In this document: piece after piece, positions 1 to 64,000 of the stretch
How positions within the stretch are numbered: position 1 is the first letter of the stretch
How the letters are laid out: each line of letters begins with the position of its first letter
Origin: Candidatus Tectimicrobiota bacterium
Lineage (GTDB): Bacteria > UBA8248
Direction: 5' to 3'
Assembly: GCA_016192135.1 (NCBI GenBank)
Contig: JACPUR010000035.1
Coordinates: 95,056-159,055, forward strand
Length of the DNA stretch: 64,000 nucleotides
Translations under genes and position numbers: made by a program
Notes under the pieces: model-generated
The model's database searches: none
What the model was told of the DNA's origin: nothing
The model's input: only the letters and a program-made list of their open reading frames with translations

Positions 1-1
1 C

Positions 2-304
2 GATTATAAGGGCAGCATGATGCAGCTCGGCGGCGTTAAGTGCGCGGATTGCCACATGGCGCGGGCGACCAAGACGGCCATCCAGAAAGGTCCGCACGAG
101 GCGGACATCCGGGCGCACCTCTTCAAGATCAGCCTCGACCCGGCGGCGAGCATGTTCACGCCGGACGGCAAGTTCGCGAAAGGTTTCCTCACGGTCGAGT
201 ATGCCTGTCTCGCCTGCCACGGCGGCAGGACCAAGGAATGGGCGATGGATGCCACCAAGAAGGGGATTCACGGCTACGGCAAAGCCGTCGCCGGAAAGAA
301 ATAG
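2..304 (+). CDS. multiheme c-type cytochrome, C-terminal fragment (5' end outside window)
   Basis: Open frame runs from the window edge. Two CxxCH heme motifs (CADCH, CLACH). Followed by further cytochrome genes on the same strand. Confidence 0.65.
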   Translation, partial: DYKGSMMQLGGVKCADCHMARATKTAIQKGPHEADIRAHLFKISLDPAASMFTPDGKFAKGFLTVEYACLACHGGRTKEWAMDATKKGIHGYGKAVAGKK

Positions 305-766
305 CTAAGCGCTTTCCTTCTTCGGCCCGCCGTGGCGGGGTTTCCCCGCCCGGCGGGCCGCCGCGCTTGCGGCGGTTTCATCCCGAGCGGCCGCCTCGCG
401 AGAAGAAAACACGCATTTCGGTTGCGGGGGTCCGGTTTCCGCCCTATTTTTGATCCGGTTCGGCCTTCCCCGCTTCGGGCGCCTCTCCGCAAGTTCGCCA
501 GAGATTACAGGCCGTCTCTGAAGGGGGCTTCATTGCCGAGGGAACGAACCATTTTCAAGCGCTTCCCGGGCGGGAGTCCCGCCCCGGCCGGAATCTACCT
601 GGAAGGGTGGTGGGAGCCGCCGATCTTTCAAGATGGAGGGGGCCGGTCCTTGCCCGGCCCCGCCGATCGAATCTTCCGCCGAATCCCTCCCCTGGCCGCG
701 CTCCTGATCTCCCCCGTGCTCGGCACCGTCTTCGTCCTCGGCTTCATCTTCCTCACCCTGGCCGCG

Positions 767-1873
767 ATGGCGATCATCCCCGTGAAGCTCATCCGCAGGG
801 GACGGGGCGGCCGCGCGGCGGGCCTCTTCCTGGCGGGCGCCGTCCTGCTGGGGGGGCCGGCAGCCTGGGGACAGGCGGTGTCGAACGAGATGTGCATCAA
901 CTGCCACAAGCTGCCGCTGCAGATGAAGCTGAAGGACGGCTCCAGCGTCTCCCTTCAGATTCCCGCCGCGGACTTCGGAAAGTCCGCGCACGGGAGTCTC
1001 CTGCTGTGCACGGCCTGCCACACCGATATCAAGAAGGTGCCCCACGACAAGCTTGAGTTCGAGGACCGGCGCGCTCTCAGCCTCCACTACAGCAGGGCGT
1101 GCACCTCCTGCCACGGCGGAAAGTTCAAGGAATTCCAGGAAGGGATCCACTGGCGCCTCCTCTCCGCAGGCGACCGCCGGGCGCCCCTGTGCGCGGACTG
1201 CCACGGCGCGCACGCGATCACCAAGGGAGGAGTCGCCAAGGGCTTCACCCCCCAGGCCTGCGCGAAGTGCCACGAGAAGCCCTACCGGCAATACGAGACC
1301 AGCGTTCATGGGCGGGGGCTCATCCAGAACGGGGCCAAGGATGTGCCCGGCTGCTCCACCTGCCATCCCTCCCACACGGGGCAGGACCCCCGGAAGATGG
1401 AGTTCCGCATCAACATTCCCCAGCTATGCGCCGACTGCCATCAAAACAAGCCGCTGATGGAGAAATACGGCCTCTCCTCTCAGGTCGTCTCGACTTATCT
1501 TGAGGATTTTCACGGTGCCTCGATCAGCCTCTACCGCGAGCAGCGGAACCTTCCCCCGCGCCTGACGGCGGTCTGCACCGATTGCCACGGCATCCACGAC
1601 ATCTTGCGGGTGAAGGACCCGGATTCGAAGGTCGTGCGCGAAAACCTGATGCGGACCTGCCAGAAGTGCCACCCGGACGCCTCGCTCAATTTCCCGGCGA
1701 GCTGGCTCTCGCACTATCCGCCGAGCACGACGCGCTATCCCTTGGTGTTCTTCCTCCGGCTGTTCTATTTCATCTTTGTCCCGGCGATCATCGCCTGCAT
1801 GCTCTTCCACGTCGGGCTCGACTTCGCCGCCGAGCTCCGCGCCCGGCGGCGGTCCCGGAAGGAGCGGGCATGA
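767..1873 (+). CDS. nonaheme c-type cytochrome, signal peptide plus C-terminal TM anchor
   Basis: Nine CxxCH motifs (CINCH, CTACH, CTSCH, CADCH, CAKCH, CSTCH, CADCH, CTDCH, CQKCH). Start chosen at ATG 767, which gives an N-terminal signal-like segment (RRGRGGRAAGLFLAGAVLLGGPAAWGQA). The ORF-track start at 332 gives an implausible Arg/Pro-rich extension. Hydrophobic C-terminus (FFLRLFYFIFVPAIIACMLF). The stop overlaps the next gene's start (ATGA). Confidence 0.8.
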   Translation: MAIIPVKLIRRGRGGRAAGLFLAGAVLLGGPAAWGQAVSNEMCINCHKLPLQMKLKDGSSVSLQIPAADFGKSAHGSLLLCTACHTDIKKVPHDKLEFEDRRALSLHYSRACTSCHGGKFKEFQEGIHWRLLSAGDRRAPLCADCHGAHAITKGGVAKGFTPQACAKCHEKPYRQYETSVHGRGLIQNGAKDVPGCSTCHPSHTGQDPRKMEFRINIPQLCADCHQNKPLMEKYGLSSQVVSTYLEDFHGASISLYREQRNLPPRLTAVCTDCHGIHDILRVKDPDSKVVRENLMRTCQKCHPDASLNFPASWLSHYPPSTTRYPLVFFLRLFYFIFVPAIIACMLFHVGLDFAAELRARRRSRKERA

Positions 1874-2631
1874 TGCCGCCGGAGGAGAAGGACGTGCGGG
1901 AGGAGGAGGGCTCCGTGCTGCGGTTCACGAGGAGGCAGCGGCTGGAGCATCACATCATGGCCGCCCTGTTCATCCTGCTGACGGTGACGGGCCTGCCACA
2001 GAAGTTCTCCGACGCCTTCTGGGCGGGCTCCGTGGTGCGGCTGATCGGCGACCTGGACCTGATGCGCTGGCTCCACCGGATGGCGGGTTTCGCCTTCGGC
2101 GGCTTCACCGTCTATTTCCTGGTCTTCGCGTCGCTCGACGTCCTCCGGGGGCGGGCGGCCCTCTCCATGGCCCCCTTCCTCTCGGACCTGAGGGAGGTCT
2201 ATCGCGGCCTCCTGTGGGCCGCCGGGCTGGGGCCGCGGCCGGCCGCCGGGCGCTTCGATTACCGGGAGAAGCTCGAGTTCTGGGGAATGCTCCTGGGGAG
2301 CGGCGTCATGATCCTGACCGGACTGATCCTCTACTTCCCGATTCAGGCCACCCGCTGGCTGCCCGGCCAGGTCATCCCCGTTGCCAAGACGGCGCACAGC
2401 TACGAGGCCATGCTGGCCCTCATGGTGATCGTCGTCTGGCACCTCTACAACGCCATGTTCCGGCCCGGCGTGTTCCCTCTGGACACCACGATCATCCACG
2501 GGCGCATGAGCCTCGGGCGCCTGCGGGAAGAGCACCCGCTCGAGTTCGAGCGCCTGTTTCCGGAGAAGGCCGCCGAGGAGGGCGAGGAAGAACGCCCGGC
2601 CCGCGGCGCCTCCGATCCCAGCCCCGCCTGA
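1870..2631 (+). CDS. di-heme cytochrome b membrane subunit (Ni/Fe-hydrogenase/FdnI-type cyt b family)
   Basis: ATG 1870 overlaps the upstream stop (ATGA). Four predicted TM helices with conserved His pairs (HHIMAAL, HRMAGF, HSYEAM, WHLYNAM), typical of PF01292-type cytochrome b. The in-frame upstream part of ORF 1582.. is rejected. Confidence 0.75.
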   Translation: MMPPEEKDVREEEGSVLRFTRRQRLEHHIMAALFILLTVTGLPQKFSDAFWAGSVVRLIGDLDLMRWLHRMAGFAFGGFTVYFLVFASLDVLRGRAALSMAPFLSDLREVYRGLLWAAGLGPRPAAGRFDYREKLEFWGMLLGSGVMILTGLILYFPIQATRWLPGQVIPVAKTAHSYEAMLALMVIVVWHLYNAMFRPGVFPLDTTIIHGRMSLGRLREEHPLEFERLFPEKAAEEGEEERPARGASDPSPA

Positions 2632-2771
2632 GGTCCGCCCGCCCCGGGGATTGGATGGTGAGCGGCGCCCGCCGCTTGCCAGCCGCCCGGAAGCGAGCAA
2701 TCATGCCGGCTCCGGACGCCGGGCCCCCGGGCGCGGCGGGCGTTCCCTTCATCTTCCATGCAGGAGGCACC

Positions 2772-3221
2772 ATGGCGATCAAGGCCCCGACGAAGCGCCG
2801 GTGGGCGCTGGTGGATTCGACGGCGATCGGAGTCGACAAGAAGTACGAGCCCCCTCTCATCATCGCCTGGGGAGTGGACAGCCACGCGGTGGGCACCCAG
2901 ACCATCACCATGGGCCGCACCATCATCCCCCCCAAGGCCCGGAACCAGCGCCACTACCACGTCTGCGACGCCACCTTCTATATCGTGCGGGGGCCCATCG
3001 TCGTGTGGATGGGAGAGGAGAAGGAGGAGCACACCGTCCCCACCGGCACTTTCGTTTACGCGGCGGCGGGCGAGATCCACGGCCTCTATAACCCGAGCGA
3101 GACCGAGGACGCCGAGCTCATCTTCACGTACGGCAACTGCCCGAACCGGGATGCCGCGCGAACTATCTATGTGGAGGAGGCGTGGCAGGAAGAGGACAAG
3201 CGGGATCGCATCCCGAAGTAG
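2772..3221 (+). CDS. cupin domain protein
   Basis: ATG preceded by GCAGGAGG. Cupin motifs (HxH...E, PxGxxH-like 'GEIHGLYN'). An alternative start at 2703 is possible. Confidence 0.6.
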   Translation: MAIKAPTKRRWALVDSTAIGVDKKYEPPLIIAWGVDSHAVGTQTITMGRTIIPPKARNQRHYHVCDATFYIVRGPIVVWMGEEKEEHTVPTGTFVYAAAGEIHGLYNPSETEDAELIFTYGNCPNRDAARTIYVEEAWQEEDKRDRIPK

Positions 3222-3238
3222 GCATCGGACGAACCAAG

Positions 3239-3270
3239 AAAAGCCGGCCCTTCGGGGCCGGCTTTTCTTG
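3239..3270 (+). terminator. rho-independent terminator after the cupin gene
   Basis: AAGCCGGCCC-TTCG-GGGCCGGCTT hairpin followed by TTCTTG. Confidence 0.6.
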
Positions 3271-3336
3271 TGGGTCCTAAACACATTACTTTCTGGTCAA
3301 CGTACGTGTGAAAAAGTGATGACTGAGGTTTTTTTT

Positions 3337-3432
3337 TCCCCTCACCCGGAGGGGAGGGCCAGGGTGGGGGAAGGATTTATAGCGCCGATAGATTCTCCCT
3401 CCCCCAGCCCCTTCCCGGAGGGAGGGGGAAAG
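3337..3432. repeat. GC-rich palindromic intergenic repeat, family 1 (CCCTCACCC...GGGAGGG type)
   Basis: CCCCTCACCCGGAGGGGAGGG ... CTCCCTCCCCCAGCCCCTTCCCGGAGGGAGGGGG. Same architecture as the copies at 45866, 49171, 54396, 56456 and 63529. Confidence 0.5.
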
Positions 3433-3451
3433 TCTCAGGCTGTGCGGCGGT

Positions 3452-3994
3452 TCAATTCAGCAGCGTCACGAGCTCCAGGAGCTGGCGCTTGAGAGTCTCC
3501 TCGTCCGCCGCCCGCCGGACGGCGCCGAGAATCTCGCTCGCGGCTTTCCCGTGCTCGCTGCGCTTCAGGTAGATGCGCGCGAGGTTCGTGTAGGGGAAGT
3601 GACGGGGATCATACCGAGGCGCCCGCTTTGCCTTCTCCAGCCACTCGATGGCCTGCTCCAGATCGCCCAACTGCATCAGATAGCAGCCGATGTCGTTGTA
3701 AGGATTCCCGAAATCGGGGTCGACCTCGATGGCGAGATGGCACTCCTCGATGGCCTCCTCGAGCCTGCCCTGCTTGCTGTACATCCAGCCCAGGTAGGTG
3801 TGGGCGTCCGCGGTGGGATGGTAGGCGAGAGAATTCTTGTACAGCTCGACCGCCCGATCGATTCTACCTCTCCGGTGCGCGCTTTCCGCCTCCGCCAGCA
3901 GCTCCAGGGCCTTTCTCAGCTCGGGATTCACCCGGGACTCTTCCCAGTATTTTTCCTCGAACGACATGGTAGGGAAGCTCTCTTGCATGGTCAC
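3452..3994 (-). CDS. tetratricopeptide (TPR) repeat protein
   Basis: Repeated A/Y/L TPR signature (AVELYKNSLAYHP, EAIEECHLAIEVDP, QAIEWLEKA). Confidence 0.6.
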   Translation of the reverse strand: MTMQESFPTMSFEEKYWEESRVNPELRKALELLAEAESAHRRGRIDRAVELYKNSLAYHPTADAHTYLGWMYSKQGRLEEAIEECHLAIEVDPDFGNPYNDIGCYLMQLGDLEQAIEWLEKAKRAPRYDPRHFPYTNLARIYLKRSEHGKAASEILGAVRRAADEETLKRQLLELVTLLN

Positions 3995-4169
3995 TGCCCT
4001 CCCTTGCGTCCGAAACCCGGCGGTGGATTTCAGACCTTATTCAATGTTAACGCGCCCGGCCCGGCTGTCAAGAAAGGCTCGTACGGGGAAGAGGGGGAGG
4101 GAAATCCCCGACCCAATGGAAAAAAAGCGCCCCAGCCGGACGGCCGGGGCGCCGCGCGCGTGAGCGCCT

Positions 4170-4652
4170 TCACTTTTTCGGGGGCGGCTTCCGGTATGTC
4201 CGGTGACAGCCTCCGCAGGTTCCCTGAACGTTCTTCAGGGCCGCCTCGGCGCCGTTCCTGTCGCCTGCCCGCAGGACCACCGCCAGCGAGGCGGCGGCGG
4301 TCCCGAGGTTCCTGGCCTTCTGATCGAAGTCCGCCTTGTTCTCCCAGATGACGGGGAGGGCGGTCGTCTGGCCCTCCAGGACTCTCTCCTTGAAAGCGTC
4401 AGGGATTCGCCGGGCCGATTGGGAAAGTGCATCAGCGGACTTGGCCGCGTCGGCGAGCCTGTTCTCCTTCATGGCCGCCTGAATGGCCCGGATGTTGCGC
4501 GGGTGGCTCTGCATCAGGTCCTTGCGGGCCTTCACCTGCGGATTCTCGTAGCCGATCAATTCGGCGAAGGAGAAGTCCTTCGTACATCCCGCGAGCAGCC
4601 CCACCGCCGCGACGAGGGCGGCGAGGGTGAAACCGGCACGCAGACTCTTCAT
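4170..4652 (-). CDS. cytochrome c' (class II c-type cytochrome) lipoprotein
   Basis: Start ATG 4652 with an AGGAG-like SD. Signal peptide plus lipobox (LLAGC). Single C-terminal heme site with the class-II tail (CGGCHRTYRKPPPKK). Helical, approx 160 aa. The longer ORF-track N-terminus is rejected. Confidence 0.65.
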   Translation of the reverse strand: MKSLRAGFTLAALVAAVGLLAGCTKDFSFAELIGYENPQVKARKDLMQSHPRNIRAIQAAMKENRLADAAKSADALSQSARRIPDAFKERVLEGQTTALPVIWENKADFDQKARNLGTAAASLAVVLRAGDRNGAEAALKNVQGTCGGCHRTYRKPPPKK

Positions 4653-4914
4653 CAGCCTTGATCTCCTCTGATATACGGGACAACGCGCGCCCCTGCCGGA
4701 GGCGTCCCGGCGGGGTGAAAAAGGCCGCGGCGGATGCGTGCTGGGTGCCGGAGTGAGAACACCCGGGCGCCGGAAAAAGTTCCGGGGCGGCCCCATTTCC
4801 GCTTGGCTGCCCGACGGAGAACGATTAAGATTTCCCATTCTTGCTTGCGGAAATGGCTTCGAGGCCGGCTCGCCGGCCGTGAGGCGCGCTTTCAATCGGA
4901 GCGGGAGGTCTCTC

Positions 4915-5790
4915 ATGTCCGACCCCAGGAGGGCGAAGTTCCGGGAGCTGCTCGGCCGGCGGGGGGTCACCCTCGTCCCGGGCGCGCACGACGCCCTCAC
5001 GGCCCGGCTCATCGAGGCCAAGGGCTTCGAGGCGGTCTATATGACCGGCGGGGGCACCTCCGTCGCCCTGACCGGCCTGCCGGACAACGGCCTGGTCACC
5101 GCCTCGGAGACGGTGATGAACGCGCGCTACATCGCGGATTCGGTTTCCATCCCCCTCATCGTAGACGCCGATACCGGCTACGGCAATGCCGTCAACGCGG
5201 TCCGCACCATCCGCGATCTGGACCGGGCCGGGGCCGCCTGCGTCCAGATCGAGGATCAGGTTTCGCCCAAGCGGTGCGGGCACCTTCCCGGGAAGGAAGT
5301 GGTGAGCCGCGCCGAGTTCGTCGGCAAGATCCGGGCCGTCGCCGATCACCGGCCCGACCCGGCGCTGGCGATCATGGCCCGCACCGACGCCCGGGCGACC
5401 TTCGGCTTCGAGGAGGCCGTAGTCCGGGGGAACGAGGCCCTGAAGGCGGGGGCCGACCTGGTGTTCATCGAGGCGCTCGAGTCGGCCGAGGAGTTCGCAG
5501 AGTACGCCCGCCGCTGCCCGGGACCCCTGCTCGCGAACATGACGGAGTTCGGGAAGACGCCCCTCATCCCGGCGGAGGAGTTCGGGCGGATGGGCTACCG
5601 CTTCGTGATCTTCCCCGCGAGCGCCCTGCGGGTCATGCTGCGCGCGGCGGCCGAGCTCCTCGACGAGATCCGGGAGAAGGGCACCCAAGCCGCGTACCTG
5701 GACCGGATGATGACCCGCGCGGAGCTGTACGACCTCATCGATTACGACGCCTATCACCGGATCGAAGCCCGCTACCTGCCCCGGGACTGA
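4915..5790 (+). CDS. isocitrate lyase/PEP mutase superfamily enzyme (2-methylisocitrate lyase / carboxyvinyl-carboxyphosphonate phosphorylmutase-like)
   Basis: ATG 4915 after GGGAGG. Family motifs (VPGAHDALTARL, PLIVDADTGYG, QIEDQVSPKRCGHLPGKE, ARTDA). Confidence 0.75.
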   Translation: MSDPRRAKFRELLGRRGVTLVPGAHDALTARLIEAKGFEAVYMTGGGTSVALTGLPDNGLVTASETVMNARYIADSVSIPLIVDADTGYGNAVNAVRTIRDLDRAGAACVQIEDQVSPKRCGHLPGKEVVSRAEFVGKIRAVADHRPDPALAIMARTDARATFGFEEAVVRGNEALKAGADLVFIEALESAEEFAEYARRCPGPLLANMTEFGKTPLIPAEEFGRMGYRFVIFPASALRVMLRAAAELLDEIREKGTQAAYLDRMMTRAELYDLIDYDAYHRIEARYLPRD

Positions 5791-5933
5791 TATCCCGCGG
5801 CCCGAATCCCGGCTTTCCTTCCCTCCGGTTTTCCGCCAAAATGCGGGCATTAAGCCCATGCACACGAAGGGAGAAGCTCCACCGGGAGGCAACCCATTCG
5901 CGTCCGGCTTTGCATCCATCCGAATGAGGAGAA

Positions 5934-7004
5934 ATGCCGATGAGGAATTCCTTGCTGAGTCTCGCCGCCGCGCTGGCGCTGGCGGCCGGCGCGGCGGCCC
6001 CGGCGGGCGCCGCCGTCTCGCCCGAGGAGGAGAAGCTCTACCGGGAGGCCAAGAAGGAAGGGGAGGTGGACTTCCGGGGGCCGACCGAGCGGACTTCCTT
6101 CATCAACGTCGCACGGGCATGGTCGAAGCGCTATCCCGACGTGAAGCTGAAGTATTCGCGCAACCCGACGGGGAGGCTCGTCAAGGCCATCGAGGCGGAA
6201 TTCCGGGCCGGAAAGCTCACCCACGAGGTGGTCCACGTCACCGACCCCGTGATCCTGGTCAAATGGAAGAAGCAAGGGAGGCTGCTCTCCTACAAGAGCC
6301 CCTACTATGCCGACTACGAGCCGCAGTACCTCGACAAAGACTTCACCTTCGCGGCCATGGGCGTCACCCCCATGCTCCCCCTCGTGAACAAGAAGTACGT
6401 CGAGAGCATCGGCATGAAGCCCGGCGACTTCAAGTGCTACAAGGACTTCCTAAACCCGAAATTCTCCGGCAAGCAGGTGGTCACCCACGCCAACGCCGGC
6501 GGGACCGCCCTTTTTGCCGCCATGCGAATGACCGAGCTCTTCGGCTGGGAGTTCCATGAAACCCTGCGTAAGCACAACATCCTGCTCGGGGCGACAGCGG
6601 GCGTGACCACGAGCATGGTCATCAAGGGCGAGCGGCCGGTGACCTACGCGGTGACGGGCTACCGCGCCCTGGAGCACGGGCAGGATCCCAAGAAGGGCGT
6701 GTTCACCTTCTGGCCCTGCGAGGGCGCGGTGATGATCAACTTCGCGATGACCATCCTCAAGGAGGGCGCCGCCAGGCATCCCAACGCCGCCAGGCTCCTG
6801 GTGACGTGGCTCTCCTCGAAGGAGGGCCAGGAGAACATCGTCGAGCACGCGCACTTCTTCAGCGGCCGCAAGGACGTGAAGCCGGTGCCCGGCGCCCAGC
6901 CGCTGCACACGTACAAGAACCTGTGGTGGCCCGACCTCGAGAAGGCCATCCAAGAGCACGATCCGTTCCTGAAGAAGTTTGATCAGGTGTACGGGCTGAA
7001 GTAG
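5934..7004 (+). CDS. ABC transporter periplasmic substrate-binding protein, Fe(III)/FbpA-AfuA-like
   Basis: Signal peptide (LALAAGAAAPAGAAVS). Binding-protein fold similar to iron(III)/thiamine SBPs. First gene of a 3-gene ABC operon. Confidence 0.7.
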   Translation: MPMRNSLLSLAAALALAAGAAAPAGAAVSPEEEKLYREAKKEGEVDFRGPTERTSFINVARAWSKRYPDVKLKYSRNPTGRLVKAIEAEFRAGKLTHEVVHVTDPVILVKWKKQGRLLSYKSPYYADYEPQYLDKDFTFAAMGVTPMLPLVNKKYVESIGMKPGDFKCYKDFLNPKFSGKQVVTHANAGGTALFAAMRMTELFGWEFHETLRKHNILLGATAGVTTSMVIKGERPVTYAVTGYRALEHGQDPKKGVFTFWPCEGAVMINFAMTILKEGAARHPNAARLLVTWLSSKEGQENIVEHAHFFSGRKDVKPVPGAQPLHTYKNLWWPDLEKAIQEHDPFLKKFDQVYGLK

Positions 7005-7071
7005 CTCCGGCCGCGCGCCGCCCCCGGCCTCCGCCGGGGGCGGCGGGGCGCCCAGGCAGGACGGAGGCTGC

Positions 7072-8871
7072 ATGGAGGCGATATCCGCCCCCGCGGGATG
7101 GCTGGCGGACCGGGCGGCCCAATGGAGAAACGAGCCCGGCAAGTTCGCCGCGATGGCGCTGACGGCCTCGTTCCTGGCCGCCCTCATCGCCTACCCCTTC
7201 CTGACCCTTTTCGTCATGAGCCTTCAGCACCCGGAGACGGGCGCCTGGACGATCTCAAGCTACGTCCGCATCTTCACCGAGGAGAGCTTCCGGGACGCGT
7301 TCATCCGCTCGATCTGGCTCAGCCTCATCGTCACCTTCTTCTCGCTCATTCTCGGCATCCCCATGGCCTTCGGGGTCTCGCGCACGCGGATGCCCTTCCG
7401 GGAGCTCGTGCGAAGCCTCACCGGCATCGCCTTCATCATCCCGAGCTTCATCGGGGCGGTGGGCTGGATCTTCCTGCTCGGGGAGAACCAGGGGGACATC
7501 AACCGCTTGGTGCGCTGGATCGTCAACCCCTTCCTGGCGGAGCCGATCGAGAGCGGCCCCTTCACGGTCTTCTCCTTCTGGGGTTTGGCCTTCGTCCTGG
7601 TCCTGCATTTTTTCCCGTTCGTCTTCTATTCCGTGAGCGCCTCGCTCGACAACATGGACCCCTCCTACGAGGAGGCGGGGAGCATGGTGGGGGCGGGGAG
7701 GCTCCTGACCGTGCTGCGGATCACCCTCCCCATGGCGGCCCCCGCCATCGTGTCGGGCGCCATCATGGTCTTCCTGGAGACGCTGGCGGCGTTCGGCGCC
7801 CCCCAGGTCATCGGCGTTCCCGCCCGGTTTCACGTTCTGACGACGCGCATCTACAACCTGTTCGAGCCGCCGCCGAACTTCGCCATGGCGACGGCGCTGG
7901 CCTCTCCGCTCATCGTCATCACGGCGGGGGCGCTGTGGCTTCAGCGGCGCATCCTGTCCCGGCGGCAGTACGTGACGGTGGGCGGCAAGGCCACCGCCCC
8001 CGCGCCCATGGACATCGGGCGGTGGCGCTACGTCCTGAGCGGGTTCTCCATGCTCGTGGTGTTCGTCTCGGTGGGGGCGCCGATGTACGCCATCTTCGCC
8101 ACCTCCGTGACGGAGGTGTGGGGGCGGCCGCTCTTCACCGGGCTCTTCCCGCCGGCCGCCGGCGGCTTCTCCTTGACGCACTACGAGCAGCTCTTCGACC
8201 CCGCCCTGGCCAACTGCGATCTTCCCGGCGGCTACATCGTCACCGAGGCCATATGCGCCGTCTACAACAGCATGTGGCTCTCGGCGGTGGCGGCCACCCT
8301 CATCCTCCTGCTGGCGGTGGTGTCGGCCTACATCGTCGAGCGCTCGGGAATCGATGGGAGGGGCGCGCTGACCGGCCTCATCATGATGACCTTCGCCTTC
8401 CCCTCCGTGGCGCTGGCCGTGGGGCTCTACGTGGGCTACCTGAGGCTCGAGTGGCTGCCCGTCTTCGGCACCATGATGATGTTCATCCTGGCCTACATCA
8501 CGCGCTACATCGCCTTCGCCTTCATTTTCGTGCGGAATACGATGAAGCAGGTGGGCCCCGAGATGGAGGAGGCGGGCCGCATGGTGGGGGCGGGGTGGAC
8601 GCGGACCACCTGGAGCATCTCGGTGCCCCTGCTCAAGAGCGGCCTGTGGATCGGCTGGACGCTCGTCTTCGCCGTCCTGCTCCGTGAGCTGCCCCTCACC
8701 ATCATGCTGAACGTCCAGGGGGCGCAGACCATGGCGGTGCGCATCCTGCTTTTCATCGAGGACGGCCTCCTCGAGCGCGCCGCCGCGATGTGCATCATCA
8801 TCATCGTGGCCTCGGTCGGGGCGACGTGGCTCGTCCGGAGGTTCGCCGGGAAATCCGTAATGGAGGTGTGA
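7072..8871 (+). CDS. ABC transporter permease with duplicated transmembrane domain (FbpB-like)
   Basis: Two BPD-type permease modules of approx 300 aa each. EAA-like loops. Many TM helices. Confidence 0.8.
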   Translation: MEAISAPAGWLADRAAQWRNEPGKFAAMALTASFLAALIAYPFLTLFVMSLQHPETGAWTISSYVRIFTEESFRDAFIRSIWLSLIVTFFSLILGIPMAFGVSRTRMPFRELVRSLTGIAFIIPSFIGAVGWIFLLGENQGDINRLVRWIVNPFLAEPIESGPFTVFSFWGLAFVLVLHFFPFVFYSVSASLDNMDPSYEEAGSMVGAGRLLTVLRITLPMAAPAIVSGAIMVFLETLAAFGAPQVIGVPARFHVLTTRIYNLFEPPPNFAMATALASPLIVITAGALWLQRRILSRRQYVTVGGKATAPAPMDIGRWRYVLSGFSMLVVFVSVGAPMYAIFATSVTEVWGRPLFTGLFPPAAGGFSLTHYEQLFDPALANCDLPGGYIVTEAICAVYNSMWLSAVAATLILLLAVVSAYIVERSGIDGRGALTGLIMMTFAFPSVALAVGLYVGYLRLEWLPVFGTMMMFILAYITRYIAFAFIFVRNTMKQVGPEMEEAGRMVGAGWTRTTWSISVPLLKSGLWIGWTLVFAVLLRELPLTIMLNVQGAQTMAVRILLFIEDGLLERAAAMCIIIIVASVGATWLVRRFAGKSVMEV

Positions 8872-8874
8872 CCG

Positions 8875-9939
8875 GTGTCCACGCTGGTCCTTCAGGGAGT
8901 GAGCAAGAGCTACGGCGAGGTCCGCGCGGTCCGCGACTTCAACCTCGAGGTGAAGTCCGGGGAGTCCGTGGTCTTCCTGGGGCCGAGCGGCTGCGGCAAG
9001 ACGACCACCCTCCGCATGATCGCGGGCTTCATCCAGCCGGACGCGGGCGAGATCCGCATGGACGGGGAGCTGGTCGCCTCCGCCCGCTTCTCCATGCCGC
9101 CCGACAGGCGCAGCTTCGCCATGGTGTTCCAGAACTACGCCGTCTGGCCCCATATGACCGTGGCCGAGAACCTCGCCTTCGGCCTCACGCTCCGCAAGCT
9201 CTCCAAGGCCGAGATCGGGCGGCGGGTGGGGCGCGCCCTGGAACTCGTCCAGATGAGCGCCCTGGGCGGCCGGCTGCCCAGCGCCCTCTCGGGCGGCCAG
9301 CAGCAGCGCGTGGCCCTGGCCCGCGCCCTTGTGCTCGAGCCCAAGCTCCTCCTCCTGGACGAGCCCCTCTCCAACCTCGACGCCACCCTGCGCGAGGAGA
9401 TGCGCTTCGAGATCAAGCACCTCCAGCGCCGGCTCGGCATCACGAGCATCTACGTCACCCACGACCAGGAAGAGGCCATGGTGGTCGGGGACCGCATCGT
9501 CGTCATGCGCCACGGCAAGGAGGAGCAGATCGGCTCGCCCGAGGACATCTACCGCCGCTCGGCCACCGAGTTCGTCGCCACCTTCGTCGGGCTCGCCAAC
9601 ACCCTCGAGGCCCGCGTCGCGGAAGGCGAGGGCCTGGTGGACGCGGGGCTGGGGGCGCCGCTCCGGGTGACGGGCCGGCCGGAAGGCCGGGCCGCCGGCG
9701 AGGCCATCCGGGTGGCCATCCGGCCCGAGGGCATCACCCTCAACCCCCCGGACGGCGGACCCAACTGCTTCGAGGCCTCAGTAAGCGAGCGCTACTTCCT
9801 CGGCGAGGTCCTGGACCTCCGCCTCCGCGTGGGCTCCCGCACGCTGCGCGCCCGGGTGCGGAGCGTGGCGGCCGTCAGCGAAGGAGACGCGGTCCGCATC
9901 CACATCAACCCCGAGCTGTGCCAGGTGTTGGGGGGGTAG
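8875..9939 (+). CDS. ABC transporter ATP-binding protein (FbpC/PotA-like)
   Basis: GTG start after GGAGGTG. Walker A (GPSGCGKTT), signature (LSGGQQQRVALARAL), Walker B (LLLDEP), C-terminal TOBE-like domain. Confidence 0.85.
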   Translation: MSTLVLQGVSKSYGEVRAVRDFNLEVKSGESVVFLGPSGCGKTTTLRMIAGFIQPDAGEIRMDGELVASARFSMPPDRRSFAMVFQNYAVWPHMTVAENLAFGLTLRKLSKAEIGRRVGRALELVQMSALGGRLPSALSGGQQQRVALARALVLEPKLLLLDEPLSNLDATLREEMRFEIKHLQRRLGITSIYVTHDQEEAMVVGDRIVVMRHGKEEQIGSPEDIYRRSATEFVATFVGLANTLEARVAEGEGLVDAGLGAPLRVTGRPEGRAAGEAIRVAIRPEGITLNPPDGGPNCFEASVSERYFLGEVLDLRLRVGSRTLRARVRSVAAVSEGDAVRIHINPELCQVLGG

Positions 9940-10041
9940 GGAGGGACCGCTGGAAGGAAATGGGCTTCGCCGCCGCGCCGCTCTACCTGCACTTCAACCG
10001 GGCGCTGATTTCGGCGGGGAGGGTTTCGTAGGGATTCGCGT

Positions 10042-10269
10042 TTAAAGCATCCCCAGGAAGTCATCCAGTTCGATTTCGGCTTGTTTGAGGATGTGAGCTA
10101 GGGTCGAGCGCTTGACAGGGCGGTGGGCAGGGACGACCAGCTTCAAGAGGTGTTCCCCCTCACGCTTTTGAAGCCGGATATGGCTCCCCCGTTGCCTCAC
10201 GACAATCCACCCTGTCCGTTGAAGGGCACGGACTACCTGGACATACGAAAGGCTGGGGACCCGCGTCAA
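10042..10269 (-). CDS. hicA: HicA-family toxin (mRNA interferase, YcfA-like)
   Basis: 75 aa. GSHIRL motif and basic fold typical of HicA. 4-nt overlap with the upstream hicB. Confidence 0.75.
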   Translation of the reverse strand: MTRVPSLSYVQVVRALQRTGWIVVRQRGSHIRLQKREGEHLLKLVVPAHRPVKRSTLAHILKQAEIELDDFLGML

Positions 10270-10469
10270 AGAACGAGTTCCATCACTTTGGCTTTTTCGG
10301 CCGGGAGGGCGTCATCCTCGGCAGATTCCAGATAAAGCTCGATGGCCTCGCGGATGTTGGCGAGGGCCTCCTCCTCGGTCTCCCCTTCGCTGACGCAGCC
10401 GGGGAGGGAGGGGGCATAGACCGTGAAGCCGCCTTCATCGCTGGGTTCGAGAATGATCTTGAGTTTCAT
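10266..10469 (-). CDS. hicB: HicB-family antitoxin (UPF0150)
   Basis: 67 aa. (FTVYAPSLPGCVSEGETEEEALANIREAIELYLE) is typical of HicB N-domain proteins. Confidence 0.7.
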   Translation of the reverse strand: MKLKIILEPSDEGGFTVYAPSLPGCVSEGETEEEALANIREAIELYLESAEDDALPAEKAKVMELVL

Positions 10470-10543
10470 GGCCGCAGTCCCCTTCTTGGCAAGCCTAACT
10501 TTTTTTATTCTACCGCAATTCCAGGCGGGACAGGGGTTGCGAT

Positions 10544-11398
10544 TTACTCCGTGAACTCGGGCTCGATCCTCCTGGGCACGATCCCCGCCTCGTACGCCCT
10601 TCGCAGGAGAACGCGGACCGCCTCCTTGCCCCGCTCGCCGTAGCCCCGCGTCCAGTCGTTCACGTACATCCCGACGAAGCGGTCCGCCTTCTCCCGGGGG
10701 AGGTCACGCGCGTAGCGCATGGCGTGGTCGAGGGCCTCTTCCCGGTGGTCGAGGGCGTAGGCGATGCTCGCCGAGAGCAGCCGGCTCACCTCGCGCACCG
10801 CCTCGGGGCCCAGGTCCTTCCGGATGACGTTGCCGCCCAAGGGCAGGGGCAGGCCCGTCTCCTTCTTCCACCAGGCGCCCAGGTCCTCGACGAGGTGGAA
10901 GCCCTCCTCCGCGTAGGTGAGCTGGCCCTCGTGGATGAGGAGGCCGCAGGGCACGGAGCCCCCCGCCACCTCCTCCATGATCCGGTCGAAGGGGACGACG
11001 CGGTGTTGGGGCTCGGCTCCTCCCAGGTAGAGCCGGAGCGCGAGGTAGGCCGTGGTGAGGAGGCCCGGGACGGCGATCTCCGCGCCCCGCACCTCCTCCT
11101 TCACCATGGGCCGGCGCGCGACGAGGACGGGGCCGTAGCCATCCCCGAAGCTCGCCCCGTGGGGGAGGATGGCGTAGCGGTCCGCGAGGTGGCAGTAGGC
11201 GTGGAAGCTCACCGCGCTGACCTCGTAGGTCCCCTCGAAGGCGGCCCGGTTCAGCGTCTCGATGTCCCGGAGCTCGTGAACGAACTCATAGCGCCCGGTG
11301 CCGATCTTGCCGTTGGCGAGGGCGTGGAACATGAAGGCGTCGTCCGAGTCCGGGCTGTGGGCGACGCGGATGGTCCTTGGCGCGTCCTTCGCCCTCAT
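10544..11398 (-). CDS. mqnD: 1,4-dihydroxy-6-naphthoate synthase (MqnD), futalosine menaquinone pathway
   Basis: ATG 11398 overlaps the upstream stop (ATGA). (VAHSPDSDDAFMFHAL ... GASFGDGYGPVLVAR) matches the MqnA/MqnD (PF02621) pattern, closest to MqnD (HSPCPNDxFxFxAL). The 682-aa ORF-track extension is rejected. Confidence 0.6.
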   Translation of the reverse strand: MRAKDAPRTIRVAHSPDSDDAFMFHALANGKIGTGRYEFVHELRDIETLNRAAFEGTYEVSAVSFHAYCHLADRYAILPHGASFGDGYGPVLVARRPMVKEEVRGAEIAVPGLLTTAYLALRLYLGGAEPQHRVVPFDRIMEEVAGGSVPCGLLIHEGQLTYAEEGFHLVEDLGAWWKKETGLPLPLGGNVIRKDLGPEAVREVSRLLSASIAYALDHREEALDHAMRYARDLPREKADRFVGMYVNDWTRGYGERGKEAVRVLLRRAYEAGIVPRRIEPEFTE

Positions 11399-12534
11399 CC
11401 GAACGCGCTCCGGCTCCGGCCCTTGTAGTCCCGGGCGAGGACGGGGAAGTCGCCCTCCGCCACGCGGCGGATGAGGGCGCCCAGGAGGGCGGAGAGGGCC
11501 TCGAGGTCGGACTCGAGGAACATCTCGACCGGAGAGTGCGCGAAGCGCCGGGGGAGGTTGAGGTTCACCACCGGGAGCCCGCCCGGCAGGGATCGGCTCA
11601 GGGTGGCGGCATCGGTGAAGGTGTTGGCGACGGCGTCCTCCTGGAGAGGGGCGCCCGCGGCCCGGGCCGTCTCCTTCACCCACTCCGCGAGGGGGGCCGG
11701 GGCGATGTGGCCGAGGAAGGTGATCGGGTGGTGGTCGTAGCGGCGGAGGGCGGGCCCGGCGCCCATCCGGAGCGCCTGGCCGTCCGGGGTGCCGGCGGGG
11801 CCTCCGGCCAGGACGGTGTCGAGGACGATGGCGAGATCGGGCGGGTGGCCCCCCATGGTGTGGGTCACGTTCAGGACGGAGGCGCCGCGCGAGCCGAGCT
11901 CCTCCTGGACGCAGAAGGCGGCGGTGAGCTTGAGGCGGCCGGCGAGGGGTCCCGCGTTCAGGAAGGCCTCGGCGCAGAGGGCGCAGCCCGAGCGGTTGTC
12001 CACCGCCTTGGACTTCCAGGCGCCTCCTGGCATGCCCGCGAAGGGGCCGTGGAAGACCCCGAGGGTGCCCGGCCCGATGCCGAGCTTCCGGACGGCCGCG
12101 CCGTCCAGCCCGCCCACCTCGATCCACATCTGGGCGGGGGTGGGGTGCTGGTCGCCGGAGAGGAACTGCTGATGCCCGCCCGCGATGTGGACGATGCCCC
12201 GGTGGAGGGAGCCGTCCGGCGCGAGGAGGTCGATCTCCCGGCCCGGGAAAACCGCGTTCGCCAGCAGCCCCGCCTTGTCGAAGCGCACCGCCCCGCCCGG
12301 CTCCACCCCGGTCACGACGACGGCCACCTCGTCCATGTGGCACTGGAGGAGCAGGTGGGGCGCGCCCTCGCTCCCTAGCCGCTGGGCGAGGAGGTTGCCG
12401 AAGGCGTCCTGGCGCAGGCGGTCCGCATGGGGCAGGAGGATCGCCGCGATGGCCTCGCGCACCGCCTCCTCGCGCCCCGGCGGGCCCGGGAGGGCGCAGA
12501 GCGCCCGCAGGCGCTCGATGAGGGGGGAGGGCAT
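11395..12534 (-). CDS. M42 family metallopeptidase (glutamyl aminopeptidase / FrvX-like)
   Basis: M42 motifs (HMDEVA, FCVQEELGSRGA, metal-binding D/E/H pattern). Confidence 0.75.
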   Translation of the reverse strand: MPSPLIERLRALCALPGPPGREEAVREAIAAILLPHADRLRQDAFGNLLAQRLGSEGAPHLLLQCHMDEVAVVVTGVEPGGAVRFDKAGLLANAVFPGREIDLLAPDGSLHRGIVHIAGGHQQFLSGDQHPTPAQMWIEVGGLDGAAVRKLGIGPGTLGVFHGPFAGMPGGAWKSKAVDNRSGCALCAEAFLNAGPLAGRLKLTAAFCVQEELGSRGASVLNVTHTMGGHPPDLAIVLDTVLAGGPAGTPDGQALRMGAGPALRRYDHHPITFLGHIAPAPLAEWVKETARAAGAPLQEDAVANTFTDAATLSRSLPGGLPVVNLNLPRRFAHSPVEMFLESDLEALSALLGALIRRVAEGDFPVLARDYKGRSRSAFG

Positions 12535-12542
12535 GGCCGGGC

Positions 12543-13214
12543 TCAGTCCACGATGGCGATCGCGCGGGCGGGGGCCGCCTCGGCGTCCGCAATCTTGATC
12601 GGAAGGGCCATCATGAAGAAGCGCTCCTTCTTGACCTTATCCAGGTTGTCCAGGCCCTCGATGAGGACGACGCCCGCCCCGAGCATGACGTGGTGCACCT
12701 TGAACTCGGTCGAGTCGAAGTCGGTGCGGCGGGCGTCGTACTCCTCGAAGAAGTCGAAGGCGATGGCCTTGGGCTTGCGCGCGACCAGCCATTTGGCGGC
12801 GGAGACATCGATGTAGGGGGACTTGGTGTAGTACTCGAGCGTGCCGAACATCTTGCGGCCCCAGTCGGTGCGCACCACGATGATGTCCCCGGCGCGGCAC
12901 TTCTTCTCGTGCTTCTCGAGGTGGGCCGCTTTGATCACCGCGTTGGGCTTGCCCATCGAGGTGACGTCGAGCATGACGGCCTCGCCCATGTAGAGCTGGA
13001 AGTCGATGGCCCCGACGGTGGGGGCGCCCTTCACGACGTGCAGGGGGCTGTCCACGTGGGTGCCGGTGTGGGCGCTGAGCTCGAGCCAGGTGGCCTGCCA
13101 GTGGTGGGAATAGGGCCCCCGGTAGGCGGTGGTGTGCTTCACCTTCTGGGGGACGCCCGGGGGGATGGGGACGCCGCTCTTGATCTCGCAGCTGATGTCG
13201 ATGTAGCGGGGCAT
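12543..13214 (-). CDS. cyclase family protein (kynurenine formamidase-like, PF04199)
   Basis: (HTGTHVDSPLH) plus the conserved cyclase core. First gene of the cyclase / M42 / mqnD operon. Confidence 0.75.
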   Translation of the reverse strand: MPRYIDISCEIKSGVPIPPGVPQKVKHTTAYRGPYSHHWQATWLELSAHTGTHVDSPLHVVKGAPTVGAIDFQLYMGEAVMLDVTSMGKPNAVIKAAHLEKHEKKCRAGDIIVVRTDWGRKMFGTLEYYTKSPYIDVSAAKWLVARKPKAIAFDFFEEYDARRTDFDSTEFKVHHVMLGAGVVLIEGLDNLDKVKKERFFMMALPIKIADAEAAPARAIAIVD

Positions 13215-13384
13215 GACAGCCTCCTTGTGGATATGCGCGCGCCCGAGCCACTGGCCGGCTTATGAGCGCCAATCTTGGCACGCACGCACGCTTCTGCCAA
13301 GCCTCCCGGCCTGTTCAGGCGCCCGGCCAGGAGGCGTATGATGGTTCCCGGAGGCGTCCGCCCGGACGCCCGAAAGGAGGCTGC

Positions 13385-13945
13385 ATGCAATCGCCGGAAA
13401 TGACGGGTCCCGAGGGTCCCGCCCCCGAGATACGGTTCGAGGACGGCGGGGGAAGCCCCGTTCCGCTCTCCTCGCTGTGGAAGCAGGGACCCCTCGCGCT
13501 CGTCTTCATGCGCCACCTGGGGTGAATTTTCTGCCGGGAGCAGGTGGCGCAGTTGCGCCGCGCGTGGCCGCTGTTCCAGGACAAGAAGATCCGGGTGGTC
13601 GCCGTGAGCCCGGCGGAGGGGGCCGCCGCCGAGGCGGTGTGCGGGATGCTGGGCTCTCCCTTCATCTGCCTGGGGGATCCGGCCGGAAAGGCATACGACG
13701 CCTTCGGCCTCGTTCAGGCCGAGGTCTCGCAGTTGATTAACTTCCGCACCTTCTCGCGCGGCCTCTGGGCCATGCTGCGCGGGCACAGACATGGCCAGAC
13801 CATCGGCGACCGCTCGCGCCTGCCGGGCGCCTTCATCATCGACGGGGAGGGGACGATCCGCTGGGGGCGCCGGGGGCGGGATGCGGCCGATCATCCCACG
13901 GCGCAGGACCTGCTCAACGCCTGGGATGGGATCCAGCGGGCGTGA
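13385..13945 (+). CDS. thioredoxin-fold redoxin (AhpC/TSA-like) with an in-frame TGA at 13523-13525, candidate selenoprotein (UxxC)
   Basis: ATG 13385 after AAAGGAGG. The N-terminal redoxin pattern (PVPLSSLWKQGPLALVFMRHLG) is followed by TGA and then (IFCREQVAQLRRAWPLFQDKKIRVVAVSP), so the stop sits exactly at the first Cys position of the CxxC redox motif. The reading frame stays open and family-like to 13945. Reading as two separate ORFs would split the domain. Confidence 0.5.
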
Positions 13946-14984
13946 GGAGGGGCGCCGCTAGCTTCTCGGGCCGTCCCACCGTATGCAGCGGGACCGGTTC
14001 GGGGCAGGGGGGGAGGGCCCCGTATCCGCCCGGAGAGCATCCGCGGCGCAGCGCGGCCACCACCCGGCGCTCCAGGAATTCCACCAGATAGCTCACCGCC
14101 TGCTGGCCGGGCGAGGGGTCCAGGCTGAACATGAAGTCGTGGTTCGCCCGGGGGAGAAGCACCAGGTCGGCCGGGATGTTCCTCTCCCGGAGCGCCCCAT
14201 GATATTCCCGCGCCTGCTGATAGGGGATCCAGGCGTCCCTCCGCCCATGGAGGAGAAGGACGGGGGAACGGACCTTCCCGATGAGGGCCTGCGGGTCCTG
14301 CCGGGCGAACCACTGGTGCCAGAGCCGGCCATCCTCGTCGGCGAAATAGTAGGAGAGCCGGATGTCCCAGGTGTCCATGAGGGGCCGGAAGCGATAGCCG
14401 CCGTAGAAGGAGACGATGCCCGCCACCTTCCCCGGCCGCCGCGCGGCCACCTGAAAGGCGTAGCTCCCTCCCAGGCTGAAGCCGACGAGCGTCACCCCGC
14501 CCCCCTCGCAGCGCGGGTGCGCCGCCAGGGTGTCCACCCCGCGGGCCATGTCCTCGAGCAGGAAATGGAAGCGCTCGACCCGCTCGGGAAAGGGGCGCAT
14601 CCCTTCCTTCAGGTTCACCATCCGGGCCGAATAATAGTTAATGTAGAGGACGCCGTACCCCAACCGGGCCAGCTGCAGGGCGTAAGGCCGGTAGGACCGC
14701 CAGAAGCCGATCTGCCCGTGCAGGAAGAGCAGGCAGGGGCTCTTGGCGGGCGCCGAGGCCCCGGCAGGAAGGGCCATGTAGCCCTCGATGGGCAAGCCGT
14801 CCGGGCTGGCGTAGCGGAAGGGCTGCAATTCCCCTTCATGCCGGGGCGGGGGAGGCAGCTTGACGTTCCCGGCCGGCGGAAACAGCGCGCACCCTCCGGC
14901 GAGAAGCAGGGCGGCCAGGAGGGCCGGCCGGTGGCCCCCACTGCGCTTCCAGGGAGTGCGCGGTGCGTTCGCTCGGATTGTCAA
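13914..14984 (-). CDS. alpha/beta hydrolase (dienelactone hydrolase/esterase-like) lipoprotein
   Basis: Signal peptide plus lipobox (LLLAGGC). (GFSLGG) nucleophile elbow. Conserved D and H downstream. Confidence 0.65.
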   Translation of the reverse strand: MTIRANAPRTPWKRSGGHRPALLAALLLAGGCALFPPAGNVKLPPPPRHEGELQPFRYASPDGLPIEGYMALPAGASAPAKSPCLLFLHGQIGFWRSYRPYALQLARLGYGVLYINYYSARMVNLKEGMRPFPERVERFHFLLEDMARGVDTLAAHPRCEGGGVTLVGFSLGGSYAFQVAARRPGKVAGIVSFYGGYRFRPLMDTWDIRLSYYFADEDGRLWHQWFARQDPQALIGKVRSPVLLLHGRRDAWIPYQQAREYHGALRERNIPADLVLLPRANHDFMFSLDPSPGQQAVSYLVEFLERRVVAALRRGCSPGGYGALPPCPEPVPLHTVGRPEKLAAPLLTPAGSHPRR

Positions 14985-15126
14985 TATCCCGCCTGCTAGA
15001 TGGCCCGGTGCAGCGCCGTAAGCTGAAGTTCATCTTAGGTGCGTCGAAAGAGCGGCGTCAAACCCGGGAAAGGCCTGAGTTTGACCCTCTCCAAATCCCC
15101 GTGCTAGCTTCCGCCCTTCTGCTCCC

Positions 15127-15831
15127 ATGGAGGGATGGAAAGTGGACATCCTCTTGAGCGTGGTCATCCCCTGCTACAACGAGGAAGCCACCATCCGGCA
15201 GGTCGTGGAACGGGTGAAGGCCGTCCCGCTCTCCCTGGAGATCATCGTGGTGGACGATGGCAGCACGGACGGGACGCGCGGCGTCCTGGCCGGGCTGGAG
15301 GGGGATGGGGTCCGCATCCTTCACCAGCCGGAGAACGGGGGAAAAGGCGCCGCCCTGGCGGCGGGTTTCGCGGCCGCGCGCGGGGACGTGCTGGTCGTCC
15401 AGGACGCCGACTTGGAATACGACCCCGCCGACCTTCCCGATCTCCTCGGGCCCATCCAGAGGGGGGTGGCGGACGTAGTTTACGGCAGCCGCTTCGGCGG
15501 AAGGCCCCAGCGCGTCCACATGTTCTGGCACAAGGTGGGCAACCGCTGCCTCACCTTCCTGACCAACCTTCTCTTCAACACCACCCTGACCGACATGGAG
15601 ACGGGCTACAAGATGTTCCGGCGGGAGGTCATCGCGGGCATCACCCTGCGCTCGCGCCGTTTCGACGTCGAGCCCGAGCTCACCGCCAAGATCTTCAAGG
15701 CGAAGCGGTGGCGGGTGTACGAGGTGCCCATCTCCTACTACGGCCGCTCCTACGACGAGGGGAAGAAGATCACCTGGCGGGACGGCGCCGTCGCCATGTG
15801 GACCCTGCTGCGCTACCGCTTCTGGGACTGA
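15127..15831 (+). CDS. family 2 glycosyltransferase (dolichyl-phosphate mannosyltransferase-like)
   Basis: (VVIPCYNEE ... IVVDDGSTDGT ... QDADLEYDP) GT2 motifs. Confidence 0.8.
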   Translation: MEGWKVDILLSVVIPCYNEEATIRQVVERVKAVPLSLEIIVVDDGSTDGTRGVLAGLEGDGVRILHQPENGGKGAALAAGFAAARGDVLVVQDADLEYDPADLPDLLGPIQRGVADVVYGSRFGGRPQRVHMFWHKVGNRCLTFLTNLLFNTTLTDMETGYKMFRREVIAGITLRSRRFDVEPELTAKIFKAKRWRVYEVPISYYGRSYDEGKKITWRDGAVAMWTLLRYRFWD

Positions 15832-15836
15832 ACGCC

Positions 15837-16625
15837 ATGCCGCTCCATCCCGTGCTCCACCCGGCGGGAGCCCCCTTCGACGCTTTTCTACGGAAGCATC
15901 ATCCCCAGAGCCTCCGCATGCGCGGCACGCTGGCCGAGTCGGGCGGCGCCTTCCCCGTCTGGACGGACAATCCGGCCGCGCCCAGGCTCGCCGTCCACGC
16001 CGCGCAGCGGAAGTGGCTCCTGCCGGTGGGCGATCCCGATGCGGTACTCGCCCATCTGGATGATCTTGACGCCCTCTCGGCCGAGGTGAACCGGGGGAGC
16101 GAGGACGAGGGCCTCCTGAAGCTGGCGTCGATCCCGCCCCCCCTGCGGGACGCCTTGGCGGCCTCGCGCCCCCTGGTCCGCCAGTCCCCCTGCGGCCTCT
16201 ATACCCTTCGGAGGGAGGACTTCCGCCCCTTCCGGGAGGGGCCGCCGGTGGAGACGCTGCGGGAGGAGGATGCCCCCCTCCTCGCCCGGCTGAGCGAGTA
16301 CGGGCACGACGTCGCGTACTGCCTGGAACGCATCCGCGGCGCCCCCACCGCGGCCGTCCGGATTGAAGGCGCCCTGGCTTCCTTCATGATCGTCCACGCC
16401 AGCGGGGACATCGGCATGCTGCGGACGCTGGACGCTTACCGCAACCGGCGGCTCGCGCGCGCCGTGGTCACGGCCATGGTGGAGCGGCAGTGGGCGCGGG
16501 GCAGGGAGGTCTTCTGCTACATCGTGGACGGGAACACGGCCTCGGAGCGGGTCTTCTTGAACCTGGGCTTTCGGCGGGCCGCGGACGTGGCGTGGGCCGT
16601 CTTCGGCCCTCCGGAGGGCGGCTGA
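15837..16625 (+). CDS. GNAT-family N-acetyltransferase-like protein
   Basis: C-terminal GNAT-like core (CYIVDGNTASERVFLNLGF). Confidence 0.45.
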   Translation: MPLHPVLHPAGAPFDAFLRKHHPQSLRMRGTLAESGGAFPVWTDNPAAPRLAVHAAQRKWLLPVGDPDAVLAHLDDLDALSAEVNRGSEDEGLLKLASIPPPLRDALAASRPLVRQSPCGLYTLRREDFRPFREGPPVETLREEDAPLLARLSEYGHDVAYCLERIRGAPTAAVRIEGALASFMIVHASGDIGMLRTLDAYRNRRLARAVVTAMVERQWARGREVFCYIVDGNTASERVFLNLGFRRAADVAWAVFGPPEGG

Positions 16626-16628
16626 GGC

Positions 16629-17114
16629 TCAGCGCGTGGCGAAGAGCATGTACTCGCGCCGGCGCGCCTCAAGGAAATTCACGAGCTGGAGCCGCTGCGC
16701 ATCCCGGGGCCCCGCGCCCGCCGCCCTGCGGAGCGCTTCCACCTCGTGGGCGAGGCGCTCGGCCTCGGCCAGGGCCTGATCCGTGAGGGAGAGAAGCGCG
16801 ATGTAGTCTCGGAGCTGGTTCTCGAGGACGCGCTTGCGCTCGAAGATGTCGCTCCCTGCCGTGCGAAGCTGAAGGTCGGCGTTGGTTTCCTTGATCAGCC
16901 CCCTCAGGGTGTCGAGTTTCTTCCGGATCTCCTTCGCCTGGGCCTCGCGGGCCCGCCGCTCCTCCTCGGCGCGCTTGCGGGCATCCTCGGGTTTCTCGGC
17001 CGGCGGCTGGTTCCCGGGCGGCGCGGGAGGCGCGGCGGGCCCCGCCAGGACGGGGAAGGGCGCCAGGGCCAGGCTCAGCGCCAGGAGGCAGGCGAGGCGG
17101 AGGGGATGAGGCAT
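16629..17114 (-). CDS. secreted coiled-coil hypothetical protein
   Basis: Signal peptide (LLALSLALAPFPVLAGPAAP). Charged heptad-like region. Confidence 0.45.
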   Translation of the reverse strand: MPHPLRLACLLALSLALAPFPVLAGPAAPPAPPGNQPPAEKPEDARKRAEEERRAREAQAKEIRKKLDTLRGLIKETNADLQLRTAGSDIFERKRVLENQLRDYIALLSLTDQALAEAERLAHEVEALRRAAGAGPRDAQRLQLVNFLEARRREYMLFATR

Positions 17115-17169
17115 GTCTTTTCTCCCGGGGGAAGGTCTCGGGGAATATTAGCCCCGGGCGGGGGACGGC

Positions 17170-18405
17170 TCAACCGCGCGATGCCTGCCGCGCGGGCGCG
17201 GCCTTCCTCGGGAGGAGGAGGGAGAGGAGGAAGCTCACCACGAGGAAGCCTGGCAGGATCCAGAAGGCGCTGTGGAGCCCCACCTGCTCGGCCACCTTCG
17301 AGATGGGATAGACCGAGAAGCTCGCCATCCCCCAGGCCACTCCCAGCATCATGGAGCTCGCGAAGCCGCGGTTGTTGGGCATCATCTCCTGCGCGTAGGC
17401 GATGCCCACCCCCATCATCAGGTACATGCTGATCCCGACCGCGGCGAGGATGGCCATGCCCAGGCCGGGGGGCGAGGCGAGGAACGCCGAAAGGCTGAGG
17501 AAGGAGAGGACCTGCGCGGTGACGACGATGGTCCGCATGCCGATGCGATCGGCCAGGACGCCGCCGAGCATCACCCCCAGGCCGCCGAAGAAGAGTAGGA
17601 TGGCGTTCGCCGTCCCGCCTTGCCAAAGCCCCAGCCCCCGCTCCACGTAAAGGGTCGGGAGGAAGCCCATCAGGTTGATGTTCACCATGGCGCGGCAGAA
17701 CGTGATGCCGGTCAGGATGACGAGTGGAAGCCCGGCCTCCCGCAGGGACGCCTGCAGGCCCCGAAGGAGGGAAGGGCCGCCCGCCCCAATTTGAACGGCC
17801 GCAGGCGGGTCGGGCAGACCCCAGCGCACCGCCAGCGCGGCGCCCACGGCGATCAGCGCATAGACCCAAAGCCACTCCATCCCGAACGTCCCCGCCACCC
17901 CGATGGCCACAAGGGGGCCGAAGGAGAAGCCGAGCCGCCCTCCCGTCACGAAGGCGCTCACGGCCAGCCCCTTGTACCGCTGGCTCAGGTTGCTCGCCCG
18001 CAGGGACATGTCGGGATGGCAGAGGCCCGCCATGCAGCCCCCGAAGAGGACGGCCACGCCCACGAGGGTGTAGCTCGGCGCCCAGCCGATGGCGGTCATG
18101 GCGAAGGCGCTCCCGCCCAGCCCCACGACGAGCCAGGGGAGGCGGGGCCAGCGGTCCACCACTACGGCGGTGAGGGGCTGGGCGAATGCGTTGCTCAGCG
18201 AGAGAGTGGTGACGAGCAGCCCCGCCTGGCTCAGGGAGAGCTGGAACTTCTCGCGGAGGAGAGGAAGCAGCGGCGAGAGCATGCTGACGAGGCTGTCCAC
18301 CACGAAGTGCGCAAAGACCAGGATGGCCATCGCCGCCCAGGGAAAGGACTCGGCGGCGGGGGCGGGCCCGGCGGGGGAGACGCCTACGAGGTTCGCCTGG
18401 GTCAT
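17170..18405 (-). CDS. MFS transporter
   Basis: 12-TM topology. MFS motifs (G-x-L-x-D-R-x-G-R-like 'VVDRWPRLP'). Confidence 0.8.
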   Translation of the reverse strand: MTQANLVGVSPAGPAPAAESFPWAAMAILVFAHFVVDSLVSMLSPLLPLLREKFQLSLSQAGLLVTTLSLSNAFAQPLTAVVVDRWPRLPWLVVGLGGSAFAMTAIGWAPSYTLVGVAVLFGGCMAGLCHPDMSLRASNLSQRYKGLAVSAFVTGGRLGFSFGPLVAIGVAGTFGMEWLWVYALIAVGAALAVRWGLPDPPAAVQIGAGGPSLLRGLQASLREAGLPLVILTGITFCRAMVNINLMGFLPTLYVERGLGLWQGGTANAILLFFGGLGVMLGGVLADRIGMRTIVVTAQVLSFLSLSAFLASPPGLGMAILAAVGISMYLMMGVGIAYAQEMMPNNRGFASSMMLGVAWGMASFSVYPISKVAEQVGLHSAFWILPGFLVVSFLLSLLLPRKAAPARQASRG

Positions 18406-19607
18406 GCCGTCTCTCCGGCCAGCTTCGCCTGGGGGCGCAGCCGCTCGCGGTGCAGGAGAATGGCCACGACCCCTCCCGCCGCGAACATCAGCGCGTAGAA
18501 CAGGAAAACGAGGCGGAGCCCGAACGACTGGGCCACGAGGCCTCCGATGATGGGCGAGAGCGTGCTCGCGCCCTCATTCATACCATAGATGAGGCCCACC
18601 GAGCTTGAGCGCTGGCGCTCCTCCACCAGCTCCGTCCCCACGGCCAGCACCAGGCTCGGCACCGGCGTGAGCAGGACGCCGACGGAGGCCACGGCGAGGA
18701 GCAGCGCCGGCACCGAGTTGACCCACGACAGGCTCGACAGGGCCGCCGCCGTCATGAAGGTCATGACCACGATGAAGATGGTGCGGTTCCCGCCGAGCCG
18801 GTCCGACCATTGGCCCACGAAGAGGGTGGCCACCGTGCCCAGCACGAAATAGCCGCTCAGGATCCATCCCGCCTGCCGGACGTCGTAGCCGAAGGACTGG
18901 GTCAGGAGGAGGGGGAGGAAGGTCATCAGCCCCCGGAAGCCGGTGATGCGGAAGGTCGAGAGCGTCACCAGCAGCATGAGGCGCCGGTTCCGGAACAGGG
19001 CGCCGATGGTGGAGCGGGCCGCCTGCCGCATGGCCTGCCCCTGAGAACCCTGGTCCCGGAAGCGGAGCCAGATGAGGGCGGCCCAGACGAGGCCTGGAAG
19101 GACGAGCACCTGGACGGCCGCCTGCCAGCTCATCAGGTAGGCGGTGAGCCATCCCACCAGGGCCGGGGTGACGATGTGCCCGACATCGCCCCCGCCGTTG
19201 AAGATGGCCATGGTGAAGCCCCGGCGGCCCGGAAGCTCCCGCGTGATCAGCGAGACGGCGGGAGGATGGTAGGCGGCGCTCCCCAGGCCGCTGATGAAGC
19301 CGAGCAGGAGCAGCAGTCGGTAGCTCCCCGCGTAGGCGTAGAAGAGGACGGGCAGGGCCTGGATGAGATGGGAGAGAGCCAAAACGGTGCGCCAGCGGCC
19401 GGTATAGTCGGCGAGGAAAGAGAAGGGAAACTGGAAGAGGCTGTTCGAGAGTGAATAGGCCGAAACAAGGATGCCCGCCTCGACGTAGCTGAGATCGTAC
19501 TCCTTCACGATGAGCGGGAGCACGGGGATGAGGAGGTACATGTAAAAGGAGTTGAGGCCATGGCTGGCGGAGAGGGCGAACAGGTTGAATTTCTTTTTGG
19601 CGTCCAT
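18402..19607 (-). CDS. MFS transporter (paralog, tandem)
   Basis: 12-TM topology. Start placed at ATG 19607 (MDAKKKFNLF). 4-nt overlap with the downstream MFS gene. Confidence 0.7.
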   Translation of the reverse strand: MDAKKKFNLFALSASHGLNSFYMYLLIPVLPLIVKEYDLSYVEAGILVSAYSLSNSLFQFPFSFLADYTGRWRTVLALSHLIQALPVLFYAYAGSYRLLLLLGFISGLGSAAYHPPAVSLITRELPGRRGFTMAIFNGGGDVGHIVTPALVGWLTAYLMSWQAAVQVLVLPGLVWAALIWLRFRDQGSQGQAMRQAARSTIGALFRNRRLMLLVTLSTFRITGFRGLMTFLPLLLTQSFGYDVRQAGWILSGYFVLGTVATLFVGQWSDRLGGNRTIFIVVMTFMTAAALSSLSWVNSVPALLLAVASVGVLLTPVPSLVLAVGTELVEERQRSSSVGLIYGMNEGASTLSPIIGGLVAQSFGLRLVFLFYALMFAAGGVVAILLHRERLRPQAKLAGETA

Positions 19608-19836
19608 CCGCGATTCGGCCTCGGGCACTGCGAGAGGCGGCATTGTCGTCGGGGGCCCGGCGCGCGTCAACGCCGGTGGGATACTTTGCGCCGGGGTGGA
19701 ACCCACCGCCGGTTTTTCCGTGGGGGGCGCACGGCCGTGCGCCCCTGCGAAGACAGGAACGGAAGCCCCGGCCGGGTTTCGGGCCCCTCCTTTCCTGGTA
19801 TCCTCCGGAGCGGGATGTCCGGTTTCGGGAGGCTAC

Positions 19837-20655
19837 GTGGCCCAGCCGCCGCGCTTCGATGAGAAAGCCGCCCGCCGCGTCGAGGCGGTCTACACCACGC
19901 CGGACGTGGCCGGCCAGCGGGCCCTCGTCCTGGAGGCGCTGGGGCTCAGGCCCGGGGAGCGCGTCCTGGACGTGGGGGTGGGCCCGGGTTTCCTGGCCCG
20001 GGAGATGGCCGGGGCCGTGGGGCCCGGGGGCTCGGTCGAGGGAGTGGACGTGAGCCCCGCCATGCTGGAGCTGGCCCGGGCGCGGCTGGAGGGCTTGCCG
20101 TGCGCCTCCCTGCGGGAGGGGGACGCTCTTCACCTGCCATTCGGCGATGAGGAGTTCGACGCCGCGGCGGCCATCCAGGTGTATGAGTACGTGAAGGAGA
20201 TCGATCGGGCGCTCGCCGAGCTTTTCCGGGTGCTGGGCCCAGGGGGCCGGGCGGCCATCCTGGACACGGACTGGGGCTCCCTCGTCTGGCGAGCGCGGGA
20301 CGGCGAGCGGGCGCGCCGCGTCATGGAGGCCTGGGACGAGCACCTGGCCGACCCCCACCTGCCGCGCACCCTCTCGGGCCGGCTGAGAAGGGCGGGGTTC
20401 GATATCCTCCGCCGGGAGGCGGTGCCCATCCTCAACCCCGAGTACAATCCGGGCACTTACAGCGCAGGGATGATCGGCCTCATCGTCCCCTTCGTCATCG
20501 GCCGCCGGGGCGTCACCAAGGAGGAGGCCAAGGCCTGGGCCGAGGACCTCAAGGCTCTGGGCGAACGAGGGGGGTACTTTTTCAGCCTCAACCGCTATCT
20601 CTTCCTCGTCCGCAAGCCGGGCGGGGCGCAGCGCGCGCAAGCGGAATCTTCCTAA
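19837..20655 (+). CDS. class I SAM-dependent methyltransferase
   Basis: GTG 19837 after GGGAGG. Motif I (VLDVGVGPGFLA). Methyltransf_11-like. Confidence 0.7.
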   Translation: MAQPPRFDEKAARRVEAVYTTPDVAGQRALVLEALGLRPGERVLDVGVGPGFLAREMAGAVGPGGSVEGVDVSPAMLELARARLEGLPCASLREGDALHLPFGDEEFDAAAAIQVYEYVKEIDRALAELFRVLGPGGRAAILDTDWGSLVWRARDGERARRVMEAWDEHLADPHLPRTLSGRLRRAGFDILRREAVPILNPEYNPGTYSAGMIGLIVPFVIGRRGVTKEEAKAWAEDLKALGERGGYFFSLNRYLFLVRKPGGAQRAQAESS

Positions 20656-20669
20656 AGGAGCGGACGGTC

Positions 20670-21002
20670 ATGCCTGTGTACAGCTGGAAGGACGTGCCGG
20701 AGAAGCAGCTCAACAACATCGTGCGGGGGCGCATCGTCCAGACCAAGAACGTCATGGCCTGCCGCATCACCGCCCCCCAGGGGGGGAAGGTCAAGACCCA
20801 CACCCACCCCTTCGACCAGATCACCCATCTGCTGCGCGGGAAGTTCCTCTGGCAGATCGAGGGGGAGGAGCCCCGCATCGTCCAGGCCGGGGACGTGCTG
20901 GTGCTCCCGGCCGGCACCCCGCACGGGGGCGAGGTGCTCGAGGAGGCGGAGTACATCGACATCTTCTCCCCGCCCAACCCGGATTTCGGTTGGGATAAGT
21001 AG
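20670..21002 (+). CDS. cupin domain protein
   Basis: AAAGGAG SD. (HTHPFDQITHLLRGK ... PAGTPHGGE) cupin motifs. Confidence 0.7.
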   Translation: MPVYSWKDVPEKQLNNIVRGRIVQTKNVMACRITAPQGGKVKTHTHPFDQITHLLRGKFLWQIEGEEPRIVQAGDVLVLPAGTPHGGEVLEEAEYIDIFSPPNPDFGWDK

Positions 21003-21079
21003 TCGGAATGCAGGAATGAGCAGAGAAAGAAGCGGGGCGGTCGTCTGGCCGACCCGCCTCTTTTTTCGCTTGGCTTGCC

Positions 21080-21787
21080 TCAGTCCAGCATCGCGACGGC
21101 GCGGATGGGGGAGCCGGTGCCGCCCTTGAGCTTCAAGGGCAGGCCGATGAAGGTGAAGCGCTTGCCCACGAGGCGCTTGGGGATGACGAGGTTCTCGGTG
21201 TTGAGCATGTTGCGCTCCCTGCACACCTGGTGGGCGGGGTAGGGCTCGTCCGCGTCCGGCGTCATGGTGACCGGGTTCTCGATGGTAAAGGGCTCGCAGC
21301 CCACGTTCCCCACGCCATGGTCGGCCAAGTACTCGGCCCCCTTGCGGCTCAGGCCGGCGAACTCGGTCCACCACTTGTCCTTGTCGTGGAACCACTTCTC
21401 ATAGTGCCCCGAGTGGTAGAGGAAGGTGTCGCCCTTCTCGATCTTCAAGCCGTGGCGCTTGAGCTCGGCCTCGATGTGCTCGGGCTCGATGAAGGTGCGC
21501 GCGGGGATATTGGAGAAGTCCACGCACAGGCCCCCCGTCACGAAGCGGGCGAGGGGGAGCTGGTCGATGGAGGGGGAGCCGGGCGCCGGGTTGAAGTGGT
21601 TGATGGCGTCCACGTGGGTCGAACTGTGATCGGAGAGCTTGAAGGACATCGCCATGAAGGAGAACTTGCCCTTGAAGCGCTTCGAGGACTCCTCGTGCGT
21701 CATCATCGGCGCGATTTCGGGGGTGGGGTGGAAGGGCCGGGCGTAGCCTCCGGGGGCGATGGTCTGGGCGAGGTCGATCAGCTCCAC
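21080..21787 (-). CDS. cyclase family protein (second paralog)
   Basis: GTG 21787 with AAGGAG 7 nt upstream gives (M)ELIDLAQ..., typical of the cyclase N-terminus. (HSSTHVDAINH) motif. The longer ORF-track start is rejected. Confidence 0.7.
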   Translation of the reverse strand: MELIDLAQTIAPGGYARPFHPTPEIAPMMTHEESSKRFKGKFSFMAMSFKLSDHSSTHVDAINHFNPAPGSPSIDQLPLARFVTGGLCVDFSNIPARTFIEPEHIEAELKRHGLKIEKGDTFLYHSGHYEKWFHDKDKWWTEFAGLSRKGAEYLADHGVGNVGCEPFTIENPVTMTPDADEPYPAHQVCRERNMLNTENLVIPKRLVGKRFTFIGLPLKLKGGTGSPIRAVAMLD

Positions 21788-21845
21788 AATTCTTCTCCTT
21801 AAAATTGAACAGTGCGGATGTGACGGGGGGTCGCCTTTCATCCGC

Positions 21846-21873
21846 AGGGGCGGTTCGCGAACCGCCCCTGCGC
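21846..21873. repeat. REP family 2 unit (GCAGGGGCGGTTCGCGAACCGCCCCTGC)
   Basis: Perfect 28-nt palindrome. Same unit at 27311 and 29842. Confidence 0.5.
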
Positions 21874-21943
21874 GGGACAGATCTTCAAAACGCCCTCGCA
21901 TGCGGCCGGAACCGGGATTCGCCGCGCGGCCGCCCGGCGGGCC

Positions 21944-23530
21944 TCAAATCCTGGGCGCCGAAACCGGCTTCCACGTCCGCTTGAGCTTCAAATCCTCCGC
22001 GATGGCGTTGGCGCAGTTGTAGCCGGGCGCGCCGGTGACGGCCCCGCCCACGTGGGAGCTCGACCCGCACAGGTAGAGGCCCTTCACCGGGGTGCGGAAT
22101 TGGCTCACCTTGGGGTGGGGCCGGTTGAAGCCGAGCTGCTCGGGGATGTAGGCCCCGACGTGGTGGCTGGCCCGCGGCATGTTGGCGTTGCCCTTGGCGA
22201 TGTCGTAGGGGGTGTAGAGGTAGCTGCCCAGGATGTTGCTCTTGTTGACGTTCGGGGCGTAGGCCTGCCACGCCTTGATGAACTCCTGGGTGAGCTCCTT
22301 GCGGTGCCTGTCCCATCCCTTGGCCCCCTCGCCGTTCAGCTCGTAGGGGGCGAAGGGCCACCAGAAGCCCACGTGGGCGCCCTCGGGGGCGTAGCTTGGC
22401 TCGAAGAGGCTGTTGCTGCCGCCGTTCCCCATGAGGCGGGGCAGATCGTTCCTGTGGATGTCCTCGAAGCACTCGTCGATCTCTTCGGTCGTGTCCGCGC
22501 CCCAGAAGATGTTGAAGGTCCTGTTGATGTCGGGTTCGAACTTGGCCGCCTTGAAGTCCGGAGCCTTCTTGAGGGCGAGGTGGATGGTGCACAGGGCGTG
22601 GGAGGCCCACTTATATTTCTTGGCAGCGGCCGAGAGCTCCTTGCCGAGGTGGCTCTCCCCCGCGAGCTGGACGGTCAGGGGCCAGTTCACCCCGCTCGCG
22701 ACGAACTTCCCGGCCTGGAGTCTCGTGCCGTCGTCCAGCGCCACGCCGGTGGCCTCGCCGCCGCGGACCGCGATCTCCCTGACTGCGGCGTCCGTGAAGA
22801 CCTTGCCTCCGCCCTGGACGATGACGCGCTCCAGGGCGCGGGCGAAGTTGGCGCTGCCGCCCACCGGCAGCCCGAAGTTGGCGATGCGCGAGAAGATGCG
22901 AGGAAAGAAGATCCCCGTCTTGGGCGTATTCTCCAGGGTGAAGGAGCCCAGGAAGAGCTTGAAGAGCACCCGCAGCCGCTCGTCCTCGAAGTGCTGGTCC
23001 ACCGCCTCGTACATGCTGAGGTCGTTGTACGCCCAGAACTCGCGGCCCAGCGGGCCCGAGAAGCGTTCGGCCATCTCGTCCGGCGGGAGGGGCGCGCAGT
23101 ACATGAACGAGGTGATGATGTCGAGCATGCCCTCGGTGAACTTGACGTGGAGCTCGCGGTAGGTTTTCGCGTCCTTCTTGTTGAGGCGGGCGATGGACTT
23201 GACCGTCTTCTCCACGTCGCGGTGGATGACGAAGCCCGTGCCGTCGCGGAAGACGCACCCCTGCTGCTGCTCGGGATAGACGAGGGCGAGGCCGTACTTG
23301 TGCAGTTCCAGGTCGTCGAGGATGGGGGAGCGGTCCAGTCCGACGTAGTAGTTCGAGTGGAGGTTGTGCTTGAAGCCGGGGAGCGTCACCTCGCGGGTCG
23401 AGCAGCCCCCGCCGATGACGCTGGCGCGCTCCAGCACGGCCACCTTCATCCCCGCCTTCGCCAGGTAGGCGCCGCAGACGAGGCTGTTGTGCCCGCCGCC
23501 GATCAAGATTCCGTCGAATGCTTCGGACAT
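21944..23530 (-). CDS. phytoene desaturase-family FAD/NAD(P)-dependent oxidoreductase (CrtI-like)
   Basis: ATG 23530 after AAGGAG. (GILIGGGHNSLVCGAYLAKAG) dinucleotide-binding motif. Amino-oxidase fold. Ends 150 nt before the cyclase gene. Confidence 0.75.
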   Translation of the reverse strand: MSEAFDGILIGGGHNSLVCGAYLAKAGMKVAVLERASVIGGGCSTREVTLPGFKHNLHSNYYVGLDRSPILDDLELHKYGLALVYPEQQQGCVFRDGTGFVIHRDVEKTVKSIARLNKKDAKTYRELHVKFTEGMLDIITSFMYCAPLPPDEMAERFSGPLGREFWAYNDLSMYEAVDQHFEDERLRVLFKLFLGSFTLENTPKTGIFFPRIFSRIANFGLPVGGSANFARALERVIVQGGGKVFTDAAVREIAVRGGEATGVALDDGTRLQAGKFVASGVNWPLTVQLAGESHLGKELSAAAKKYKWASHALCTIHLALKKAPDFKAAKFEPDINRTFNIFWGADTTEEIDECFEDIHRNDLPRLMGNGGSNSLFEPSYAPEGAHVGFWWPFAPYELNGEGAKGWDRHRKELTQEFIKAWQAYAPNVNKSNILGSYLYTPYDIAKGNANMPRASHHVGAYIPEQLGFNRPHPKVSQFRTPVKGLYLCGSSSHVGGAVTGAPGYNCANAIAEDLKLKRTWKPVSAPRI

Positions 23531-23805
23531 GGGTGAAAACTCCTTCCCGCATCCGGGGCCGGGGCGAGGGCCGCATCCTCCCGGCCGCGGGAGGATGCGA
23601 GTGGATTTGATCGTGTCAACGGGGATAATTTGCCCCAAGTCCGGCCCTGGCACAACCGGTCCGAAAAAGGGCGAGGCCGGGTGTGAAGAGGGCCACAGGA
23701 GCCGATGTGAGGGAAGCCACTGGCGGCCGGATTTTCCTTTCGCTTTCGGGTGACGATAATATATACAGGCCCGATCTTTCCGGCTCGGGGGCGGAGGGGA
23801 CGGCG

Positions 23806-24132
23806 GTGCTGACCACGCTGCGGAAAACCATCGGACGGCTGGCTCTTGTCGGAGGGGCGGGCCTGCTCGTCTTTCAGGTTGTGCAGTGGAGACAGCAGGG
23901 CATCTGGACGGCCTTCCCTCTGGGCATCCTCCTGGAAGGCTTCATGCGCCTCATCGGGACGCTGATGGGAATGCTGCCCTTCGTCACTCCGGAAGGCGTC
24001 GAGATGTTCCTCTACTTCGACATTTCCCAACTTCCCGGCGTCCTGCACCGCTTCTTCCTCGTCCTTCCTCTGTCGGGTTTTCTCCTGGTCCTGGGCTATT
24101 TCTGCTTGAGATGGGAAAAATACCTGGGATAG
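23806..24132 (+). CDS. small hypothetical membrane protein (3 TM)
   Basis: GTG 23806 after GGAGGGG. Hydrophobic helices. Start uncertain (the ORF-track start 23683 lies upstream of an AT-rich promoter-like stretch). Confidence 0.3.
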   Translation: MLTTLRKTIGRLALVGGAGLLVFQVVQWRQQGIWTAFPLGILLEGFMRLIGTLMGMLPFVTPEGVEMFLYFDISQLPGVLHRFFLVLPLSGFLLVLGYFCLRWEKYLG

Positions 24133-24185
24133 GGTAAGCGATTGATTTGAATTCGTTTGCCGTCGCGGGGCGCCGCCGAAAAACC

Positions 24186-24214
24186 TTGACTCCCCGCCTC
24201 CGAATTTTTATATT
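24186..24214 (+). promoter_or_regulatory. sigma70-like promoter (TTGACT-17nt-TATATT)
   Basis: Near-consensus -35 and -10 hexamers with 17-nt spacing, approx 45 nt upstream of a small ORF with a perfect SD. Confidence 0.4.
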
Positions 24215-24264
24215 GGTATTGGAAGCACGGACATCGTCATGCGCGCGACAAGAGGAGGATCTTC

Positions 24265-24363
24265 ATGGCCAATGGCATGATGATGGCTCCAACGATGAAG
24301 ATAGTGCGAAAGGTGCTGAAGGCGCCTTTCGGGCGGAAGAGGGTCCTCAAGAATCCGGAGTAA
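24265..24363 (+). CDS. small ORF (32 aa), Met-rich and basic
   Basis: AGGAGG 6 nt before the ATG. Encodes (MANGMMMAPTMKIVRKVLKAPFGRKRVLKNPE). Consensus promoter upstream. Strong terminator 160 nt downstream. Confidence 0.35.
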   Translation: MANGMMMAPTMKIVRKVLKAPFGRKRVLKNPE

Positions 24364-24521
24364 GGGCCCTGGTGCGCGGTCGCTGGCCGCACTGTGGGCC
24401 GCCGGAAAAGTCAGCGGGAAGGACGGCCGCCTTCCGAGTGTCGCTCGAGAGGGCGTGTCGCTAAGATGAGACGAGAGGCCGGGCATCCGGCCTGGGAGTC
24501 CGGCGAAGCTCCGGACCCACG

Positions 24522-24562
24522 AAAAGAAAAAAAGCGGCGCCGCGAGGCGCCGCTTCTTTTTT
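24522..24562. terminator. bidirectional rho-independent terminator
   Basis: A-run, GCGGCGCC-GCGA-GGCGCCGC hairpin, T-run. Serves the small-ORF unit (+) and the convergent cupin gene (-). Confidence 0.6.
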
Positions 24563-24583
24563 GGGCGATCGCTTGCGCGGCGC

Positions 24584-24985
24584 CTAGTGGCCCTTCTGGG
24601 CCTCCGCCGTCCGCTGCCGGATGGCGTCGGTGGTGTAGAGATGCCGGTCCTTGGCCAGATCGGTGTTGAAGACGGGGCAGAAGACCTCGAGCAGCATGCC
24701 CGGCTCGTGGGTCGTCATCCGGAGCATGTGCATCGCGCCCTTGGGGACGTGCACCACGTCGCCCGGGCGCAGGATGCGCGTGTCGCCCTCGAGCGTGAAC
24801 TCCCACTCCCCCGCCTGGATGTAGAAGAACTCCTCGTGGTCGGGATGGTTGTGGGGCTTCGTGGGCGTGCCGCCCGGCTCCATGATGAGGTGCTGCATCT
24901 GCATGTTGTCGCCGAAGATGCGGCGGTGGGCCGCCCCGGGACGGTCATGGGAGAGGGGAAGTAGGTCCCAGTTGTAGAACGCCAT
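24584..24985 (-). CDS. cupin domain protein
   Basis: AGGAGG SD. (HNHPDHEEFFYIQAG ... VVHVPKGAMH) cupin motifs. Confidence 0.7.
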   Translation of the reverse strand: MAFYNWDLLPLSHDRPGAAHRRIFGDNMQMQHLIMEPGGTPTKPHNHPDHEEFFYIQAGEWEFTLEGDTRILRPGDVVHVPKGAMHMLRMTTHEPGMLLEVFCPVFNTDLAKDRHLYTTDAIRQRTAEAQKGH

Positions 24986-25108
24986 TCCAATTCCTCCTTG
25001 CTTGCGGAAATCCGCTCGGGAGCGGCTTAAGAGGGGGCGATGATAGCCCCACTCCCCGGAGGAAGAAAAGCGCCGCTCGCGTTTTCCGCGATGCGGAAGC
25101 GGGAAATC

Positions 25109-25546
25109 CTATTCGGGCGTCAGCTCGAGGGTGTGGATGCCCCGGGTGTACTGGTGGGGCCGGAGGGAGCGCCCGGGGGGGAGGAAGGCGTATCCCAGCC
25201 GGCGGCCATCCGCTCCCAGGACGGCGTAGAGCCGCATCGGAGCGAGGCGCCTGGCCAGCACGGGCAGCCGCTCCGCGCCCGTCTCCCCCGAGACGTAGCG
25301 GGCCGGGTTCAGGAGCAGGTGGAGGGGCTCGGCGAGGTCCTCGGCGAGGACGGCCACGCGCTCGGTCGTCTCCCGGGTTTCGAGCAGATACTCCGCGTAG
25401 AAGAGGCGGTCGCGGTAGAGCTGCTCGTCCAGGGGCGGCATGGGCTCGAGGCGGACGTTGTCGCGGGCCAGGAGGCCGGCGCCGCCGCACCCGGCGGGCG
25501 CGGCCAGCAGGAGCCCGGCCAGGATGAGGGCGCCGATGTATCCCAC
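25109..25546 (-). CDS. hypothetical lipoprotein
   Basis: GTG 25546 after GGAGGA. Signal-anchor (GALILAGLLLAAPAGC). Divergent from pepA. Confidence 0.4.
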   Translation of the reverse strand: MGYIGALILAGLLLAAPAGCGGAGLLARDNVRLEPMPPLDEQLYRDRLFYAEYLLETRETTERVAVLAEDLAEPLHLLLNPARYVSGETGAERLPVLARRLAPMRLYAVLGADGRRLGYAFLPPGRSLRPHQYTRGIHTLELTPE

Positions 25547-25711
25547 CGTCTTCCTCCGTCTCGGGCGCGCGCGGAAAGCTCCTCTACTCTTCCACAAACC
25601 GGCCCGCGAAGGAAGGCCCGCCGGTGGCGGCCCGCCCCTGCTTCCGCTAGACTGCCGCCCCGGCCCGCGAGAGCGGCGCTTGCCTGCCCGAATCCCCAGA
25701 GGAGAGTCCGC

Positions 25712-27256
25712 ATGCGATTTTCCGTTGCGTCGGGCGACGGATGGTCCCAGGGCACCGACGCGATCATCCTTCCCATCGCCGAGAAGGCGAAGAACGACCG
25801 CCTCGACAAGGCGCTCGGCGGCGCGCTCTCCGCGCTGGCCCGGCGCGGCGTGTTCGAGGGCAAGGCCGGCCAGGTGCACGCCCTGCGGGTCCCCTCGCGC
25901 GGGGGCAGGCGCGGGCCCGAGGTGGCGGTGCTGGCCGGACTGGGGAAGGCCGGGGAGGCGACGCAGGAGACGGTCCGCCGCGCCCTGGGCTCGGCCGGCA
26001 GGCGCGCCCGGAGCGAGGGTGCCCGGAGCGTGGCCGTTTCCCTGGACGGCGCGGTGGGCGGAGGTCTGGGGGCGGAGGAGGCCGCCCGGGCGGCGGCGGA
26101 GGGGCTGGCGCTCGGCCTCTACCGGATGGAGCGCTTCAAGGGCGCGAAGAGCCGGGAGAAGCTCGCCAAGGAGCGCATGGAGCGGGCCGTCCTCTGCGGC
26201 GGAAGGGGCATCTCCCGGTCCGCCATGAGCCGGGGGATGCGGCTCGGGCAGATCCTGGCCGAGGGCACGGCCGTGGCGCGCGACCTGGTGAACACCCCGA
26301 GCAACGAGAAGCGCCCGCCCGACCTCGCCGCCGAGGTGCGGCGCATCGCGCGCAAGGCGGGGCTCAGGTGCACCGTCCTGGACGGCCGCCAGCTCGCCAG
26401 GCTCAAGATGGGGGCCCTCCTGGCCGTCGCGCGCGGGAGCTCCGCCCCGGCCCGCGTGTTCGTCCTGGAATACCGGCCCGGCCGGAGCTCGTCCAGGCCC
26501 ATCGCGTTCGTGGGGAAGGGCGTCACCTTCGACACGGGGGGCATCTCCATCAAGCCCAGCTCGGGCCTCGAGCTCATGACCACCGACATGAGCGGAGCGG
26601 CCGCCGTGGTGGGGGCCATGGTCTGCGTCGCGCGCCTCAAGCCCCGGGTGCCCGTCGTCGGAGTGGGGGCCCTGGTCGAGAACATGCTGGGCGCGGACGC
26701 CACCCGCCCCGGCGACATCGTGCGCGCCATGAGCGGCACCACCGTCGAGATCCACAACACCGACGCCGAGGGGAGGCTCGTCCTGGCCGACGCCCTCCAC
26801 TACACCAAGACGCGCTTTAAGCCCCAGTGCATGATCGACCTCGCCACCCTGACCGGGGCCTGCGTCGTGGCCCTGGGCGAAAAGCTCACGGGGCTCTACG
26901 CCACCCACGACGAGATGCGGGAGCGCATGATGCGGCTCGGGGAGGAGACGGGGGATAGGCTGTGGCACATGCCCCTCTACCCCGAGTTCGGCGACATGAT
27001 GAAGGGAAAGCTCGCCGATCTCTGCAACATCTCCGGAGGGCGCTACGGCGGGGCGAACACGGCGGCGGCCTTCCTCCAGCATTTCGCCGAGGGCACCCCC
27101 TGGGTCCACCTCGACATCGCGGGCCCGGCCCACACCTCGAAGGAGGAGCCCTACCGCCCCGCCGGGGGCACCGGGGTGGGGGTGCGGCTCCTGGCCGAGC
27201 TCGCCCGCACCTGGACCAGCCTCCCCAAGCAGAAGGGCAAGGCCTTCGGGACGTGA
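25712..27256 (+). CDS. pepA: leucyl aminopeptidase (M17)
   Basis: ATG 25712 after GGAGAG. (NTDAEGRL) M17 signature and C-terminal catalytic domain. The ORF-track upstream extension is rejected. Confidence 0.85.
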   Translation: MRFSVASGDGWSQGTDAIILPIAEKAKNDRLDKALGGALSALARRGVFEGKAGQVHALRVPSRGGRRGPEVAVLAGLGKAGEATQETVRRALGSAGRRARSEGARSVAVSLDGAVGGGLGAEEAARAAAEGLALGLYRMERFKGAKSREKLAKERMERAVLCGGRGISRSAMSRGMRLGQILAEGTAVARDLVNTPSNEKRPPDLAAEVRRIARKAGLRCTVLDGRQLARLKMGALLAVARGSSAPARVFVLEYRPGRSSSRPIAFVGKGVTFDTGGISIKPSSGLELMTTDMSGAAAVVGAMVCVARLKPRVPVVGVGALVENMLGADATRPGDIVRAMSGTTVEIHNTDAEGRLVLADALHYTKTRFKPQCMIDLATLTGACVVALGEKLTGLYATHDEMRERMMRLGEETGDRLWHMPLYPEFGDMMKGKLADLCNISGGRYGGANTAAAFLQHFAEGTPWVHLDIAGPAHTSKEEPYRPAGGTGVGVRLLAELARTWTSLPKQKGKAFGT

Positions 27257-27270
27257 GGGGGGAAAAATGT

Positions 27271-27340
27271 AGGGGCGACCGGCCGGTCGCCCCTACAGAC
27301 GTGAAGAGCCATTGATTTCCTGTAGGGGCGGTTCGTGAAC
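27271..27340. repeat. REP family 2 doublet (GTAGGGGCG...CGCCCCTAC x2)
   Basis: TAGGGGCGACCGGCCGGTCGCCCCTAC and GTAGGGGCGGTTCGTGAACCGCCCCTAC, between convergent genes. Confidence 0.55.
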
Positions 27341-27363
27341 CGCCCCTACTTCTTTCGCTTGCC

Positions 27364-27462
27364 CGATGCTTGTCATTCCGAACGAAGCGCGGGATCTACG
27401 TTTCACGCCACTCGCGAAGATTCCTTCGTCGCTGCGCTCCCTCGGAATGACATGGTGCCATT
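27364..27462. repeat. approx 100-nt palindromic MITE-like element
   Basis: Terminal inverted repeats GTCATTCCGAACGAAGCG ... CGCTCCCTCGGAATGAC. Confidence 0.4.
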
Positions 27463-27471
27463 GTTGAAAAA

Positions 27472-28383
27472 TTACCTCCCCTTGATCGTCCGCGCCCTTG
27501 CCAGCACCCTCTCGGCGTGCTTGGCCATGGCCACGTCCACCATCTTCCCCTTGTAGGTCACGGCGCCCAGGCCCGCCTTCGTGCCTTCCCCGAGGGCCTG
27601 CATCATCCCCTCGTAGTAGTCCACCTCGGCCGGGCTGGGGGAGAAGACCTCGTTGAAGATGGCGATCTGCTTGGGGTGGATGGCCGCCTTGCCGGTGTAG
27701 CCCAACTGCCTGGCGAGGGCGGCGTCGGCCCGGCAGCCCGCCTCGTCGTCGAGCCGCATGTAGACGCCGTCCGTGGGGTGGGGCATCCCCGCCGCGCGGG
27801 CGTCCGTCAGGGCCTTGCTGCGGGCGTAGAGGAGGGTGACGCCGTCCGGGGACCAGGTGGCGCCCAGGTCCCGGCAGAGGTCGGCGTCCTCGGCGCTGCC
27901 GAAGTTGATGCCCACCACGCGCGGGACGGCCGTGCACATCTCGTAGCAGTTGACCACTCCCTTGGCGCTCTCGATCTGGAGGATAATCCCGATGCCCCCC
28001 GCCTCGAGGCTCCGGTCCTTCTCCAACCGGGTGAGGATGGCGTCCGCCGTCCGGGCGTCGGCCGCGCTCTCGGGCTTGGGGAGGAAGATGGCGTCCAGGC
28101 CCGCGACGGCGACGGCCTCCAGGTCCTTCTCCAGCATTCCGGTTTCGACCGCGTTCACCCGCACCAGGGTGGTGAGGGGGGCGCCGGGGGCCTTCTTGAG
28201 CCCGGGGATGGCCTGGGCCACGAGCTCGCGGGCCTTCTGCTTCTGGGCCGGGGCGACCGAGTCCTCCAGGTCGTAGAGGGCCCCGTCGGCGCCCGAGGAG
28301 GGGGCCTTGGCGACCATCTTCTCGTTGCTGCCGGGGGTGAAGAGCATGGAGCGGAGCGGCGTGGTGACGAGGGGTCGTGCCAT
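27472..28383 (-). CDS. HpcH/HpaI-CitE family acyl-CoA lyase (citryl/malyl/citramalyl-CoA lyase-like)
   Basis: ATG 28383. (SMLFTPG ... LEDSVAP ... ILQIESAKG ... FGSAEDADLCRDLG) CitE motifs. Last gene of the E1alpha-E1beta-E2 operon. Confidence 0.75.
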   Translation of the reverse strand: MARPLVTTPLRSMLFTPGSNEKMVAKAPSSGADGALYDLEDSVAPAQKQKARELVAQAIPGLKKAPGAPLTTLVRVNAVETGMLEKDLEAVAVAGLDAIFLPKPESAADARTADAILTRLEKDRSLEAGGIGIILQIESAKGVVNCYEMCTAVPRVVGINFGSAEDADLCRDLGATWSPDGVTLLYARSKALTDARAAGMPHPTDGVYMRLDDEAGCRADAALARQLGYTGKAAIHPKQIAIFNEVFSPSPAEVDYYEGMMQALGEGTKAGLGAVTYKGKMVDVAMAKHAERVLARARTIKGR

Positions 28384-28388
28384 GAGGA

Positions 28389-29741
28389 TTAAGACTCCAA
28401 ATGAGAGAGATCCATCCCTTCGAGCGCGCTGCGGACGGCGGCGGCGAAGCGGCCCGCCGCCATGCCGTCGTTCGCCCGGTGGTCGAACGACAACGAGAGC
28501 GTCATCAGGGGAAGGAGGCCGATCCCTCCGCCGGGCAGGGCCGCCGCGCGCGGCGCGATCAGGCCCGTCCCGATGATGGCCGCCTCGGGCGGGTTGAGGA
28601 GGGGGATGCCCCCCCGGGCCCCCGAGGCGCCGAAGTTGGTGAGGGTGAGAGTGCCGCCCCCCATGTCGTCGGGGGTGAGCCCCCCCGAGCGGGCGCGGGC
28701 GCCCAGGCCGTCGACCGCCCGGACGAGGTCCACGAAGCCCATCCGGTCGATCTCCCGCAGGACGGGTACCACGAGCCCCTCGGGCGTGTCCACGGCGATC
28801 CCGAGGTTGACGTAGCGCGCCACGTGCAGCTCGTCCCCCTCGAAGCGGGCGTTCAGCCGCGCGTGGGCGGGGTCGCGCAGGGCGTGGACGATGGCCAGGG
28901 CGAGGAAGGGCGTGTAGCTGAGCGAGGCCCCGTGCCCCTCCCGGAAGCGCTCCTTGTGGGCCTCGCGCCAGGCGGCGATGCGGCTCATGTCCACGTCCAT
29001 CCACAGGCTCGCCTGGGGGATAGCCGCCGAGCGCGAGAGGTTCTCGGCGATGCGCCGGCGGAGGCGGGTCAGGGGCTCCCGCCGCTCACGGGGCTTCCCT
29101 TCCTCCGCCAGGGGGCGGAAGAGGAGCCTCACCGAGGGCGCGGCGGAGCCCCCCGCCTCGATGAAGCGCTCCACGTCCCGCGCCGTCACCCGGCCCCCCG
29201 CCCCCGTGCCGGGGAGGCCGAGGATCGTCCCCAGCGGGATGCCGTGCTCCGCCGCGAGGCGCTGCACGCGGGGGGAGAGCCATTTTCCTTGGCTATCGGG
29301 CGCCGCTTGCCGCGCTTGGGGAGCGGCGGGCCTCGACGGGGCGGGGGACACGGCGGGGGCTTGGCGCGGCGGGAGCGGGGCCACGGGGGCCACCCAGTCC
29401 CCCTCCGGCTGCTTGGGGGGGCCGGAGGCTTTCGGTGCGGCGCCTCCGGCCGGGGCCTTCGGCGCGGGGGAGGTCTCGGGAGGCGCGTCGGGGATCTCTT
29501 CTTCCGTTTCCAGCAGGGCGAGCACCTCGCCCACCGGGACGGTGGCGTCCGGAGCGACCAGGACCTCCTTCAGCACCCCGTCCGCCGGGCTCTCGACCTC
29601 GAACTCCACCTTATCGCTCTCGGCGGAGAGGAGAGGCTCTCCCTTCGCCACGCGATCTCCCGCCGCCTTCTTCCACTCGACCACGGTGCTCTCGTGAACG
29701 CTCGTGCCCATGCGCGGCATGCGGATGCGGGCGATGGGCAT
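28389..29741 (-). CDS. 2-oxoacid dehydrogenase E2 component (dihydrolipoamide acyltransferase)
   Basis: Lipoyl domain (SAESDKVEFEVESPADGVL), PSBD, catalytic domain (SFDHRANDG). ATG 29741 after AGGTGGAG. Confidence 0.8.
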   Translation of the reverse strand: MPIARIRMPRMGTSVHESTVVEWKKAAGDRVAKGEPLLSAESDKVEFEVESPADGVLKEVLVAPDATVPVGEVLALLETEEEIPDAPPETSPAPKAPAGGAAPKASGPPKQPEGDWVAPVAPLPPRQAPAVSPAPSRPAAPQARQAAPDSQGKWLSPRVQRLAAEHGIPLGTILGLPGTGAGGRVTARDVERFIEAGGSAAPSVRLLFRPLAEEGKPRERREPLTRLRRRIAENLSRSAAIPQASLWMDVDMSRIAAWREAHKERFREGHGASLSYTPFLALAIVHALRDPAHARLNARFEGDELHVARYVNLGIAVDTPEGLVVPVLREIDRMGFVDLVRAVDGLGARARSGGLTPDDMGGGTLTLTNFGASGARGGIPLLNPPEAAIIGTGLIAPRAAALPGGGIGLLPLMTLSLSFDHRANDGMAAGRFAAAVRSALEGMDLSHLES

Positions 29742-29841
29742 GGGGGGCTCCACCTTTTCGCAAATCGGGCGATAGGGCCGAGGGAGACTGCCTCCGGCGC
29801 GCCGGGGCGCCTTACTCGCAGGGGTGCATCCGCCGATTTCC

Positions 29842-29870
29842 CGCAGGGGCGGTTCGCGAACCGCCCCTCC
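29842..29870. repeat. REP family 2 unit inside the E1beta-E2 intercistronic region
   Basis: GCAGGGGCGGTTCGCGAACCGCCCCTCC. Confidence 0.5.
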
Positions 29871-29926
29871 GAAAAGCGCCTCGCGCCTCGCGTGCGCCCG
29901 TTTGCCCGCCGCCCGGCCATGCGCCG

Positions 29927-30925
29927 CTAGAACGCGGCCAGTTCCCGGAGCGCCCCGACGACCTGGGCGGTGCCGGGGAGATACGCCTTCTCGAGCGGCG
30001 GGCTGAGGGGCACGGGGCAGTCCGGCGCGCCGACGCGGCGGATGGGGGCGTCCAGGTGCTCGAACACCTCCTCCGCGATGAGCGCGGCGATCTCTCCGCC
30101 GACCCCGCCCCTCTTGCGGGCCTCGTGGAGGATGAGGAGCTTGCCCGTCTTCTTCACGCTCCGGAGGATGGCCTCCTTGTCCATGGGGACGAGGGTGCGA
30201 AGGTCGATGACCTCGGCCGAGACGCCCTCCCTCTCCAGCACCTGGGCGGCCTCGAGGGCCTCGAGGACGCTGGTCCCGAAGGTGAGGAGGGTCAGATCTT
30301 CGCCCTCGCGCAGGGTGCGCGCCTGGCCGAAGGGCACGGTGTAGTCGCCCTCCGGAACGTCGATCTGGAGCTGGGGAGGGAGATCCGCCGGCCGGTAGTT
30401 GTAGAACTTCTTGTACTCCATGAAGATGACGGGATTGTCGTCCCGGATGGCCTGCTTGAGCATCCCCTTGGCGTCGTAGGCGGTGGCCGGGGCGACTATC
30501 TTCAAGCCGGGCGTGCCGAAGAACCAGCTCTCGGGATTCACGCTGTGGTAAGGGCCCCCGCTCACGAGAGCCGCCGAGGGGAGGCGCAGGACGATGGGGA
30601 CGGGGCCCATCCGCCGGTAGTGGTTCCCGGCGGCGAAGTCCACGATCATCTTGAAGGCCTCGGTCACGAAGTCCGCGAACTGGTACTCCACCACGGGCCG
30701 CATCCCCGCCAGGGCGGCGCCGATGGCGGCGCCGGTGAAGCCGGCCTCGCTCAAGGGGGCGTCCACCACCCGGTCGCGCCCGAAGTGCTGCTGGAATCCC
30801 TTGGTGATGTAGAAGGCGCCCCCGCCCAGGCCGATGTCCTCCCCGACGAGGAATACCCGCTCGTCGCGCTCCATCTCCTCCCAGAGCGCGGCGCTCAAGG
30901 CCTCCCGGTAGGTGATGAGGCTCAT
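29927..30925 (-). CDS. 2-oxoacid dehydrogenase E1 component beta subunit
   Basis: ATG 30925 overlapping the alpha-subunit stop (ATGA). Transketolase-like pyrimidine-binding and C-terminal domains. Confidence 0.85.
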   Translation of the reverse strand: MSLITYREALSAALWEEMERDERVFLVGEDIGLGGGAFYITKGFQQHFGRDRVVDAPLSEAGFTGAAIGAALAGMRPVVEYQFADFVTEAFKMIVDFAAGNHYRRMGPVPIVLRLPSAALVSGGPYHSVNPESWFFGTPGLKIVAPATAYDAKGMLKQAIRDDNPVIFMEYKKFYNYRPADLPPQLQIDVPEGDYTVPFGQARTLREGEDLTLLTFGTSVLEALEAAQVLEREGVSAEVIDLRTLVPMDKEAILRSVKKTGKLLILHEARKRGGVGGEIAALIAEEVFEHLDAPIRRVGAPDCPVPLSPPLEKAYLPGTAQVVGALRELAAF

Positions 30926-32085
30926 TCGGCGAACACTCCCTCCGCCACCTTGGCGGGATCGGGGAAGGGGAGCTTGAGGGCGGTGTCCCGTGCCTCCTCC
31001 GCCTCCCGGCGGGCCCGGGCGTGGGAGGCGGCGATCTCCTCGGGCGTCAGCACCTCGTACTCGATCAGGTACTGGTCGAAGCGCTTGATCGGGTCGCGCT
31101 TCTCCTGCCAGAGCTTGAACTTCTCCATGTCCACGTAGTCGGTGAAGCGGTCGTAGACCGAGTGCCCGCCCAGCCGCATGGTGACGCTCTCGATGAGGGT
31201 GGGGCCCCCGCCCCGGCGGGCGCGCTCGAGGGCCCGGGAGACGACCTCGCGGACCAGGAGCACGTCCGTGCCGTCGATGAGGAAGCCGGGCACCCCGTAG
31301 CCGGACGCCCGGAGGGCCAGGGCGGGGCAGGCGTACTGGTCCGAGAGGGGGGTCTTGTAGGCGTACTGGTTGTTGTCGATCACGACGGCGAGGGGGAACT
31401 TCCGCACCGCCGCGAAGTTCATGGCCTCGTGGAAGTCCCCCGAGCTGGTGCCGCCGTCCCCGATGTAGGTGAGGACGGCCTGCCCATTCCGCTGGAGCTT
31501 GGCCGCCCAGGCGATGCCCGCCGCGATGGGGACCATGGTGCCGATGTGGCTGATGAGCTGGGTGATCTTCTTGGGCCGGTAGCCCATGTGGAAGTTGCCG
31601 TCGCGGCCTTCGGAGGGCCCGCCGGCCCGGCCGAAGAAATGGGCCATGATGCTGACGGGGGGGTGGCCCTTGGCGAGGTGGGCCCCGCAGTTGCGGTGCA
31701 TCGGGACGAGCCATTCCTCCTCCCGCAGGCAGGAGGCGCTCCCCACGCCGGCCGCCTCGTTGCCCCGGCTGAAGAAGGCGGTGCCCGGGACGTGCCCGGA
31801 GCGGAAGGCGGAGTCGAGCGTCTCCTCGACGGCGCGGGTCAGGGAGAGGAGGTGGTGGAGGCGGAGGGCGTCCGGTTTCCCGGGCCTCAGGTCCTCGCGC
31901 TGGATGGGGACCCAGCGCGCCTCCAGGCCCTCGATGGAGAGGTAGCGGTCCGCGAGGTCGCGAAAGAAGTCCAGCCCGGCGAGCTCCTCGCTCCGGACCG
32001 GCTCGCTCGCGGCGTTCTGGATTTTGGCCCGCATGGCGCCATCCCTATGTGCGTGGCTGCGAGCTGCGGTAGGACTTCCCCCCAT
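30922..32085 (-). CDS. 2-oxoacid dehydrogenase E1 component alpha subunit (TPP-dependent)
   Basis: TPP motif (GDGGTSSGDFHEAMNFAA). Start uncertain (ATG 32085 or 32034). Confidence 0.8.
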   Translation of the reverse strand: MGGSPTAARSHAHRDGAMRAKIQNAASEPVRSEELAGLDFFRDLADRYLSIEGLEARWVPIQREDLRPGKPDALRLHHLLSLTRAVEETLDSAFRSGHVPGTAFFSRGNEAAGVGSASCLREEEWLVPMHRNCGAHLAKGHPPVSIMAHFFGRAGGPSEGRDGNFHMGYRPKKITQLISHIGTMVPIAAGIAWAAKLQRNGQAVLTYIGDGGTSSGDFHEAMNFAAVRKFPLAVVIDNNQYAYKTPLSDQYACPALALRASGYGVPGFLIDGTDVLLVREVVSRALERARRGGGPTLIESVTMRLGGHSVYDRFTDYVDMEKFKLWQEKRDPIKRFDQYLIEYEVLTPEEIAASHARARREAEEARDTALKLPFPDPAKVAEGVFAE

Positions 32086-32239
32086 TCATATACCAGAAAA
32101 AAGAAGATGGCGGGAAGGAAGGCCAATACCGGAGCGTCCTACCCAGGCTTTTCTCCCCGGCCCGTCTAGGGTAGAGTCGCCCCCGGACGCCCGCACGTGA
32201 ATTGCGCACCCCCCCCTCGGGGGCCATCGGGAAGGAACG

Positions 32240-33151
<912 letters not shown>

Positions 33152-33160
33152 GGGACGGAG

Positions 33161-33724
33161 GTGCGCATCATCGGCGGCCGCGCCCGGGGCCGCCGCCTCG
33201 CCTCCCCCCGGGGGGAGACGGTCCGGCCCACCGGGGATCGAGTCCGTGAGGCCCTCTTCAACATCTGGGGCCAGAACCTCGAGGGGGTCCGGCTCCTCGA
33301 CGTCTGCGCCGGGAGCGGGGCCATCTCCTTGGAGGCCTTGAGCCGAGGCGCCGCCGAGGCGGTGGCGCTCGAGGTCGACCCGGGCCTCTGCCGGCGCCTA
33401 GAGGAGGAGGCCGGGCGCCTGGGCCTCTCGGCGGGTCTCAAGGTCGTCCGCGGCGACGCGAGGCGGGAGTTGGCCCGCCTCCGGCAATCGGGGGCGCCGC
33501 CGTTCGACCTGGCGTTCGTCGACCCGCCGTGGCGGGAAACCGCCCTGCGGCGCGAACTGGCGGACCTTCTCTTCGAGCCGTCCGCGCTCTGCCGGGAGGC
33601 GGCGGTCGAGGTCCCGAGGGGGGAGGAATTTATGGCTCCCGCGGGCGCGGAGCTCATCCGGCAATCGAGGTATGGGGACACGCGGCTCTGTTTTTTGAGG
33701 GTGAGGGAAGGGCGGGGGGCCTGA
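33161..33724 (+). CDS. rsmD: 16S rRNA (guanine966-N2)-methyltransferase RsmD
   Basis: (LDVCAGSGAISLEALSRGA ... FVDPPW) motifs. Confidence 0.75.
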   Translation: MRIIGGRARGRRLASPRGETVRPTGDRVREALFNIWGQNLEGVRLLDVCAGSGAISLEALSRGAAEAVALEVDPGLCRRLEEEAGRLGLSAGLKVVRGDARRELARLRQSGAPPFDLAFVDPPWRETALRRELADLLFEPSALCREAAVEVPRGEEFMAPAGAELIRQSRYGDTRLCFLRVREGRGA

Positions 33725-34008
33725 CGAATTTTCTCTCTCGCCTCCGAATGTTACATACTTTCCACCGAACTTGTGAAAAATCAGGGGGGAAGACGAAAGC
33801 TCAAGGCGCGGATAGGCGAAAATTTTTCGCAACTCATTGATTTTAAGAGGAAAATATGTTTTGCCCCGGATTAAGGCAGGATAACTTAAGTGGCGTATTT
33901 TGGGGATGTTAGCGGGGCCAGCCACAGAGTTATCCACATCTTGTCCACTATTTCTGTGGGGAAGATACCTGACCTGGATACCCGGGGATTTTCCGGAGGA
34001 AAGGAAGG

Positions 34009-34770
34009 TTGCTCCAGCGCTTTGATTTGACAGGCAGGACCGCTCTCGTCACCGGAGGAGGAACCGGCCTGGGCCGGGCAATGGCCCGCGCCCTGGCGGA
34101 GGCAGGGGCCGACGTGGCGGTCGCCGCCCGGCGGCGGGAGAAACTGGAGGAGGCGGCGGCCGAGATCCGCTCCCTGGGGCGGCGCGCCGCCGCGATCGAG
34201 CTGGACGTGACCGATTCCGCGTCGGCCGCCCGGGCCGTCGCCGAGGCCGAGGCCGCTCTCGGACCCCTGAACGTTCTAGTGAACAACAGCGGCATCAGCG
34301 GGGAGGGCTGGGCGGCGGAGCTCCCGCTCGAGCGCTGGGAGCAGGTGATGGCCACCAACCTCCGCGGCGCCTTCCTGATGTGTCAGGCGGCGGGGCGGGG
34401 GATGATCGAGCGCAAGGGCGGCGCGATTATCAATGTCGCCTCGGTCGCCGGCATGGTGGGCATCCGGATGCTCGCGGCATACTCGGCGAGCAAGGGGGGC
34501 CTCATCCAGCTCACCCGCACCCTCGCACTCGAATGGGCCCGCTACGGGGTGCGGGTGAACGCTCTCGCGCCGGGCTATTTCCTGACGGACCTCAACCGCG
34601 GGCTCTTCACCTCCGAGGCGGGCGAGCGGATGATCCGAAATCACATCCCGATGGGCCGGGTGGGCCAGCCGTCCGAGCTGGCGGGGGCCGTCGTGTTCCT
34701 CGCGAGCGAGGCATCGAGCTTCGTGACGGGGGCCGTCCTTACGGTGGACGGGGGCCAGAGCGCCCAATAG
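34009..34770 (+). CDS. SDR-family oxidoreductase (FabG-like)
   Basis: (TGGGTGLGRA) Rossmann. (YSASKGG) catalytic YxxxK. TTG start after AGGAAGG. Confidence 0.8.
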   Translation: MLQRFDLTGRTALVTGGGTGLGRAMARALAEAGADVAVAARRREKLEEAAAEIRSLGRRAAAIELDVTDSASAARAVAEAEAALGPLNVLVNNSGISGEGWAAELPLERWEQVMATNLRGAFLMCQAAGRGMIERKGGAIINVASVAGMVGIRMLAAYSASKGGLIQLTRTLALEWARYGVRVNALAPGYFLTDLNRGLFTSEAGERMIRNHIPMGRVGQPSELAGAVVFLASEASSFVTGAVLTVDGGQSAQ

Positions 34771-34833
34771 GGTTTTTTGAGTGATTTTGGGCGGTGAATT
34801 CGGGCGCCCCGTCCAGAAGCGCCGCCACTGGGC

Positions 34834-35856
34834 CTACGGGAGGAGGGGCGCCCGGCCGAAGACGCGGTTCGCGGCGAGGTCGGCGAGCGCGCCCTCGGCC
34901 TCGGCCAGGGGGTAGGTCGCCGAGATGATCGGCTTCACCCAGCCTTCCCCCACCCACCGGGCCGCCTCGGCCAGTTCCGCCCGGTTCACATAGCGCGAGC
35001 CCGTCACGACAATCTCATCCGAGACGAAGCGGGTCGGGTCGCTCGCGAAGACCGCGCCAGGCTGGAAGCCCACCACGACGAGCGTCCCCGCCGCGGCGAG
35101 GGAGGCGAAACTCTTGGAGAGGGTCTCCTCCGTCCCCACGAACTCCAGCACGGCTTCGGCCCCTTTGCCCTTCGTGATCTCGGCCACCGCCGCGGCGAAA
35201 TCCTCCCGGCGGCTGTTCACGGCGTGGTCCGCGCCGAGGGCCCTCGCCCGGGCGAGGCGGCCATCGTCGATGTCCACGGCGACCACCCGCGCGCCGAAGC
35301 GCTTGCCGATCTGCACGGCGTGGATGCCCACCCCCCCGCACGCCCCGACGATCACCAGATCATCCCCGGGACGGACCCCCGCGCGGGTCTTGATGGCCTT
35401 GAGGGGAGTCGCCACCGGGCTCACGATGACGGTGGCCTCGGCGTACCCCACCCCATCGGGAATACGGCAGAGGTTGCGCGCCGGGGAGCGGACGTATTCG
35501 GCGTAGCCCCCGTCGGCGTGGACCCCGAGGTAGCCCCGGAAGTTCCGGCAGAGCGTGTCCCGCCCCACTTGGCAGAACCGGCAGGAGCCGCAGGTCAGAT
35601 AGGCGTGGAGGACGGCGCGGTCCCCCTCCCGCCAGCCCTCGACGCCCACGCCCAGGGCCGCGACCTCCCCCGCGATCTCGTGGCCCATCACGAGGGGGAG
35701 CTTTCCCGCCGCGCGCCCGGCTCGGATGGTCACGTCGAACTGATCCGGGGCGCAGGCGTGCACACGCAGCACCACCTCCCCCGGACCGGGGACGGGATCG
35801 GGCACTGTTTCAAGGGAGAGCCCGCCGCCCCATTCCCGGAGGACCATCGCGCGCAC
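34834..35856 (-). CDS. zinc-dependent alcohol dehydrogenase family protein
   Basis: (GHEIAGEV) and (CGSCRFC) zinc sites. (GACGGVG) NAD site. Confidence 0.8.
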   Translation of the reverse strand: MRAMVLREWGGGLSLETVPDPVPGPGEVVLRVHACAPDQFDVTIRAGRAAGKLPLVMGHEIAGEVAALGVGVEGWREGDRAVLHAYLTCGSCRFCQVGRDTLCRNFRGYLGVHADGGYAEYVRSPARNLCRIPDGVGYAEATVIVSPVATPLKAIKTRAGVRPGDDLVIVGACGGVGIHAVQIGKRFGARVVAVDIDDGRLARARALGADHAVNSRREDFAAAVAEITKGKGAEAVLEFVGTEETLSKSFASLAAAGTLVVVGFQPGAVFASDPTRFVSDEIVVTGSRYVNRAELAEAARWVGEGWVKPIISATYPLAEAEGALADLAANRVFGRAPLLP

Positions 35857-35866
35857 GTTTGGTTCC

Positions 35867-36835
35867 TCAGAGGGCAGGAGGGAGGGGGGGCGGGGACTGG
35901 CGCATTCCCCGGATGAGCTCGAGCCCCCGCGCCTCGAACAGCTCCTGAATCTTCTCCGGAGTCCAGCGGTAGAACCCCCGGCCGCTCTTGATGCCGAGGC
36001 GCCCCTCCTCGATCAGGCGGTCGAGCATGGGCGAGGGGTCCGGCCGGTGATCCAGGTGGGGCTGGATGTTCCTGTGGACGTCGCGAAGGACATCGATGCC
36101 CGAGAAATCCGTCATGGCCAGGATGCCGAGCACGGGGATGAGCCGGCCCACCGAGCGCAGGACCGCGTCCACGGCCTCGGGGGTGGCGTAGCCCTGTTCG
36201 ACGATGTAGTAGGCCTCCCGGCGCAGGGCGGTGGTCAGGCGGGTGCCGATGTGGCCGGGGACCTCCCGGCAAATGACGGGCTCCTTGCCCGCCCGGCGCA
36301 AGAGGGCGCACGTGGCCTCGATCACCTCCGGGGCCGTCCGGTCCCCGGGCACCACCTCCACCACCGGGATGAGGGGCGGGGGGGTGTAGTTGTGGGTGGC
36401 GATGCAGCGCTCGGGGCGCCTCGTGCCGCGGGCGATGTCGCTGATGCGCAGGCCCGAGGTTTCGCTGGCGAAGATGGCGCTCTCGGATGCGAGGGACTCC
36501 AGGCGCCGGAAAAGCTCCTGCTTGACCGGAAGCTGCTCGGCGACGGCCTCGACGACGAACCCGGCCTCCGCCACGCAGCCGGCGAGGTCGGTGGTGGGGC
36601 GCACTCGGGCGCGGGCCGCTTCGGCCTCCCCGCGGGAGAGCGCGCCCGCCCCGGCCAGGAGGGCGAGCCCCTTCCCGATGGCCTCCATCGCGCGGGCCGA
36701 GCTCTCCTCCGTGCGGTTGTACATCGCCACGGCGAAGCCGGCCTGGGCGAACTGCTGGGCGACGCCGTGCCCCACGTAGCCGCCGCCCACCACGGCGATC
36801 TTCTGGACGTCTTGCGCCCGGACGAACGGGGCCAT
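35867..36835 (-). CDS. 3-hydroxyacyl-CoA (3-hydroxybutyryl-CoA) dehydrogenase
   Basis: ATG 36835 after GGAG. (IAVVGGGYVG) NAD site and C-terminal 3HCDH domain. Confidence 0.8.
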   Translation of the reverse strand: MAPFVRAQDVQKIAVVGGGYVGHGVAQQFAQAGFAVAMYNRTEESSARAMEAIGKGLALLAGAGALSRGEAEAARARVRPTTDLAGCVAEAGFVVEAVAEQLPVKQELFRRLESLASESAIFASETSGLRISDIARGTRRPERCIATHNYTPPPLIPVVEVVPGDRTAPEVIEATCALLRRAGKEPVICREVPGHIGTRLTTALRREAYYIVEQGYATPEAVDAVLRSVGRLIPVLGILAMTDFSGIDVLRDVHRNIQPHLDHRPDPSPMLDRLIEEGRLGIKSGRGFYRWTPEKIQELFEARGLELIRGMRQSPPPLPPAL

Positions 36836-36840
36836 TGGGC

Positions 36841-38055
36841 TCACTCCGCGATGTAGCCCGTCCGCGCGACGCCGCGCAGCATCTCGCCGATTTTGATCCG
36901 GTGAACGTCCGACGTGCCGTCGATATGGTAGCACATGAGCGCGTCCCGCAGGATTTTCTCGACCGGGTAGTCGCGCATGTACCCGTAGCCCCCCATGAGC
37001 TGGAGCGCCATGTCGCACACCTTGGGGCCCACGTCCGAGGAGAAGATGGAGGCGAGGATGCCGTGCTTGGCGTCGTAGTCGGGCTGGTCCGCCATCCATG
37101 CCGCCTGGACGCATACGGCGCGGGCGGCCTCGAGCTGGGCCGCCATCTCCCCGAGCCGGAGGGCGACGGTGGGATGCTCGATGACGGGCTTTCCTCCCTG
37201 GACCCGGGTTTTCGCGTATTCGACGGCGTACTCGAAGGCCGCGCGCCCCAGGGCGAGGCCGAAGGCCCCCGTCGTCGGCACGTGCCGCGCCCCGAACGAG
37301 GCGAGGTAGCGAAGCCCCTGGTTCACCTCGCTCACCCGGTTGAAGTCGGGCACCCGGCAGTTCTCGAAGATGAGCTCGGCGTTCATCATCAGGCGGTTCC
37401 CGAGCTTGTCGTGGATGCGCCCGACGCGGAACCCCGGCGTCCCCCTCTCGATGAGGAACACGGTCAGGCCCCGGGTGACGCCCACCGACTTGTCCGTGCG
37501 GGTCGCGATGAAGAAGAGCTTGGCGACCGAGGCGCAGGCGATGAAGTGCTTGGTGCCGTTGATCACCCAGCCGTCCCCGTCCCGCACCGCGGTGGTGCGA
37601 ACGCCGCCGTCCGGCCCGTCGTAGGGCATGAGGGTGTCGCAGCCGGAATCGGGCTCGGTCATCGCGACGGCCAGGAGCGCCCGGTCGTCATCCGTGAACT
37701 TGGGGAGAAAGTGGTCCCGCTGCTCCCTCGAGCACTTCTGGACGAGGAGCTTGGCCATTTTCCAGGCCTGGTGGAAATGGGTGGCGAAACCCGAATCCGC
37801 CTGGCAGAGCTCCTCCAGCATGAGAAGATGGGTGAGGATGCCGATGCCGCCGCCGCCGTATTCCTTGGGGAGGGCCGCCGTGCGGAGCCCGGCCCTCGAT
37901 CCTTCCTCGATGACGTGCCAGGGGAAGCGCCGGTGCACTTCGGCGGGGTCCGCCAGCCGGTCGAGCTCGGCCACGACGGGCTTGATCTTCCTCATGGCGA
38001 AGTCGCGGGCCAGCTCTCGCAGCCTGATTTGCTCGTCCGAAAGCCGCATGTCCAT
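36841..38055 (-). CDS. acyl-CoA dehydrogenase
   Basis: ACAD N, middle and C domains. (GGYGYMRDYPVEKILRDA). Confidence 0.85.
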   Translation of the reverse strand: MDMRLSDEQIRLRELARDFAMRKIKPVVAELDRLADPAEVHRRFPWHVIEEGSRAGLRTAALPKEYGGGGIGILTHLLMLEELCQADSGFATHFHQAWKMAKLLVQKCSREQRDHFLPKFTDDDRALLAVAMTEPDSGCDTLMPYDGPDGGVRTTAVRDGDGWVINGTKHFIACASVAKLFFIATRTDKSVGVTRGLTVFLIERGTPGFRVGRIHDKLGNRLMMNAELIFENCRVPDFNRVSEVNQGLRYLASFGARHVPTTGAFGLALGRAAFEYAVEYAKTRVQGGKPVIEHPTVALRLGEMAAQLEAARAVCVQAAWMADQPDYDAKHGILASIFSSDVGPKVCDMALQLMGGYGYMRDYPVEKILRDALMCYHIDGTSDVHRIKIGEMLRGVARTGYIAE

Positions 38056-38589
38056 GTTGCCATTCCTCCGGTATGGGCCGGCAGGATTCCTGCCGTTGAG
38101 CGTGTCCGGTAAGAGCGTTCCCAGCGCAATGGGATCATGTCCCCGCGATCCCGCTTGAATCGGACACTACGATCCTTTTTGTGCCATGTCATTCTCTTGT
38201 CCGCCCCCATCCGCGGTCCAATAATTCCGCTCCTCTCGCGGATTCGCCAGACCCCCGGCGCCTGGGCCTGGCTCGTTCAAGCGGCGCTGGAGTATCCGCC
38301 GTTTTTCCGGGCGGCACTTGATTTCGGGCGAGGTTTGGACGATAAGATGGGGGGTCGCGGCCGGGATTTGCCCGCCGCGGGCTTCTTTTTCTGGCAGGAG
38401 GCCGATCGGCCATGCATCGGTGGAATCCAGTCCGAGGGAGGGCCAGGGGCGCGGCCAAGACGCCCCGACCGTCGCTGGCTCCCTAGGCGCCAGCGCAGGT
38501 GAGCGCCAGCCGGGCGGAAAAGCCTCGCAGCGAGGGAGGCGGCGCCGGGCGGGCCAACAGTGGATTCTCTCCCTAGGAGCCCGTGATTC

Positions 38590-40239
38590 ATGCCGAAGCG
38601 CACTGTCGTCTCTCAAGCGGCCCCGAAAGGCCCGGCCGCCTCGATTCCCCGCGTACGCATCTTCGACACCACCCTCCGGGACGGCGAGCAGTCCCCCGGC
38701 TGCAGCATGGACCGCTTCCAGAAGGTCCAGATGGCTCTCCAGCTCGAGAAGCTGGGGGTGGACATCATCGAGGCCGGCTTCCCCATCGCGTCGAACGATG
38801 AGTTCGAGGCCGTGCGGGACGTGGCCAAGGCGGTCAAGCGGCCCATCGTGGCCGGCCTCTCCCGCTCCTCTCGCGGGGACATCGACCGGTGCTGGGACGC
38901 CGTCCGCCACGCGCGGCGGCCGCGCATCCACACCTTCATCGCCACCTCCGACATCCACCTCAAGTACAAGCTCAAGATGACGCGGCAGGACCTCCTGAAG
39001 GAGATCGCCGCCTCGGTGCGGTACGCCCGGAAGCTCTGCCGCGACATCGAGTGGAGCGCCGAGGACGCCACCCGGTCGGACTGGGACTTCCTCGCCGAGG
39101 CCGTCAAGGTCGCCATCGCCGAGGGCGCCACGACCATCAATCTGCCCGACACGGTGGGCTACATCGTCCCGAGCGAGTTCCGCCGCTTCTGGGAGCACAT
39201 CTTCGAGAAGGTCCCGGCCTACGAGGACGTCGTCTTCAGCGCCCACTGCCACAACGACCTGGGCCTGGCCGTGGCCAACAGCCTGATGGCCGTGGAGTGC
39301 GGCGTGCGCCAGGTCGAGTGCACCGTCAACGGCATCGGGGAGCGGGCCGGGAACGCCTCGCTCGAGGAGGTCGTGATGGCGCTCCACACGCGCGAGGACG
39401 CGCTGCCCTTCACCACGAACATCCGCACGCGGGAGATCTACCCGGCGAGCCGCCTCCTCACCTCGATGACGGGCATCCCCGTCCAGCCGAACAAGGCCGT
39501 CGTGGGCAAGAACGCCTTCGCCCACGAGGCGGGCATCCACCAGCACGGCGTCCTCTCCAAGGCCATCACCTACGAGATCATGACGCCCAAGTCGGTGGGC
39601 CGGCCCTCCAACTCGCTCGTGCTCGGGAAGCACTCGGGCCGGGCCGGGCTGCGCAACCGCTACGCGCAGCTCGGCTTCAAGATGACGAAGGACGAGGTCT
39701 CGGCCATCTACCCGCGCTTCATCGACCTGGCGGACAAGAAGCGCGAGGTCTACGACGAGGACCTCATCGCCCTCCTGCAGGAGGAGCGGGCGGGCCAGGC
39801 CGGCAGCTCCTACCAACTCGAGTTCCTCCAGGTGACGAGCTCCACGGGCACCCAGCCGGCGGCGACGGCCATGGTCCGCATCCGGGAGGGCGACACGGTG
39901 CACTCCGAAGTGGGCCGAGGGAACGGCCCCGTGGACGCGGCGGTCTACGCCATCCTGCGCATCACGGGGGCCAAGTGCCGGCTCACGGACTTCGCGGTGC
40001 ACTCCGTCACCCGGGGGCGCGACGCCATGGCCGAGGCGAACCTGACGGTGGAGTTCGAAGACGGGATTCAGCTCGCGGGCCACGCGGCGAGCCCCGACAC
40101 CGTCGAGGCGGGGGCCAAGGCCTTCCTCAACGCCGTGAACAAGCACCGCCTCACCCAGAGCCTGAAGCAGAACGGCCCGAAGGGGAAGGGCAGGAAGAAG
40201 AAGAACGGCCGCGCGAAGGAGGAACTGAAAGGCATCTGA
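38590..40239 (+). CDS. leuA: 2-isopropylmalate synthase
   Basis: ([15 protein letters not shown]) and ([14 protein letters not shown]) HMGL-like motifs plus the LeuA dimerisation domain. Confidence 0.9.
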
Positions 40240-40260
40240 CGCGCAAGGCGCGAGTCGCGG

Positions 40261-40291
40261 GCGGGGCCCTTCGGGGCCCCGCTTTTTTTCC
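40261..40291 (+). terminator. rho-independent terminator after leuA
   Basis: GCGGGGCCC-TTCG-GGGCCCCGC followed by TTTTTTT. Confidence 0.65.
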
Positions 40292-40504
40292 TGCGCCGCG
40301 CGGATGCCCGCTGGGCCGTAGCGTATCCCTTTCTCGTTGCCTTTCGTCGCCAATTGTGGTTAATTGCATCCATTAGTCGTTTCTTTGTGCAAACGAAGGG
40401 AGGCGCTCTTTCCCCGGGGGGCCTTTCCTGCGCGGCTTTTCCCGAACTCCGCCGTTTTTTCCCGGGCGGTGGCCCACGTTGCCAAATCGAGGGAGGGGCA
40501 AAGC

Positions 40505-41779
40505 ATGAAGCACACCGGAAAATTCTGGTTCGGAGGATGGGCGCTGGCCGTCTGGTTCGCCGCCGCCTCTCTCCTGGCGGGTTTCCCGACGGCCGCCCAG
40601 GCCGCCGAGAAGCCCATCAAGATCGGCTTCAGCATGGCGCTGACTGGCGGCCTCGCCGCGGGGGGGAAGGCGGCCCTTCTGGCCATGCAGATTTGGGCCG
40701 AAGACGTGAACAAGAAGGGCGGGCTGCTGGGGCGGCCCGTTGAGTTGGTGTTCTACGATGACCAGACCAAGCCCGCGAACGTGCCCACGATCTACACGAA
40801 GCTCCTCGACGTGGACAAGGTGGATTTCGTGGTTTCACCCTATGGCACCAACATGACCGCTCCGGCCATGCCCATCGTGATGGAGCGCAAGCTTACGTTC
40901 ATATCCCTCTTCGCCCTCGCCATCAATGAGAAGTTCAACTACCCCTATTATTTCGGAAGCATGCCGACGGGCCCGAAACCTTACGATGACTGGTCCACGG
41001 GTTTCTTTGAAGTCGCTGCCGCGCAGAACCCCAAGCCCCGGACGGTCGCCCTCGTCGGCGCGGACGCCGAGTATCCTGTGAACGCCCTCACTGGCGCCCG
41101 GAAGAACATCCAGAAGCATGGCTTCCGGATCGTCTATGACAAGCGTTATCCCCCGGCCACGACGGACTACACCCCCATCGCCCGCGCCATCAAGGCGGTC
41201 AACCCGGACATCGTCTACGTAGCCTCCTATCCCCCCGATACGGTGGGCATGATCAAGGCCTCCAAAGAGGTCAACCTCAAGCCCAAGATCTTTGGAGGGG
41301 GCATGGTGGGGCTTCAGTTCACCCCCATTCAGCAGAATCTCGGGGTTGCGCTGAACGGGATAGTGAACTACCACACCTGGGTGCCCGAGCCGACCCTGAT
41401 GTTTCCCGGCATCGGAGATTTCTTCAAGAAGTACAAGCCCAGGGCTGTCGCCGAGAAGCTCGATCCTTTAGGCTACTATCTTCCGCCGTTGGCCTACGCC
41501 TACCTGGAGGTTCTGGCCCAGGCCATCGAGGCCACGAAGAGCCTGGATCAGAAGATGGTCGGGGAGTACATCCGCAAGACCGAGTTCAGCACGATCGCGG
41601 GCAAGATTAAGTTCGCCACCAACGGCGAGTGGGCGAAATCCCGCATGCTCATGACCCAGTTCCAAAACATCAAGAGCGGCGATTTGGAGGAGTTCAGCAA
41701 GCCGGGCAAGATGGTGGTGCTTTCTCCCGAGGAGTTCAAGTCCGGGAAGCTGATCTATCCGTTCCAGGGCTGGAAGTAG
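40505..41779 (+). CDS. branched-chain amino acid ABC transporter substrate-binding protein (LivJ/K-like)
   Basis: ATG 40505 after GAGGGAGGGG. Signal peptide. Peripla_BP_6-like fold. Confidence 0.8.
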   Translation: MKHTGKFWFGGWALAVWFAAASLLAGFPTAAQAAEKPIKIGFSMALTGGLAAGGKAALLAMQIWAEDVNKKGGLLGRPVELVFYDDQTKPANVPTIYTKLLDVDKVDFVVSPYGTNMTAPAMPIVMERKLTFISLFALAINEKFNYPYYFGSMPTGPKPYDDWSTGFFEVAAAQNPKPRTVALVGADAEYPVNALTGARKNIQKHGFRIVYDKRYPPATTDYTPIARAIKAVNPDIVYVASYPPDTVGMIKASKEVNLKPKIFGGGMVGLQFTPIQQNLGVALNGIVNYHTWVPEPTLMFPGIGDFFKKYKPRAVAEKLDPLGYYLPPLAYAYLEVLAQAIEATKSLDQKMVGEYIRKTEFSTIAGKIKFATNGEWAKSRMLMTQFQNIKSGDLEEFSKPGKMVVLSPEEFKSGKLIYPFQGWK

Positions 41780-41851
41780 CTTTTCCTTCGCGGCAAGGGA
41801 CAAGGGCCGTGCCTTCCTGAGGTGCGCGCCCTTGTCCTTTGTTGAGAAAGG

Positions 41852-42730
41852 ATGGGCTCGAAATTCATGGAATTGTTGCTGAACGCCGTCAAGGATGGGT
41901 TGCTGCTGGGGGGTTTTTACGGCGCTATCAGCGTGGGGCTTACGATCTCCTTTGGCCTCCTGGATGTGGTCAACATCGCGCATCCGATATTCATTATTCT
42001 GGGTTCTTACATCGCCTACGTTCTGAACTCGACTTGGGGGGTTGACCCTCTTCTTGCGGGCCTCTTGCCCGCTCCTCTCTTCTATTGGCTCGGGGTGGCG
42101 GTCTACCGCGTCTACTACAGGAGCTTCGAGAGGAGGGGCGAGGAGTCCCTGCGGGGGCTGGTGTTCTTCTTCGGTATTCTGTTTCTCATCGAGGTGAGCC
42201 TCATCATCACCTACGGGGTGGACTACCGGCTGGTGAGCGCGGGTTACATCGGGCGATCCTTGGATTTGGGGGGCTTGAGCTTCGCCTATCGCCTGCTCGT
42301 CCCCTTCCTCGCGGGTTCCCTGCTGACGCTGGCTCTTTTCCTGTTCCTCACCAGGACCTTCTACGGAAAGGCCATCATGGGGGTCTCTCAGGACCGTTTC
42401 GCCCTTCAGCTCATGGGGGCTGACCCCGTCAAGATCAAGACCATCGCCTTCGGCCTGAGCATCGCCACAACGAGCCTGGCCGGCGCCCTGCTCATCATAA
42501 TCGGCCCCGTCGAGCCTTCTGTGGGAAGGGTGTACATCGGGCGGGTGTTCGCCGTCGTCGTTTTGGGGGGGATGGGGAGCGTGGGGGGGACCTTGGTCGC
42601 CGCCATCATCGTCGGTGTGGCGGAGAGCTTGACCTCCATCTTCGTGGGGCCCGCTTGGTCGGAGGCCGTCTCTTTCGCGCTGCTTCTGCTTGCCCTGGCG
42701 GTGAGGCCTTCCGGCCTCTTCGGAAGATAG
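41852..42730 (+). CDS. livH: branched-chain amino acid ABC permease LivH
   Basis: 8-TM BPD_transp_2 permease. Confidence 0.8.
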   Translation: MGSKFMELLLNAVKDGLLLGGFYGAISVGLTISFGLLDVVNIAHPIFIILGSYIAYVLNSTWGVDPLLAGLLPAPLFYWLGVAVYRVYYRSFERRGEESLRGLVFFFGILFLIEVSLIITYGVDYRLVSAGYIGRSLDLGGLSFAYRLLVPFLAGSLLTLALFLFLTRTFYGKAIMGVSQDRFALQLMGADPVKIKTIAFGLSIATTSLAGALLIIIGPVEPSVGRVYIGRVFAVVVLGGMGSVGGTLVAAIIVGVAESLTSIFVGPAWSEAVSFALLLLALAVRPSGLFGR

Positions 42731-42732
42731 CC

Positions 42733-43683
42733 TTGAAGCGCTGGGTTTGGCCTGTTTTGGTAGCGACAGCACTCATGCTGGCGACCTTGCTGTCGCAAAG
42801 GTTCATCCGGAATCAGTATTTCTTCTTCGCGGGCTACGTCATTCTGCAATACGTTATCCTCGCCACCGCCTGGAACATATTGGGCGGCTACACCGGCTAT
42901 GTGAATTTCGGGACGTCGGCCTTCTTCGCCCTGGGTGCCTACTCGGCGGCGATTCTGATCAACAAGCTGGGCGTTTCCCACTTCCTGGCCCTCGTCGTCG
43001 CGGGAGGGCTGATCTCCGGGCTCCTGGGGCTGGGCATCGGATACCTGACGCTCCGCCTGAGAGGGGTGTTTTTCTCGATCGCCACCTTGGCCCTCGCCGT
43101 CGTTTTGCAGACGGCCATCATCAATTGGGATTATGTCGGAGGAGCGCGGGGGATCTATGTTCTGCGGCCGAAGGAAGCTCCCTTCTTCGGGCATTACGTG
43201 GAGTTTCTCTTCATCATGATGGTGCTCCTCTCCTTGGTTTCCGTCGGGGTGGCCTGGTGGATCGAGAATTCCTGGGTCGGACGGGGGCTCGCCGCGATCC
43301 GGGACAACGAGGAGGCGGCCGAGTGCATGGGAGTTCCCATCCTCAAGCTCAAACTCTTCGCCACCACCGTGAGCGGGATTCTCATGGGCGTTGCGGGGGC
43401 CCCCTTCCCCTACTACATCACCTACCTGGAGCCTTCCTCGGCCTTCAACCTGGACTACGCCGTGAACAGCCTGGCCATGCCCATGATCGGCGGGACGACG
43501 ACCTGGATCGGGCCCGTGATCGGGGCGGTCCTCTTGGGGACGGCCCAGCAGCTGGCCACGGTGACCATTTCCTCGCATTTGAACCTTCTTCTGGTGGGGG
43601 TGATTCTCGTGGCCTTCGTCGTGTTGGCGCCTGAGGGAATCGTCGGCCTTGTGCAGCGGCTCAGGAGGAGGAAGCTTTCCTGA
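42733..43683 (+). CDS. livM: branched-chain amino acid ABC permease LivM
   Basis: TTG 42733 after GGAAG. BPD_transp_2 permease. The ORF-track upstream extension overlaps livH and is rejected. Confidence 0.75.
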   Translation: MKRWVWPVLVATALMLATLLSQRFIRNQYFFFAGYVILQYVILATAWNILGGYTGYVNFGTSAFFALGAYSAAILINKLGVSHFLALVVAGGLISGLLGLGIGYLTLRLRGVFFSIATLALAVVLQTAIINWDYVGGARGIYVLRPKEAPFFGHYVEFLFIMMVLLSLVSVGVAWWIENSWVGRGLAAIRDNEEAAECMGVPILKLKLFATTVSGILMGVAGAPFPYYITYLEPSSAFNLDYAVNSLAMPMIGGTTTWIGPVIGAVLLGTAQQLATVTISSHLNLLLVGVILVAFVVLAPEGIVGLVQRLRRRKLS

Positions 43684-44402
43684 TGGCGGAAGCCCTGCTG
43701 GAAGTCCAAGGCGTGGTCAAGCGCTTCGGGGGCTTCACCGCCCTGAACGGCGTCTCCTTCGAGGTGAGGGAGGGCGAGCGCTTCGGCCTCATCGGGCCGA
43801 ACGGATCGGGCAAGACCACCCTCATCAACTGCATCTCGGGGGCGCTCCGCAACGACGACGGGCGGATCCTCTTCCGCGGGATCGACATCACCAGGACACC
43901 CGCGTACCGGCGGACCCGGCTGGGGATCGCGCGGAGCTTCCAGATCCCCCGGCCATTCTCCAGCATGACGGTGGCGGAGAACCTCTGCATCCCGCTCGAG
44001 TACGCCGCCGGCGTCCGCGACGCGGACGCTCCCGGCGAGGCGCGGGAGATCCTCCGGCGCATCGGGCTCGAATCCAAGGCGGACGCGCCGACCGGCGGCC
44101 TCACCCAGATCGAGCTGCGCAAGCTCGAGCTCGCCCGCGCCATGGCGGCCCGGCCCAGCCTCCTCATCTCGGACGAGGCCATGGCGGGGCTCTCCAGCGC
44201 CGAGGTGGACGAGATCCTCGCCCTCCTCGGCCGCCTCAACGCCCAGGGAATCACCGTCATCATGATCGAGCACATCATGCGGGCGGTCATGAGCTTCTCC
44301 GAGCGAATCGTGGTGCTCGACGCGGGGGACAAGATAGCGGAGGGCACGCCCGGGGAGATCGTGAACAACAAGGACGTGGAGAAGGCCTACCTTGGCGAAT
44401 AG
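43683..44402 (+). CDS. livG: branched-chain amino acid ABC ATP-binding protein LivG
   Basis: (GPNGSGKTT) Walker A. ABC signature. H-loop. Confidence 0.85.
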   Translation: MAEALLEVQGVVKRFGGFTALNGVSFEVREGERFGLIGPNGSGKTTLINCISGALRNDDGRILFRGIDITRTPAYRRTRLGIARSFQIPRPFSSMTVAENLCIPLEYAAGVRDADAPGEAREILRRIGLESKADAPTGGLTQIELRKLELARAMAARPSLLISDEAMAGLSSAEVDEILALLGRLNAQGITVIMIEHIMRAVMSFSERIVVLDAGDKIAEGTPGEIVNNKDVEKAYLGE

Positions 44403-45123
44403 GCTGGTCCTCAAGGACGTGCGGGCGGGCTACGGGTCCGTCCAGGTCCTCCACGGCGTCTCGGTGGAGGTCGCCGAGGGCGAGACGGTCGTGCTCCTCG
44501 GCACGAACGGCAACGGGAAGAGCACCCTCATTAAGTGCATCATGGGCATGGTGCGGCCGGATGCCGGGGAGATCTACCTCGAGCGCGACGGCCGGCGCAT
44601 CGACCTCATCGGGAAAGCGCCGGAGGAGGTGGTGAACCTCGGCATCACCCTCGTCCCCGAGGGGAGGCGGCTCTTCCCCAAGCTCACGGTCGAGGAGAAC
44701 CTCCTCCTCGGCGCCTACCGCGCCGAGGCGCGGCGCGAGATCGGCGGCAACCTCGCCTTCTGCTACGAGGCCTTCCCCATCCTGGAGCAGCGCAAGCGCC
44801 AGCTCGCCGGGAGCATGAGCGGGGGCGAGCAGCAGATGCTCGCCGTGGCCCGGGCCCTCATGTCGGCCCCGCGCATCCTCCTGGTGGACGAGCCCTCCGT
44901 GGGCCTCGCCCCCATCTTAGTCAGCCGCGTGATCGCCAAGATCAAGGAGCTCAAGGAGCGCTACCACCTCACCGTCCTGATGGCCGAGCAGAACTTCAAC
45001 CAGGCCGTCAAGATCGCCGACCGTGGCTACATCATCGTCCACGGCCAGATCGAGTTCGAGGGCAAGGACGCGGGCGAGCTCTCCGGCCACGAGCTCGTCA
45101 AGAAGTTCTACCTCGGGTTGTAG
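44392..45123 (+). CDS. livF: branched-chain amino acid ABC ATP-binding protein LivF
   Basis: TTG start. (GTNGNGKST) Walker A. (MSGGEQQMLAVARAL). Confidence 0.85.
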   Translation: MANRLVLKDVRAGYGSVQVLHGVSVEVAEGETVVLLGTNGNGKSTLIKCIMGMVRPDAGEIYLERDGRRIDLIGKAPEEVVNLGITLVPEGRRLFPKLTVEENLLLGAYRAEARREIGGNLAFCYEAFPILEQRKRQLAGSMSGGEQQMLAVARALMSAPRILLVDEPSVGLAPILVSRVIAKIKELKERYHLTVLMAEQNFNQAVKIADRGYIIVHGQIEFEGKDAGELSGHELVKKFYLGL

Positions 45124-45329
45124 GGCCTCCCGCGCGAACCCGTCATCACCGTTTTTTATCGTTGAATCGCGTTGAACCGTCCCCTCGCGCGCGCCCCGAA
45201 AAATGGGGAAGTATCCGGTATTATCCGCGACTGTCCGGCACGCCCCCGCCCCGCCGCGCGCCCCCTCGCTTCGTAAAAAAAAGGCGTAATTCCCCATAAT
45301 TTCCCGGAACGGGCCGGAAGGCCCCTCTC

Positions 45330-45960
45330 TCCCACGGCCGGCCTCCTTGTCCCCCCCCTTTGGAACACCCCCCCTTGCCAAGGGGGGCAGGGGGGGTAGC
45401 AGGAGGGGGAGGTAAAGGGGGGCGAGCGGTTTACAGCCCCCGCCCCGGGGCGCCTTCCCCCTGCCCAATCCCGAATCTAGGCTCCACCGGGAGAAAGCCC
45501 GTTACCGCAAATCGCGCCAATTTCGCGCACCTTCATGCATGGGGGGTTTTTCGATACCCCCCATCGCGCCTTTGCCGGGTCCAGGCGGACCCGGCCCTTC
45601 CCCCAAGGGGGGCGGCGCATCCTCCGCCCCCTGTTTTCCCGGGTCCCCAAACCGGCCTGCCGGTTTGGGAGGAGGGGGGGAGGTATTGGGGGGGTGGTGC
45701 TGGGTGAAAAGGGATGCGCCCGGCCCCCGAATGACGGATAATGGAGTGCACAAAAGCTCAAAAAAATGCTCATTTTTTGCGTGAATTTGGGGGAAAACGG
45801 CGCGTTTTTTCCAAATTCGGCCCCGTTTTTGTGCCAGCGAGGCAGGGCATGGGCGCCCTACGTTTTTCCCTCTCCCTCCGGGAGAGGGTAGGGTGAGGGC
45901 GCGGACGGGGGCATTCCCTCACCCCGGCCCTCTCCCAAGGGGAGAGGGGGAAGGACCAAC
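45330..45960. repeat. non-coding region dense in hairpins, homopolymer C/G tracts and REP-family-1 units
   Basis: C8 and C7 runs at 45351-45374. G-run clusters at 45382-45422 and 45666-45704. Perfect hairpins (ATGGGGGG..CCCCCCAT, CCAAACCGG-CCTG-CCGGTTTGG). Family-1 unit at 45866-45952. No credible ORF. Confidence 0.45.
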
Positions 45961-46017
45961 GGACGGATTCAACCGCGCATTCCGCGTGAAGTGCCGCCCT
46001 TTCCCGGAGGCCCCGCC

Positions 46018-47397
46018 ATGCCCGACGACCGCCCCTATCCCGCCACGGCCGAGCTCGCCCGCCGCATCGCCCAGGCAAGGGTGGAGGACGTGGACCCCCC
46101 CGCCCGGGCCAAGGCCCGCGAGGCCGTCGTGGACACCCTGGGCGTCGCCCTGGCCGGCTCGCGGGAGGAGTGCGCCCGCCTCGCCCGGGAGCTCGCCGCG
46201 CGCGAGGGGGGCGCCCCCAAGGCCGCGCTGTGGGGCGGGGGAGGCCGCACCAGCCTCACCTGGGCCGCCTTCGCGAACGGCACCGCCGGCCACGCCCTCG
46301 ACTTCGACGACACCGACTTCATCCTGCTCGGCCACCCGAGCGTGGTGCTCGCCCCCGCCCTCATCGCCCTGGCCGGGGAGCGCGGGAGGGACGGCGCCCA
46401 TCTCCTCGCCGCCTACGCCGTGGGCTTCGAGACCCTGCGCGCCCTGGGCCGGGCCCTCAACCCCCGGCACTACCGCCGGGGCTTCCACGCCACCGCCACC
46501 CTCGGGACGGTCGGGGCCGCCGCGGCCTGCGCCCACCTCCTGCGCCTCGGCGAGGAGCGGACGCGCCACGCCCTCTCCCTCGCCGCGAGCCAGGCCGCGG
46601 GCCTCGGGTGCAACTTCGGCACCATGACCAAGCCCTTCCACGCCGGCCAGGCCTCCCGCGCCGGGCTCTTGGCCGCCCTCCTGGCCGAGGCGGGCTTCAC
46701 CTCGGGCCCCGACGCCCTCGAGACCGGCTTCACCGCCGCCCTGGCCGCCGAGGGCATCGGGCCCGGCGTCGAGCGCTTCGCGGACTGGGAGGGCGCGCTG
46801 CGTTCCTGGGGCCCCCCCTGGGACATCGAGGGCGGCGTCAGCGTCAAGCTCCACCCCTGCTGCGCCATGACCCACACCGCCATCGACGCCATGCTCGCCC
46901 TGCGCGAGACCGAGGGCATCCGCCCCGGGGAGGTCGAGAGCCTGGGCGCCAAGTCCTCCGCCATGGCCCAGAAGATCCTGCGCTACTCCACGGCCTCGAA
47001 CGGCCTCGAGGGCAAGTTCTCCATGCAGTTCTGCCTCGCCTCCGCCCTGGCCGACGGCCGGGTCGGCCTCCCCCAGTTCGAGGACCAAGGCGTCCAAAGG
47101 CCCCTCGTCCAGGACCTCCAGCGGCGCGCGAGCTTCGGCCTCGACCCCGCCCTCGACCCCGAGAGCCACCGCGCCGAGGTCTGGGTGCGCCTCAAGGACG
47201 GCCGCGAGGCCCGCCGCGCCGAGACCCTCCCCCGGGGCCACGCCGAGCGCCCCGTCCCCGAGGGCGAGCTCCGCGCCAAATTCCTCGAATGCGCCGCCCT
47301 CGCCCTCCCGCCCCAAAAGGCCCAGGCCGCCTGGGACGCCTGGTGGGAGGTCGAGGGGGCGGGGGACGTGGGGAAGCTCGCGGAGATGCTGGGGTAG
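46018..47397 (+). CDS. MmgE/PrpD family protein (2-methylcitrate dehydratase family)
   Basis: ATG 46018 after GGAGG. PrpD-family N- and C-domains. Confidence 0.8.
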   Translation: MPDDRPYPATAELARRIAQARVEDVDPPARAKAREAVVDTLGVALAGSREECARLARELAAREGGAPKAALWGGGGRTSLTWAAFANGTAGHALDFDDTDFILLGHPSVVLAPALIALAGERGRDGAHLLAAYAVGFETLRALGRALNPRHYRRGFHATATLGTVGAAAACAHLLRLGEERTRHALSLAASQAAGLGCNFGTMTKPFHAGQASRAGLLAALLAEAGFTSGPDALETGFTAALAAEGIGPGVERFADWEGALRSWGPPWDIEGGVSVKLHPCCAMTHTAIDAMLALRETEGIRPGEVESLGAKSSAMAQKILRYSTASNGLEGKFSMQFCLASALADGRVGLPQFEDQGVQRPLVQDLQRRASFGLDPALDPESHRAEVWVRLKDGREARRAETLPRGHAERPVPEGELRAKFLECAALALPPQKAQAAWDAWWEVEGAGDVGKLAEMLG

Positions 47398-47407
47398 GGG
47401 CAGGGGG

Positions 47408-47998
47408 ATGCCATTCAACCCCGACGCCCGCCGCCGCCGGTCGGTGCGGTTGAAGGGATGGGATTACGCCTCGCGCGGGGCGTATTTCATCACGATATGC
47501 GTGCAAGGCCGCGAATGCCGTCTGGGGGAGATCGCGGGCGGGAAGATGCGATTGAGCGAAGCCGGCGCGATGGTCCACCGGACATGGGAGGAATTGCCCC
47601 TCCGGTTTCCGAACGTGGGATTGGATGCGTTCGTGGTGATGCCGAATCACCTTCATGGGATATTGGTTTTGAAAGTCCGTAGGGGCGAATCTCGTATTCG
47701 CCCCCTGGAAGCGGGCGGGTCTTCGCCTTTGCATGAGGGCGAACACAAGGTTCGCCCCTACGGAACGTTGCCGTGGACAATTGGCCGTATCGTGCAGGCG
47801 TTCAAGTCCACGGTGACGCGGCGCTACGCCGCTGACGTGAAAGAACAAGGCTGGCCGCCCTTCTCCGGCAGGTTCTGGCAGCGCAATTTCTACGAGCACA
47901 TCCTCCGGGACGAGGCGGAATGGGACCGCGCGCGGGAATACGTCCTGCACAATCCCCTGGAATGGGCGGAGGACGAGAACCACCCGCAAAATGTGTAG
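47408..47998 (+). mobile_element. REP-associated tyrosine transposase (RAYT, IS200/IS605 Y1 family) carrying an internal REP doublet
   Basis: (YFITICVQGREC), HUH motif (NHLHGIL), catalytic Tyr (WQRNFYEHILRDE). An extra approx 30 aa between HUH and the following helix is encoded by two REP-2 hairpins. Confidence 0.8.
47679..47769. repeat. REP family 2 doublet inside the RAYT ORF
   Basis: GTAGGGGCGAATCTCGTATTCGCCCC ... GGGCGAACACAAGGTTCGCCCCTAC in inverted orientation, in-frame, no stop codon. Confidence 0.55.
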
Positions 47999-48010
47999 AA
48001 TGGTTCGCGG

Positions 48011-48056
48011 GGGGATAGAATCCCCCCGCCGGGGGATGCTCCCCGTTTTTTCTTCG
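48011..48056 (+). terminator. hairpin(s) plus T-tract downstream of RAYT (possible terminator)
   Basis: CGGGGGGAT-AGA-ATCCCCCCG, then GGGGA-TGC-TCCCC followed by GTTTTTTCTTC. Confidence 0.35.
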
Positions 48057-48064
48057 AGGTCCGG

Positions 48065-49144
48065 ATGCGCGAGCGGGTGGTGGTGGCGATGAGCGGGGGG
48101 GTGGACAGCTCGGTGGCGGCCGCCCTGCTGGTGGAGCGGGGCTACGAGGTGGTGGGGGTGGGGCTGCGCCTGGCGGACCGGCTGCCGGGGGAGGCGGAGT
48201 CCTTCCACCGGGGCTGCTGCGCCCCGCGCGACCTGGCCGACGCGCGGGCGGTGGCGGCGCGGCTGGGCTTCCCCTTCTACGCGATGGACGCGCGGGAGGC
48301 CTTCCGGGGGGCGGTGGTGGAGGGCTTCGCGGAGGCCTACCTCCGGGGCCGCACCCCGAACCCCTGCGTGGACTGCAACCAGGAGGTGAAGTTCCACCAC
48401 CTGGCGGAGCGGGCGCGGGCGCTGGGGGCGGGGCGGCTGGCGACGGGCCACTACGCCCGGCGGGTCACGGCCGGGGGGCGGCTCACCCTGGCCCGGAGCG
48501 CGGACCGGGCGAAGGACCAGACGTATTTCCTCTTCGGGCTGACCCAGGCCCAGCTCGCCCTCGCGATGTTCCCGCTGGGGGATATGGAGAAGCGCCAGGT
48601 GCGGGAGGCGGCGCGGCGGCTGGGCCTCCCGAACGCGGAGAAGCCCGAGAGCCAGGAGATCTGCTTCGTGCCGGAGGGGGACTACCGGCGCTTCCTGGAC
48701 CGGGAGCGGCCGGGCTGGCGCCGGGCGGGGCGCATCGTGGACGGCGACGGGAACGTGCTCGGCGCGCACGAGGGCGTCGCCGAGTTCACGGTGGGCCAGC
48801 GGCGGGGGCTCGGGCTCGGGGGCGGGGAGCCGCGCTTCGTGGTGCGGCTCGATTCGGACACGGCGACGGTGGTGGCCGGGCGGCGGGAGGAGCTCCACCG
48901 GGAGCGCTTCCTCGTGGAGAGGGTGCGGTGGTCGCTGCCCATCGGGCGGGAGGGGCGGCGGCTCCTCGTCCAGGTGCGCCACCGGCAGCGGCCCGTCCCC
49001 TGCCTCGTGCGGCCCCGGCCGGGGCGGGCGGCCGAGGTCGTGCCCGAGGACCCTCCGGCCCTGGGCGCGGTGGCCCCGGGCCAGGCGGCCGTCTTCTACG
49101 AGGGGGAGGTGCTCCAGGGCGGGGGATGGGTGGCGGGGGAGTGA
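48065..49144 (+). CDS. mnmA: tRNA-specific 2-thiouridylase MnmA
   Basis: (VVVAMSGGVDSSVAA) PP-loop. Catalytic Cys motifs (PNPCVDCN). C-terminal domain. Confidence 0.85.
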   Translation: MRERVVVAMSGGVDSSVAAALLVERGYEVVGVGLRLADRLPGEAESFHRGCCAPRDLADARAVAARLGFPFYAMDAREAFRGAVVEGFAEAYLRGRTPNPCVDCNQEVKFHHLAERARALGAGRLATGHYARRVTAGGRLTLARSADRAKDQTYFLFGLTQAQLALAMFPLGDMEKRQVREAARRLGLPNAEKPESQEICFVPEGDYRRFLDRERPGWRRAGRIVDGDGNVLGAHEGVAEFTVGQRRGLGLGGGEPRFVVRLDSDTATVVAGRREELHRERFLVERVRWSLPIGREGRRLLVQVRHRQRPVPCLVRPRPGRAAEVVPEDPPALGAVAPGQAAVFYEGEVLQGGGWVAGE

Positions 49145-49170
49145 GGAATCCTCGCCTGCCAGGATTTAGG

Positions 49171-49258
49171 TTCCCTCCCCCTCCGGGGGAGGGTAGGGTG
49201 AGGGGAAAATCCACGGAGGTGCTTCCCTCACCCCAGCCCTCTCCCATAGGGAGAGGGA
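49171..49258. repeat. REP/MITE family 1 unit
   Basis: CCCTCCCCCTCCGGGGGAGGGTAGGGTGAGGGG ... CCCTCACCCCAGCCCTCTCCCATAGGGAGAGGGAG. Confidence 0.5.
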
Positions 49259-49358
49259 GAAAAGCGGGGCCGCGCGTATTGCCATATGCCCCCGCGGGCG
49301 GCGGGGCCGGGCGGGGGACCGAGGGTCCTCCCGCCGGCCGAGAGGGGAGAAAAACTTC

Positions 49359-50162
49359 ATGCCCATAGCGCGGGTCCCAGGCGGGCCGGACATCCACTAC
49401 GAGGTGCGCGGCGAGGGCCCGCCCCTTCTCCTCGTGAGCGGGACGGGCCACGATCACACCTTCTGGTCGGGCCAGTTTCCCCTCTTCGAGCCCGGGTTCC
49501 GCGTCATCGTCTTCGACAACCGGGGGGTGGGGAGGAGCGGCGTGCCCCCGCCGGGCTACGCCCTGGCCGACATGGCCGACGACGCGGCCCGCGTGCTGGA
49601 CGCCGCGGGCGCCGGGCGCGCCCACGTCATGGGCTTCTCCATGGGAGGCCACATCTCCCAGGAGCTCTGCCTCCGCCATCCCGGCCGGGTGCGCAGCCTG
49701 GGGCTGCACCACACCTGGAGCCGGAACTGCGCCCGCCTGCGGTCCTTCCAGGCGGCCCGCAAGCGCCTCGCCGGGCGGGGGGAGCGGGAGGCGCTCGTCG
49801 AGATGAGCCTCCTCGGGCTCTATTCGCACGAGTACTGGGACGCCCACCCCGCCGAGATGGAGAAGAAGAGGAAGTGGCTGATCGAGGCGTCGCCGGCGGA
49901 CGCGGGCTGGATCGGCCAGCTCGAGGCCTGCCTCGCGGGCGACACCCTGGAGCGGCTGGGCGGGATCCGGGTGCCCACCCTGATCACCGCCTCGACGCAC
50001 GACTTGATCGTGGGGACCCACGAGGCGGAGGAGATCCACCGGCGCATCCCGGGCTCCCGGCTCGTCATCATGGAGGGGACGGGGCACGTCGCCCTCCTCG
50101 AGCGGCCGGAGGCTTTCGGGCGCATCTGCCTCGGCTTCCTCCGCGAGGTGGGGGATGCGTGA
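49359..50162 (+). CDS. alpha/beta hydrolase fold protein
   Basis: (GFSMGG) nucleophile elbow. Asp and His downstream. Confidence 0.75.
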   Translation: MPIARVPGGPDIHYEVRGEGPPLLLVSGTGHDHTFWSGQFPLFEPGFRVIVFDNRGVGRSGVPPPGYALADMADDAARVLDAAGAGRAHVMGFSMGGHISQELCLRHPGRVRSLGLHHTWSRNCARLRSFQAARKRLAGRGEREALVEMSLLGLYSHEYWDAHPAEMEKKRKWLIEASPADAGWIGQLEACLAGDTLERLGGIRVPTLITASTHDLIVGTHEAEEIHRRIPGSRLVIMEGTGHVALLERPEAFGRICLGFLREVGDA

Positions 50163-50179
50163 GCGGGTTTCGGGGCCGC

Positions 50180-50524
50180 CTACCCGGGGGGCCAGGCCAT
50201 GGGGCGGCCGCCGAGCAGGTGGAAGTGGATGTGGAAGACGCTCTGGCCGGCGTCCTTGTTGCAGTTGGCCACGAGGCGGAAGCCGCTCTGGGCGATGCCC
50301 TGCTTGCGGGCGATCTTGCTCGAGGCGGTGACGATGGAGCCCAGGAGCTCGTTGTGGGCGTCGCCGATTTCGAGCAGGGTTTCGAGGTGCTGCTTGGGGA
50401 TGATGACGACGTGGACGGGGGCCTGGGGGTTGATGTCCTCAAAGGCGAAGAGGCGCTTGTCCTCGTAGACCTTCTTGGAGGGGACCTGGCCCGCGGCGAT
50501 CTTGCAGAAGATGCAGTCCTGCAT
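50180..50524 (-). CDS. HIT (histidine triad) family protein
   Basis: ATG 50524. (QSVFHIHFHLLGG) HIT motif. The 610-aa ORF-track extension is rejected. Confidence 0.8.
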   Translation of the reverse strand: MQDCIFCKIAAGQVPSKKVYEDKRLFAFEDINPQAPVHVVIIPKQHLETLLEIGDAHNELLGSIVTASSKIARKQGIAQSGFRLVANCNKDAGQSVFHIHFHLLGGRPMAWPPG

Positions 50525-50752
50525 GCTTGCCTCTGGCTGGGGGGAGTCCACCGGGAGACGGAGGTATCTTAGGCCTCCGGGGCCGGGATGACAAGGAAGC
50601 CGCCCCTCGGGCCCCGGGCGCTTTCGGGCGCCGGTTGCGCGGGGCATGAGGATGTGACAATCCTGCATGCATCGAATCCCTATTCCGATAGGCCGAGCTT
50701 TCGTTTCGCCGTGCGGGAGCCGCCTTAGGCGAAGCCGGGAAGGAGGGGGGAC

Positions 50753-52144
50753 ATGAACCTCAGCCGCGCGCTCGTCGAGCATGTGCACGCCATCCGCTAC
50801 GAAACCCTGCCGGAGGAGGCCCGGGACCGGGCCAAGTACTTCCTCCTGGACTTCCTGGGGGTCGCGCTGCGGGGCGGGGAGGCGGCGAGCTCGCGCGTGC
50901 TGCGCTCCTTCATCCGCAAGCGGACGCCCCAGGACGGCCCCTGCACCGTGATCGGCTCCCCCCTCCGGACGGACGCCCCTTACGCCGCCCTCGCCAACGG
51001 GGGCATCGCCCACGCCCTCGAGATGGACGACGTGACCACGCGGTCGAGCCTCCACCCGGCGGTGAGCGTGATGCCCAGCACTCTCGCGGTGGCCGAGGCC
51101 CATCGGCCCGACCCCAAGAGGGTCATCGCCGCCATCGTGGCGGGCTACGAGGTGACGAACCGGGTGGGGAACGCCGTCAACCCCACGAGCCACTACAAGC
51201 GCGGCTTCCACCCGACGGGGACGTGCGGCGCCTTCGCCGCCTCCGTCACGGCCTCGAAGATGCTCGGGCTCTCGCCCGAGGCCGCCGCCAGCGCCTTCGG
51301 CATCGCCGGCAGCCAGGCGGCCGGCTCGATGCAGTACCTCGACAACGGCGCCTGGACCAAGCGCTTCCACCCCGGCTGGGCGGCCCACAGCGGCATCATC
51401 GCCGCCTACCTGGCCCAGGAGGGCTTCACGGGCCCGGAAGACATCCTCGGCGGGCCCTCGGGCTTCCTCCACGGCTACAGCGACGACGCCCATCCGGAAT
51501 ACGTCCTGGAGCACCTGGGCGAGTACTGGGAGATCTGCCTCTCGGCCATCAAGCCCCACGCCTGCTGCCGCTACAACCACGCCCCCGTGGACGCCGTGAT
51601 CGGGCTCTGCAAGGCGCACGACATCCGGCCCGAGGAGGTGAGGGGAGTGGAGGTGCGGGTGCCCGAGACGTGCGTGATGCTCGTGGTCGAGCCCGAGGCG
51701 CTCAAGACGGCCCCCCAGAACGTGGTGGACGCGCAGTTCAGCCTGCAATACGCGGTGGCGGTGGCCCTCCTCAGGCGGCGGGCGGGGCTGGAGGAGTACC
51801 AGGACGATTTCCTGCGCTCCCAGGTCCACCGCTCGGTCATCGGCAAGATCCGCTGCCTCGGGGACGCGGAGCTGGAGAAGGCGTTCCCCGGCAAGTGGCA
51901 GGCCCGGGTGCGCATCGACACCGCGCGGGGCCCCTTCGAGGCTCATGTGGAGCACCCGAAGGGGGACCCGCGGAATCCGCTCTCGTGGGAGGAACTCATC
52001 GAGCGCTTCCACGACATGGCGGGGCCGGTGCTCGACGCGGCGGCGCGCCGCCTGCTGGTCGAGCGCGTCCGGGGGCTGGAGCGCCTGGCGAGCATCACCG
52101 AGGTGACGGAGCTCGCCGCCTCGGCCGAGGGGACGAGGGTCTGA
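50753..52144 (+). CDS. MmgE/PrpD family protein (second paralog)
   Basis: AAGGAGGGG SD. PrpD-family domains. Confidence 0.8.
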   Translation: MNLSRALVEHVHAIRYETLPEEARDRAKYFLLDFLGVALRGGEAASSRVLRSFIRKRTPQDGPCTVIGSPLRTDAPYAALANGGIAHALEMDDVTTRSSLHPAVSVMPSTLAVAEAHRPDPKRVIAAIVAGYEVTNRVGNAVNPTSHYKRGFHPTGTCGAFAASVTASKMLGLSPEAAASAFGIAGSQAAGSMQYLDNGAWTKRFHPGWAAHSGIIAAYLAQEGFTGPEDILGGPSGFLHGYSDDAHPEYVLEHLGEYWEICLSAIKPHACCRYNHAPVDAVIGLCKAHDIRPEEVRGVEVRVPETCVMLVVEPEALKTAPQNVVDAQFSLQYAVAVALLRRRAGLEEYQDDFLRSQVHRSVIGKIRCLGDAELEKAFPGKWQARVRIDTARGPFEAHVEHPKGDPRNPLSWEELIERFHDMAGPVLDAAARRLLVERVRGLERLASITEVTELAASAEGTRV

Positions 52145-52147
52145 GGC

Positions 52148-52834
52148 CTAGCGCGCCGCGCCGGCCTGCTCGAGGAGGGCGATGCCCAGGGCGAGGCGGC
52201 CGGCCAGGCGCTCGATGAGCTGGGTGCCCATCCCGGCCCGGTAGCGGGCGGGGTCGCCCGAGCCGATGAGGAGCGCCCCGAGGAGCCTCCCTTCCGTCCG
52301 GAGCGGGACGACGGCCGAGGATCGGATTTTGGCGCGGGCCTCCCCGGGGAAGAGGGGGCCCCCTTCGGCCAGCTCCCCCTGGAGGACGATCGCCCCGTCC
52401 GGCGGGAGGTGGGGGCTCTCCTCCTCTCCCAGGGCCCGGAGGCGCGGCGGCTCCTCGCCGCCCGGGAGGTCGGGCGCGCACAGGAGGAAGCCCGCGTAGT
52501 CGAGCCCGAAGCGCCGCTCCATGTCGAGGGCGATGCGGGTGAGGTTGGCGGCCGAGAGGGGCATCTCGAACAGGAGCCGGTCGAGGGCGGCGAAGTCTTC
52601 CTCGATCTGCTCGTTGCGGCGGACGATCTCGATGATCTCGTCCAGCAGGCGGATGAGGTCCTCGCGCTCCCCCTTGAGCCGGTCGAAGAGGCGCTGCCGG
52701 AGGTTGAGCACCCTGGCGGAGGCGGAGTTCTCGCCCAGGAGCCCGCTCGCGCGCAGCAGCTCGGGATGCTCGATGAAGAAGCGGGGGTTCTCTTCCAGAA
52801 ACCGGATGACGTCCTCCGCCGCGGCCGGCGACAT
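52148..52834 (-). CDS. DUF484-family (GAF-like) protein
   Basis: ATG 52834. (FLEENPRFFIEHPELL) N-terminus typical of DUF484. Convergent with the prpD paralog. Confidence 0.5.
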   Translation of the reverse strand: MSPAAAEDVIRFLEENPRFFIEHPELLRASGLLGENSASARVLNLRQRLFDRLKGEREDLIRLLDEIIEIVRRNEQIEEDFAALDRLLFEMPLSAANLTRIALDMERRFGLDYAGFLLCAPDLPGGEEPPRLRALGEEESPHLPPDGAIVLQGELAEGGPLFPGEARAKIRSSAVVPLRTEGRLLGALLIGSGDPARYRAGMGTQLIERLAGRLALGIALLEQAGAAR

Positions 52835-53025
52835 CGCCTCTCTCCTCGGGGCCTGTTTCGCTGGGGGCGGATTCCGGGCGTGCGGGCGGCAGTCTACCAC
52901 CTCCCATGCCGTTGACAAAAGGCCTCTCTGGGTTAAAAACATGGCGTCCACGTCCGCGCTGGCCGGGGCGCTCCCGCTCCCCGGGCGTCTGGCTCTCGCT
53001 CCCTGAGCGCCTGGAAAGGAGAGGC

Positions 53026-53943
53026 ATGGAAACCTTCGCCCCGGGCCGCACCACCGTCGGCTTCGTCGGGATCGGCAAGATGGGCGTCCCCATGTCCCGG
53101 AACCTCCGGCGGGGGGACTTCGCCGTGGTGGCCTACGACACCCGCCCCGAGGCCCTGGAGACGGTCCGGGGGGACGGCGTCCAGCCCGCGCGGGACCTGG
53201 CCGAGCTGGCCGCCCGGGCGGGGGTGGTCATCACCATGCTCCCGGACAGCGCCATCGTGGAGAAGGTGGTGCTGGGCCCCGGGGGGCTGGCGGAGCACCT
53301 GGCGCCGGGCAAGCTCATCATCGACATGAGCTCCTCCTACCCGCCCCGCACCCGGGCGCTCGCCGAGGCCCTCGCCCAAAAGGGCATCCAGCTCATCGGG
53401 GCGCCGGTGAGCGGCGGGGTGACGGGCGCCGAGGCGGCCACGCTCGCCATCATGCCCGGCGGGCCCAAGGCGGCGGTCGAGGCGGCCATGCCCATCTTCA
53501 AGGCGCTGGGCAAGTCCATCACTCACGTCAGCGAGGCGGTGGAGTCCGGCCACGCGATGAAGTGCGTGAACAACTTCCTCTCCGCCACCAACATGCTCTC
53601 CTCGATGGAGGCCATGACCCTCGCCCAAAAGCTGGGGCTGGACGCGCGGACGGCGCTCGACGTCGTGAACAACAGCACCGGCATGAACACGGGCACCCGC
53701 GACAAGTGGCCCAGGTTCCTCCTCAAGCGGTCCTTCACCACCGGGTTCAGCATGGGCCTCATGCACAAGGACCTCTCCATGGCCAGCGATCTGGCCAAGG
53801 AGGCGGGGACCGTGCTCTTCCTGCTGAACCACGTGCGGCAGATGTACGCGCTGGGCGTCTCCCAGTACGGCTTCGACGCCGATCAGGCGCACCTGCTGGA
53901 GATCATCGAGTCCTGGGCCGGGCGCGGCCCGGGAAAGGAGTAG
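53026..53943 (+). CDS. NAD(P)-dependent 3-hydroxyisobutyrate dehydrogenase-family oxidoreductase
   Basis: AAAGGAGAGG SD. (VGFVGIGKMG) Rossmann. Catalytic Lys region (GHAMKCVNNFL). Confidence 0.8.
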   Translation: METFAPGRTTVGFVGIGKMGVPMSRNLRRGDFAVVAYDTRPEALETVRGDGVQPARDLAELAARAGVVITMLPDSAIVEKVVLGPGGLAEHLAPGKLIIDMSSSYPPRTRALAEALAQKGIQLIGAPVSGGVTGAEAATLAIMPGGPKAAVEAAMPIFKALGKSITHVSEAVESGHAMKCVNNFLSATNMLSSMEAMTLAQKLGLDARTALDVVNNSTGMNTGTRDKWPRFLLKRSFTTGFSMGLMHKDLSMASDLAKEAGTVLFLLNHVRQMYALGVSQYGFDADQAHLLEIIESWAGRGPGKE

Positions 53944-53971
53944 CGGCCGTCATGGAAGGAGATGGAAGCTG

Positions 53972-54352
53972 ATGGAGCGGAGATTCCGCGGCGGGCGCCG
54001 CCTCAGGGCCACCGCCCTGGCCCTCGCGCTGGCCCTCCTGCCGGGGGCGCTCGCCGGCTGCGCCTGGTGGGACAAGAACGTGGGCAAGAGGGTCGACAAC
54101 TTCATGACCCGGCGCCTCCTCATCGTCACCGACCCGCCGGACGCCGACGTGTACGTGAACAACGTCCCGCAGGGGAAGACCCCCCTGACCCTGACCTACC
54201 GGGTCAGCGTCGGCGACTTCATGAAGGGCTTCGTGGTCGTGGTGCAGAAGGAGGGCTACCTCCCCCTCCGCCGGGAGGTGGACTACAAGACCGAGTCCAT
54301 CCAGCTCAAGCTCATCCGCCAGCAGCCCCAGCGGGGGCCCGCCGGCAATTGA
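53972..54352 (+). CDS. PEGA-domain lipoprotein
   Basis: AGGAG SD. Lipobox (LAGC). (LLIVTDPPDADVYVNNVPQGKTPL) PEGA-like. Confidence 0.5.
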   Translation: MERRFRGGRRLRATALALALALLPGALAGCAWWDKNVGKRVDNFMTRRLLIVTDPPDADVYVNNVPQGKTPLTLTYRVSVGDFMKGFVVVVQKEGYLPLRREVDYKTESIQLKLIRQQPQRGPAGN

Positions 54353-54395
54353 GCAGTGGGTCAATTTGGCCTTTTCCCCGTTTCGCGCGGCCACG

Positions 54396-54552
54396 TTTCC
54401 CTCACCCCCATCCCCTCTCCGCCCTCTCGAACCGGCAGGCCGGTTCGGGGACCCGAAAAGACGGGGAGAGGGGCGCCGATGCCGCAAAAGCCGATGCCCC
54501 GGATGAAGGGGCCGCTTCTCCCTCTCCCTCCGGGAGAGGGCCGGGGTGAGGG
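54396..54552. repeat. REP/MITE family 1 composite
   Basis: CCCTCACCCCCATCCCCTCTCC ... CGAACCGGCAGGCCGGTTCG ... CCCTCTCCCTCCGGGAGAGGGCCGGGGTGAGGGAG. Confidence 0.5.
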
Positions 54553-54708
54553 AGAGCCGGGGGCGGGGGCGCAATCGAAGGCATCGTTGTCTGTCTTGTA
54601 AGCTGACCGGCAATTGACAATTTTCCAATGGGTTGGTAGAAGACTCCCCTTTCCCGGGGACCCAGGACGGCCCGGGGCCAACGGCGCAACGGGCGGGAGA
54701 GCCTTGTT

Positions 54709-55023
54709 ATGTATGCGGTTGTAGAGACCGGCGGCAAGCAGGTGCGGGTCCAGGCGGGCGACCTCCTCACGGTCGAGCGCCTGGTCGGCGAGGTGGGTGA
54801 GACGGTGGACCTGGACCGGGTCCACCTCATCGTGGACGGCGGCCGCATCGTGGCCGACCCCGGCTCCCTCAAGACGGCGAAGGTCCGGGCCGTCATCAAG
54901 GGCCACGGGCGGGACCGCAAGGTGATCGCCTTCCGGTACAAGAAGCGCAAGAACATCCGCGTGAAGCGCGGCCACCGGCAGCCCTTCACCCAGATCCAGG
55001 TGACGGAGATACTCGGTTCCTAG
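54709..55023 (+). CDS. rplU: 50S ribosomal protein L21
   Basis: (MYAVVETGGKQ) N-terminus. L21 family. Confidence 0.9.
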   Translation: MYAVVETGGKQVRVQAGDLLTVERLVGEVGETVDLDRVHLIVDGGRIVADPGSLKTAKVRAVIKGHGRDRKVIAFRYKKRKNIRVKRGHRQPFTQIQVTEILGS

Positions 55024-55039
55024 GGGGCGGGAGTGATCC

Positions 55040-56376
<1,337 letters not shown>

Positions 56377-56455
56377 TGGTGGGCCGGCTTGCCCTTCACC
56401 CCGCGCCTCCTCTGCCGGCCCTTGTGCGTCAAGGAACCGTATGCCTAGCTGTTTT

Positions 56456-56552
56456 TCCCTCCCCCTCCGAGGGAGGGTAGGGAGGGGGGAAAAGGCTCGC
56501 GGCGGCTTTCATTCTCCCTCCCCCCTGCCCCCCTCTCGGAGGGAGGGGGGAA
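56456..56552. repeat. REP/MITE family 1 unit
   Basis: CCCTCCCCCTCCGAGGGAGGGTAGGGAGGGGGG ... CTCCCTCCCCCCTGCCCCCCTCTCGGAGGGAGGGGGG. Confidence 0.5.
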
Positions 56553-56639
56553 AACGCGGTTGCTCTCCTGGAGGGAACGCCGCGCTCGGAACGACGGCGG
56601 AATTGCCGGGTTGATCCGTTATCGGAGGGCTGAGCCGCT

Positions 56640-57788
56640 TTGAACACGACTCCACCGGGCAAGCGAACCGAGCCCGCCCTGGCCAGCCGCCGGGTGGTGA
56701 TCAAGGTCGGGAGCTCCGTCCTCACGGCCCCGGACGAGGAGGGCGTGAACCGCCGCGTGCTCGGGCGCATCGCCTCCCAGGTGGCCGCGCTCCGCCGCGC
56801 CGGGCGGGAAGTGGTGCTGGTTTCCTCCGGCGCCATCGCGGCCGGCTCGAAGCGCCTGGGCATCCAGGGCGCCCCCAAGGGGATGCCCCAGCGCCAGGCG
56901 GCCGCCGCGGTCGGCCAGCCCATCCTGATGGAGGCCTACGGGCGGGCCTTCCGGCGCCTGGGGCTCGAGACGGCCCAGCTCCTCCTCACCCACGCCGACC
57001 TCGACGCGCGGTCCCGCTTCCTGAACGCCTGCAACACCTTCGAGGCGCTCCTGGCCCGGGGGGTGCTCCCCATCGTGAACGAGAACGACACGGTCTCGGT
57101 CGAGGAGATCCGCTTCGGGGACAACGACACCCTCGCCGCTCTCGTCGCCCAGATGATGCGGGCGGGGCTGGTGGTCATCCTCTCGGACGTCGAGGGCCTC
57201 TACGACGCCGACCCCCGGCGCGATCCCTCGGCCCGGCTCATCCGCCGGGTGGAGGGGCTGCCCCCCGAGGTGGCCGAGAAGGCGGGCGTCAGCGCCAACC
57301 CCCTGGCCCACGGGGGGATGCTCACCAAGGTCCGGGCCGTGAAGGTGCTGAACCGGATGGGCATCGCCACCCTCATCGTGCGGGGGAGGGCTCCCAACAT
57401 CCTCCTCCGCGCCCTCGAGCGGGGGGAGGAGGGCACCCTCTTCGTCCCGAACGGCGCCCCGCTGAAGGCCCGGAAGGGCTGGATCGGGACGGCCGTCATC
57501 CCGCGCGGGTGGATCGGGCTGGACGCCGGGGCGGTCAAGGCCATCGCCGAGGGGGGCCGGAGCCTCCTGCCCAAGGGCATCGCCGGCGTGGGGGGGGACT
57601 TCCGGTTCGGCGACGTGGTCGAGCTGCGCGATCCCAAGGGGAGGGCCGTGGCCCGGGGGCTGTCCAACTATGGCGCCGAGGAGGTGGCCCGCATCGCGGG
57701 CAGGCACACGGGCGAGATCGCGGAGATCCTCGGCGGCAAGCACTACGACGAGGTGATCCACCGCAACAATCTGGTACTCTTGGACTGA
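56640..57788 (+). CDS. proB: glutamate 5-kinase with PUA domain
   Basis: TTG start. (VIKVGSSVLT) AAK N-terminus. C-terminal PUA. Confidence 0.85.
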   Translation: MNTTPPGKRTEPALASRRVVIKVGSSVLTAPDEEGVNRRVLGRIASQVAALRRAGREVVLVSSGAIAAGSKRLGIQGAPKGMPQRQAAAAVGQPILMEAYGRAFRRLGLETAQLLLTHADLDARSRFLNACNTFEALLARGVLPIVNENDTVSVEEIRFGDNDTLAALVAQMMRAGLVVILSDVEGLYDADPRRDPSARLIRRVEGLPPEVAEKAGVSANPLAHGGMLTKVRAVKVLNRMGIATLIVRGRAPNILLRALERGEEGTLFVPNGAPLKARKGWIGTAVIPRGWIGLDAGAVKAIAEGGRSLLPKGIAGVGGDFRFGDVVELRDPKGRAVARGLSNYGAEEVARIAGRHTGEIAEILGGKHYDEVIHRNNLVLLD

Positions 57789-57815
57789 GGGCGGCCCGCC
57801 GCCAGCGGAGGGCAA

Positions 57816-58493
57816 TTGCGGATCGGCATCCAGGGAGGCACCTTCAATCCCATCCACTGCGGCCATCTCCGGTCGGCGGAGGAGGTCCGCGAAGCCCTCG
57901 GCCTGGATCAAATCCGCTTCATCCCTTCCGCCCAGCCGCCCCACAAGGCCGGCGAGGAGATGGCCCCCGCCCGGGACCGGCTGGAGATGGTGCGCCTGGC
58001 GGTCGAGGGGCACCCCGGCTTCGTCTGCGACCCCCTGGAGGCGGAGCGGGGAGGCCCCTCCTACACCGTGGACACGCTCGAGGCCCTGGCCGAGGGGCCC
58101 TGCCGGGGCCACGAGACGGTCTTCATCATCGGGGCCGACGCCTTCCGCGAGGTCCACACCTGGAGCCGCCCCTCCCGGTTCCTGCGGATGACCCATCTGG
58201 CCGTGACCCTCCGGGGGGAGCAGCGGGCGGAGGAGGTGCTCCGGGCGGTGGAGCGGGAGATGCGGCCGCTGGACCCGGACCTGAGCTTCGAGTTCATTGG
58301 AGATAACCAGGCAAAAGTATCTGATTCTAGGCATGTTATCCACTTCGTTCAGATTTCCAACCTGGACATCTCCGCGACCCAGATCCGGCGCCTAATTCGA
58401 TCCGGAAGGTCCGTGCGGTATTTATTGCCTCGGGAAGTGGAACTTTTTATAATTCGCCGCCAGCTGTACGGGGGGATACTTGACGCCCGGTGA
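57816..58493 (+). CDS. nadD: nicotinate-nucleotide adenylyltransferase
   Basis: TTG start. (GGTFNPIHCGHL) HxGH motif. (ISATQIR). Confidence 0.8.
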   Translation: MRIGIQGGTFNPIHCGHLRSAEEVREALGLDQIRFIPSAQPPHKAGEEMAPARDRLEMVRLAVEGHPGFVCDPLEAERGGPSYTVDTLEALAEGPCRGHETVFIIGADAFREVHTWSRPSRFLRMTHLAVTLRGEQRAEEVLRAVEREMRPLDPDLSFEFIGDNQAKVSDSRHVIHFVQISNLDISATQIRRLIRSGRSVRYLLPREVELFIIRRQLYGGILDAR

Positions 58494-58869
58494 TGCCGAA
58501 AGAGGGGTTGCCCCCATCGATTCCTTGACCCACCGCCTCCGGCGGATGTCCGAATCCGCCGAGTCCAAGTTGGCCCGTGACGTGGTTGCCATCGACCTGC
58601 GAGCCCAGGCGGCCGAGGTGGACGCGTTTCTCATCTGCCACGGGACCAACCCCCGGCACGTGAAGGCGATCGCCGAGGCGGTGGAAGATAGGCTGAGAGA
58701 GATGGGGGAGTCGTTTTTCATCGAGGGCATGAACGAGGCCAGCTGGGTCCTCATCGACTGCGGCGACGTGGCCATCCACATCTTCCAGGAGAAAACGCGG
58801 CGGTTCTACCGGCTCGAGGAACTCTGGTCCCACGCGCCGCTCCTGGAGATGGCCGCGTCCGGCGGATGA
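58480..58869 (+). CDS. rsfS: ribosome silencing factor RsfS (Iojap)
   Basis: (DFLICHGTNPRHVKAIAEAV ... WVLIDCGDVAIHIF). Start uncertain (TTG 58480 or ATG 58546). Confidence 0.7.
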   Translation: MTPGDAERGVAPIDSLTHRLRRMSESAESKLARDVVAIDLRAQAAEVDAFLICHGTNPRHVKAIAEAVEDRLREMGESFFIEGMNEASWVLIDCGDVAIHIFQEKTRRFYRLEELWSHAPLLEMAASGG

Positions 58870-58894
58870 AGCCCTGCCGAAACGGGAGGCACAT

Positions 58895-59263
58895 GTGAAG
58901 CACCTGACGAAAGAGCAGATCGAGATTCTCAAGCGGAGGCTCCTGGAGGTCCGCCGCGAGATTCTGGGGGATGTCGAGAAGAGCAAGCGCCACAGCAAGG
59001 AGACCGGCGACGACGGGACGCAGGACATCGCCGACATGGCCGCCGACACCTACTCCCGCCAAGTGCTGATGGACCTCGGCGAGCGCGAGCGCGAGCGCCT
59101 GCGCGAGGTGGACGCCGCCTTCAAGCGGATCGATGACGGGAGCTACGGCCTCTGCGAGGAGACGGACGAGCCCATCCCCTTCTCGCGGCTGGAGGCCATC
59201 CCGTACACGCGCTACACGGTCACGGCCCAGAACGAGATCGAGCGCCGGAGCAAGGGGGCATGA
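58895..59263 (+). CDS. DksA/TraR-family protein lacking the C4 zinc-finger cysteines
   Basis: GTG after GGGAGG. Coiled-coil plus (DGSYGLCEETDEPIPFSRLEAIPYTRYTVTAQ). Canonical CxxC...CxxC is replaced by one Cys and T/A. Confidence 0.55.
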   Translation: MKHLTKEQIEILKRRLLEVRREILGDVEKSKRHSKETGDDGTQDIADMAADTYSRQVLMDLGERERERLREVDAAFKRIDDGSYGLCEETDEPIPFSRLEAIPYTRYTVTAQNEIERRSKGA

Positions 59264-59282
59264 GCCCCGGCCGGGGGAGCCC

Positions 59283-60578
59283 ATGAAGCTGCGCCAGTTC
59301 GTCGCCCTCGCGATCCCCCTCCTGCTGGCGCTCTACCTCCTCCACTACAACCGCGAGTTCGCCGTCCTCCGCTTCTCCGACCAATTCTCCGTCCGGCTCC
59401 CCCTGGCGATGCTGCTCCTCGGCTCCGCCCTCATCGGGGCGCTCGTCGCCGCCGTGCTCGGATGGGGCGCTGCGGCCGTCAAGGCGGTCTCGGCGTGGCG
59501 GGAGCGCCGCGAGACCCGGCGGAAGGAGCGCGCCCGGGAAGCCCTCGCGCGGGCCCAGGCCCACCGGAGCCGGGGCAGGCGCCGGCGGGCGCTGCGGCTG
59601 GCCCGCAGGGCCATCCGCCTGGACCCGCGCCTTCCCTCGGCGCTCGCCCTGGCCGCGGACCTGGCCGCCGAGTCCGGGAACCTGGACGAGGCCATCCGCT
59701 GGAACTCCCGGCTGCAGGCCCTGTGGCCGGACTCGCCGGACGCCGCCCTCCGGCTCTCGGAGAACCTGGAGGCCCTGGGCCGGAAGGCGGAGGCGGAGCG
59801 GATGCTGACCCGCTCGGAGGGGAACGGGAAGGGCCATCCGGCCGTCGTCCGCAGGCTGCGCGACCTCCTCGCCGAGTCGGGCCGGTGGGAGGAGGCGGTT
59901 CAGGCCGCGGAGAGGCTCTACCGCATGGAGGGGAAGGCCAGCGAGGAGGACGCCCGGCGGACCGCGGAAATCTACCTCGCCGCGGCGGAGGGCAGGCTCG
60001 CCCGGCCGGACGCCTGGGGGGCCGTCTCCCTGCTGGAGGAGGCGGTCCGGCGGTGCCCGGCCTCGCGCGAGCCGCGCCTGCGCCTCGGGGACGCCTACCT
60101 GGCGGCGGGCAAGCCCAAGCGGGCGGTCCGGGCCTGGGAGGCGGGTTACCGGGAGGTGAAGGGTGTCGAGTTCCTCCGCCGGATCGTGGGGGCCCACGCC
60201 CCGCTGGATTCGGAGAGCGCCCTGCGCCAGGCCGCCTCCCATCTCGTTTCCATGGCCGATTCCCGGTGCGGCGACCCGGCCCCCTGGATGATGGCCTCCG
60301 CCCTTCTGATGGAGGCGGGCCGGACGGGCGAGGCCGTCCGCTGGCTCGAGGAGGCGGCCGCCTGCATCCCCGCCGCGGCGGGGGGGGAGACCGGCTGGCT
60401 GGGCCTGGCGGTCCGGCTGATGGAGGCGCGCGCCAAGCTCGAGGCGGGCGACCGGCTGGCCGCCGAGAACGACTTCCGGCGGGTGGCCCAGGAGGCGGGA
60501 TGGTTCCTGCTGGGCGAGACGCCCTCGGGTGCCATCGTCAAGCGGTTCGAGGCCGTCGCCCCGAGGGGCTTCGCGTGA
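59283..60578 (+). CDS. membrane-anchored TPR-like protein (LapB/HemY-N-like architecture)
   Basis: Two N-terminal TM helices. Helical TPR-like repeats. The upstream ORF-track extension is rejected. Confidence 0.5.
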   Translation: MKLRQFVALAIPLLLALYLLHYNREFAVLRFSDQFSVRLPLAMLLLGSALIGALVAAVLGWGAAAVKAVSAWRERRETRRKERAREALARAQAHRSRGRRRRALRLARRAIRLDPRLPSALALAADLAAESGNLDEAIRWNSRLQALWPDSPDAALRLSENLEALGRKAEAERMLTRSEGNGKGHPAVVRRLRDLLAESGRWEEAVQAAERLYRMEGKASEEDARRTAEIYLAAAEGRLARPDAWGAVSLLEEAVRRCPASREPRLRLGDAYLAAGKPKRAVRAWEAGYREVKGVEFLRRIVGAHAPLDSESALRQAASHLVSMADSRCGDPAPWMMASALLMEAGRTGEAVRWLEEAAACIPAAAGGETGWLGLAVRLMEARAKLEAGDRLAAENDFRRVAQEAGWFLLGETPSGAIVKRFEAVAPRGFA

Positions 60579-61084
60579 GAGGCGCCCAGGGGGTCTTGGG
60601 CCGGAGGGAGGCCGGGTCCGTCCTCGTGGGCGCGCTCCTGCTGGCAGCCCTTCTGGTGGGCGGCATGGGCGGGGACGCCCTCTCGGCCCGGCCGGAATGC
60701 CCCCGCGGCACGACCGCCGTCGAGGACGTGGCCACGGGCGCCGTGAGGTGCGAGCGGGAGGACTCCCTCGACACCCGTGAGGCGGGCCCTGCGCCGCTTC
60801 CTCCGGCCGAGCCGCCGCCGGCGCCCGCCGCGCCGGAGTCCCCGGGGGCTCCCGCCGCGCCGGGCGCGCCTCAGGCCCCGCGCCGGATTCCGGGCGCTCA
60901 GGCCGACTGCGGGCTCGCCCGGTGGGGCTGCGAGGAGGCGTGCGGCCGCAAGCATCTCGCGGAGTCGCAGGCGCCGGGCTCCGCCGCGGCCCAGCGCGCC
61001 GCGGTGGCCTACGGCGCCTGCCTGAGGGTGTGCGGCCAGGAGTTCCAGTGCGAGCCTCGCCTGCCGGAGACGCCCATCCGGTAG
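60575..61084 (+). CDS. hypothetical secreted Cys-rich, Pro/Ala-rich protein
   Basis: GTG overlapping the upstream stop (GTGA). Signal-like (LVGALLLAALLVGG). 8 Cys in the C-terminal 60 aa. Confidence 0.3.
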   Translation: MRGAQGVLGRREAGSVLVGALLLAALLVGGMGGDALSARPECPRGTTAVEDVATGAVRCEREDSLDTREAGPAPLPPAEPPPAPAAPESPGAPAAPGAPQAPRRIPGAQADCGLARWGCEEACGRKHLAESQAPGSAAAQRAAVAYGACLRVCGQEFQCEPRLPETPIR

Positions 61085-61193
61085 GCCAAGCGCGCGCTGT
61101 GCTTGACTTTGCGGGGCGTCCCGAATAGGGTATCCGCCACACGCTGCCCATCCTCCGGCGCGGGACGATCCGCCCCCCGCGGGAGCCCTCGAG

Positions 61194-61652
61194 ATGAAGC
61201 CCATCGCCCTCGCGTCGGACCATGCCGGCTTCCAGGCCAAGGAAGCCGTGAAGGCGGTCCTGCGCGAGCTGGGCATCCCCTTCCGCGACTACGGCACGCA
61301 CAGCGAGGACTCTTGCGACTATCCCGACTTCGCCGCCCAGGCGGCCCGGGCGGTGAGCGAGGGGGAGTCGGAGCGGGCCATCCTCGCCTGCGGGTCCGGC
61401 ACCGGGATGGCCATGGTCGCCAACAAGTTCCCCGGCGTGCGGGCCGCGGCCTGCCACGACGAGTGGTGCGCCCGGATGAGCCGCATGCACAACGACGCGA
61501 ACGTGCTGGCCCTGGGGGGCCGCGTCCTCGGCGCGGAGGCGGTCCAGCAGATGGTCCGTCTCTGGCTGGACACGCCCTTCGAGGGCGGGCGCCATTCGCG
61601 CCGCGTCGCGAAGATCGCCGACTTGGAGCGCTGTCACGAAGCCAAGCCCTGA
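61194..61652 (+). CDS. rpiB: ribose-5-phosphate isomerase B (RpiB/LacAB family)
   Basis: (IALASDHAGF ... ILACGSGTGMAMVANK) motifs. Confidence 0.8.
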   Translation: MKPIALASDHAGFQAKEAVKAVLRELGIPFRDYGTHSEDSCDYPDFAAQAARAVSEGESERAILACGSGTGMAMVANKFPGVRAAACHDEWCARMSRMHNDANVLALGGRVLGAEAVQQMVRLWLDTPFEGGRHSRRVAKIADLERCHEAKP

Positions 61653-61676
61653 ACCGACCGCCCCGGACGGTTCCGC

Positions 61677-62144
61677 ATGAAATGCCCGATCTGCTCGCAT
61701 CCGGATAGCCGGGTCGTCGACAGCAGGATGACGAAGGAAGGCAACGCCATCCGCCGCAGGAGAGAGTGCGAGTCCTGCGGCCACCGCTTCACCACCTACG
61801 AGCGCCCCGAAGTCTCGTTTCCCCTGATCATCAAAAAGGATGGCAGCCGCGTCCCCTACGAGCGCGAGAAGATCCGCGCCGGGATCGCGAAGGCCCTGGA
61901 GAAGCGCCCGGTCCCGGCCGAGGAGCAGGAGGCCATCGTGGACCGGGTGGAGCGCTTCATCCTGGACGCCGGCGAGAAGGAGGTCACGACCTCCGCCATC
62001 GGGGAGAAGGTGATGGAGGAGCTGCGCGAGACCGATCAGGTCGCCTACGTGCGCTTCGCCTCGGTCTACCGCTCCTTCGGCGCCGTGCGGGACTTCGAGG
62101 AAGAGCTCCAGCGCCTCACGGGCAAGAAAGAGCGCCAGGCCTGA
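61677..62144 (+). CDS. nrdR: transcriptional repressor NrdR
   Basis: ([17 protein letters not shown]...[12 protein letters not shown]) zinc ribbon plus ATP-cone. Confidence 0.85.
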
Positions 62145-62174
62145 GCTTCATCCCCCCCTTTCCCGGGGGGAGCC

Positions 62175-63386
62175 TCATTCGCTGAGCGTCTCGCCCTCGG
62201 GCTCGCGGCCTTCGTGGGACGCGCCCGAGGCGAAGAGGCGCCCGATCTCCTCCGGCGAGAAGCCGGCCTCCTCCAGCACCTCCCTCGAATGCTGGCCCAG
62301 CCCGGGCGCGGGCCGGAGCCGCCTGGGCCCGGCGCCCGGGAACCGGGCGGGGAGCCTGAGCGCGGGGTGGGTCCCGCCGGCCGGGTGAGGGGGCTCGATC
62401 ACCAGGTCGCGGGCTTGCACCTGGGGGTGGCTGAAAACCTCCTCCACCTCCAGCACCGGGCTGACGCACACCTCCTCGCCCTCGAAGAGGGCGAGCCACT
62501 CCTCCAGGGCCCGCTTCCGGAAGGTGTCCTCCAGGGCGGCGATCACCCCCCGCCGGCGCTCCCCCCTCGCCGAGAGATCCCCCTCGAACTCCTCCCGGCC
62601 GATGAGGCGGCAGAGGTTCTTCCAGAACTTGGGCTCCGAGCAGGCGAGGGCGAGCCAGCGGCCGTCCGCCGTGGGGTAGAGGCGGTAGCCGGGGCGGCGG
62701 CCGTTGTGGCGCGTGGTCTCTCTCCCTCCCGGGGTGCCGCACGAGAGGAAGTACTGGGCGTGGTGGGCCAGGAAGCCCACCGCCGTGTCCAGCATGGCCA
62801 CGTCGATGAACTGCCCCCGCCCGGTCCGCTCCGCCTGGCGCAGGGCCGCCACGACGGAGAAGGCGGCCCACATCCCCGAGCCGAGGTCGGCGAAGGGGGT
62901 GCCCGGGATGTAGGGCGGCCCCCCCGCGGGGCCGGTGAGCCCGACCGTCCCTCCCATCGCCTCGAAGTTCAGGTCGTGCCCGGGCGCCTGGGCGAGGGGG
63001 CCGTCCTGGCCGTAGCCGGTGATGGCGCAATAGACGAGCCGGGGGTTCTCCCGGGAGAGCCGGGCGTAGCCCACCCCCAGGCGGTCGAGGACTCCGGGCC
63101 GGAAGCTCTCGACGAGGACATGGGCTCCCTTCACCAGGCGGAAGAGGGCGTCCACCCCCTCCGGGCGCTTGAGGTCGAGGGCCAGGCTGCGCTTGTTGAG
63201 GTTGCAGTAGAGGTGGAAGGCGGAGGCGCCCCGGACGTCCAGGGGGGCCGCCATGCGCCCGTAGTCGCCCCGGACGGGGTCCTCCACCTTCACGACGTCG
63301 GCCCCGAGGTGGGCGAGCATGAGGGTGCATTGCCCGCCGGGAAGGAGCCGGGTCAGGTCGAGCACCCGCACGCCGGAGAGCGGCAT
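62175..63386 (-). CDS. CaiB/BaiF family (type III) CoA-transferase
   Basis: ATG 63386 after GGAGGA. (VRVLDLTRLLPGGQCTLMLAHLGADV) N-terminus and conserved Asp region. Confidence 0.8.
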   Translation of the reverse strand: MPLSGVRVLDLTRLLPGGQCTLMLAHLGADVVKVEDPVRGDYGRMAAPLDVRGASAFHLYCNLNKRSLALDLKRPEGVDALFRLVKGAHVLVESFRPGVLDRLGVGYARLSRENPRLVYCAITGYGQDGPLAQAPGHDLNFEAMGGTVGLTGPAGGPPYIPGTPFADLGSGMWAAFSVVAALRQAERTGRGQFIDVAMLDTAVGFLAHHAQYFLSCGTPGGRETTRHNGRRPGYRLYPTADGRWLALACSEPKFWKNLCRLIGREEFEGDLSARGERRRGVIAALEDTFRKRALEEWLALFEGEEVCVSPVLEVEEVFSHPQVQARDLVIEPPHPAGGTHPALRLPARFPGAGPRRLRPAPGLGQHSREVLEEAGFSPEEIGRLFASGASHEGREPEGETLSE

Positions 63387-63528
63387 CGGGAGTCCTCCGA
63401 AATAAGATGCGGTACGGGCGCGAACGGCCCCAGCCGTAGCATCCGGGCGGGGAAAGATCAATCTTTAGGGCGGCAGAGGCCGCGCCCGTGTGCGGGAGCC
63501 CCTTCGCCTCCCGCCTCCGCTGGGACCT

Positions 63529-63643
63529 TCCCCTCACCCCGGCCCTCTCCCAGAGGGAGAGGGAGGAATGACCATTTCATACGCCGACAGCTTTGGCGGC
63601 CCCGGCGCCCCTCTCCCCTTGGGAGAGGGGAGGGGGTGAGGGA
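63529..63643. repeat. REP/MITE family 1 composite
   Basis: CCCCTCACCCCGGCCCTCTCCCAGAGGGAGAGGGAGG ... CCCCTCTCCCCTTGGGAGAGGGGAGGGGGTGAGGG. Confidence 0.5.
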
Positions 63644-63653
63644 ATGATGATGA

Positions 63654-64000
<347 letters not shown>

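What the first reader, a model, noticed from the sequence alone, without database searches (positions are those of the whole stretch)
24186..24562. Self-contained micro-transcription unit: consensus promoter, perfect SD, 32-aa Met-rich basic ORF, structured 3' region, strong terminator
TTGACT-17nt-TATATT (24186-24214) is followed by AGGAGG 6 nt before an ATG (24265) encoding (MANGMMMAPTMKIVRKVLKAPFGRKRVLKNPE). The peptide has five Met in the first 11 residues, then a Lys/Arg-rich tail, and is not hydrophobic. Signals of this quality are unusual in this GC-rich genome, where most genes have weak or atypical starts. 158 nt of GC-rich structured sequence follow before a bidirectional terminator (24522-24562). 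This could be a small regulatory protein or ribosome-associated peptide, or a dual-function sRNA with an ORF.
Basis: seen in the sequence. Interest (0 to 1): 0.5.

Follow-up and report, generated by a model that had tools for sequence, protein, structure and literature searches.

The report
Conserved 32-residue basic small-protein gene
This is a real, self-contained gene for a 31-32-residue, strongly positively charged protein of unknown function. It is conserved with its promoter, ribosome-binding site and two mRNA hairpins in about two dozen uncultured Nitrospinota/Tectimicrobiota species, so it is a new small-protein family rather than an artefact or a known RNA.

Summary

The same 31/32-codon ORF, with the same promoter, SD and terminator layout, occurs once each in 22 species-level MAGs of the Nitrospinota/Tectimicrobiota group and in several metagenome contigs.

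- **Coding signal:** in the conserved C-terminal half, divergence at codon positions 1/2/3 is 0.10/0.05/0.24. The position-3 rate equals that of the neighbouring cupin gene. Six codons vary only synonymously, and there are no indels inside the ORF.
- **Conserved part of the peptide:** the C-terminal [RK][RK]VLK-x4-RKRVLKxP. The Met run is not conserved; it is L/I/V in relatives.
- **RNA constraint:** a hairpin pairs the SD and AUG with codons 4-10, and the window's AUGAUGAUG is its 3' arm. A second hairpin starts 1-5 nt after the stop codon and shows compensatory changes.
- **No match to known families:** nothing in Pfam, NCBIfam, PHROGs, PADLOC, PDB or Rfam.

Function is unknown. My best guess, at low confidence, is a disordered cationic peptide that binds RNA or the ribosome. 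Moderate interest; a new member of a known kind.

The parts
24179..24183 (+). A tract just upstream of the -35 hexamer, possibly a proximal UP-element-like sequence
   Evidence: Read from the sequence. An A-rich run sits at the same position in all relatives, e.g. 'aaaaaattcTTGACA'. That it works as an UP element is inference.
24186..24214 (+). Sigma-70-type promoter: TTGACT, 17 nt, TATATT
   Evidence: 10/12 match. One of 3 such sites in 64 kb against 0.29 expected. TTGACA-17-TAnnAT is conserved at the same distance from the ORF in nearly all of the aligned relatives.
24221..24264 (+). Predicted 5' UTR. The transcription start near 24221 is inferred from the -10 position, not mapped
   Evidence: Inference from promoter geometry. 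5' UTR length varies from 22 to 54 nt in relatives, with indels that are not multiples of three.
24253..24258 (+). Shine-Dalgarno sequence AGGAGG, 6 nt before the ATG
   Evidence: In the 31-residue clade the SD-to-ATG block has a mean pairwise divergence of 0.03, against about 0.24 at neutral sites.
24265..24363 (+). Small-protein gene: 32 codons plus TAA, encoding MANGMMMAPTMKIVRKVLKAPFGRKRVLKNPE (net charge about +7)
   Evidence: Homologous 31/32-codon ORFs in L011, L015-L017, L020-L043, L047-L052. Codon-position periodicity, synonymous-only codons and no indels. Invariant residues: M1, V17, L18, K25, R26, V27, L28, K29, P31.
24254..24291 (+). Hairpin over the translation initiation region. 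The 3' part of the SD and the AUG (24254-24267) pair with codons 4-9 (24276-24291), which include the AUGAUGAUG Met run
   Evidence: Predicted in every family member. 88.7% of cells are paired, against at most 69% when partners are slid. Pairs 12-35 and 13-34 are swapped between the two clades. In the window the MFE instead pairs 24232-24242 with 24276-24286.
24365..24400 (+). Conserved hairpin beginning 1 nt after the stop codon
   Evidence: Folds in all members at the same place. In the 31-residue clade stem divergence is 0.12 and loop divergence 0.11 against about 0.24 neutral. 99.6% of cells are paired, with two pairs changed on both sides and five on one side. Also conserved in the 32-residue clade.
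24401..24475 (+). Variable middle part of the 3' UTR. It is poorly conserved even among the three 32-residue-clade sequences and absent from the 31-residue clade
24476..24518 (+). Two short GC-rich hairpins specific to the 32-residue clade (AGGCCGG-GCAT-CCGGCCT at 24476-24493; GGGAGTCCGG...CCGGACCC at 24494-24518)
   Evidence: Consensus fold of W/L011/L017 with changes on both sides of several pairs. Only 3 sequences, so this is weak.
24527..24562 (.). Bidirectional intrinsic terminator shared with the convergent cupin gene
   Evidence: called on both strands. The stem sequence GCGGCGCC/GGCGCCGC is identical in W, L011 and L017. The related stem CAGGCGGCGTC/GRCGCCGCCTG has a divergence of 0.05 in the other clade.
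24584..24985 (-). Convergent neighbour: 133-residue Cupin_2 protein. It is context and not shown to be part of the system
   Evidence: Pfam PF07883, E = 1.2e-17. It is the adjacent convergent gene in every locus that extends far enough, although the genes beyond it and upstream of the peptide gene differ.

Best explanation
Bases 24186-24562 are a complete monocistronic gene for a 32-residue cationic small protein. This protein belongs to a previously undescribed family confined, as far as found, to the Nitrospinota/Tectimicrobiota group.

**Shown by comparison**
- The ORF is under purifying selection at the amino-acid level, above all the C-terminal tandem motif [RK][RK]VLK-x4-RKRVLK-x-P.
- The promoter, SD, start, stop and terminator are conserved as a block. 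The flanking DNA is not.
- Two mRNA structures are also constrained. One hairpin pairs the SD and AUG with codons 4-10. The other starts 1-5 nt after the stop codon.

**Inferred**
- A near-consensus promoter with an upstream A tract drives strong transcription of an mRNA of about 340 nt (about 215 nt in the other clade).
- The start-site hairpin limits or conditions ribosome loading.
- The post-stop hairpin and terminator protect the short mRNA, or serve as a binding site.
- The product is a disordered peptide of net charge +7 to +9. It probably acts by binding a polyanionic partner, most plausibly RNA or the ribosome, as the lineage-specific mini ribosomal proteins bTHX, bS22 and bL37 do.

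I put the gene being real and translated at about 0.9. I put the RNA/ribosome-binding role at about 0.3.
For: **Family and layout**
- Homologous 31/32-codon ORFs with the same promoter, SD, ORF, hairpin and terminator layout are present in the loci that extend far enough: 22 of 23 genome hits, 6 of 9 metagenome hits, and the contigs fetched through the cupin neighbour.
- There is a single copy in the window and one pattern match per genome record.

**Coding signal**
- In the C-terminal half, divergence at codon positions 1/2/3 is 0.10/0.05/0.24-0.25. The adjacent cupin gene in the same genomes gives 0.06/0.03/0.24.
- V17, L18, V27, L28, K29 and P31 vary only synonymously, with 2-4 codons each. 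R24 switches between CGN and AGA.
- All indels lie in the UTRs.

**RNA constraint**
- Divergence is 0.03 for SD-to-ATG, 0.11-0.12 for the post-stop hairpin and 0.05 for the terminator stem. All are below the neutral rate of about 0.24.
- There are compensatory pairs in the post-stop hairpin and in the start-site hairpin.

**Expression signals**
- The promoter is a rare, near-consensus site and is conserved.

**Nature of the peptide**
- There are no acidic residues in the 31-residue form, which carries 9 Arg/Lys.
- AlphaFold2 with a 7-sequence alignment gives pLDDT 61 and no secondary structure. This is what is expected of a peptide that folds only on a partner.
Against: - There is no expression or proteomic evidence. 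The transcription start and mRNA length are inferred.
- The peptide has no detectable similarity to any ribosomal protein or RNA-binding family: Pfam, NCBIfam and a PDB profile search all gave nothing, and hhalign against bL34 gave a probability of 0.3%.
- The gene lies in a catabolic neighbourhood (cupin, AtzD-type amidohydrolases, M17 peptidase), not among translation genes.
- It is absent next to the cupin orthologue in two related lineages, L013/L014 and L018/L019. This argues against an indispensable core function.
- The SD and AUG are predicted to be largely base-paired. That fits a conditionally expressed gene better than a constitutive ribosomal one.
- The AAG AGG codons for K25 and R26 never vary in 23 distinct sequences, although synonymous codons were allowed by the search pattern. 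This hints at extra nucleotide-level constraint inside the ORF.
Confidence: 0.5

Rival explanations
1. Dual-function RNA. The transcript encodes the peptide and also acts as a regulatory RNA, using the conserved post-stop hairpin, the A-rich spacer and the terminator as an sRNA-like 3' module. That module would base-pair with targets or bind a protein, possibly after processing.
For: The 3' UTR hairpin stem and loop and the terminator stem evolve 2-5 times more slowly than neutral sites. There are compensatory changes. Nucleotide-invariant AAG AGG codons and GAGGG/CCCU motifs recur along the RNA. The conserved island ends sharply at the promoter and terminator, as in sRNA genes.
Against: No Rfam family matches, in the window or in 8 relatives. 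No target or seed region could be identified. The loop sequences of the post-stop hairpin differ between the two clades. Conserved 3' hairpins are also expected for simple mRNA stabilisation.
Confidence: 0.15
2. The peptide works with, or on, the adjacent cupin protein, for example as a small regulatory subunit, inhibitor or substrate. Alternatively, its strong convergent transcription modulates cupin expression.
For: The peptide and cupin genes are adjacent and convergent in every locus that reaches far enough. This holds across cupin identities of 65-95% and despite different genes upstream of the peptide (membrane protein, AtzD or glyoxalase) and beyond the cupin (hyp145/M17 or acyl-CoA dehydrogenase).
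Against: - The genes are convergent with strong intervening terminators, so they are neither co-transcribed nor antisense.
- The wider block (E2-HpcH-M17-cupin) is syntenic too, so adjacency may simply be inherited gene order among fairly close relatives.
- Cupin orthologues at 71-75% identity lack the peptide gene.
Confidence: 0.12
3. Membrane-active or toxic cationic peptide (antimicrobial-like, or a type-I-toxin-like growth regulator). It would have a short hydrophobic N-terminal segment and an amphipathic basic tail, kept in check by the start-site hairpin.
For: Hydrophobic residues at positions 4-10 are followed by a Lys/Arg-rich tail with i, i+3, i+4 hydrophobic spacing (inference). The SD and AUG are sequestered in a hairpin, as in many toxin mRNAs.
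Against: There is no transmembrane-length hydrophobic stretch. No promoter-like site for an antisense RNA was found on the minus strand of 20000-30000. There were no PADLOC or PHROG hits. The gene is single-copy and in stable chromosomal synteny, not in mobile contexts. There is no signal peptide or export gene nearby.
Confidence: 0.1
4. Purely non-coding sRNA. The ORF would be fortuitous, or would serve only as a structural spacer.
For: Strong nucleotide conservation of the whole unit and several conserved hairpins.
Against: There is a three-base periodicity of substitution, with position 3 at the neutral rate. Six codons vary only synonymously. Start, stop and ORF length are conserved, and no indels occur in the ORF while the UTRs have many. 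The SD is perfect and conserved at a fixed 6-nt spacing.
Confidence: 0.03
5. Leader peptide of a transcription attenuator that senses Met (or another amino acid) supply.
For: A Met run early in a short ORF, followed by structured RNA and a terminator.
Against: - No gene follows on the same strand. The terminator abuts a convergent gene, in the window and in all relatives.
- The Met run is absent from the 31-residue clade.
- I saw no alternative antiterminator pairing when inspecting the sequence; the 3' arm of the post-stop hairpin has no complement in the terminator.
- The conserved part is the C-terminal peptide sequence, which is unlike leader peptides.
Confidence: 0.02

Closest known systems
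Lineage-specific mini ribosomal proteins: bTHX (Thermus), bS22 and bL37 (Actinobacteria and others; see PMC10081302, PMC6133939, PMC10085706, found)
   Same: Size of roughly 24-35 residues (from my own knowledge). Very high Arg/Lys content. Predicted to be unstructured alone. Restricted to one bacterial lineage.
   Different: No sequence similarity. Not located near translation genes. The start site is predicted to be sequestered. Missing from some related genomes at the syntenic site. Ribosome association is untested.
Dual-function sRNAs that encode small proteins (SgrS/SgrT, RNAIII/delta-haemolysin, SR1/SR1P; from my own knowledge)
   Same: A short monocistronic transcript with its own promoter and terminator. 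A translated small ORF plus RNA segments outside it that are conserved at the nucleotide and structure level.
   Different: No base-pairing seed or target is known. There is no Rfam family. The ORF occupies about 30-45% of the transcript, and the peptide sequence itself is the best-conserved protein-level feature.
mRNAs whose ribosome-binding site is masked by pairing with early coding sequence (rpoH-type and RNA-thermometer-like control; from my own knowledge)
   Same: The SD and AUG pair with codons 4-10, including an anti-SD-like CUCC/CCGCC at codons 8-9.
   Different: No evidence of temperature or ligand dependence. The structure was predicted, not probed. The covariation rests essentially on one difference between the two clades.
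Arginine-rich-motif peptides that bind RNA hairpins (lambda N with boxB; from my own knowledge)
   Same: A short basic peptide and a conserved small hairpin whose loop is conserved (UGAAAC, UGAGAC and UGUAAC in the 31-residue clade) on the same transcript.
   Different: This is an analogy only. No binding was tested. The loop differs in the 32-residue clade, and there is no antitermination context.

Membership tests
Genuine translated small-protein gene (conserved sORF) | ORF conserved in frame, length, start and stop across diverged relatives | tested here: met
   31 or 32 codons in all 23 distinct homologous coding sequences. There are no indels inside the ORF, while the UTRs have many.
Genuine translated small-protein gene (conserved sORF) | Substitution pattern of purifying selection on the protein (position 3 much more variable than positions 1 and 2; synonymous-only codons) | tested here: met
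   0.10/0.05/0.24 in the C-terminal half, against 0.06/0.03/0.24 for the neighbouring cupin gene. Six codons vary only synonymously.
Genuine translated small-protein gene (conserved sORF) | Direct detection of the peptide or of ribosome occupancy | not testable with these tools
   No Ribo-seq or proteomics data are available for these uncultured organisms.
Small ribosomal proteins bTHX / bS22 / bL37 / bL34 / bL36 | Sequence homology to the family | tested here: not met
   No Pfam or NCBIfam hit at E <= 10. The PDB profile search found nothing below E = 0.89; its only ribosomal hit was a eukaryotic L34-like protein at E = 5.3. hhalign against E. coli bL34 gave a probability of 0.3%.
Small ribosomal proteins bTHX / bS22 / bL37 / bL34 / bL36 | Physical presence in purified ribosomes | not testable with these tools
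   Needs ribosome purification and mass spectrometry, or cryo-EM.
Dual-function sRNA | Conserved, structured RNA segment outside the ORF | tested here: met
   The post-stop hairpin and terminator evolve more slowly than neutral sites and show compensatory pairs.
Dual-function sRNA | Base-pairing regulation of target mRNAs | not tested
   No target prediction is possible without the genomes and transcriptomes. No Rfam family matches.
Leader peptide / transcription attenuator | Regulated gene downstream on the same strand, and alternative terminator/antiterminator pairings | tested here: not met
   The next gene is convergent in all loci. The Met run is not conserved.
Type I toxin-antitoxin | Hydrophobic membrane toxin with an overlapping antisense RNA gene | tested here: not met
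   The peptide is mostly basic, with only about 7 hydrophobic residues in a row. No promoter-like site was found on the minus strand of 20000-30000. No PADLOC hit.
RiPP precursor peptide | Co-directional modifying enzymes next to the precursor; conserved N-terminal leader with a variable C-terminal core | tested here: not met
   The neighbours are a convergent cupin and catabolic hydrolases whose identity varies. The conservation is the reverse of the RiPP pattern: variable N-terminus, invariant C-terminus.
Any described RNA family (Rfam 15) | Covariance-model match at the gathering score | tested here: not met
   The best hits are terminator look-alikes at 15-24 bits, against gathering scores of 41-114. 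There were no hits at gathering score in 8 related loci. No tRNA or tmRNA.

The most novel reading that the evidence does not exclude
The peptide is a lineage-specific RNA-binding factor. Either it is a previously unseen mini ribosomal or ribosome-associated protein of the Nitrospinota/Tectimicrobiota group, or it is an arginine/lysine-rich peptide that recognises the conserved hairpin on its own mRNA. In both cases it would be produced conditionally through the hairpin that masks its SD and AUG.
Probability: 0.2. Interest if true: 0.6.

Novelty: new member of a known kind. Interest (0 to 1): 0.4.

Why it matters
Genes this small are routinely missed or labelled 'hypothetical protein'. That is the only name any source gives this one, and several variants are absent from a collection of 15 billion proteins.

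This one combines three things:
- comparative proof that it codes for protein;
- near-consensus expression signals;
- two conserved mRNA structures.

It occurs in a poorly studied group of uncultured bacteria that includes nitrite-oxidising and sponge-associated lineages. That makes it a well-defined candidate for a new ribosome- or RNA-associated factor. It is also a clean example of overlapping protein and RNA constraints: the Met run doubles as the arm of a start-site hairpin. In practical terms, it gives annotators a small-ORF family that can now be recognised by a simple pattern.

Tried and rejected
1. **tmRNA, tRNA or a known sRNA/riboswitch.** ARAGORN found nothing in the window. Rfam gave only sub-threshold terminator look-alikes and nothing in 8 relatives.
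2. **Exact-sequence look-up of the peptide.** It returned 14 contigs that were 99-100% identical at the nucleotide level, so they say nothing about selection.
3. **The search for homologous proteins on the peptide or its alignment.** A 41-residue in-frame padded query found only the peptide itself.
4. **phmmer of the 32-mer against 1.84 billion representatives.** Only two hits, both from the same clade. The family was recovered instead through synteny with the cupin gene and a degenerate DNA pattern.
5. **Family libraries.** Pfam, NCBIfam, PADLOC, PHROGs and a PDB profile search gave nothing significant. The mGluR and Cps4B matches are at chance level.
6. **bL34 resemblance** (GRxVLxRRRxKGRKxL), recalled from memory. 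hhalign gave a probability of 0.3%, so I rejected it.
7. **AlphaFold2.** The 7-sequence run gave a low-confidence coil, so no fold search was worthwhile.
8. **Attenuator or leader-peptide reading.** Rejected because no downstream gene lies on the same strand.
9. **The overlapping ORFs** (105 residues on the plus strand, 24147-24464; 92 and 51 residues on the minus strand). The substitution periodicity fits only the 32-codon frame. Open antisense frames are expected at this GC content.
10. **Stop-codon readthrough into the hairpin.** Rejected because the 3' UTR has indels that are not multiples of three and the stop codon varies (TAA, TGA, TAG).
Full report
**1. The observation**

- TTGACT at 24186-24191, a 17-nt spacer, and TATATT at 24209-24214.
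- AGGAGG at 24253-24258, 6 nt before the ATG at 24265.
- A 32-codon ORF ending with TAA at 24361-24363, encoding MANGMMMAPTMKIVRKVLKAPFGRKRVLKNPE.
- A GC-rich stem (24534-24553) flanked by an A tract and a T tract. The terminator scan calls it on both strands.

The promoter is one of only three matches of at least 10/12 on either strand of the 64-kb window, against 0.29 expected. The perfect SD is not special here: AGGAGG followed by a start codon occurs 32 times, against about 11 expected, and the neighbouring cupin gene has one too. The predicted transcript (24221-24563) folds better than shuffled versions, with z = -3.99.

**2. It is not a known RNA**

- ARAGORN finds no tRNA or tmRNA in the window.
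- Rfam gives only terminator look-alikes far below their gathering scores.
- Rfam finds nothing in eight related loci.

**3. Finding relatives**

The exact peptide is called on 14 metagenome contigs, but these are 99-100% identical in DNA and so uninformative. The peptide is too short for the word-indexed protein search. phmmer against 1.84 billion representatives gave two hits.

Three other routes worked:
- I fetched contigs that carry homologues of the convergent cupin gene. They held unannotated 31/32-codon ORFs at the same position:
  - L011: MARGMMMAPTMGSPKKVLKAPSGQKRVLKHPD
  - L017: MARSVMMSPIKKEARRVLRAPSARKRVLKNPE
  - L015: MVRRLIVTALENSHRRVLKTAHSRKRVLKKP
  - L016: MAMLLMVSAREVAPRRVLKTAHSRKRVLKKP
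  - L020: MARSVMLPARETSRRRVLKTARSRKRVLKEP
- A degenerate pattern for [RK][RK]VL[RK]-x4-[RKQ]KRVLKxP was scanned over one genome per GTDB species. It gave 23 hits, of which 22 are true members and one is a chance hit (L033). Their NCBI titles are Nitrospinota, 'Candidatus Tectomicrobia' or simply 'bacterium' MAGs.
- The metagenome scan added six more true members and three chance hits.

NCBI places Tectomicrobia in the 'Nitrospinota/Tectimicrobiota group'. The closest cupin hit to the window is named 'Candidatus Tectomicrobia bacterium'. The only name any source gives the peptide is 'hypothetical protein'.

**4. The ORF is a real coding sequence**

- There are 23 distinct coding sequences and 16 distinct peptides.
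- The ORF is always 31 codons in one clade and 32 in the window's clade. There are no internal indels, whereas the 5' and 3' UTRs carry many indels that are not multiples of three.
- In the 31-residue clade, mean pairwise divergence at codon positions 1/2/3 is 0.17/0.12/0.27 overall and 0.10/0.05/0.24 for codons 15-31.
- The neighbouring cupin gene in the same genomes gives 0.06/0.03/0.24. Third positions of the small ORF therefore drift at the local neutral rate, while first and second positions are held.
- V17, L18, V27, L28, K29 and P31 vary only synonymously, with two to four codons each. R24 alternates between CGN and AGA.
- Invariant residues are M1, V17, L18, K25, R26, V27, L28, K29 and P31.

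**5. What is and is not conserved in the peptide**

- The conserved element is the C-terminal tandem motif [RK][RK]VLK-x4-RKRVLK-x-P.
- The N-terminal third is variable but hydrophobic at positions 4-10.
- The window's Met5-Met7 correspond to L/I/V in the other clade, so Met-richness is not a family trait.
- The 31-residue form has nine Arg/Lys and no acidic residue. The window form has eight Arg/Lys and one Glu.
- AlphaFold2 with a seven-sequence alignment predicts no secondary structure, with pLDDT 61.

**6. RNA-level constraint**

The conserved island runs from an A tract just upstream of the -35 hexamer to the terminator T tract. DNA outside it cannot be aligned. Within it:
- SD-to-ATG has a divergence of 0.03.
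- The post-stop hairpin has a divergence of 0.12 in the stem and 0.11 in the loop.
- The terminator stem has a divergence of 0.05.
- All of these are well below the neutral rate of about 0.24.

*Post-stop hairpin.* It starts 1-5 nt after the stop codon in every member (24365-24400 in the window). In the 31-residue clade 99.6% of cells are paired, with two pairs changed on both sides and five on one side.

*Start-site hairpin.* A second structure pairs the 3' part of the SD and the AUG with codons 4-10 in essentially all members, and the predicted probability that the SD and AUG are paired is mostly 0.5-0.99.
- On an ungapped alignment of both clades, 88.7% of cells pair, against at most 69% when the partners are slid.
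- Two adjacent pairs are swapped between the clades (C-G, U-A against U-A, C-G).
- These swaps may reflect one or two evolutionary events, so the support is moderate.
- In the window, the 3' arm of this helix is the AUGAUGAUG run. The Met codons therefore serve partly as complements of the ...UCAUG start region.
- The window also has an upstream near-repeat, CAUCGUCAUGC (24232-24242), that forms 11 bp with the same run in the MFE structure. It is a possible alternative partner.

Its middle part is poorly conserved even there, and its two short hairpins rest on three sequences.

**7. Genomic context**

Gene order is AmOx-type oxidoreductase / variable insert / peptide gene (+) / cupin (-) / (hyp145) / M17 aminopeptidase / HpcH aldolase / E2.
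- The insert is a family-less membrane protein in the 32-residue clade. In the other clade it is glyoxalase, amidohydrolase and an AtzD-type hydrolase.
- The peptide gene is convergent with the cupin gene in every locus that extends far enough. This includes L011, where the far side of the cupin is rearranged, and L023, where the upstream hydrolases are missing.
- Cupin orthologues at 71-75% identity in L013/L014 and L018/L019 have no peptide gene beside them.
- The cupin is a generic Cupin_2 protein with weak similarity to ureidoglycine aminohydrolase.
- The convergent orientation and the strong terminators argue against co-transcription or antisense overlap. The linkage may be inherited synteny.

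**8. Comparison with known families**

- There are no hits in Pfam, NCBIfam, PADLOC or PHROGs.
- A profile search of all PDB chains found nothing below E = 0.89.
- A remembered resemblance to bL34 was tested and rejected.
- By size, charge and predicted disorder, the peptide resembles the lineage-specific mini ribosomal proteins bTHX, bS22 and bL37 (papers found). It is not a detectable member of any of these families, and its neighbourhood is catabolic rather than translational.
- The transcript's architecture also resembles dual-function sRNAs and mRNAs with a masked ribosome-binding site. These are analogies of mechanism, not memberships.

**9. Explanation and rivals**

*Shown.* This is a conserved, single-copy, monocistronic small-protein gene with constrained start-site and post-stop RNA hairpins.

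*Inferred.* Transcription is strong. Translation is gated by the start-site hairpin. The 3' structures stabilise the mRNA or bind a factor. The product is a disordered polycation that binds RNA or the ribosome (probability about 0.3).

*Rivals.*

| Rival | Probability |
|---|---|
| An additional riboregulatory role of the RNA | 0.15 |
| A functional tie to the cupin | 0.12 |
| A membrane-active or toxic peptide | 0.10 |
| A purely non-coding RNA | 0.03 |
| A leader peptide | 0.02 |

The last two are contradicted by the codon-level evidence and by the gene arrangement.

**10. Verdict**

The hook (Met-richness, exceptional signals) is largely incidental. The object is a new small-protein family of unknown function in an understudied bacterial group. 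I rate it a new member of a known kind, of moderate interest (0.4).

Noticed in passing
window 24232-24242 with 24276-24286: The 5' UTR contains CAUCGUCAUGC, a near-copy of the start region. In the MFE fold it forms an 11-bp helix with the AUGAUGAUG Met run, leaving the SD and AUG in the enclosed loop. This competes with the start-site hairpin (24254-24267 with 24276-24291) and could be an on/off toggle. L011 and L017 show only the start-site pairing.
   Followed up: partly
window 24337-24342 (codons K25 and R26), and all homologues: AAG AGG is nucleotide-invariant in all 23 distinct coding sequences, although the search pattern allowed AAR MGN and the neighbouring Lys and Arg codons vary freely. 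GAGGG recurs four times along the RNA of the 31-residue clade (SD, codons 15-17, codons 25-27, 3' arm of the post-stop hairpin). RNAalifold pairs AGGGU with ACCCU at the stop codon, without covariation.
   Followed up: partly
window 24307-24335 (codons 15-24); A1 columns 95-118: A hairpin inside the ORF, over the first VLK repeat, is predicted in both clades from different sequences (AAGGUGC.../...GCGCCUU against GGAGGGUC.../...GGCUCACUCC). The changes are one-sided only, so this could be chance in GC-rich DNA.
   Followed up: partly
window 23683-24132 (+): A 149-residue ORF (108 residues from the start that gene callers used). It looks like a membrane protein, judged from its hydrophobic sequence, and has no Pfam or NCBIfam hit. 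It is conserved directly upstream of the peptide gene only in the 32-residue clade (60% identity in L011, 48% in L017).
   Followed up: partly
window 25040-27256 (+): The mechanical 738-residue ORF is an over-extended M17 leucyl aminopeptidase. Gene calls on the near-identical contig L001 (98% protein identity) put the start at about 25712, giving 514 residues. A 145-residue gene with no family lies on the opposite strand at about 25109-25546.
   Followed up: no
window 58425-58453 (+) and 4071-4044 (-): These are the other two near-consensus promoter-like sites in the window. They sit upstream of ordinary protein genes: one looks by eye like an RsfS/iojap ribosome-silencing factor, the other like a TPR-type protein. 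Neither product was checked against a family library.
   Followed up: partly
L021, L034, L039-L042, from about 95 nt downstream of the peptide stop codon: A shared insert with a GGAGG(G)GCGGGG(A/G)A...CTCACCCTGAGTAGCGG core lies after the peptide terminator in several 31-residue-clade genomes. Where the cupin gene is in the locus, the insert sits between the terminator and that gene. It may be a repeat or small mobile element.
   Followed up: no
L044 1125-1466 (-): A chance hit of the DNA pattern: an ORF made of tandem VERKR(A/V)LKRP repeats in a marine metagenome contig. It is unrelated to the family.
   Followed up: no
protein collection, cluster of P0037: The 90%-identity clustering places the 32-residue L011-type peptide in a cluster whose representative is a 459-residue protein of the rust fungus Phakopsora pachyrhizi. 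This is evidently a short-sequence clustering artefact.
   Followed up: no

Follow-up and report, generated by a model that had tools for sequence, protein, structure and literature searches.

A G-run- and hairpin-rich spacer in a Candidatus Tectomicrobia genome is probably filled with BoxC-type and related palindromic repeats

Between the genes for a LivF-type ABC transporter ATPase and an MmgE/PrpD family protein, a 64-kb stretch of DNA from Candidatus Tectomicrobia, here called the window, contains an 894-nt island crowded with C and G homopolymers, clustered G-runs and perfect hairpins. The locus raises the question of what this concentration of structured sequence represents. A first-pass annotation proposed a pile-up of nested structured repeats, a contingency locus subject to slipped-strand change, or a long structured RNA or leader of the downstream gene, and also pointed to strong G-quadruplex (G4) candidates. 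All the features that it listed are found where it had placed them. They comprise C8 at 45351-45358 and C7 at 45368-45374; G-cluster 1, in which G6 (45382-45387), CA, G7 (45390-45396), eight nucleotides, G5 (45405-45409), seven nucleotides and G6 (45417-45422) follow one another; G-cluster 2, at 45667-45704; the hairpin ATGGGGGGTTTTTCGATACCCCCCAT (the G6/C6 hairpin of Table 1) and the hairpin CCAAACCGG-CCTG-CCGGTTTGG at 45647-45668; an AT-rich patch at 45735-45835, with 44.6% GC against 68.8% for the window; and the 'family-1' repeat near the 3' end of the island. Our analysis indicates that the island is probably a fast-evolving intergenic spacer, which has reached about twice the length of its counterparts in relatives through gathering small G/C-rich structured repeats. 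The arms of these dispersed repeat units account for the C8 and C7 tracts and for both G-run clusters. Because the island is packed with palindromic repeats of a type known from E. coli, the G-runs are read as repeat arms and not as a special switch or RNA gene.

Table 1 Features of the island and its surroundings (window coordinates; a dot marks features without strand).
Feature	Position	Strand	Basis or remark
LivF-type ABC transporter ATPase gene, 5' flank	44392-45123	+	Pfam ABC_tran, E = 4e-30
Non-coding spacer (island)	45124-46017	.	894 nt
Nested G/C palindrome with C8, C7 and G-cluster 1	45339-45425	+	fold, class-II scanner, recurrence
G6/C6 hairpin ATGGGGGG-TTTTTCGATA-CCCCCCAT	45539-45564	.	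singleton in available data
Perfect 9-bp hairpin GCCGGGTCC-AGGC-GGACCCGGC	45574-45595	.	singleton in available data
Composite repeat with G-cluster 2	45612-45712	+	end-to-end alignment with second copy
GACGGATAATGG box, possible -10-like promoter/operator remnant for prpD-family gene	45733-45744	+	weak
AT-rich patch with short inverted repeats	45745-45835	.	44% GC; missing in relatives
Inverted BoxC/PIT/TM_ECO pair	45862-45956	.	similarity to E. coli, published pattern, fold
Ribosome-binding site and ATG of MmgE/PrpD gene	46003-46020	+	GGAGG at 46006-46010
MmgE/PrpD family gene, 3' flank	46018-47397	+	ATG at 46018; Pfam
Other window copies of BoxC-type units	~3339-3431, 49173-49257, 54396-54552, 56457-56546, 63531-63642		repeat comparison, scanner

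The island is flanked by the genes that had been named from the sequence, livF and a prpD-family gene, both correct by Pfam; the latter matches MmgE_PrpD_N (4e-57) and MmgE_PrpD_C (2e-33), and its product has a match of 100% identity among the proteins of a Candidatus Tectomicrobia MAG. The claim that the interval holds no credible open reading frame also stands. Positions 45091-46111 form the longest stretch without GC3 periodicity in the 64-kb window, none of seven ORF translations from the island matches Pfam, and no tRNA or tmRNA was found in the spacer. Identified palindromic elements cover about 40% of the 894 nt. The first 215 nt of the spacer, positions 45426-45536 and the AT-rich patch gave no match anywhere searched.

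As judged from its sequence, the family-1 repeat consists of two BoxC/TM_ECO 'intrastrand triplex' motifs in inverted orientation to each other. The published TM_ECO pattern is 5'-CCCTCNCCC N3-6 GGGNGAGGG N3 GGGNGAGGG-3' (PMC4666352). The minus-strand unit at 45916-45948, CCCTCTCCC-CTT-GGGAGAGGG-CCG-GGGTGAGGG, is an exact match of type B, and the plus-strand unit at 45868-45899, CCCTCTCCC-TCC-GGGAGAGGG-TA-GGGTGAGGG, is type-A-like, with a linker of 2 nt where the pattern needs 3. When the whole pair was used as a blastn query, 5094 of 5426 E. coli genomes gave matches (81% identity, 92% query coverage), with a median of 7 per genome; the island pair can also be aligned with the phnE-phnD pair of E. 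coli and fits Table 1 of PMC4666352. Pattern, E. coli similarity and the intergenic, inverted pairing of an A with a B unit all place the element in the BoxC/PIT/TM_ECO family. Moreover, the pair folds into one long hairpin (-69.8 kcal/mol, z = -6.0).

The island pair shares with E. coli BoxC/TM_ECO the three-arm sequence CCCTCTCCC-loop-GGGAGAGGG-linker-GGGTGAGGG, the 9-nt stems and 3-nt loops, the intergenic position and the inverted arrangement that joins a TTA- or TA-linker unit with a CCG-linker unit. It differs in the 2-nt TA linker of one unit and in its host, a Candidatus Tectomicrobia MAG, whereas the hosts of the published motif are proteobacterial: TM_ECO has been reported from 262 proteobacterial genomes (Holder et al. 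2015, PMC4666352, which cites the earlier BoxC work of Bachellier and of Hoyne and Maher). A BoxC/TM_ECO copy 81% identical to E. coli in Candidatus Tectomicrobia therefore indicates that the motif reaches beyond Proteobacteria, and raises the question of horizontal spread versus convergence on a structural optimum.

BoxC-type units are not confined to the island. Six such loci occur in the 64 kb, every one in a stretch without codon periodicity, and the copy at 49173-49257 pairs a TA-linker unit with a CTG-linker unit, where the island pair combines TA with CCG. A scanner for class-II units, in which the triplex enters only as in silico triad rules (G·G-C, A·A-T, T·A-T), finds 11 matches in the window, three of them in the island, whereas 40 dinucleotide shuffles average 0.125; stems of at least 8 are seen in ten of the window matches and in none from the shuffles. 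The folds quoted here come from ViennaRNA, whose model has no triplex term.

G-cluster 1 belongs to a related unit. Its core, 45368-45397, is a copy of a mini-repeat with the consensus C7-TT-N3-AA-G7-N2-3-G7-T, which is a poly-G analogue of BoxC with a shared layout: a C-rich and a G-rich arm, each of 9 nt, enclose a 3-nt loop, and a linker of 2-3 nt leads on to a second G-rich arm. The class-II scanner reports 45369-45397 with the arms CCCCCCTT, AAGGGGGG and GGGGGGGT; the poly-G variant thus obeys the class II triad rules, and it has the arm and loop lengths and the recurrence of BoxC-type geometry. The RNA fold of the cluster (-61.1 kcal/mol, z = -3.4) is predicted, for a single strand, to pair the G-runs fully with the C-runs.

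The poly-G core is present in at least 120 metagenome contigs. The C tract is C7 in 93 of 119 copies and the G tract G7 in 102, the arms are fixed at 7+2, and the linkers are most often TA, TTA, CCA and CA. The frequency of the third arm in this set is biased because the search pattern itself required that arm; an estimate of the third-arm share among hairpin cores was confounded, as palindromes were counted on both strands and the loci were preselected, and is left unused. Besides this Tectomicrobia MAG, the element is carried by at least one contig of Bacteroidota type, and the GC content of its host contigs ranges from 35% to 70%. The units turn up in numerous unrelated surroundings, coding regions included, and in low-GC hosts they lie in-frame within essential genes such as ligA, proS and purL. 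Rfam gave no match on 20 loci carrying the element. A single viral contig matched, which argues against a phage link, and no transposase link was found. The literature search returned nothing specific to this unit, and neither the poly-G variant nor the variant with a hairpin in loop 1, described below, appears in the text and supplements of PMC4666352. Tentatively, the poly-G unit may be an undescribed, cosmopolitan mini-repeat of BoxC geometry that crosses phyla, with the Tectomicrobia spacer as one of its landing pads. If this is true, BoxC would be just the most familiar representative of a far broader class. The occurrence of the poly-G analogue in-frame in housekeeping genes merits a study of its own.

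The element behind G-cluster 2 has a BoxC-type layout, though a degenerate one, and its loop harbours another dispersed hairpin. From 5' to 3' it consists of a C-rich arm (45621-45631), this 'family-2' hairpin, CCCAAACCGGC-CT-GCCGGTTTGGG at 45646-45669, and the G-rich arms that make up the cluster. These arms include G7 tracts at 45674-45680 and 45688-45694, and TRF detects a 14-nt unit repeated 2.2 times there (45674-45704). The composite aligns end to end with 54480-54385 on the minus strand, a BoxC-type unit that carries the same hairpin in its loop, and the nested stems of the two copies differ by compensatory A/T to G/C changes. The hairpin is found for a third time in a related contig (L001, 1105-1141). 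With these copies, the three most conspicuous elements of the island all belong to dispersed families, and the hairpin within a loop recurs in two copies; the pile-up of nested structured repeats is thus borne out. The two simple hairpins between the G-clusters fold strongly together (-40.8 kcal/mol, z = -5.2). A similar G6-loop-C6 hairpin lies at 48009-48027, and otherwise no copy of the first was found.

Comparison with relatives sets the repeats in their evolutionary context. The order livF-spacer-prpD is unchanged in four related contigs representing three independent relatives (L012 with the near-identical L081, L001, and L082), whose spacers are gene-free and 402-515 nt long. Their PrpD proteins are 75-77% identical to that of the window, and the databases searched hold no sequence with an identity between 77% and 100%. 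Outside the repeats and the ribosome-binding site, the relatives' spacers give no significant local alignment with the island. In the same spacer the relatives hold another repeat family, the GTAGGGGCG REP pairs, and L001 has a poly-G core as well (1347-1377), which could reflect retention by selection instead of independent insertion. Near-zero alignable sequence despite PrpD proteins 75-77% identical suggests that repeats arrive and decay fast at this position.

All relatives keep a 400-515-nt spacer, and therefore some function, for example a promoter or an operator, is probably located here. A MAFFT alignment of the spacers was anchored only at a GGATAAT box and at the ribosome-binding site; the stretch GGAGGCCC..CCATGCCCGA around the latter and the ATG is common to all relatives. 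The GACGGATAATGG box agrees with TGAGGGATAATG of the four relatives at 12 of 13 positions and is collinear. Its local-alignment z is only ~1 in a shuffle test, and because it is not significant alone it is treated as a weak lead. A small conserved ORF starting from the ATG of the GGATAATGG box was considered and rejected, as its peptide in the window appears, by eye, unrelated to those in the relatives. The 3' end of the spacer probably also houses the promoter from which the MmgE/PrpD gene is transcribed. A sigma-70 consensus scan of the spacer returned no promoter, manual inspection revealed no sigma-54 motif (TGGCAC-N5-TTGC) in it, and its three weak terminator-like sites, against 1.9 expected, are uninformative.

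The G-run clusters could also be taken as G4 structures that regulate the MmgE/PrpD gene, formed either in the DNA or in the 5' region of a transcript. Both precede this gene on its sense strand, and with G4Hunter scores of 2.52 and 2.56 they share the range of at least 2.5 with just two other segments in the 64 kb. Cluster 2 (45667-45713) fits (G3+N1-7)x4 with loops of at most 7 nt, and cluster 1 (45382-45422) fits a four-tract G4 pattern only when loops of up to 12 nt are allowed. The designation as strong G4 candidates is therefore sound with respect to motif and G4Hunter score; on the other hand, the G-runs adjoin complementary C tracts and are predicted to be paired. These C tracts, at 45342-45374 for cluster 1 and 45621-45631 for cluster 2, place a competing complementary strand near the G-tracts of both clusters, and the predicted hairpin of cluster 1 (-61 kcal/mol) pairs every G-run. 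In addition, canonical G4 motifs are numerous (38 in the window alone), the clusters are situated 300-640 nt upstream of the start codon, and among the relatives a similar element occupies this spacer in L001 only. Since the units are found in many unrelated contexts, coding regions included, they are not tied to the MmgE/PrpD gene. Regulation of this gene by G4 is accordingly improbable. Each G cluster is instead the purine arm plus the 'third' arm of a BoxC-type unit, and not a free-standing G4 motif.

Related behaviour has been described for recurrent G4-type repeats with an adjoining complementary C tract, which interchange between hairpin, triplex and G4 in vitro (PMC8044849); in favour of a G4, melting in potassium can turn the hairpin or triplex form of such repeats into G4. 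The repeats of that study, from Methanomicrobiaceae, E. coli and Deinococcus radiodurans, resemble those of the island in being interspersed, intergenic and G-rich and in having G-runs flanked by a complementary C tract, so that hairpin, triplex and G4 compete. Bacterial units resemble the island in that the C tract precedes the G-runs on the 5' side, whereas in archaeal units it is 3' of them; sequences and hosts are different. The interspersed GnN1-2Gn repeats of PMC8044849 resemble G6-CA-G7 of cluster 1, though GnNGn repeats are only mentioned there, for three archaea, without analysis. Surveys of G4 motifs and homopolymers in GC-rich genomes will repeatedly flag the arms of such repeats, and an adjoining complementary C tract together with recurrence of the whole unit provides the check that separates repeat arms from free-standing G4.

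The folding of the island also bears on the proposal that the spacer encodes a long structured RNA, or that the MmgE/PrpD gene has a riboswitch-like leader here. The island lies directly upstream of this metabolic gene on the same strand, the GGATAAT box and the ribosome-binding site are common to the relatives, and the whole island folds better than shuffled sequences (z = -3.8). The minus strand folds as well (z = -3.5), and this equal strength on both strands points to DNA palindromes and not to a strand-specific RNA. A transcription start near 45750 would place the BoxC pair in the 5' untranslated region, 70 nt from the ATG; the whole putative leader reaches z = -2.4, with the signal coming from the BoxC hairpin, and PIT/BoxC elements showed neither promoter nor terminator activity in E. 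coli (PMC4666352). A possible anti-Shine-Dalgarno pairing between 45875-45888 and 45997-46010 (93% complementary) is absent from the minimum free energy fold of this leader and was dropped. The AT-rich patch is unstructured, its fold being on a par with shuffled sequences (z = -0.9 for the plus and -0.08 for the minus strand), and has no second copy in the window or in the compared loci. No Rfam 15 family reaches its gathering threshold across the 64-kb window. In a relaxed scan all matches are sub-threshold, the best at 28 bits against thresholds of 37-107; they fall mostly to eukaryotic miRNA models on both strands and were rejected as generic matches to long hairpins. With no sequence or structure in common with the relatives outside the repeat units, the proposal of a long RNA or leader finds little to uphold it, and we regard it as quite unlikely.

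A contingency locus, in which slipped-strand change in the C8, C7, G6 and G7 tracts would toggle a neighbouring gene, is suggested by the density of the tracts. The island holds ten G/C runs of at least 6 nt, whereas their frequency in the remainder of the window predicts ~1.5 (Poisson P = 4e-6). Such runs are frequent in this 69% GC genome (116 per 64 kb), and tracts of 6-8 nt are ~6.7 times denser in these 894 nt than elsewhere in the window. Poly-G copies in other organisms differ by one or two bases in tract length, so slippage does occur over evolutionary time. On the other side, no tract lies within a credible ORF or a recognisable -35/-10 spacer, and the tracts are the paired C and G arms of palindromes. 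Copies in unrelated organisms share the fixed tract length of 7, a property of the repeat family and not a local expansion. Typical phase-variable tracts are, moreover, longer than 6-8 nt. The contingency proposal finds no support in the position and the length of the tracts, and a switch of this kind is very improbable here. A decayed pseudogene between livF and prpD, to which the unusually long spacer and several stop-free frames of 70-115 codons might point, has next to no probability, given that no frame matches Pfam, no codon periodicity is left over, the three independent relatives have gene-free spacers between the same genes, and six-frame tblastn against these spacers yields only non-collinear, Gly/Pro/Arg-rich low-complexity noise.

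The locus thus changes from an eye-catching island of G4 motifs, homopolymers and hairpins to a spacer filled with BoxC-type repeats, and its annotation as a riboswitch, contingency locus or pseudogene is unwarranted. As for what the repeats do, BoxC/TM_ECO elements are always intergenic, showed neither promoter nor terminator activity and are associated with local genomic instability; their single strands form triplexes in vitro, whereas tests of duplex DNA and in vivo tests detected no triplex (PMC4666352). No transposase link is known for BoxC-type units (PMC4666352), and this analysis found none for those of the island. The repeats would mostly be neutral or selfish passengers, and any effect would be generic, arising where single-stranded DNA or the transcript adopts alternative hairpin, triplex or G4 forms. 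Such effects might include replication pausing, local instability, or punctuation and stabilisation of mRNA; a dedicated switch is not expected.

The island repeats can further be compared with the REP/REPIN-RAYT system (Bertels and Rainey 2011, PMC3116915; E. coli TnpA-REP, PDB 4ER8). Both consist of short intergenic palindromes in many copies per genome, often form inverted pairs that yield one long hairpin, and accumulate in permissive spacers. A RAYT-like gene is located 1.4 kb downstream of the island, at 47408-47998, and matches NF047646 with E = 4e-16 at 59 bits, below the cut-off of 80. Unlike the island repeats, the REPs linked to RAYT here belong to the GTAGGGGCG family (47679-47761 and 27269-27349), and none of these lies within 45124-46017, which leaves the island repeats without a cognate RAYT. 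Inverted pairs are present in the island, and GTAG, absent from the CCG units, occurs only in the TA-linker BoxC unit (GAGGGTAGGGTG).

The island (45124-46017), which separates a LivF-type ABC ATPase gene from an MmgE/PrpD gene, is non-coding. Translations of its ORFs gave no match in a Pfam search, and 45091-46111 is the window's longest segment without third-position GC periodicity, bearing out the first-pass statement that the island holds no credible ORF. The features listed for it in that annotation were all recovered in place, and a tRNA/tmRNA search found none. The MmgE/PrpD protein is 100% identical to a Candidatus Tectomicrobia MAG protein, and its next-closest relatives (75-77% identity) belong to Tectomicrobia or Nitrospinota MAGs (loci L001, L002, L012, L081 and L082). 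In the window (68.8% GC), G/C runs of at least 6 (n=116) and canonical G4 motifs (n=38) are frequent throughout; 10 such runs fall in the island against ~1.5 expected from the remaining window (P = 4e-6). The G/C tracts of the island belong to dispersed BoxC-type repeats and hairpins, whose arms they form. The island is probably a pile-up of nested structured repeats, a reading already put forward from the first inspection and supported here by a BoxC pair, a poly-G unit and a composite element with a hairpin in its BoxC-type loop. Simple hairpins of C5-8/G5-8 runs are also present in other short intergenic gaps, so G/C-homopolymer hairpins are a genome-wide habit rather than a peculiarity of the island.

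Features of the island, its surroundings and the compared loci (window positions unless a locus is named)
Feature	Position	Strand	Description
LivF-type ABC ATPase gene	44392-45123	+	Pfam ABC_tran; upstream flank of island
Nested palindrome	45339-45425		45369-45397 unit extended by C8 run and flanking CCTCCTTGT / TAGCAGGAGG
Triplex-motif match	45369-45397		arms CCCCCCTT / AAGGGGGG / GGGGGGGT; C7 run and first two G-runs of G-cluster 1
Composite element with G-cluster 2	45612-45712		roughly 100 nt
Low-GC patch	45745-45835		44% GC
Family-1 repeat	45862-45956		95-nt pair of BoxC units
Further family-1 copies	about 3339-3431, 49173-49257, 54396-54552, 56457-56546, 63531-63642
MmgE/PrpD gene	46018 (ATG) to 47397	+	downstream flank of island
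RAYT-like gene	47408-47998	+	196-aa ORF, start 10 nt past MmgE/PrpD stop; 1.4 kb downstream of island
C5-8/G5-8 run hairpins	48009-48035, 62152-62170, 32209-32223, 28601-28686, 20773-20786, 55529-55542		other short intergenic gaps
GTAG-type REP	27269-27349, 21836-21869, 29835-29868		inverted pairs
Conserved blocks of relatives	L012 5160-5230, 5380-5563; L001 1252-1320, 1430-1613; L082 187-250, 370-546; L002 2486-2560
Poly-G unit inside genes	L159 6699-6930; L109 1233-1430; also L103, L104, L124, L150, L151, L092

The family-1 unit has the layout CCCTCTCCC-N3-GGGAGAGGG-N2-3-GGGTGAGGG, and the matching pattern has been named TM_ECO, earlier BoxC or PIT element (Holder et al. 2015, PMC4666352). 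The 95-nt pair has chromosomal matches in 5094 of 5426 E. coli genomes (median 7 places per genome), with 81% identity across 92% of the pair, and it aligns collinearly with the phnE-phnD intergenic pair. Both the E. coli and the island pair combine a TTA/TA-linker unit with an inverted CCG-linker unit. These sequence comparisons identify the family-1 repeat as a pair of BoxC units, and it is predicted to form a single long hairpin (-69.8 kcal/mol, z = -6.0). Its further copies all lie in stretches without codon periodicity and are on this ground taken to be intergenic. In E. coli, PIT/BoxC units had no promoter or terminator activity, and in vivo no stable triplex was seen (PMC4666352).

We scanned for class II intrastrand triplex motifs, composed of a pyrimidine arm, a loop, a complementary purine arm, a linker and a mirror-image third arm that must satisfy the triad rules G*G-C, A*A-T and T*A-T. 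The window contains 11 matches, 10 with stems of at least 8, against a mean of 0.125 and none with such stems in 40 dinucleotide-preserving shuffles. Three of the 11 are in the island, namely the two BoxC units and a unit at the start of G-cluster 1 (G-runs 45382-45422). Each of the two G-run clusters supplies the arms of a unit of BoxC layout. Two of the window's four segments with G4Hunter scores of at least 2.5 lie in the island, as a G4 regulator would have it; however, in the predicted fold of the palindrome around G-cluster 1 (-61.1 kcal/mol, z = -3.4) every G-run is base-paired to a C-run, and such a regulator is unlikely.

The core of G-cluster 1, the poly-G unit (C7-TT-N3-AA-G7-N2-3-G7), recurs among the first 82 loci compared only in the livF-prpD spacer of L001, as CCCCCTTGGTTAAGGGGGGGCGCAGGGGGGGT. 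A metagenome scan with the pattern CCCCCTTG-N1-4-AAGGGGGG-N1-4-AGGGGGGGT found it in at least 120 contigs from soils, peat, sediments and groundwater. A single viral contig carries it. Among the matches listed, GC ranges from 0.35 to 0.70, run lengths are almost constant (C7 in 93, first G7 in 102 and second G7 in 110 of 119), the loop is 3 nt (119 copies) and the most frequent linkers are TA, TTA, CCA and CA. Many of these listed copies have an extra upstream C7 and are fully palindromic like the island copy, and some form inverted pairs or tandem arrays. Arm lengths, loop length and TA/TTA linkers match the unit to BoxC; no Rfam family covers it, and this BoxC analogue may be a cross-phylum mini-repeat. 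The near-fixed run lengths indicate that the island's 7-nt tracts reflect a family trait and not a local expansion, which makes a slipped-strand contingency locus improbable. The general class, in which recurring G4-type repeats stand beside a complementary C tract and form hairpin, triplex or G4 in vitro, has been covered for archaea, E. coli and D. radiodurans, with interspersed GnN1-2Gn repeats mentioned as unstudied (PMC8044849). In low-GC metagenome contigs, the poly-G unit also lies in frame within genuine genes, among them those for NAD-dependent DNA ligase, prolyl-tRNA synthetase, PurL, a P-type ATPase, a sigma-54 activator, TPR-CHAT and WD40 proteins, and endonuclease I with a T9SS sorting domain. 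LigA from L159 carries, directly before the KxDG motif, 57 residues against 8 in E. coli LigA, and they consist of repeated peptides of the type APPLTPPNQGGEQDGI.

The composite element aligns over its full length with 54480-54385 (minus strand), which can be recognised as a unit of BoxC type (arms CCCCTCTCCCCG, CGGAGAGGGG and GGGGGTGAGGG) and carries in its first loop the hairpin GGGTCCCC(A/G)AACCGGCCTGCCGGTT(T/C)G. Differences between the two loop hairpins are compensatory, and a third, inverted copy is found in L001 immediately 3' of livF. The arms of the island copy have drifted towards G7AGG and G7TGG, a 14-nt tandem unit, and the element alone has no significant structure (z = -1.15). 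Two further hairpins, 45539-45564 and 45574-45595, show strong structure (z = -5.2) and are singletons within the sequence data reached. The low-GC patch is missing from the relatives, yielded no second copy and is not significantly structured, while the first 215 nt of the island and 45426-45536 matched nothing anywhere searched. On either strand, the island as a whole is more stably folded than its shuffles (z = -3.8 and -3.5), a symmetry that points to DNA palindromes rather than strand-specific RNA. In addition, an Rfam scan of the whole window gave nothing at the gathering threshold and, when relaxed, only sub-threshold generic hairpin matches, so that the long structured ncRNA or leader considered initially has little probability. 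A scan identified no promoter for the MmgE/PrpD gene, which may be co-transcribed with the liv genes.

The livF-spacer-prpD order is retained in L012, L081, L001 and L082, whose spacers (490, 490, 515 and 402 nt, respectively) hold no gene; these spacers, the negative Pfam search and the absence of collinear translated similarity between them and the island argue against a decayed gene, which is very unlikely. The relatives' spacers have blocks in common among themselves and almost none with the window. MAFFT anchored only TGA(C/G)GGATAATG (window 45732-45744) and the RBS with start (GGAGGCCC..CCATG), and shuffle-controlled local alignment found nothing significant beyond repeat units and the RBS region (GGATAAT box alone, z-score ~1). 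Moreover, these spacers hold other repeat families, namely GTAGGGGCG REP pairs. Such low similarity and different repeats point to a fast-evolving spacer in which mini-repeats come and go, in line with the instability associated with TM_ECO sites (Holder et al., PMC4666352). The repeats would be passengers building up in a permissive spacer, and any effect would be generic: a transient hairpin, triplex or G4 on single-stranded DNA in replication or transcription, local instability, or possibly hairpin punctuation of the transcript.

Two non-coding blocks 5' of the prpD-family gene are conserved among the relatives and missing from the window. Block A reads TCCCGGAAC..GAATTTGAGGTAAG..GGGATGTATCTTCC; block B (~130 nt) contains the inverted repeat TCCACCGG-N14-CCGGTGGA and GGATAA(T/A)G boxes repeated at ~10-nt spacing, four in L002. 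Both resemble operator or promoter sequences. A 19-nt exact match, GCCGCCCTTTCCCGGAGGC (local-alignment z-score 7.1), overlaps the MmgE/PrpD RBS region in the window (45993-46011) and forms a small hairpin just 3' of livF in L001 (1150-1168). A second palindromic family of inverted pairs, the GTAG-type REP CTGTAGGGGCGGTTCG-CGAACCGCCCCT, is present in the window and fills the livF-prpD spacer of L012, L081 and L082.

The RAYT-like ORF matches NCBIfam NF047646 (REP-associated tyrosine transposase; E = 4e-16, 59 bits, under the cut-off of 80), and its best PDB match is E. coli TnpA-REP (4ER8), with the HUH motif (NHLHG) and the WQRNFYEH tyrosine motif aligned. Unlike the BoxC-type units of the island, the repeats associated with this gene belong to the GTAGGGGCG family. 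An inverted pair of the GTAGGGGCGAA REP (47679-47761) sits in frame midway through the RAYT-like gene, dividing the match into two stretches.

Follow-up and report, generated by a model that had tools for sequence, protein, structure and literature searches.

The DNA analysed here is a stretch of 64 kb, which we refer to as the window. It contains one RAYT gene, situated between an MmgE/PrpD gene and mnmA and carrying two inverted REP units within its reading frame (Table 1). A protein search matched the product of this gene at 100% identity to an entry named 'transposase' from a Candidatus Tectomicrobia MAG.

Table 1. Features of the RAYT gene, its internal REP units and its flanks (positions are those of the window; A1 is the alignment of homologues, AF2 the AlphaFold2 model).
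Position	Strand	Feature	Basis
47394..47401	+	GTAGGGGC head, possible relic of an upstream flanking REP; overlaps the MmgE/PrpD stop codon, 6 nt before the RAYT ATG	Homologues with an intact REP there
47395..48020	.	Foreign low-GC segment between MmgE/PrpD and mnmA (approximate)	GC contrast and empty relative
47408..47998	+	RAYT / TnpA_REP gene, subclass 2.4-like, intact, 196 aa	ORF list, NCBIfam, 4ER8 profile, AF2
47648..47656	+	HUH motif H81-L-H83, end of the strand before the insert	H81 and H83 invariant in A1; align with HMH of E. coli TnpA_REP (4ER8)
47672..47767	+	REP-encoded loop, residues 89-120 (KVRRGESRIRPLEAGGSSPLHEGEHKVRPYGT)	AF2 disorder; variable-length region of A1
47676..47764	.	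Whole doublet, one long REPIN-like hairpin on either strand	Folding z -6.0 to -6.9
47679..47704	+	REP unit 1: GTAG tag, 9-bp stem, 5-nt loop, gtaGGGGCGAATctcgtATTCGCCCC, read as RRGESRIRP	Hairpin and pattern search
47705..47735	+	Spacer between the REP units, 31 nt, partly self-pairing inside the long hairpin	Fold
47736..47761	-	REP unit 2, inverted, gtagGGGCGAACcttgtGTTCGCCC on the - strand (47737-47761); + strand reading EGEHKVRPY	Hairpin and pattern search
47876..47908	+	WQRNFYEHILR motif (W157-R167), predicted GTAG-tetranucleotide binding	Aligns with GTAG-contact residues of 4ER8
47939..47941	+	Y178 codon, predicted catalytic tyrosine (REYVLHNP)	Invariant in A1; aligns with catalytic Y115 of E. 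coli TnpA_REP
47995..47998	+	GTAG overlapping the RAYT stop codon	In L081, the closest homologue, it tags a flanking REP that is intact
48030..48055	+	Terminator-like hairpin and T-run downstream of RAYT	5' arm overlaps a stretch common with the relative's intergenic spacer

The RAYT protein and its embedded REP doublet

The family models recognised the protein at scores below their cutoffs. The alignment to a RAYT HMM that the earlier note had proposed (here NCBIfam NF047646, REP_Tyr_transpos) did give a match, split into two stretches, but its 59.2 bits (E 4e-16) remained under the cutoff of 80; similarly, Pfam Y1_Tnp reached 17 bits with a cutoff of 23. The insert that splits the match, together with the divergence of the subclass, plausibly explains these scores. 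In addition, profile alignment matched the protein to the E. coli TnpA_REP structure 4ER8, and its AlphaFold2 model was a Y1-transposase fold, with 2xma and 4er8 as the top Foldseek matches (E about 1.6e-6).

The HUH motif named in the earlier note was confirmed by these comparisons. The catalytic tyrosine, however, had been sought in WQRNFYEH, which is the predicted GTAG-binding motif; the predicted catalytic residue is Y178, whose counterpart Y115 is the catalytic Tyr of E. coli TnpA_REP (Messing 2012). Residues W157, Q158, Y162, E163, H164 and R167 aligned with W94, Q95, W99, E100, H101 and R104 of 4ER8, five of them being identical and W99 being replaced by Tyr (the GTAG contacts of TnpA_REP are listed in Quentin 2018, supplementary Fig S11). 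The presence of all family-invariant residues in the window protein follows by construction, because A1 includes that protein; independent matches to E. coli TnpA_REP exist for the two histidines of HUH, for Y178 and for the residues contacting GTAG. Judging from the HUH motif, the single Tyr in the C-terminal helix and the modelled fold, the protein belongs to the Y1 (HUH) superfamily, and it contains the predicted GTAG-binding motif that is specific to RAYTs. By its residues, the RAYT core (HUH, WQ..YEH..R and Y178) is complete, and the enzyme is predicted to be intact.

Between the HUH strand (residues 81-88 of the AF2 model) and the following helix (residues 125-147), the gene contains two hairpins that lie with their heads outward, in frame and free of stops. 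The central claim of the earlier note, a RAYT with an in-frame REP doublet, was thus borne out: two GTAG hairpins encode residues 89-120 with no stop. Both units consist of GTAG followed by a GGG...CCC stem of 8-9 bp and are of the GTAGGGGCGAA[TC] type. The pattern GGGGCGAA-N7-TTCGCCCC (at most two mismatches) occurred twice in the window, both times inside the RAYT gene, whereas shuffled sequences gave a mean of 0.20 occurrences and only 1 of 100 shuffles reached two. The folding energy of the segment 47676-47764 was -32.1 kcal/mol for the + strand (z -6.0) and -31.6 for the - strand (z -6.9) as DNA, and -59.3 kcal/mol (z -6.8) as RNA; none of the 200 shuffles matched this folding. A further copy of the internal GGGGCGAAT / GGGCGAAC type was not found elsewhere in the 64-kb window. 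Rfam, searched over the whole window at gathering thresholds, returned no family at the hairpins, and a permissive search of 47300-48100 gave only a chance match to isrK (E 0.7).

In the AF2 model, residues 89-124 were without secondary structure, and pLDDT was below 50 for residues 98-118. This disordered loop agrees with the second suggestion of the earlier note, a tolerated loop insertion. The C-terminus extends 8 residues past the helix 169-188, which is consistent with the lack of an extension domain. An assembly artefact as the origin of the doublet was rejected, because NCBI contains an identical protein and hundreds of assemblies made independently show the feature again.

A foreign gene with vestigial REP flanks

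The GC content of the RAYT gene was 61.8% (GC3 76%), compared with 77% (GC3 97-98%) in both neighbours. The left border of the foreign segment lies between 47363 and 47394 and the right border between 47999 and 48021. In a syntenic relative (L086) MmgE_PrpD and mnmA are separated by 133 bp and the RAYT is absent. The low GC content, taken together with the syntenic relative that lacks the gene, indicates that this RAYT copy is of foreign origin and that the Tectomicrobia lineage acquired it as a compact unit, about 0.63 kb long, which entered the MmgE/PrpD-mnmA spacer. The gene is probably read through from its upstream neighbour, that is, co-transcribed with it. Plasmids and phages were considered as vehicles for the family and rejected, as essentially no members were present there: among 72,556 plasmid records there were 5 hits, each on a non-mobilizable plasmid, and among 50,697 phage records there was 1. 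Together with the one copy in the 64 kb, this agrees with class 2 RAYTs being chromosomal genes of single copy that plasmids and phages seldom carry.

The REPtron arrangement, with cognate REPs flanking the gene, was not encountered in the window, where only relics remain, namely GTAGGGGC at 47394, one of eight occurrences of this sequence in the whole window, and GTAG at the stop codon. Cognate REPs flank the gene in the homologues L001, L002, L005, L012, L052, L073 and L081, and L001 keeps an intact REP at the upstream position (9966-9990 in that locus). The 'REP-associated' context is only vestigial here, because intact flanking REPs of the gene's own type are missing and no other copy is present in the 64 kb.

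The window also holds intergenic palindromes at 21845, 27269, 27322 and 29842. What they have in common with the internal units is no more than the head, GTAGGGGCG or, for two of the palindromes, GCAGGGGCG, and their stems (GGTTCG.CGAACC, ACCGGCCGGT) differ from the internal ones. Each is a single 'double-foot' palindrome, and those at 27269-27296 and 27322-27349 fit GT[AG]G...C[TC]AC. The intergenic and the internal REPs belong to the same GTAGGGGC-headed superfamily but are of different type. The statement that the same REP family recurs at 21846, 27271, 27311 and 29842 therefore had to be given up, as these double-foot elements have only the heads in common with the doublet; the position 27311 is also corrected to 27322. 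A second RAYT, cognate to the intergenic double-foot REPs, was sought in the window and not found.

The same cassette across the family

All 28 aligned homologues in A1, which come from several phyla (by record name Desulfobulbaceae, Nitrospirae, Zixibacteria, Latescibacteria, Planctomycetes, Nitrosomonas and others), have REP-encoded peptides at the same site, and their consensus reads ...HGIIVL..RRGExCxRP....GDHKDRPYGT... Moreover, REP-translation signatures were detected in 123 of 136 representatives of clusters defined at 50% identity. Among the family genes examined as DNA, 61 of 77 had at least one perfect GTAG hairpin at the insert site, and the density of such hairpins was 11.4 per kb in the insert segment, whereas the remainder of the gene had 0.47 per kb and the DNA outside it 0.26 per kb. 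This census replaced an earlier 11-mer test of the insert versus the rest of the gene against the locus flanks (13.6% vs 5.8%), which was dropped because it was confounded by duplicated-RAYT loci and high GC. Perfect hairpins persist among genes that are only 35-55% identical. The comparison of orthologues suggested in the earlier note thus had a divided outcome: the segment is native in the sense that it is present at the same site, but there, too, it consists of REP and not of unrelated sequence.

The residues encoded by the two arms of the units varied together. In the forward unit we counted E-S-x-I in 72 cases, E-P-x-V in 37 and D-P-C-D in 2, while E-S-x-V and E-P-x-I did not occur; in the reverse unit, D-H-K-D was found 58 times, E-H-K-V 41 times and E-Y-K-I 6 times. 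This covariation mirrors the pairing of the stems nearly perfectly. It was scored at the protein level, where it is unbiased; at the nucleotide level, the REP types have loops of different length, and preselecting perfect stems would be circular. The units were read as VGA... in 42 cases and as xRRG... in 13, and never in the frame in which the TAG of GTAG would act as a stop. The number of units was variable, with up to five recognised per gene, and both orientations were seen, although the outermost units were forward and then reverse in 81 of 117 proteins. In the closest homologue (L081, 63% identity) the REP type and the frame are both different, and yet the protein is also 196 aa long. 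Throughout the RRGE clade the frame and the insert boundaries are constant.

The internal REP type equals the flanking one in L001, L002, L005, L012, L052, L073 and L084. The same stem was present elsewhere in the locus for 32 genes, and in 26 of these it lay within 400 bp. Furthermore, proteins with a shared REP type were 53.9% identical outside the insert and the others 47.4% (permutation 0/2000). Homologues that appear 'empty' retain a TTACC relic, and three family members (L039, L076 and L068) have flanking REPs but no cassette. Some gene ends in the family have been invaded as well, which is seen as REP-encoded N- and C-terminal extensions.

Class assignment and competing explanations

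In-frame internal REPs are a published hallmark of TnpA_REP subclass 2.4 (Quentin, Siguier, Chandler and Fichant 2018, BMC Genomics 19:475), which corresponds to RAYT group 4 of Bertels, Gallie and Rainey (2017). The novelty of internal REPs was accordingly rejected, and the window gene is very likely an ordinary new member of this subclass, with a phenomenon that is already in the literature. According to Quentin et al. (2018), subclass 2.4 proteins have a mean length of 194 aa, the consensus NH[IFV]H, WQ and YIxNNP (MEME, Table 1 of that paper), and a median HuH-Y distance of 88. Their alphaB ends with an insertion of 8 aa, and a conserved C-terminal extension domain is lacking. Two kinds of REP go with them: 'canonical long' ones, whose stem foot consists of three G-C pairs, and 'double foot' ones (GT[AG]G...C[TC]AC). 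The window protein (196 aa) has NHLH, WQ and YVLHNP and an H83-Y178 distance of 95, which is near to this consensus but not letter-perfect. It resembles the subclass in length, in the NHxH, WQ and Y..NP motifs and, apparently, in the lack of a C-terminal extension domain. The likeness further includes the variable insertion of in-frame REPs between beta3 and alphaC, the GTAG tag with a GGG/CCC stem foot, 'double-foot' REPs in the same genome and a patchy spread across phyla. The differences are the slightly deviating motifs NHLH and YVLHNP, a host phylum (Tectomicrobia) not named in Quentin 2018, the lack of intact flanking REPs and the direct signs that the gene was recently acquired and entered a spacer between genes.

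This assignment also bears on two statements of the earlier note. The excess of about 30 aa is correct in relation to E. coli TnpA_REP (165 aa, 31 shorter) but disappears against the mean of the gene's own subclass. Likewise, the rule that RAYTs are flanked and not interrupted by their REPs applies to the classical RAYTs of E. coli and Pseudomonas and fails for subclass 2.4 (Quentin et al. 2018). With the E. coli enzyme (4ER8; subclass 2.2, group 2) the window protein shares the Y1 HUH fold, the aligned HUH, Tyr and GTAG-contact residues, and a substrate consisting of the GTAG tetranucleotide 5' of a GC-rich hairpin. The E. coli protein, in contrast, has about 27 residues from HUH to WQ and a C-terminal extension, its REP stems are bulged, and its gene has no internal REP and lies in a REPtron flanked by BIMEs. 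The TnpA proteins of IS200/IS605 (IS608, ISDra2) resemble the window protein in fold, chemistry and recognition of subterminal hairpins, but they are dimers of about 130-150 aa without an insert, and their hairpins flank the gene as LE/RE in multicopy elements.

As regards the doublet, the window has the two inverted REPs, with a short spacer and forming one long hairpin, by which a REPIN is recognised (Bertels and Rainey 2011), and in L005 and L084 the internal doublet equals external doublets in both REP types, with similar spacing. Unlike a typical REPIN, the window doublet is intragenic and translated, and the replicating-population property of REPINs is not seen within the 64 kb because the doublet is single-copy there. 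The intragenic GTAG/CGTC REPs and Rickettsia RPEs described by Di Nocera et al. (2013) are likewise in-frame palindromic repeats in coding genes, often dimers of 20-30 aa in presumably tolerant loops. Those insertions, however, are lineage-specific and affect unrelated genes and sites, whereas here the REP enzyme's own gene is concerned, at a site that is fixed clade-wide. The alignment of Di Nocera et al. (2013) contains a member of the present family, rca 2775, annotated from inside the insert and unnoticed there.

We consider it very likely that the window gene is an intact member of TnpA_REP 2.4 / group 4 whose cassette is a heads-out REPIN kept in frame, an element of the DNA level housed in a tolerated loop and acquired together with the gene as one unit. 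Genes of this clade typically contain at least one GTAG-tagged REP unit that keeps the frame and lies between beta3 (the HUH strand) and alphaC, and the peptide RRGESRIRP...GEHKVRPY would be a by-product tolerated as a disordered surface loop. To judge by the residues, the insert probably does not inactivate the enzyme. The cassette seems to move with the gene, to be of the same type as the flanking REPs in other genomes and to diversify alongside the protein, which suggests that one and the same process maintains the likeness of internal and external REPs. This homogenising process may be the action of the RAYT on hairpins in ssDNA, or gene conversion. The neutrality of the loop is an assumption, and the perfect hairpins that persist at 35-55% identity could equally mean selection on DNA or RNA structure.

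Among the alternatives, it is possible, if on the unlikely side, that no single ancestral cassette existed and that REPs inserted repeatedly and independently into the beta3-alphaC loop as the sole permissive site, the RAYT acting preferentially in cis and REPs attracting REPs. The copy number and orientation that vary even among close homologues, the different REP type and frame of the window gene and L081, and the invaded gene ends all fit such recurrent insertion. Against it stand the forward-then-reverse order of the outermost units (81/117 proteins), the constant frame and boundaries of the RRGE clade, the relics instead of clean empty sites in members that have no insert, and a hairpin density elsewhere in the gene (0.47 per kb) that is near background.

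An active role of the embedded REPIN, either as a master or seed copy that links substrate to transposase or as a cis-regulatory hairpin that limits RAYT expression via RAYT or RNases, appears to us rather improbable. It could explain why perfect GTAG hairpins occupy one site in 61/77 genes despite low protein identity, why the internal type follows both the external type and the protein phylogeny, and why the transferred window gene kept two perfect hairpins while its flanking REPs shrank to relics of 4-8 nt; the very stable RNA hairpin (-59.3 kcal/mol) is also in line with it. Bertels and Rainey argued that the establishment of a REPIN after transfer fails for want of a compatible RAYT, and an embedded copy would remove this obstacle. 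However, L039, L076 and L068 retain flanking REPs although their cassette has been lost, an external population of the internal type is lacking within the 64 kb, Quentin et al. (2018) judged the internal-REP region to be peripheral and of little impact, and a permissive loop that continues to receive REPs, or to undergo gene conversion, would show the same pattern without function. The farther-reaching proposal that the in-frame REPIN is a selected, heritable master copy, which lets 2.4 RAYTs cross phyla with a compatible REPIN, seeds or renews REPs and might autoregulate the gene, is doubtful, and we put it forward only tentatively. Under this master-copy proposal, the window gene would be caught after transfer and before expansion, with its foreign GC, the empty site in the relative, perfect hairpins and decayed or absent flanks.

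The view of the earlier note that a one-off REP insertion struck this genome's RAYT gene, as a self-targeting and possibly inactivating event, has become very improbable. The insert is indeed REP DNA and the window contains no external REPs of its type, but the cassette occurs at the same site in 28/28 homologues and across the family, the gene arrived already carrying it (foreign GC, empty site in the relative), and the catalytic and GTAG-binding residues are all present. Even harder to maintain is a native Arg/Gly/Pro-rich linker with incidental DNA palindromy: R116 and G119 do not vary in A1, and G93, E94, R98, P99, P117 and T120 hardly do, but it is the conserved GTAGGGGCG / CGCCCCTAC heads that encode these residues, heads which other subclades read in another frame (VGA...APT), identical nucleotide units exist outside genes in the flanks, and pairing covariation is near perfect in a loop predicted to be disordered.

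For annotation, the transposase gene of this clade directly reveals the cognate REP type, which is useful for REP annotation in MAGs. At the same time, gene callers and HMM cutoffs mishandle the genes of the clade, as seen from the sub-cutoff Pfam and NCBIfam scores and from open reading frames started inside the insert, such as rca 2775. The family offers thousands of natural variants for testing the role of the embedded REPIN as a seed copy or in autoregulation. According to reviews, there is no evidence for the movement of RAYT genes themselves. The locus described here provides a clean comparison between a filled and an empty site, in which a unit of about 0.63 kb brought the RAYT gene into a spacer between two genes, and this arrival bears on the question of whether RAYT genes ever move.

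The REP doublet within the RAYT gene and its protein product

Two GTAG-tagged hairpins, arranged heads-out with 31 nt between them, lie within the ORF of the REP-associated tyrosine transposase (RAYT) and encode its residues 89-120 in frame and without a stop, which bore out the in-frame REP doublet proposed in the earlier note. The window has two occurrences of this hairpin pattern, both in the RAYT gene, versus 0.20 expected, and the segment 47676-47764 folds into one long hairpin on either strand (DNA, -32.1 and -31.6 kcal/mol; RNA, -59.3 kcal/mol) with a folding z between -6.0 and -6.9, none of 200 shuffles being equally stable. Thus, the hairpin pair is not due to chance, and its structure marks it as a REP doublet of the REPIN (inverted doublet) kind.

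RAYT gene and repeat features of the window
Feature	Position	Strand	Remark
RAYT ORF, 196 aa	47408-47998	+	ORF confirmed in sequence
REP unit 1, GTAG-tagged hairpin gtaGGGGCGAATctcgtATTCGCCCC	47679-47704	+	within RAYT ORF
REP unit 2, GTAG-tagged hairpin gtagGGGCGAACcttgtGTTCGCCC	47737-47761	-	within RAYT ORF
GTAGGGGC head	47394-47401		overlaps stop codon of upstream gene
GTAG	47995-47998		overlaps RAYT stop codon
10-bp perfect hairpin GCGGGGGGAT-aga-ATCCCCCCGC	48007-48029		directly after RAYT stop, right insert border
Terminator-like hairpin	48030-48045		downstream of RAYT
Double-foot palindrome GTAG...CTAC	21845-21872		single, intergenic
Double-foot palindrome GTAG...CTAC	27269-27296		single, intergenic
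Double-foot palindrome GTAG...CTAC	27322-27349		single, intergenic
Double-foot palindrome GTAG...CTAC	29842-29869		single, intergenic
~100-nt nested palindrome	45855-45955		intergenic
~100-nt nested palindrome	49171-49265		intergenic
~100-nt nested palindrome	56450-56555		intergenic
Shorter copy of ~100-nt palindrome	3394-3431
Shorter copy of ~100-nt palindrome	54513-54571
Shorter copy of ~100-nt palindrome	63522-63583

The protein is identical to one annotated as 'transposase' in a Candidatus Tectomicrobia MAG. The NCBIfam REP-associated tyrosine transposase model matched it in two pieces (E 4e-16, 59 bits, cutoff 80), Pfam Y1_Tnp scored 17 bits only, and a profile of 29 homologues gave E. 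coli TnpA_REP (PDB 4ER8) as the sole solved relative. The AlphaFold2 model (mean pLDDT 82) has a Y1-transposase fold, with ISDra2 TnpA and 4ER8 as the best Foldseek matches. When aligned with 4ER8, Y178 (in REYVLHNP) corresponds to Y115, the catalytic tyrosine of the E. coli enzyme (Messing et al. 2012), and WQRNFYEHILR corresponds to W94, Q95, W99, E100, H101 and R104, which contact the GTAG tetranucleotide (Quentin et al. 2018, PMC6006769, supplementary Fig S11). Y178 is thereby the predicted catalytic residue, and the tyrosine assignment of the earlier note was not upheld. Its suggestion of a surface loop agreed with the model: residues 89-124, between the HUH-bearing strand (81-88) and helix 125-147, are devoid of secondary structure, with pLDDT falling below 50 at residues 98-118.

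The insert across the RAYT family

The idea of a singular, possibly inactivating self-insertion was not supported, as REP-encoded peptides (consensus RRGExCxRP ... GDHKDRPYGT) were found at the same site in all 28 aligned homologues (source names Desulfobulbaceae, Nitrospirae, Zixibacteria, Latescibacteria, Planctomycetes, Nitrosomonas, Kentron and others), with REP units in variable copy number and both orientations. The alternative of a native segment with unrelated nucleotide sequence stood in its first part only: the segment is present in orthologues, but its nucleotide sequence there is REP too. In the 117 close homologues whose motifs could be recognised, residues at paired stem positions covary almost perfectly. 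The forward units read G-E-S-x-I (72), G-E-P-x-V (37) or G-D-P-C-D (2), with no E-S-x-V or E-P-x-I combination among them, and the reverse units D-H-K-D (58), E-H-K-V (41) or E-Y-K-I (6); 81 of the 117 have a single forward unit and then a single reverse unit.

At the DNA level we surveyed 77 genes from the window and 80 related loci, which came from many phyla with a single locus for each GTDB species. In 61 of the 77 genes the insert segment carried one or more perfect GTAG-tagged hairpins (stem of at least 6 bp); hairpin density was 11.4 per kb there, compared with 0.47 per kb elsewhere in the gene and 0.26 per kb beyond it, in a census that covered loops of at most 10 nt and missed the ~100-nt palindromes of the window. 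The internal stems vary by gene (GGGCGAAC, GGGCAACC, GGGCAGGC, GGGCAGAC, GGGCGGTT, GGGCGAAA and others), nearly all beginning with GTAGGGGC, and hairpin-less homologues retain TTACC, a relic of the CCCCTAC tail. Forward units are read in two frames, GTA-GGG (42 times) and xGT-AGG (13 times), and the frame reading TAG as a stop was never used among the forward units of the examined genes. A full HMMER scan yielded 7,901 clusters (50% identity) at E <= 1e-30. Both the HUH and WQ motifs, 47-176 residues apart (median 86.5), are present in 136 of the 150 top-ranking cluster representatives, and 123 of these 136 bear REP-translation signatures. These comparisons show that the insert is a family trait of these RAYTs. 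One clade member, rca 2775 (Di Nocera et al. 2013, Additional file 5), has its annotated start within the REP insert (MVLARARRSRLGRPQGVAPT...), and its 'LPD VVH' was put in the HUH-motif column of their alignment, an example of the insert misleading gene calling and alignment.

The REPs inside the genes often match those outside. The unit gtagGGGCGAACctcgtGTTCGCCC of locus L001 is present in one copy inside the gene and in three copies directly beside it; matching internal and flanking REPs were also present in L005, L012, L052, L073 and L084, and in some of these loci external doublets pair the same two different REP types as the internal ones at similar spacing. For 32 genes the internal stem recurs elsewhere in the locus, in 26 of them within 400 bp. 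Identity outside the insert was 53.9% for genes sharing a REP type versus 47.4% otherwise (0 of 2000 permutations as extreme), and the closest homologue, L081 (63% identity), has a different REP type in a different frame at equal protein length. The internal/external match, this co-diversification and the swap of type and frame in L081 argue that the cassette is a DNA-level element changing jointly with the enzyme and the genome's REPs. It may be a neutral passenger kept by processes that homogenise REPs; a functional reading, as a selected seed or regulatory copy, we consider unlikely.

In L073 (9778-16467, a Deferrisomatales MAG) 26 copies of the REP gtagGGGCGACGcatgCGTCGCCC lie within less than 7 kb around and inside the RAYT gene, an extreme REPtron/BIME cluster. 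Paired RAYT genes of the family 1-3 kb apart, unexpected in a family described as single-copy, occur in L043 (8509-9051 and 9995-10537, near-identical) and, with different REP types, in L038 (9231-9773 and 9974-10495) and L044 (10064-10708 and 13051-13593).

According to Quentin, Siguier, Chandler and Fichant 2018 (PMC6006769), insertions of TnpA_REP subclass 2.4, which is Bertels' RAYT group 4, vary in length and sequence and form a peripheral extension in a homology model, probably with little impact on activity, and the REPs of the subclass are canonical long (GGG/CCC foot) or 'double foot'. The window RAYT resembles the subclass in insert position and REP types; its length (196 aa versus a mean of 194), HuH-Y distance (95 versus a median of 88) and NHLH, WQ and Y..NP motifs come close to those of the subclass. 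Matched against this description, it appears to be an ordinary, apparently intact and horizontally acquired member of subclass 2.4, of which such an insert is the hallmark. Internal REPs in this subclass are already published, and Di Nocera et al. 2013 listed REPs lying in frame within other genes; the additions here are quantitative only, namely the near-universality of the insert, the covariation in its hairpins, the frame rule, co-diversification and a pair of filled and empty sites.

Local history of the window copy and other repeats

The RAYT gene has 61.8% GC (GC3 76%), whereas both its neighbours, an MmgE/PrpD-family gene and mnmA, have about 77% (GC3 97-98%). A relative, L086 (MnmA 81% identical), shares this order of neighbours and has 133 bp and no RAYT between them. 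Because homology between the two ends near 47362 and restarts near 48021 (L086 3129-3263), about 0.63 kb, the RAYT ORF with minimal flanks, was inserted, and the gene was acquired horizontally. Plasmid and phage records contain almost no members of the family. The last ~12 codons of the MmgE/PrpD gene differ from those of L086, hence its 3' end appears to have been remodelled by the insertion. Since the 3' arm of the hairpin at the right insert border is common to the native spacer of the relative, the insertion may have brought in the 5' arm.

The RAYT gene of L081 has an intact flanking REP (7784-7810) that begins in its stop codon, and the GTAG tag of this REP is the counterpart of the one ending the window RAYT. 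Such overlap of the tag with the stop codon (xxG TAG) recurs in REPs adjoining RAYT genes. As no promoter-like site was found upstream of the window RAYT and a terminator-like hairpin follows it, the gene is likely transcribed by read-through from the upstream gene.

The intergenic REPs of the window, which the earlier note had assigned to the family of the internal doublet, turned out to be of double-foot form (GTAGGGGCGGTTCG.GAACCGCCCCTAC and GTAGGGGCGACCGGCCGGTCGCCCCTAC) with stems unlike those of the RAYT-internal units; two of the four have degenerate feet (GCAG or CTCC). In other genomes, REPs of the GGTTCGCGAACC (GGTTCG) type lie inside the genes of another RAYT branch (RRGGSRTAPT; L037, L038, L043 and L060), and no second RAYT, of that branch or otherwise, was found within the 64-kb window. 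The ~100-nt nested palindromes constitute a third intergenic repeat family, present on both sides of the MmgE/PrpD-RAYT-mnmA block. Their CCCTCTCCC...GGGAGAGGG arms enclose a core that bears a GTAG tag (GGGTAGGGTGAGGG...CCCTCACCCC) and has a long loop, and their RNA folding energies are -66 to -79 kcal/mol.
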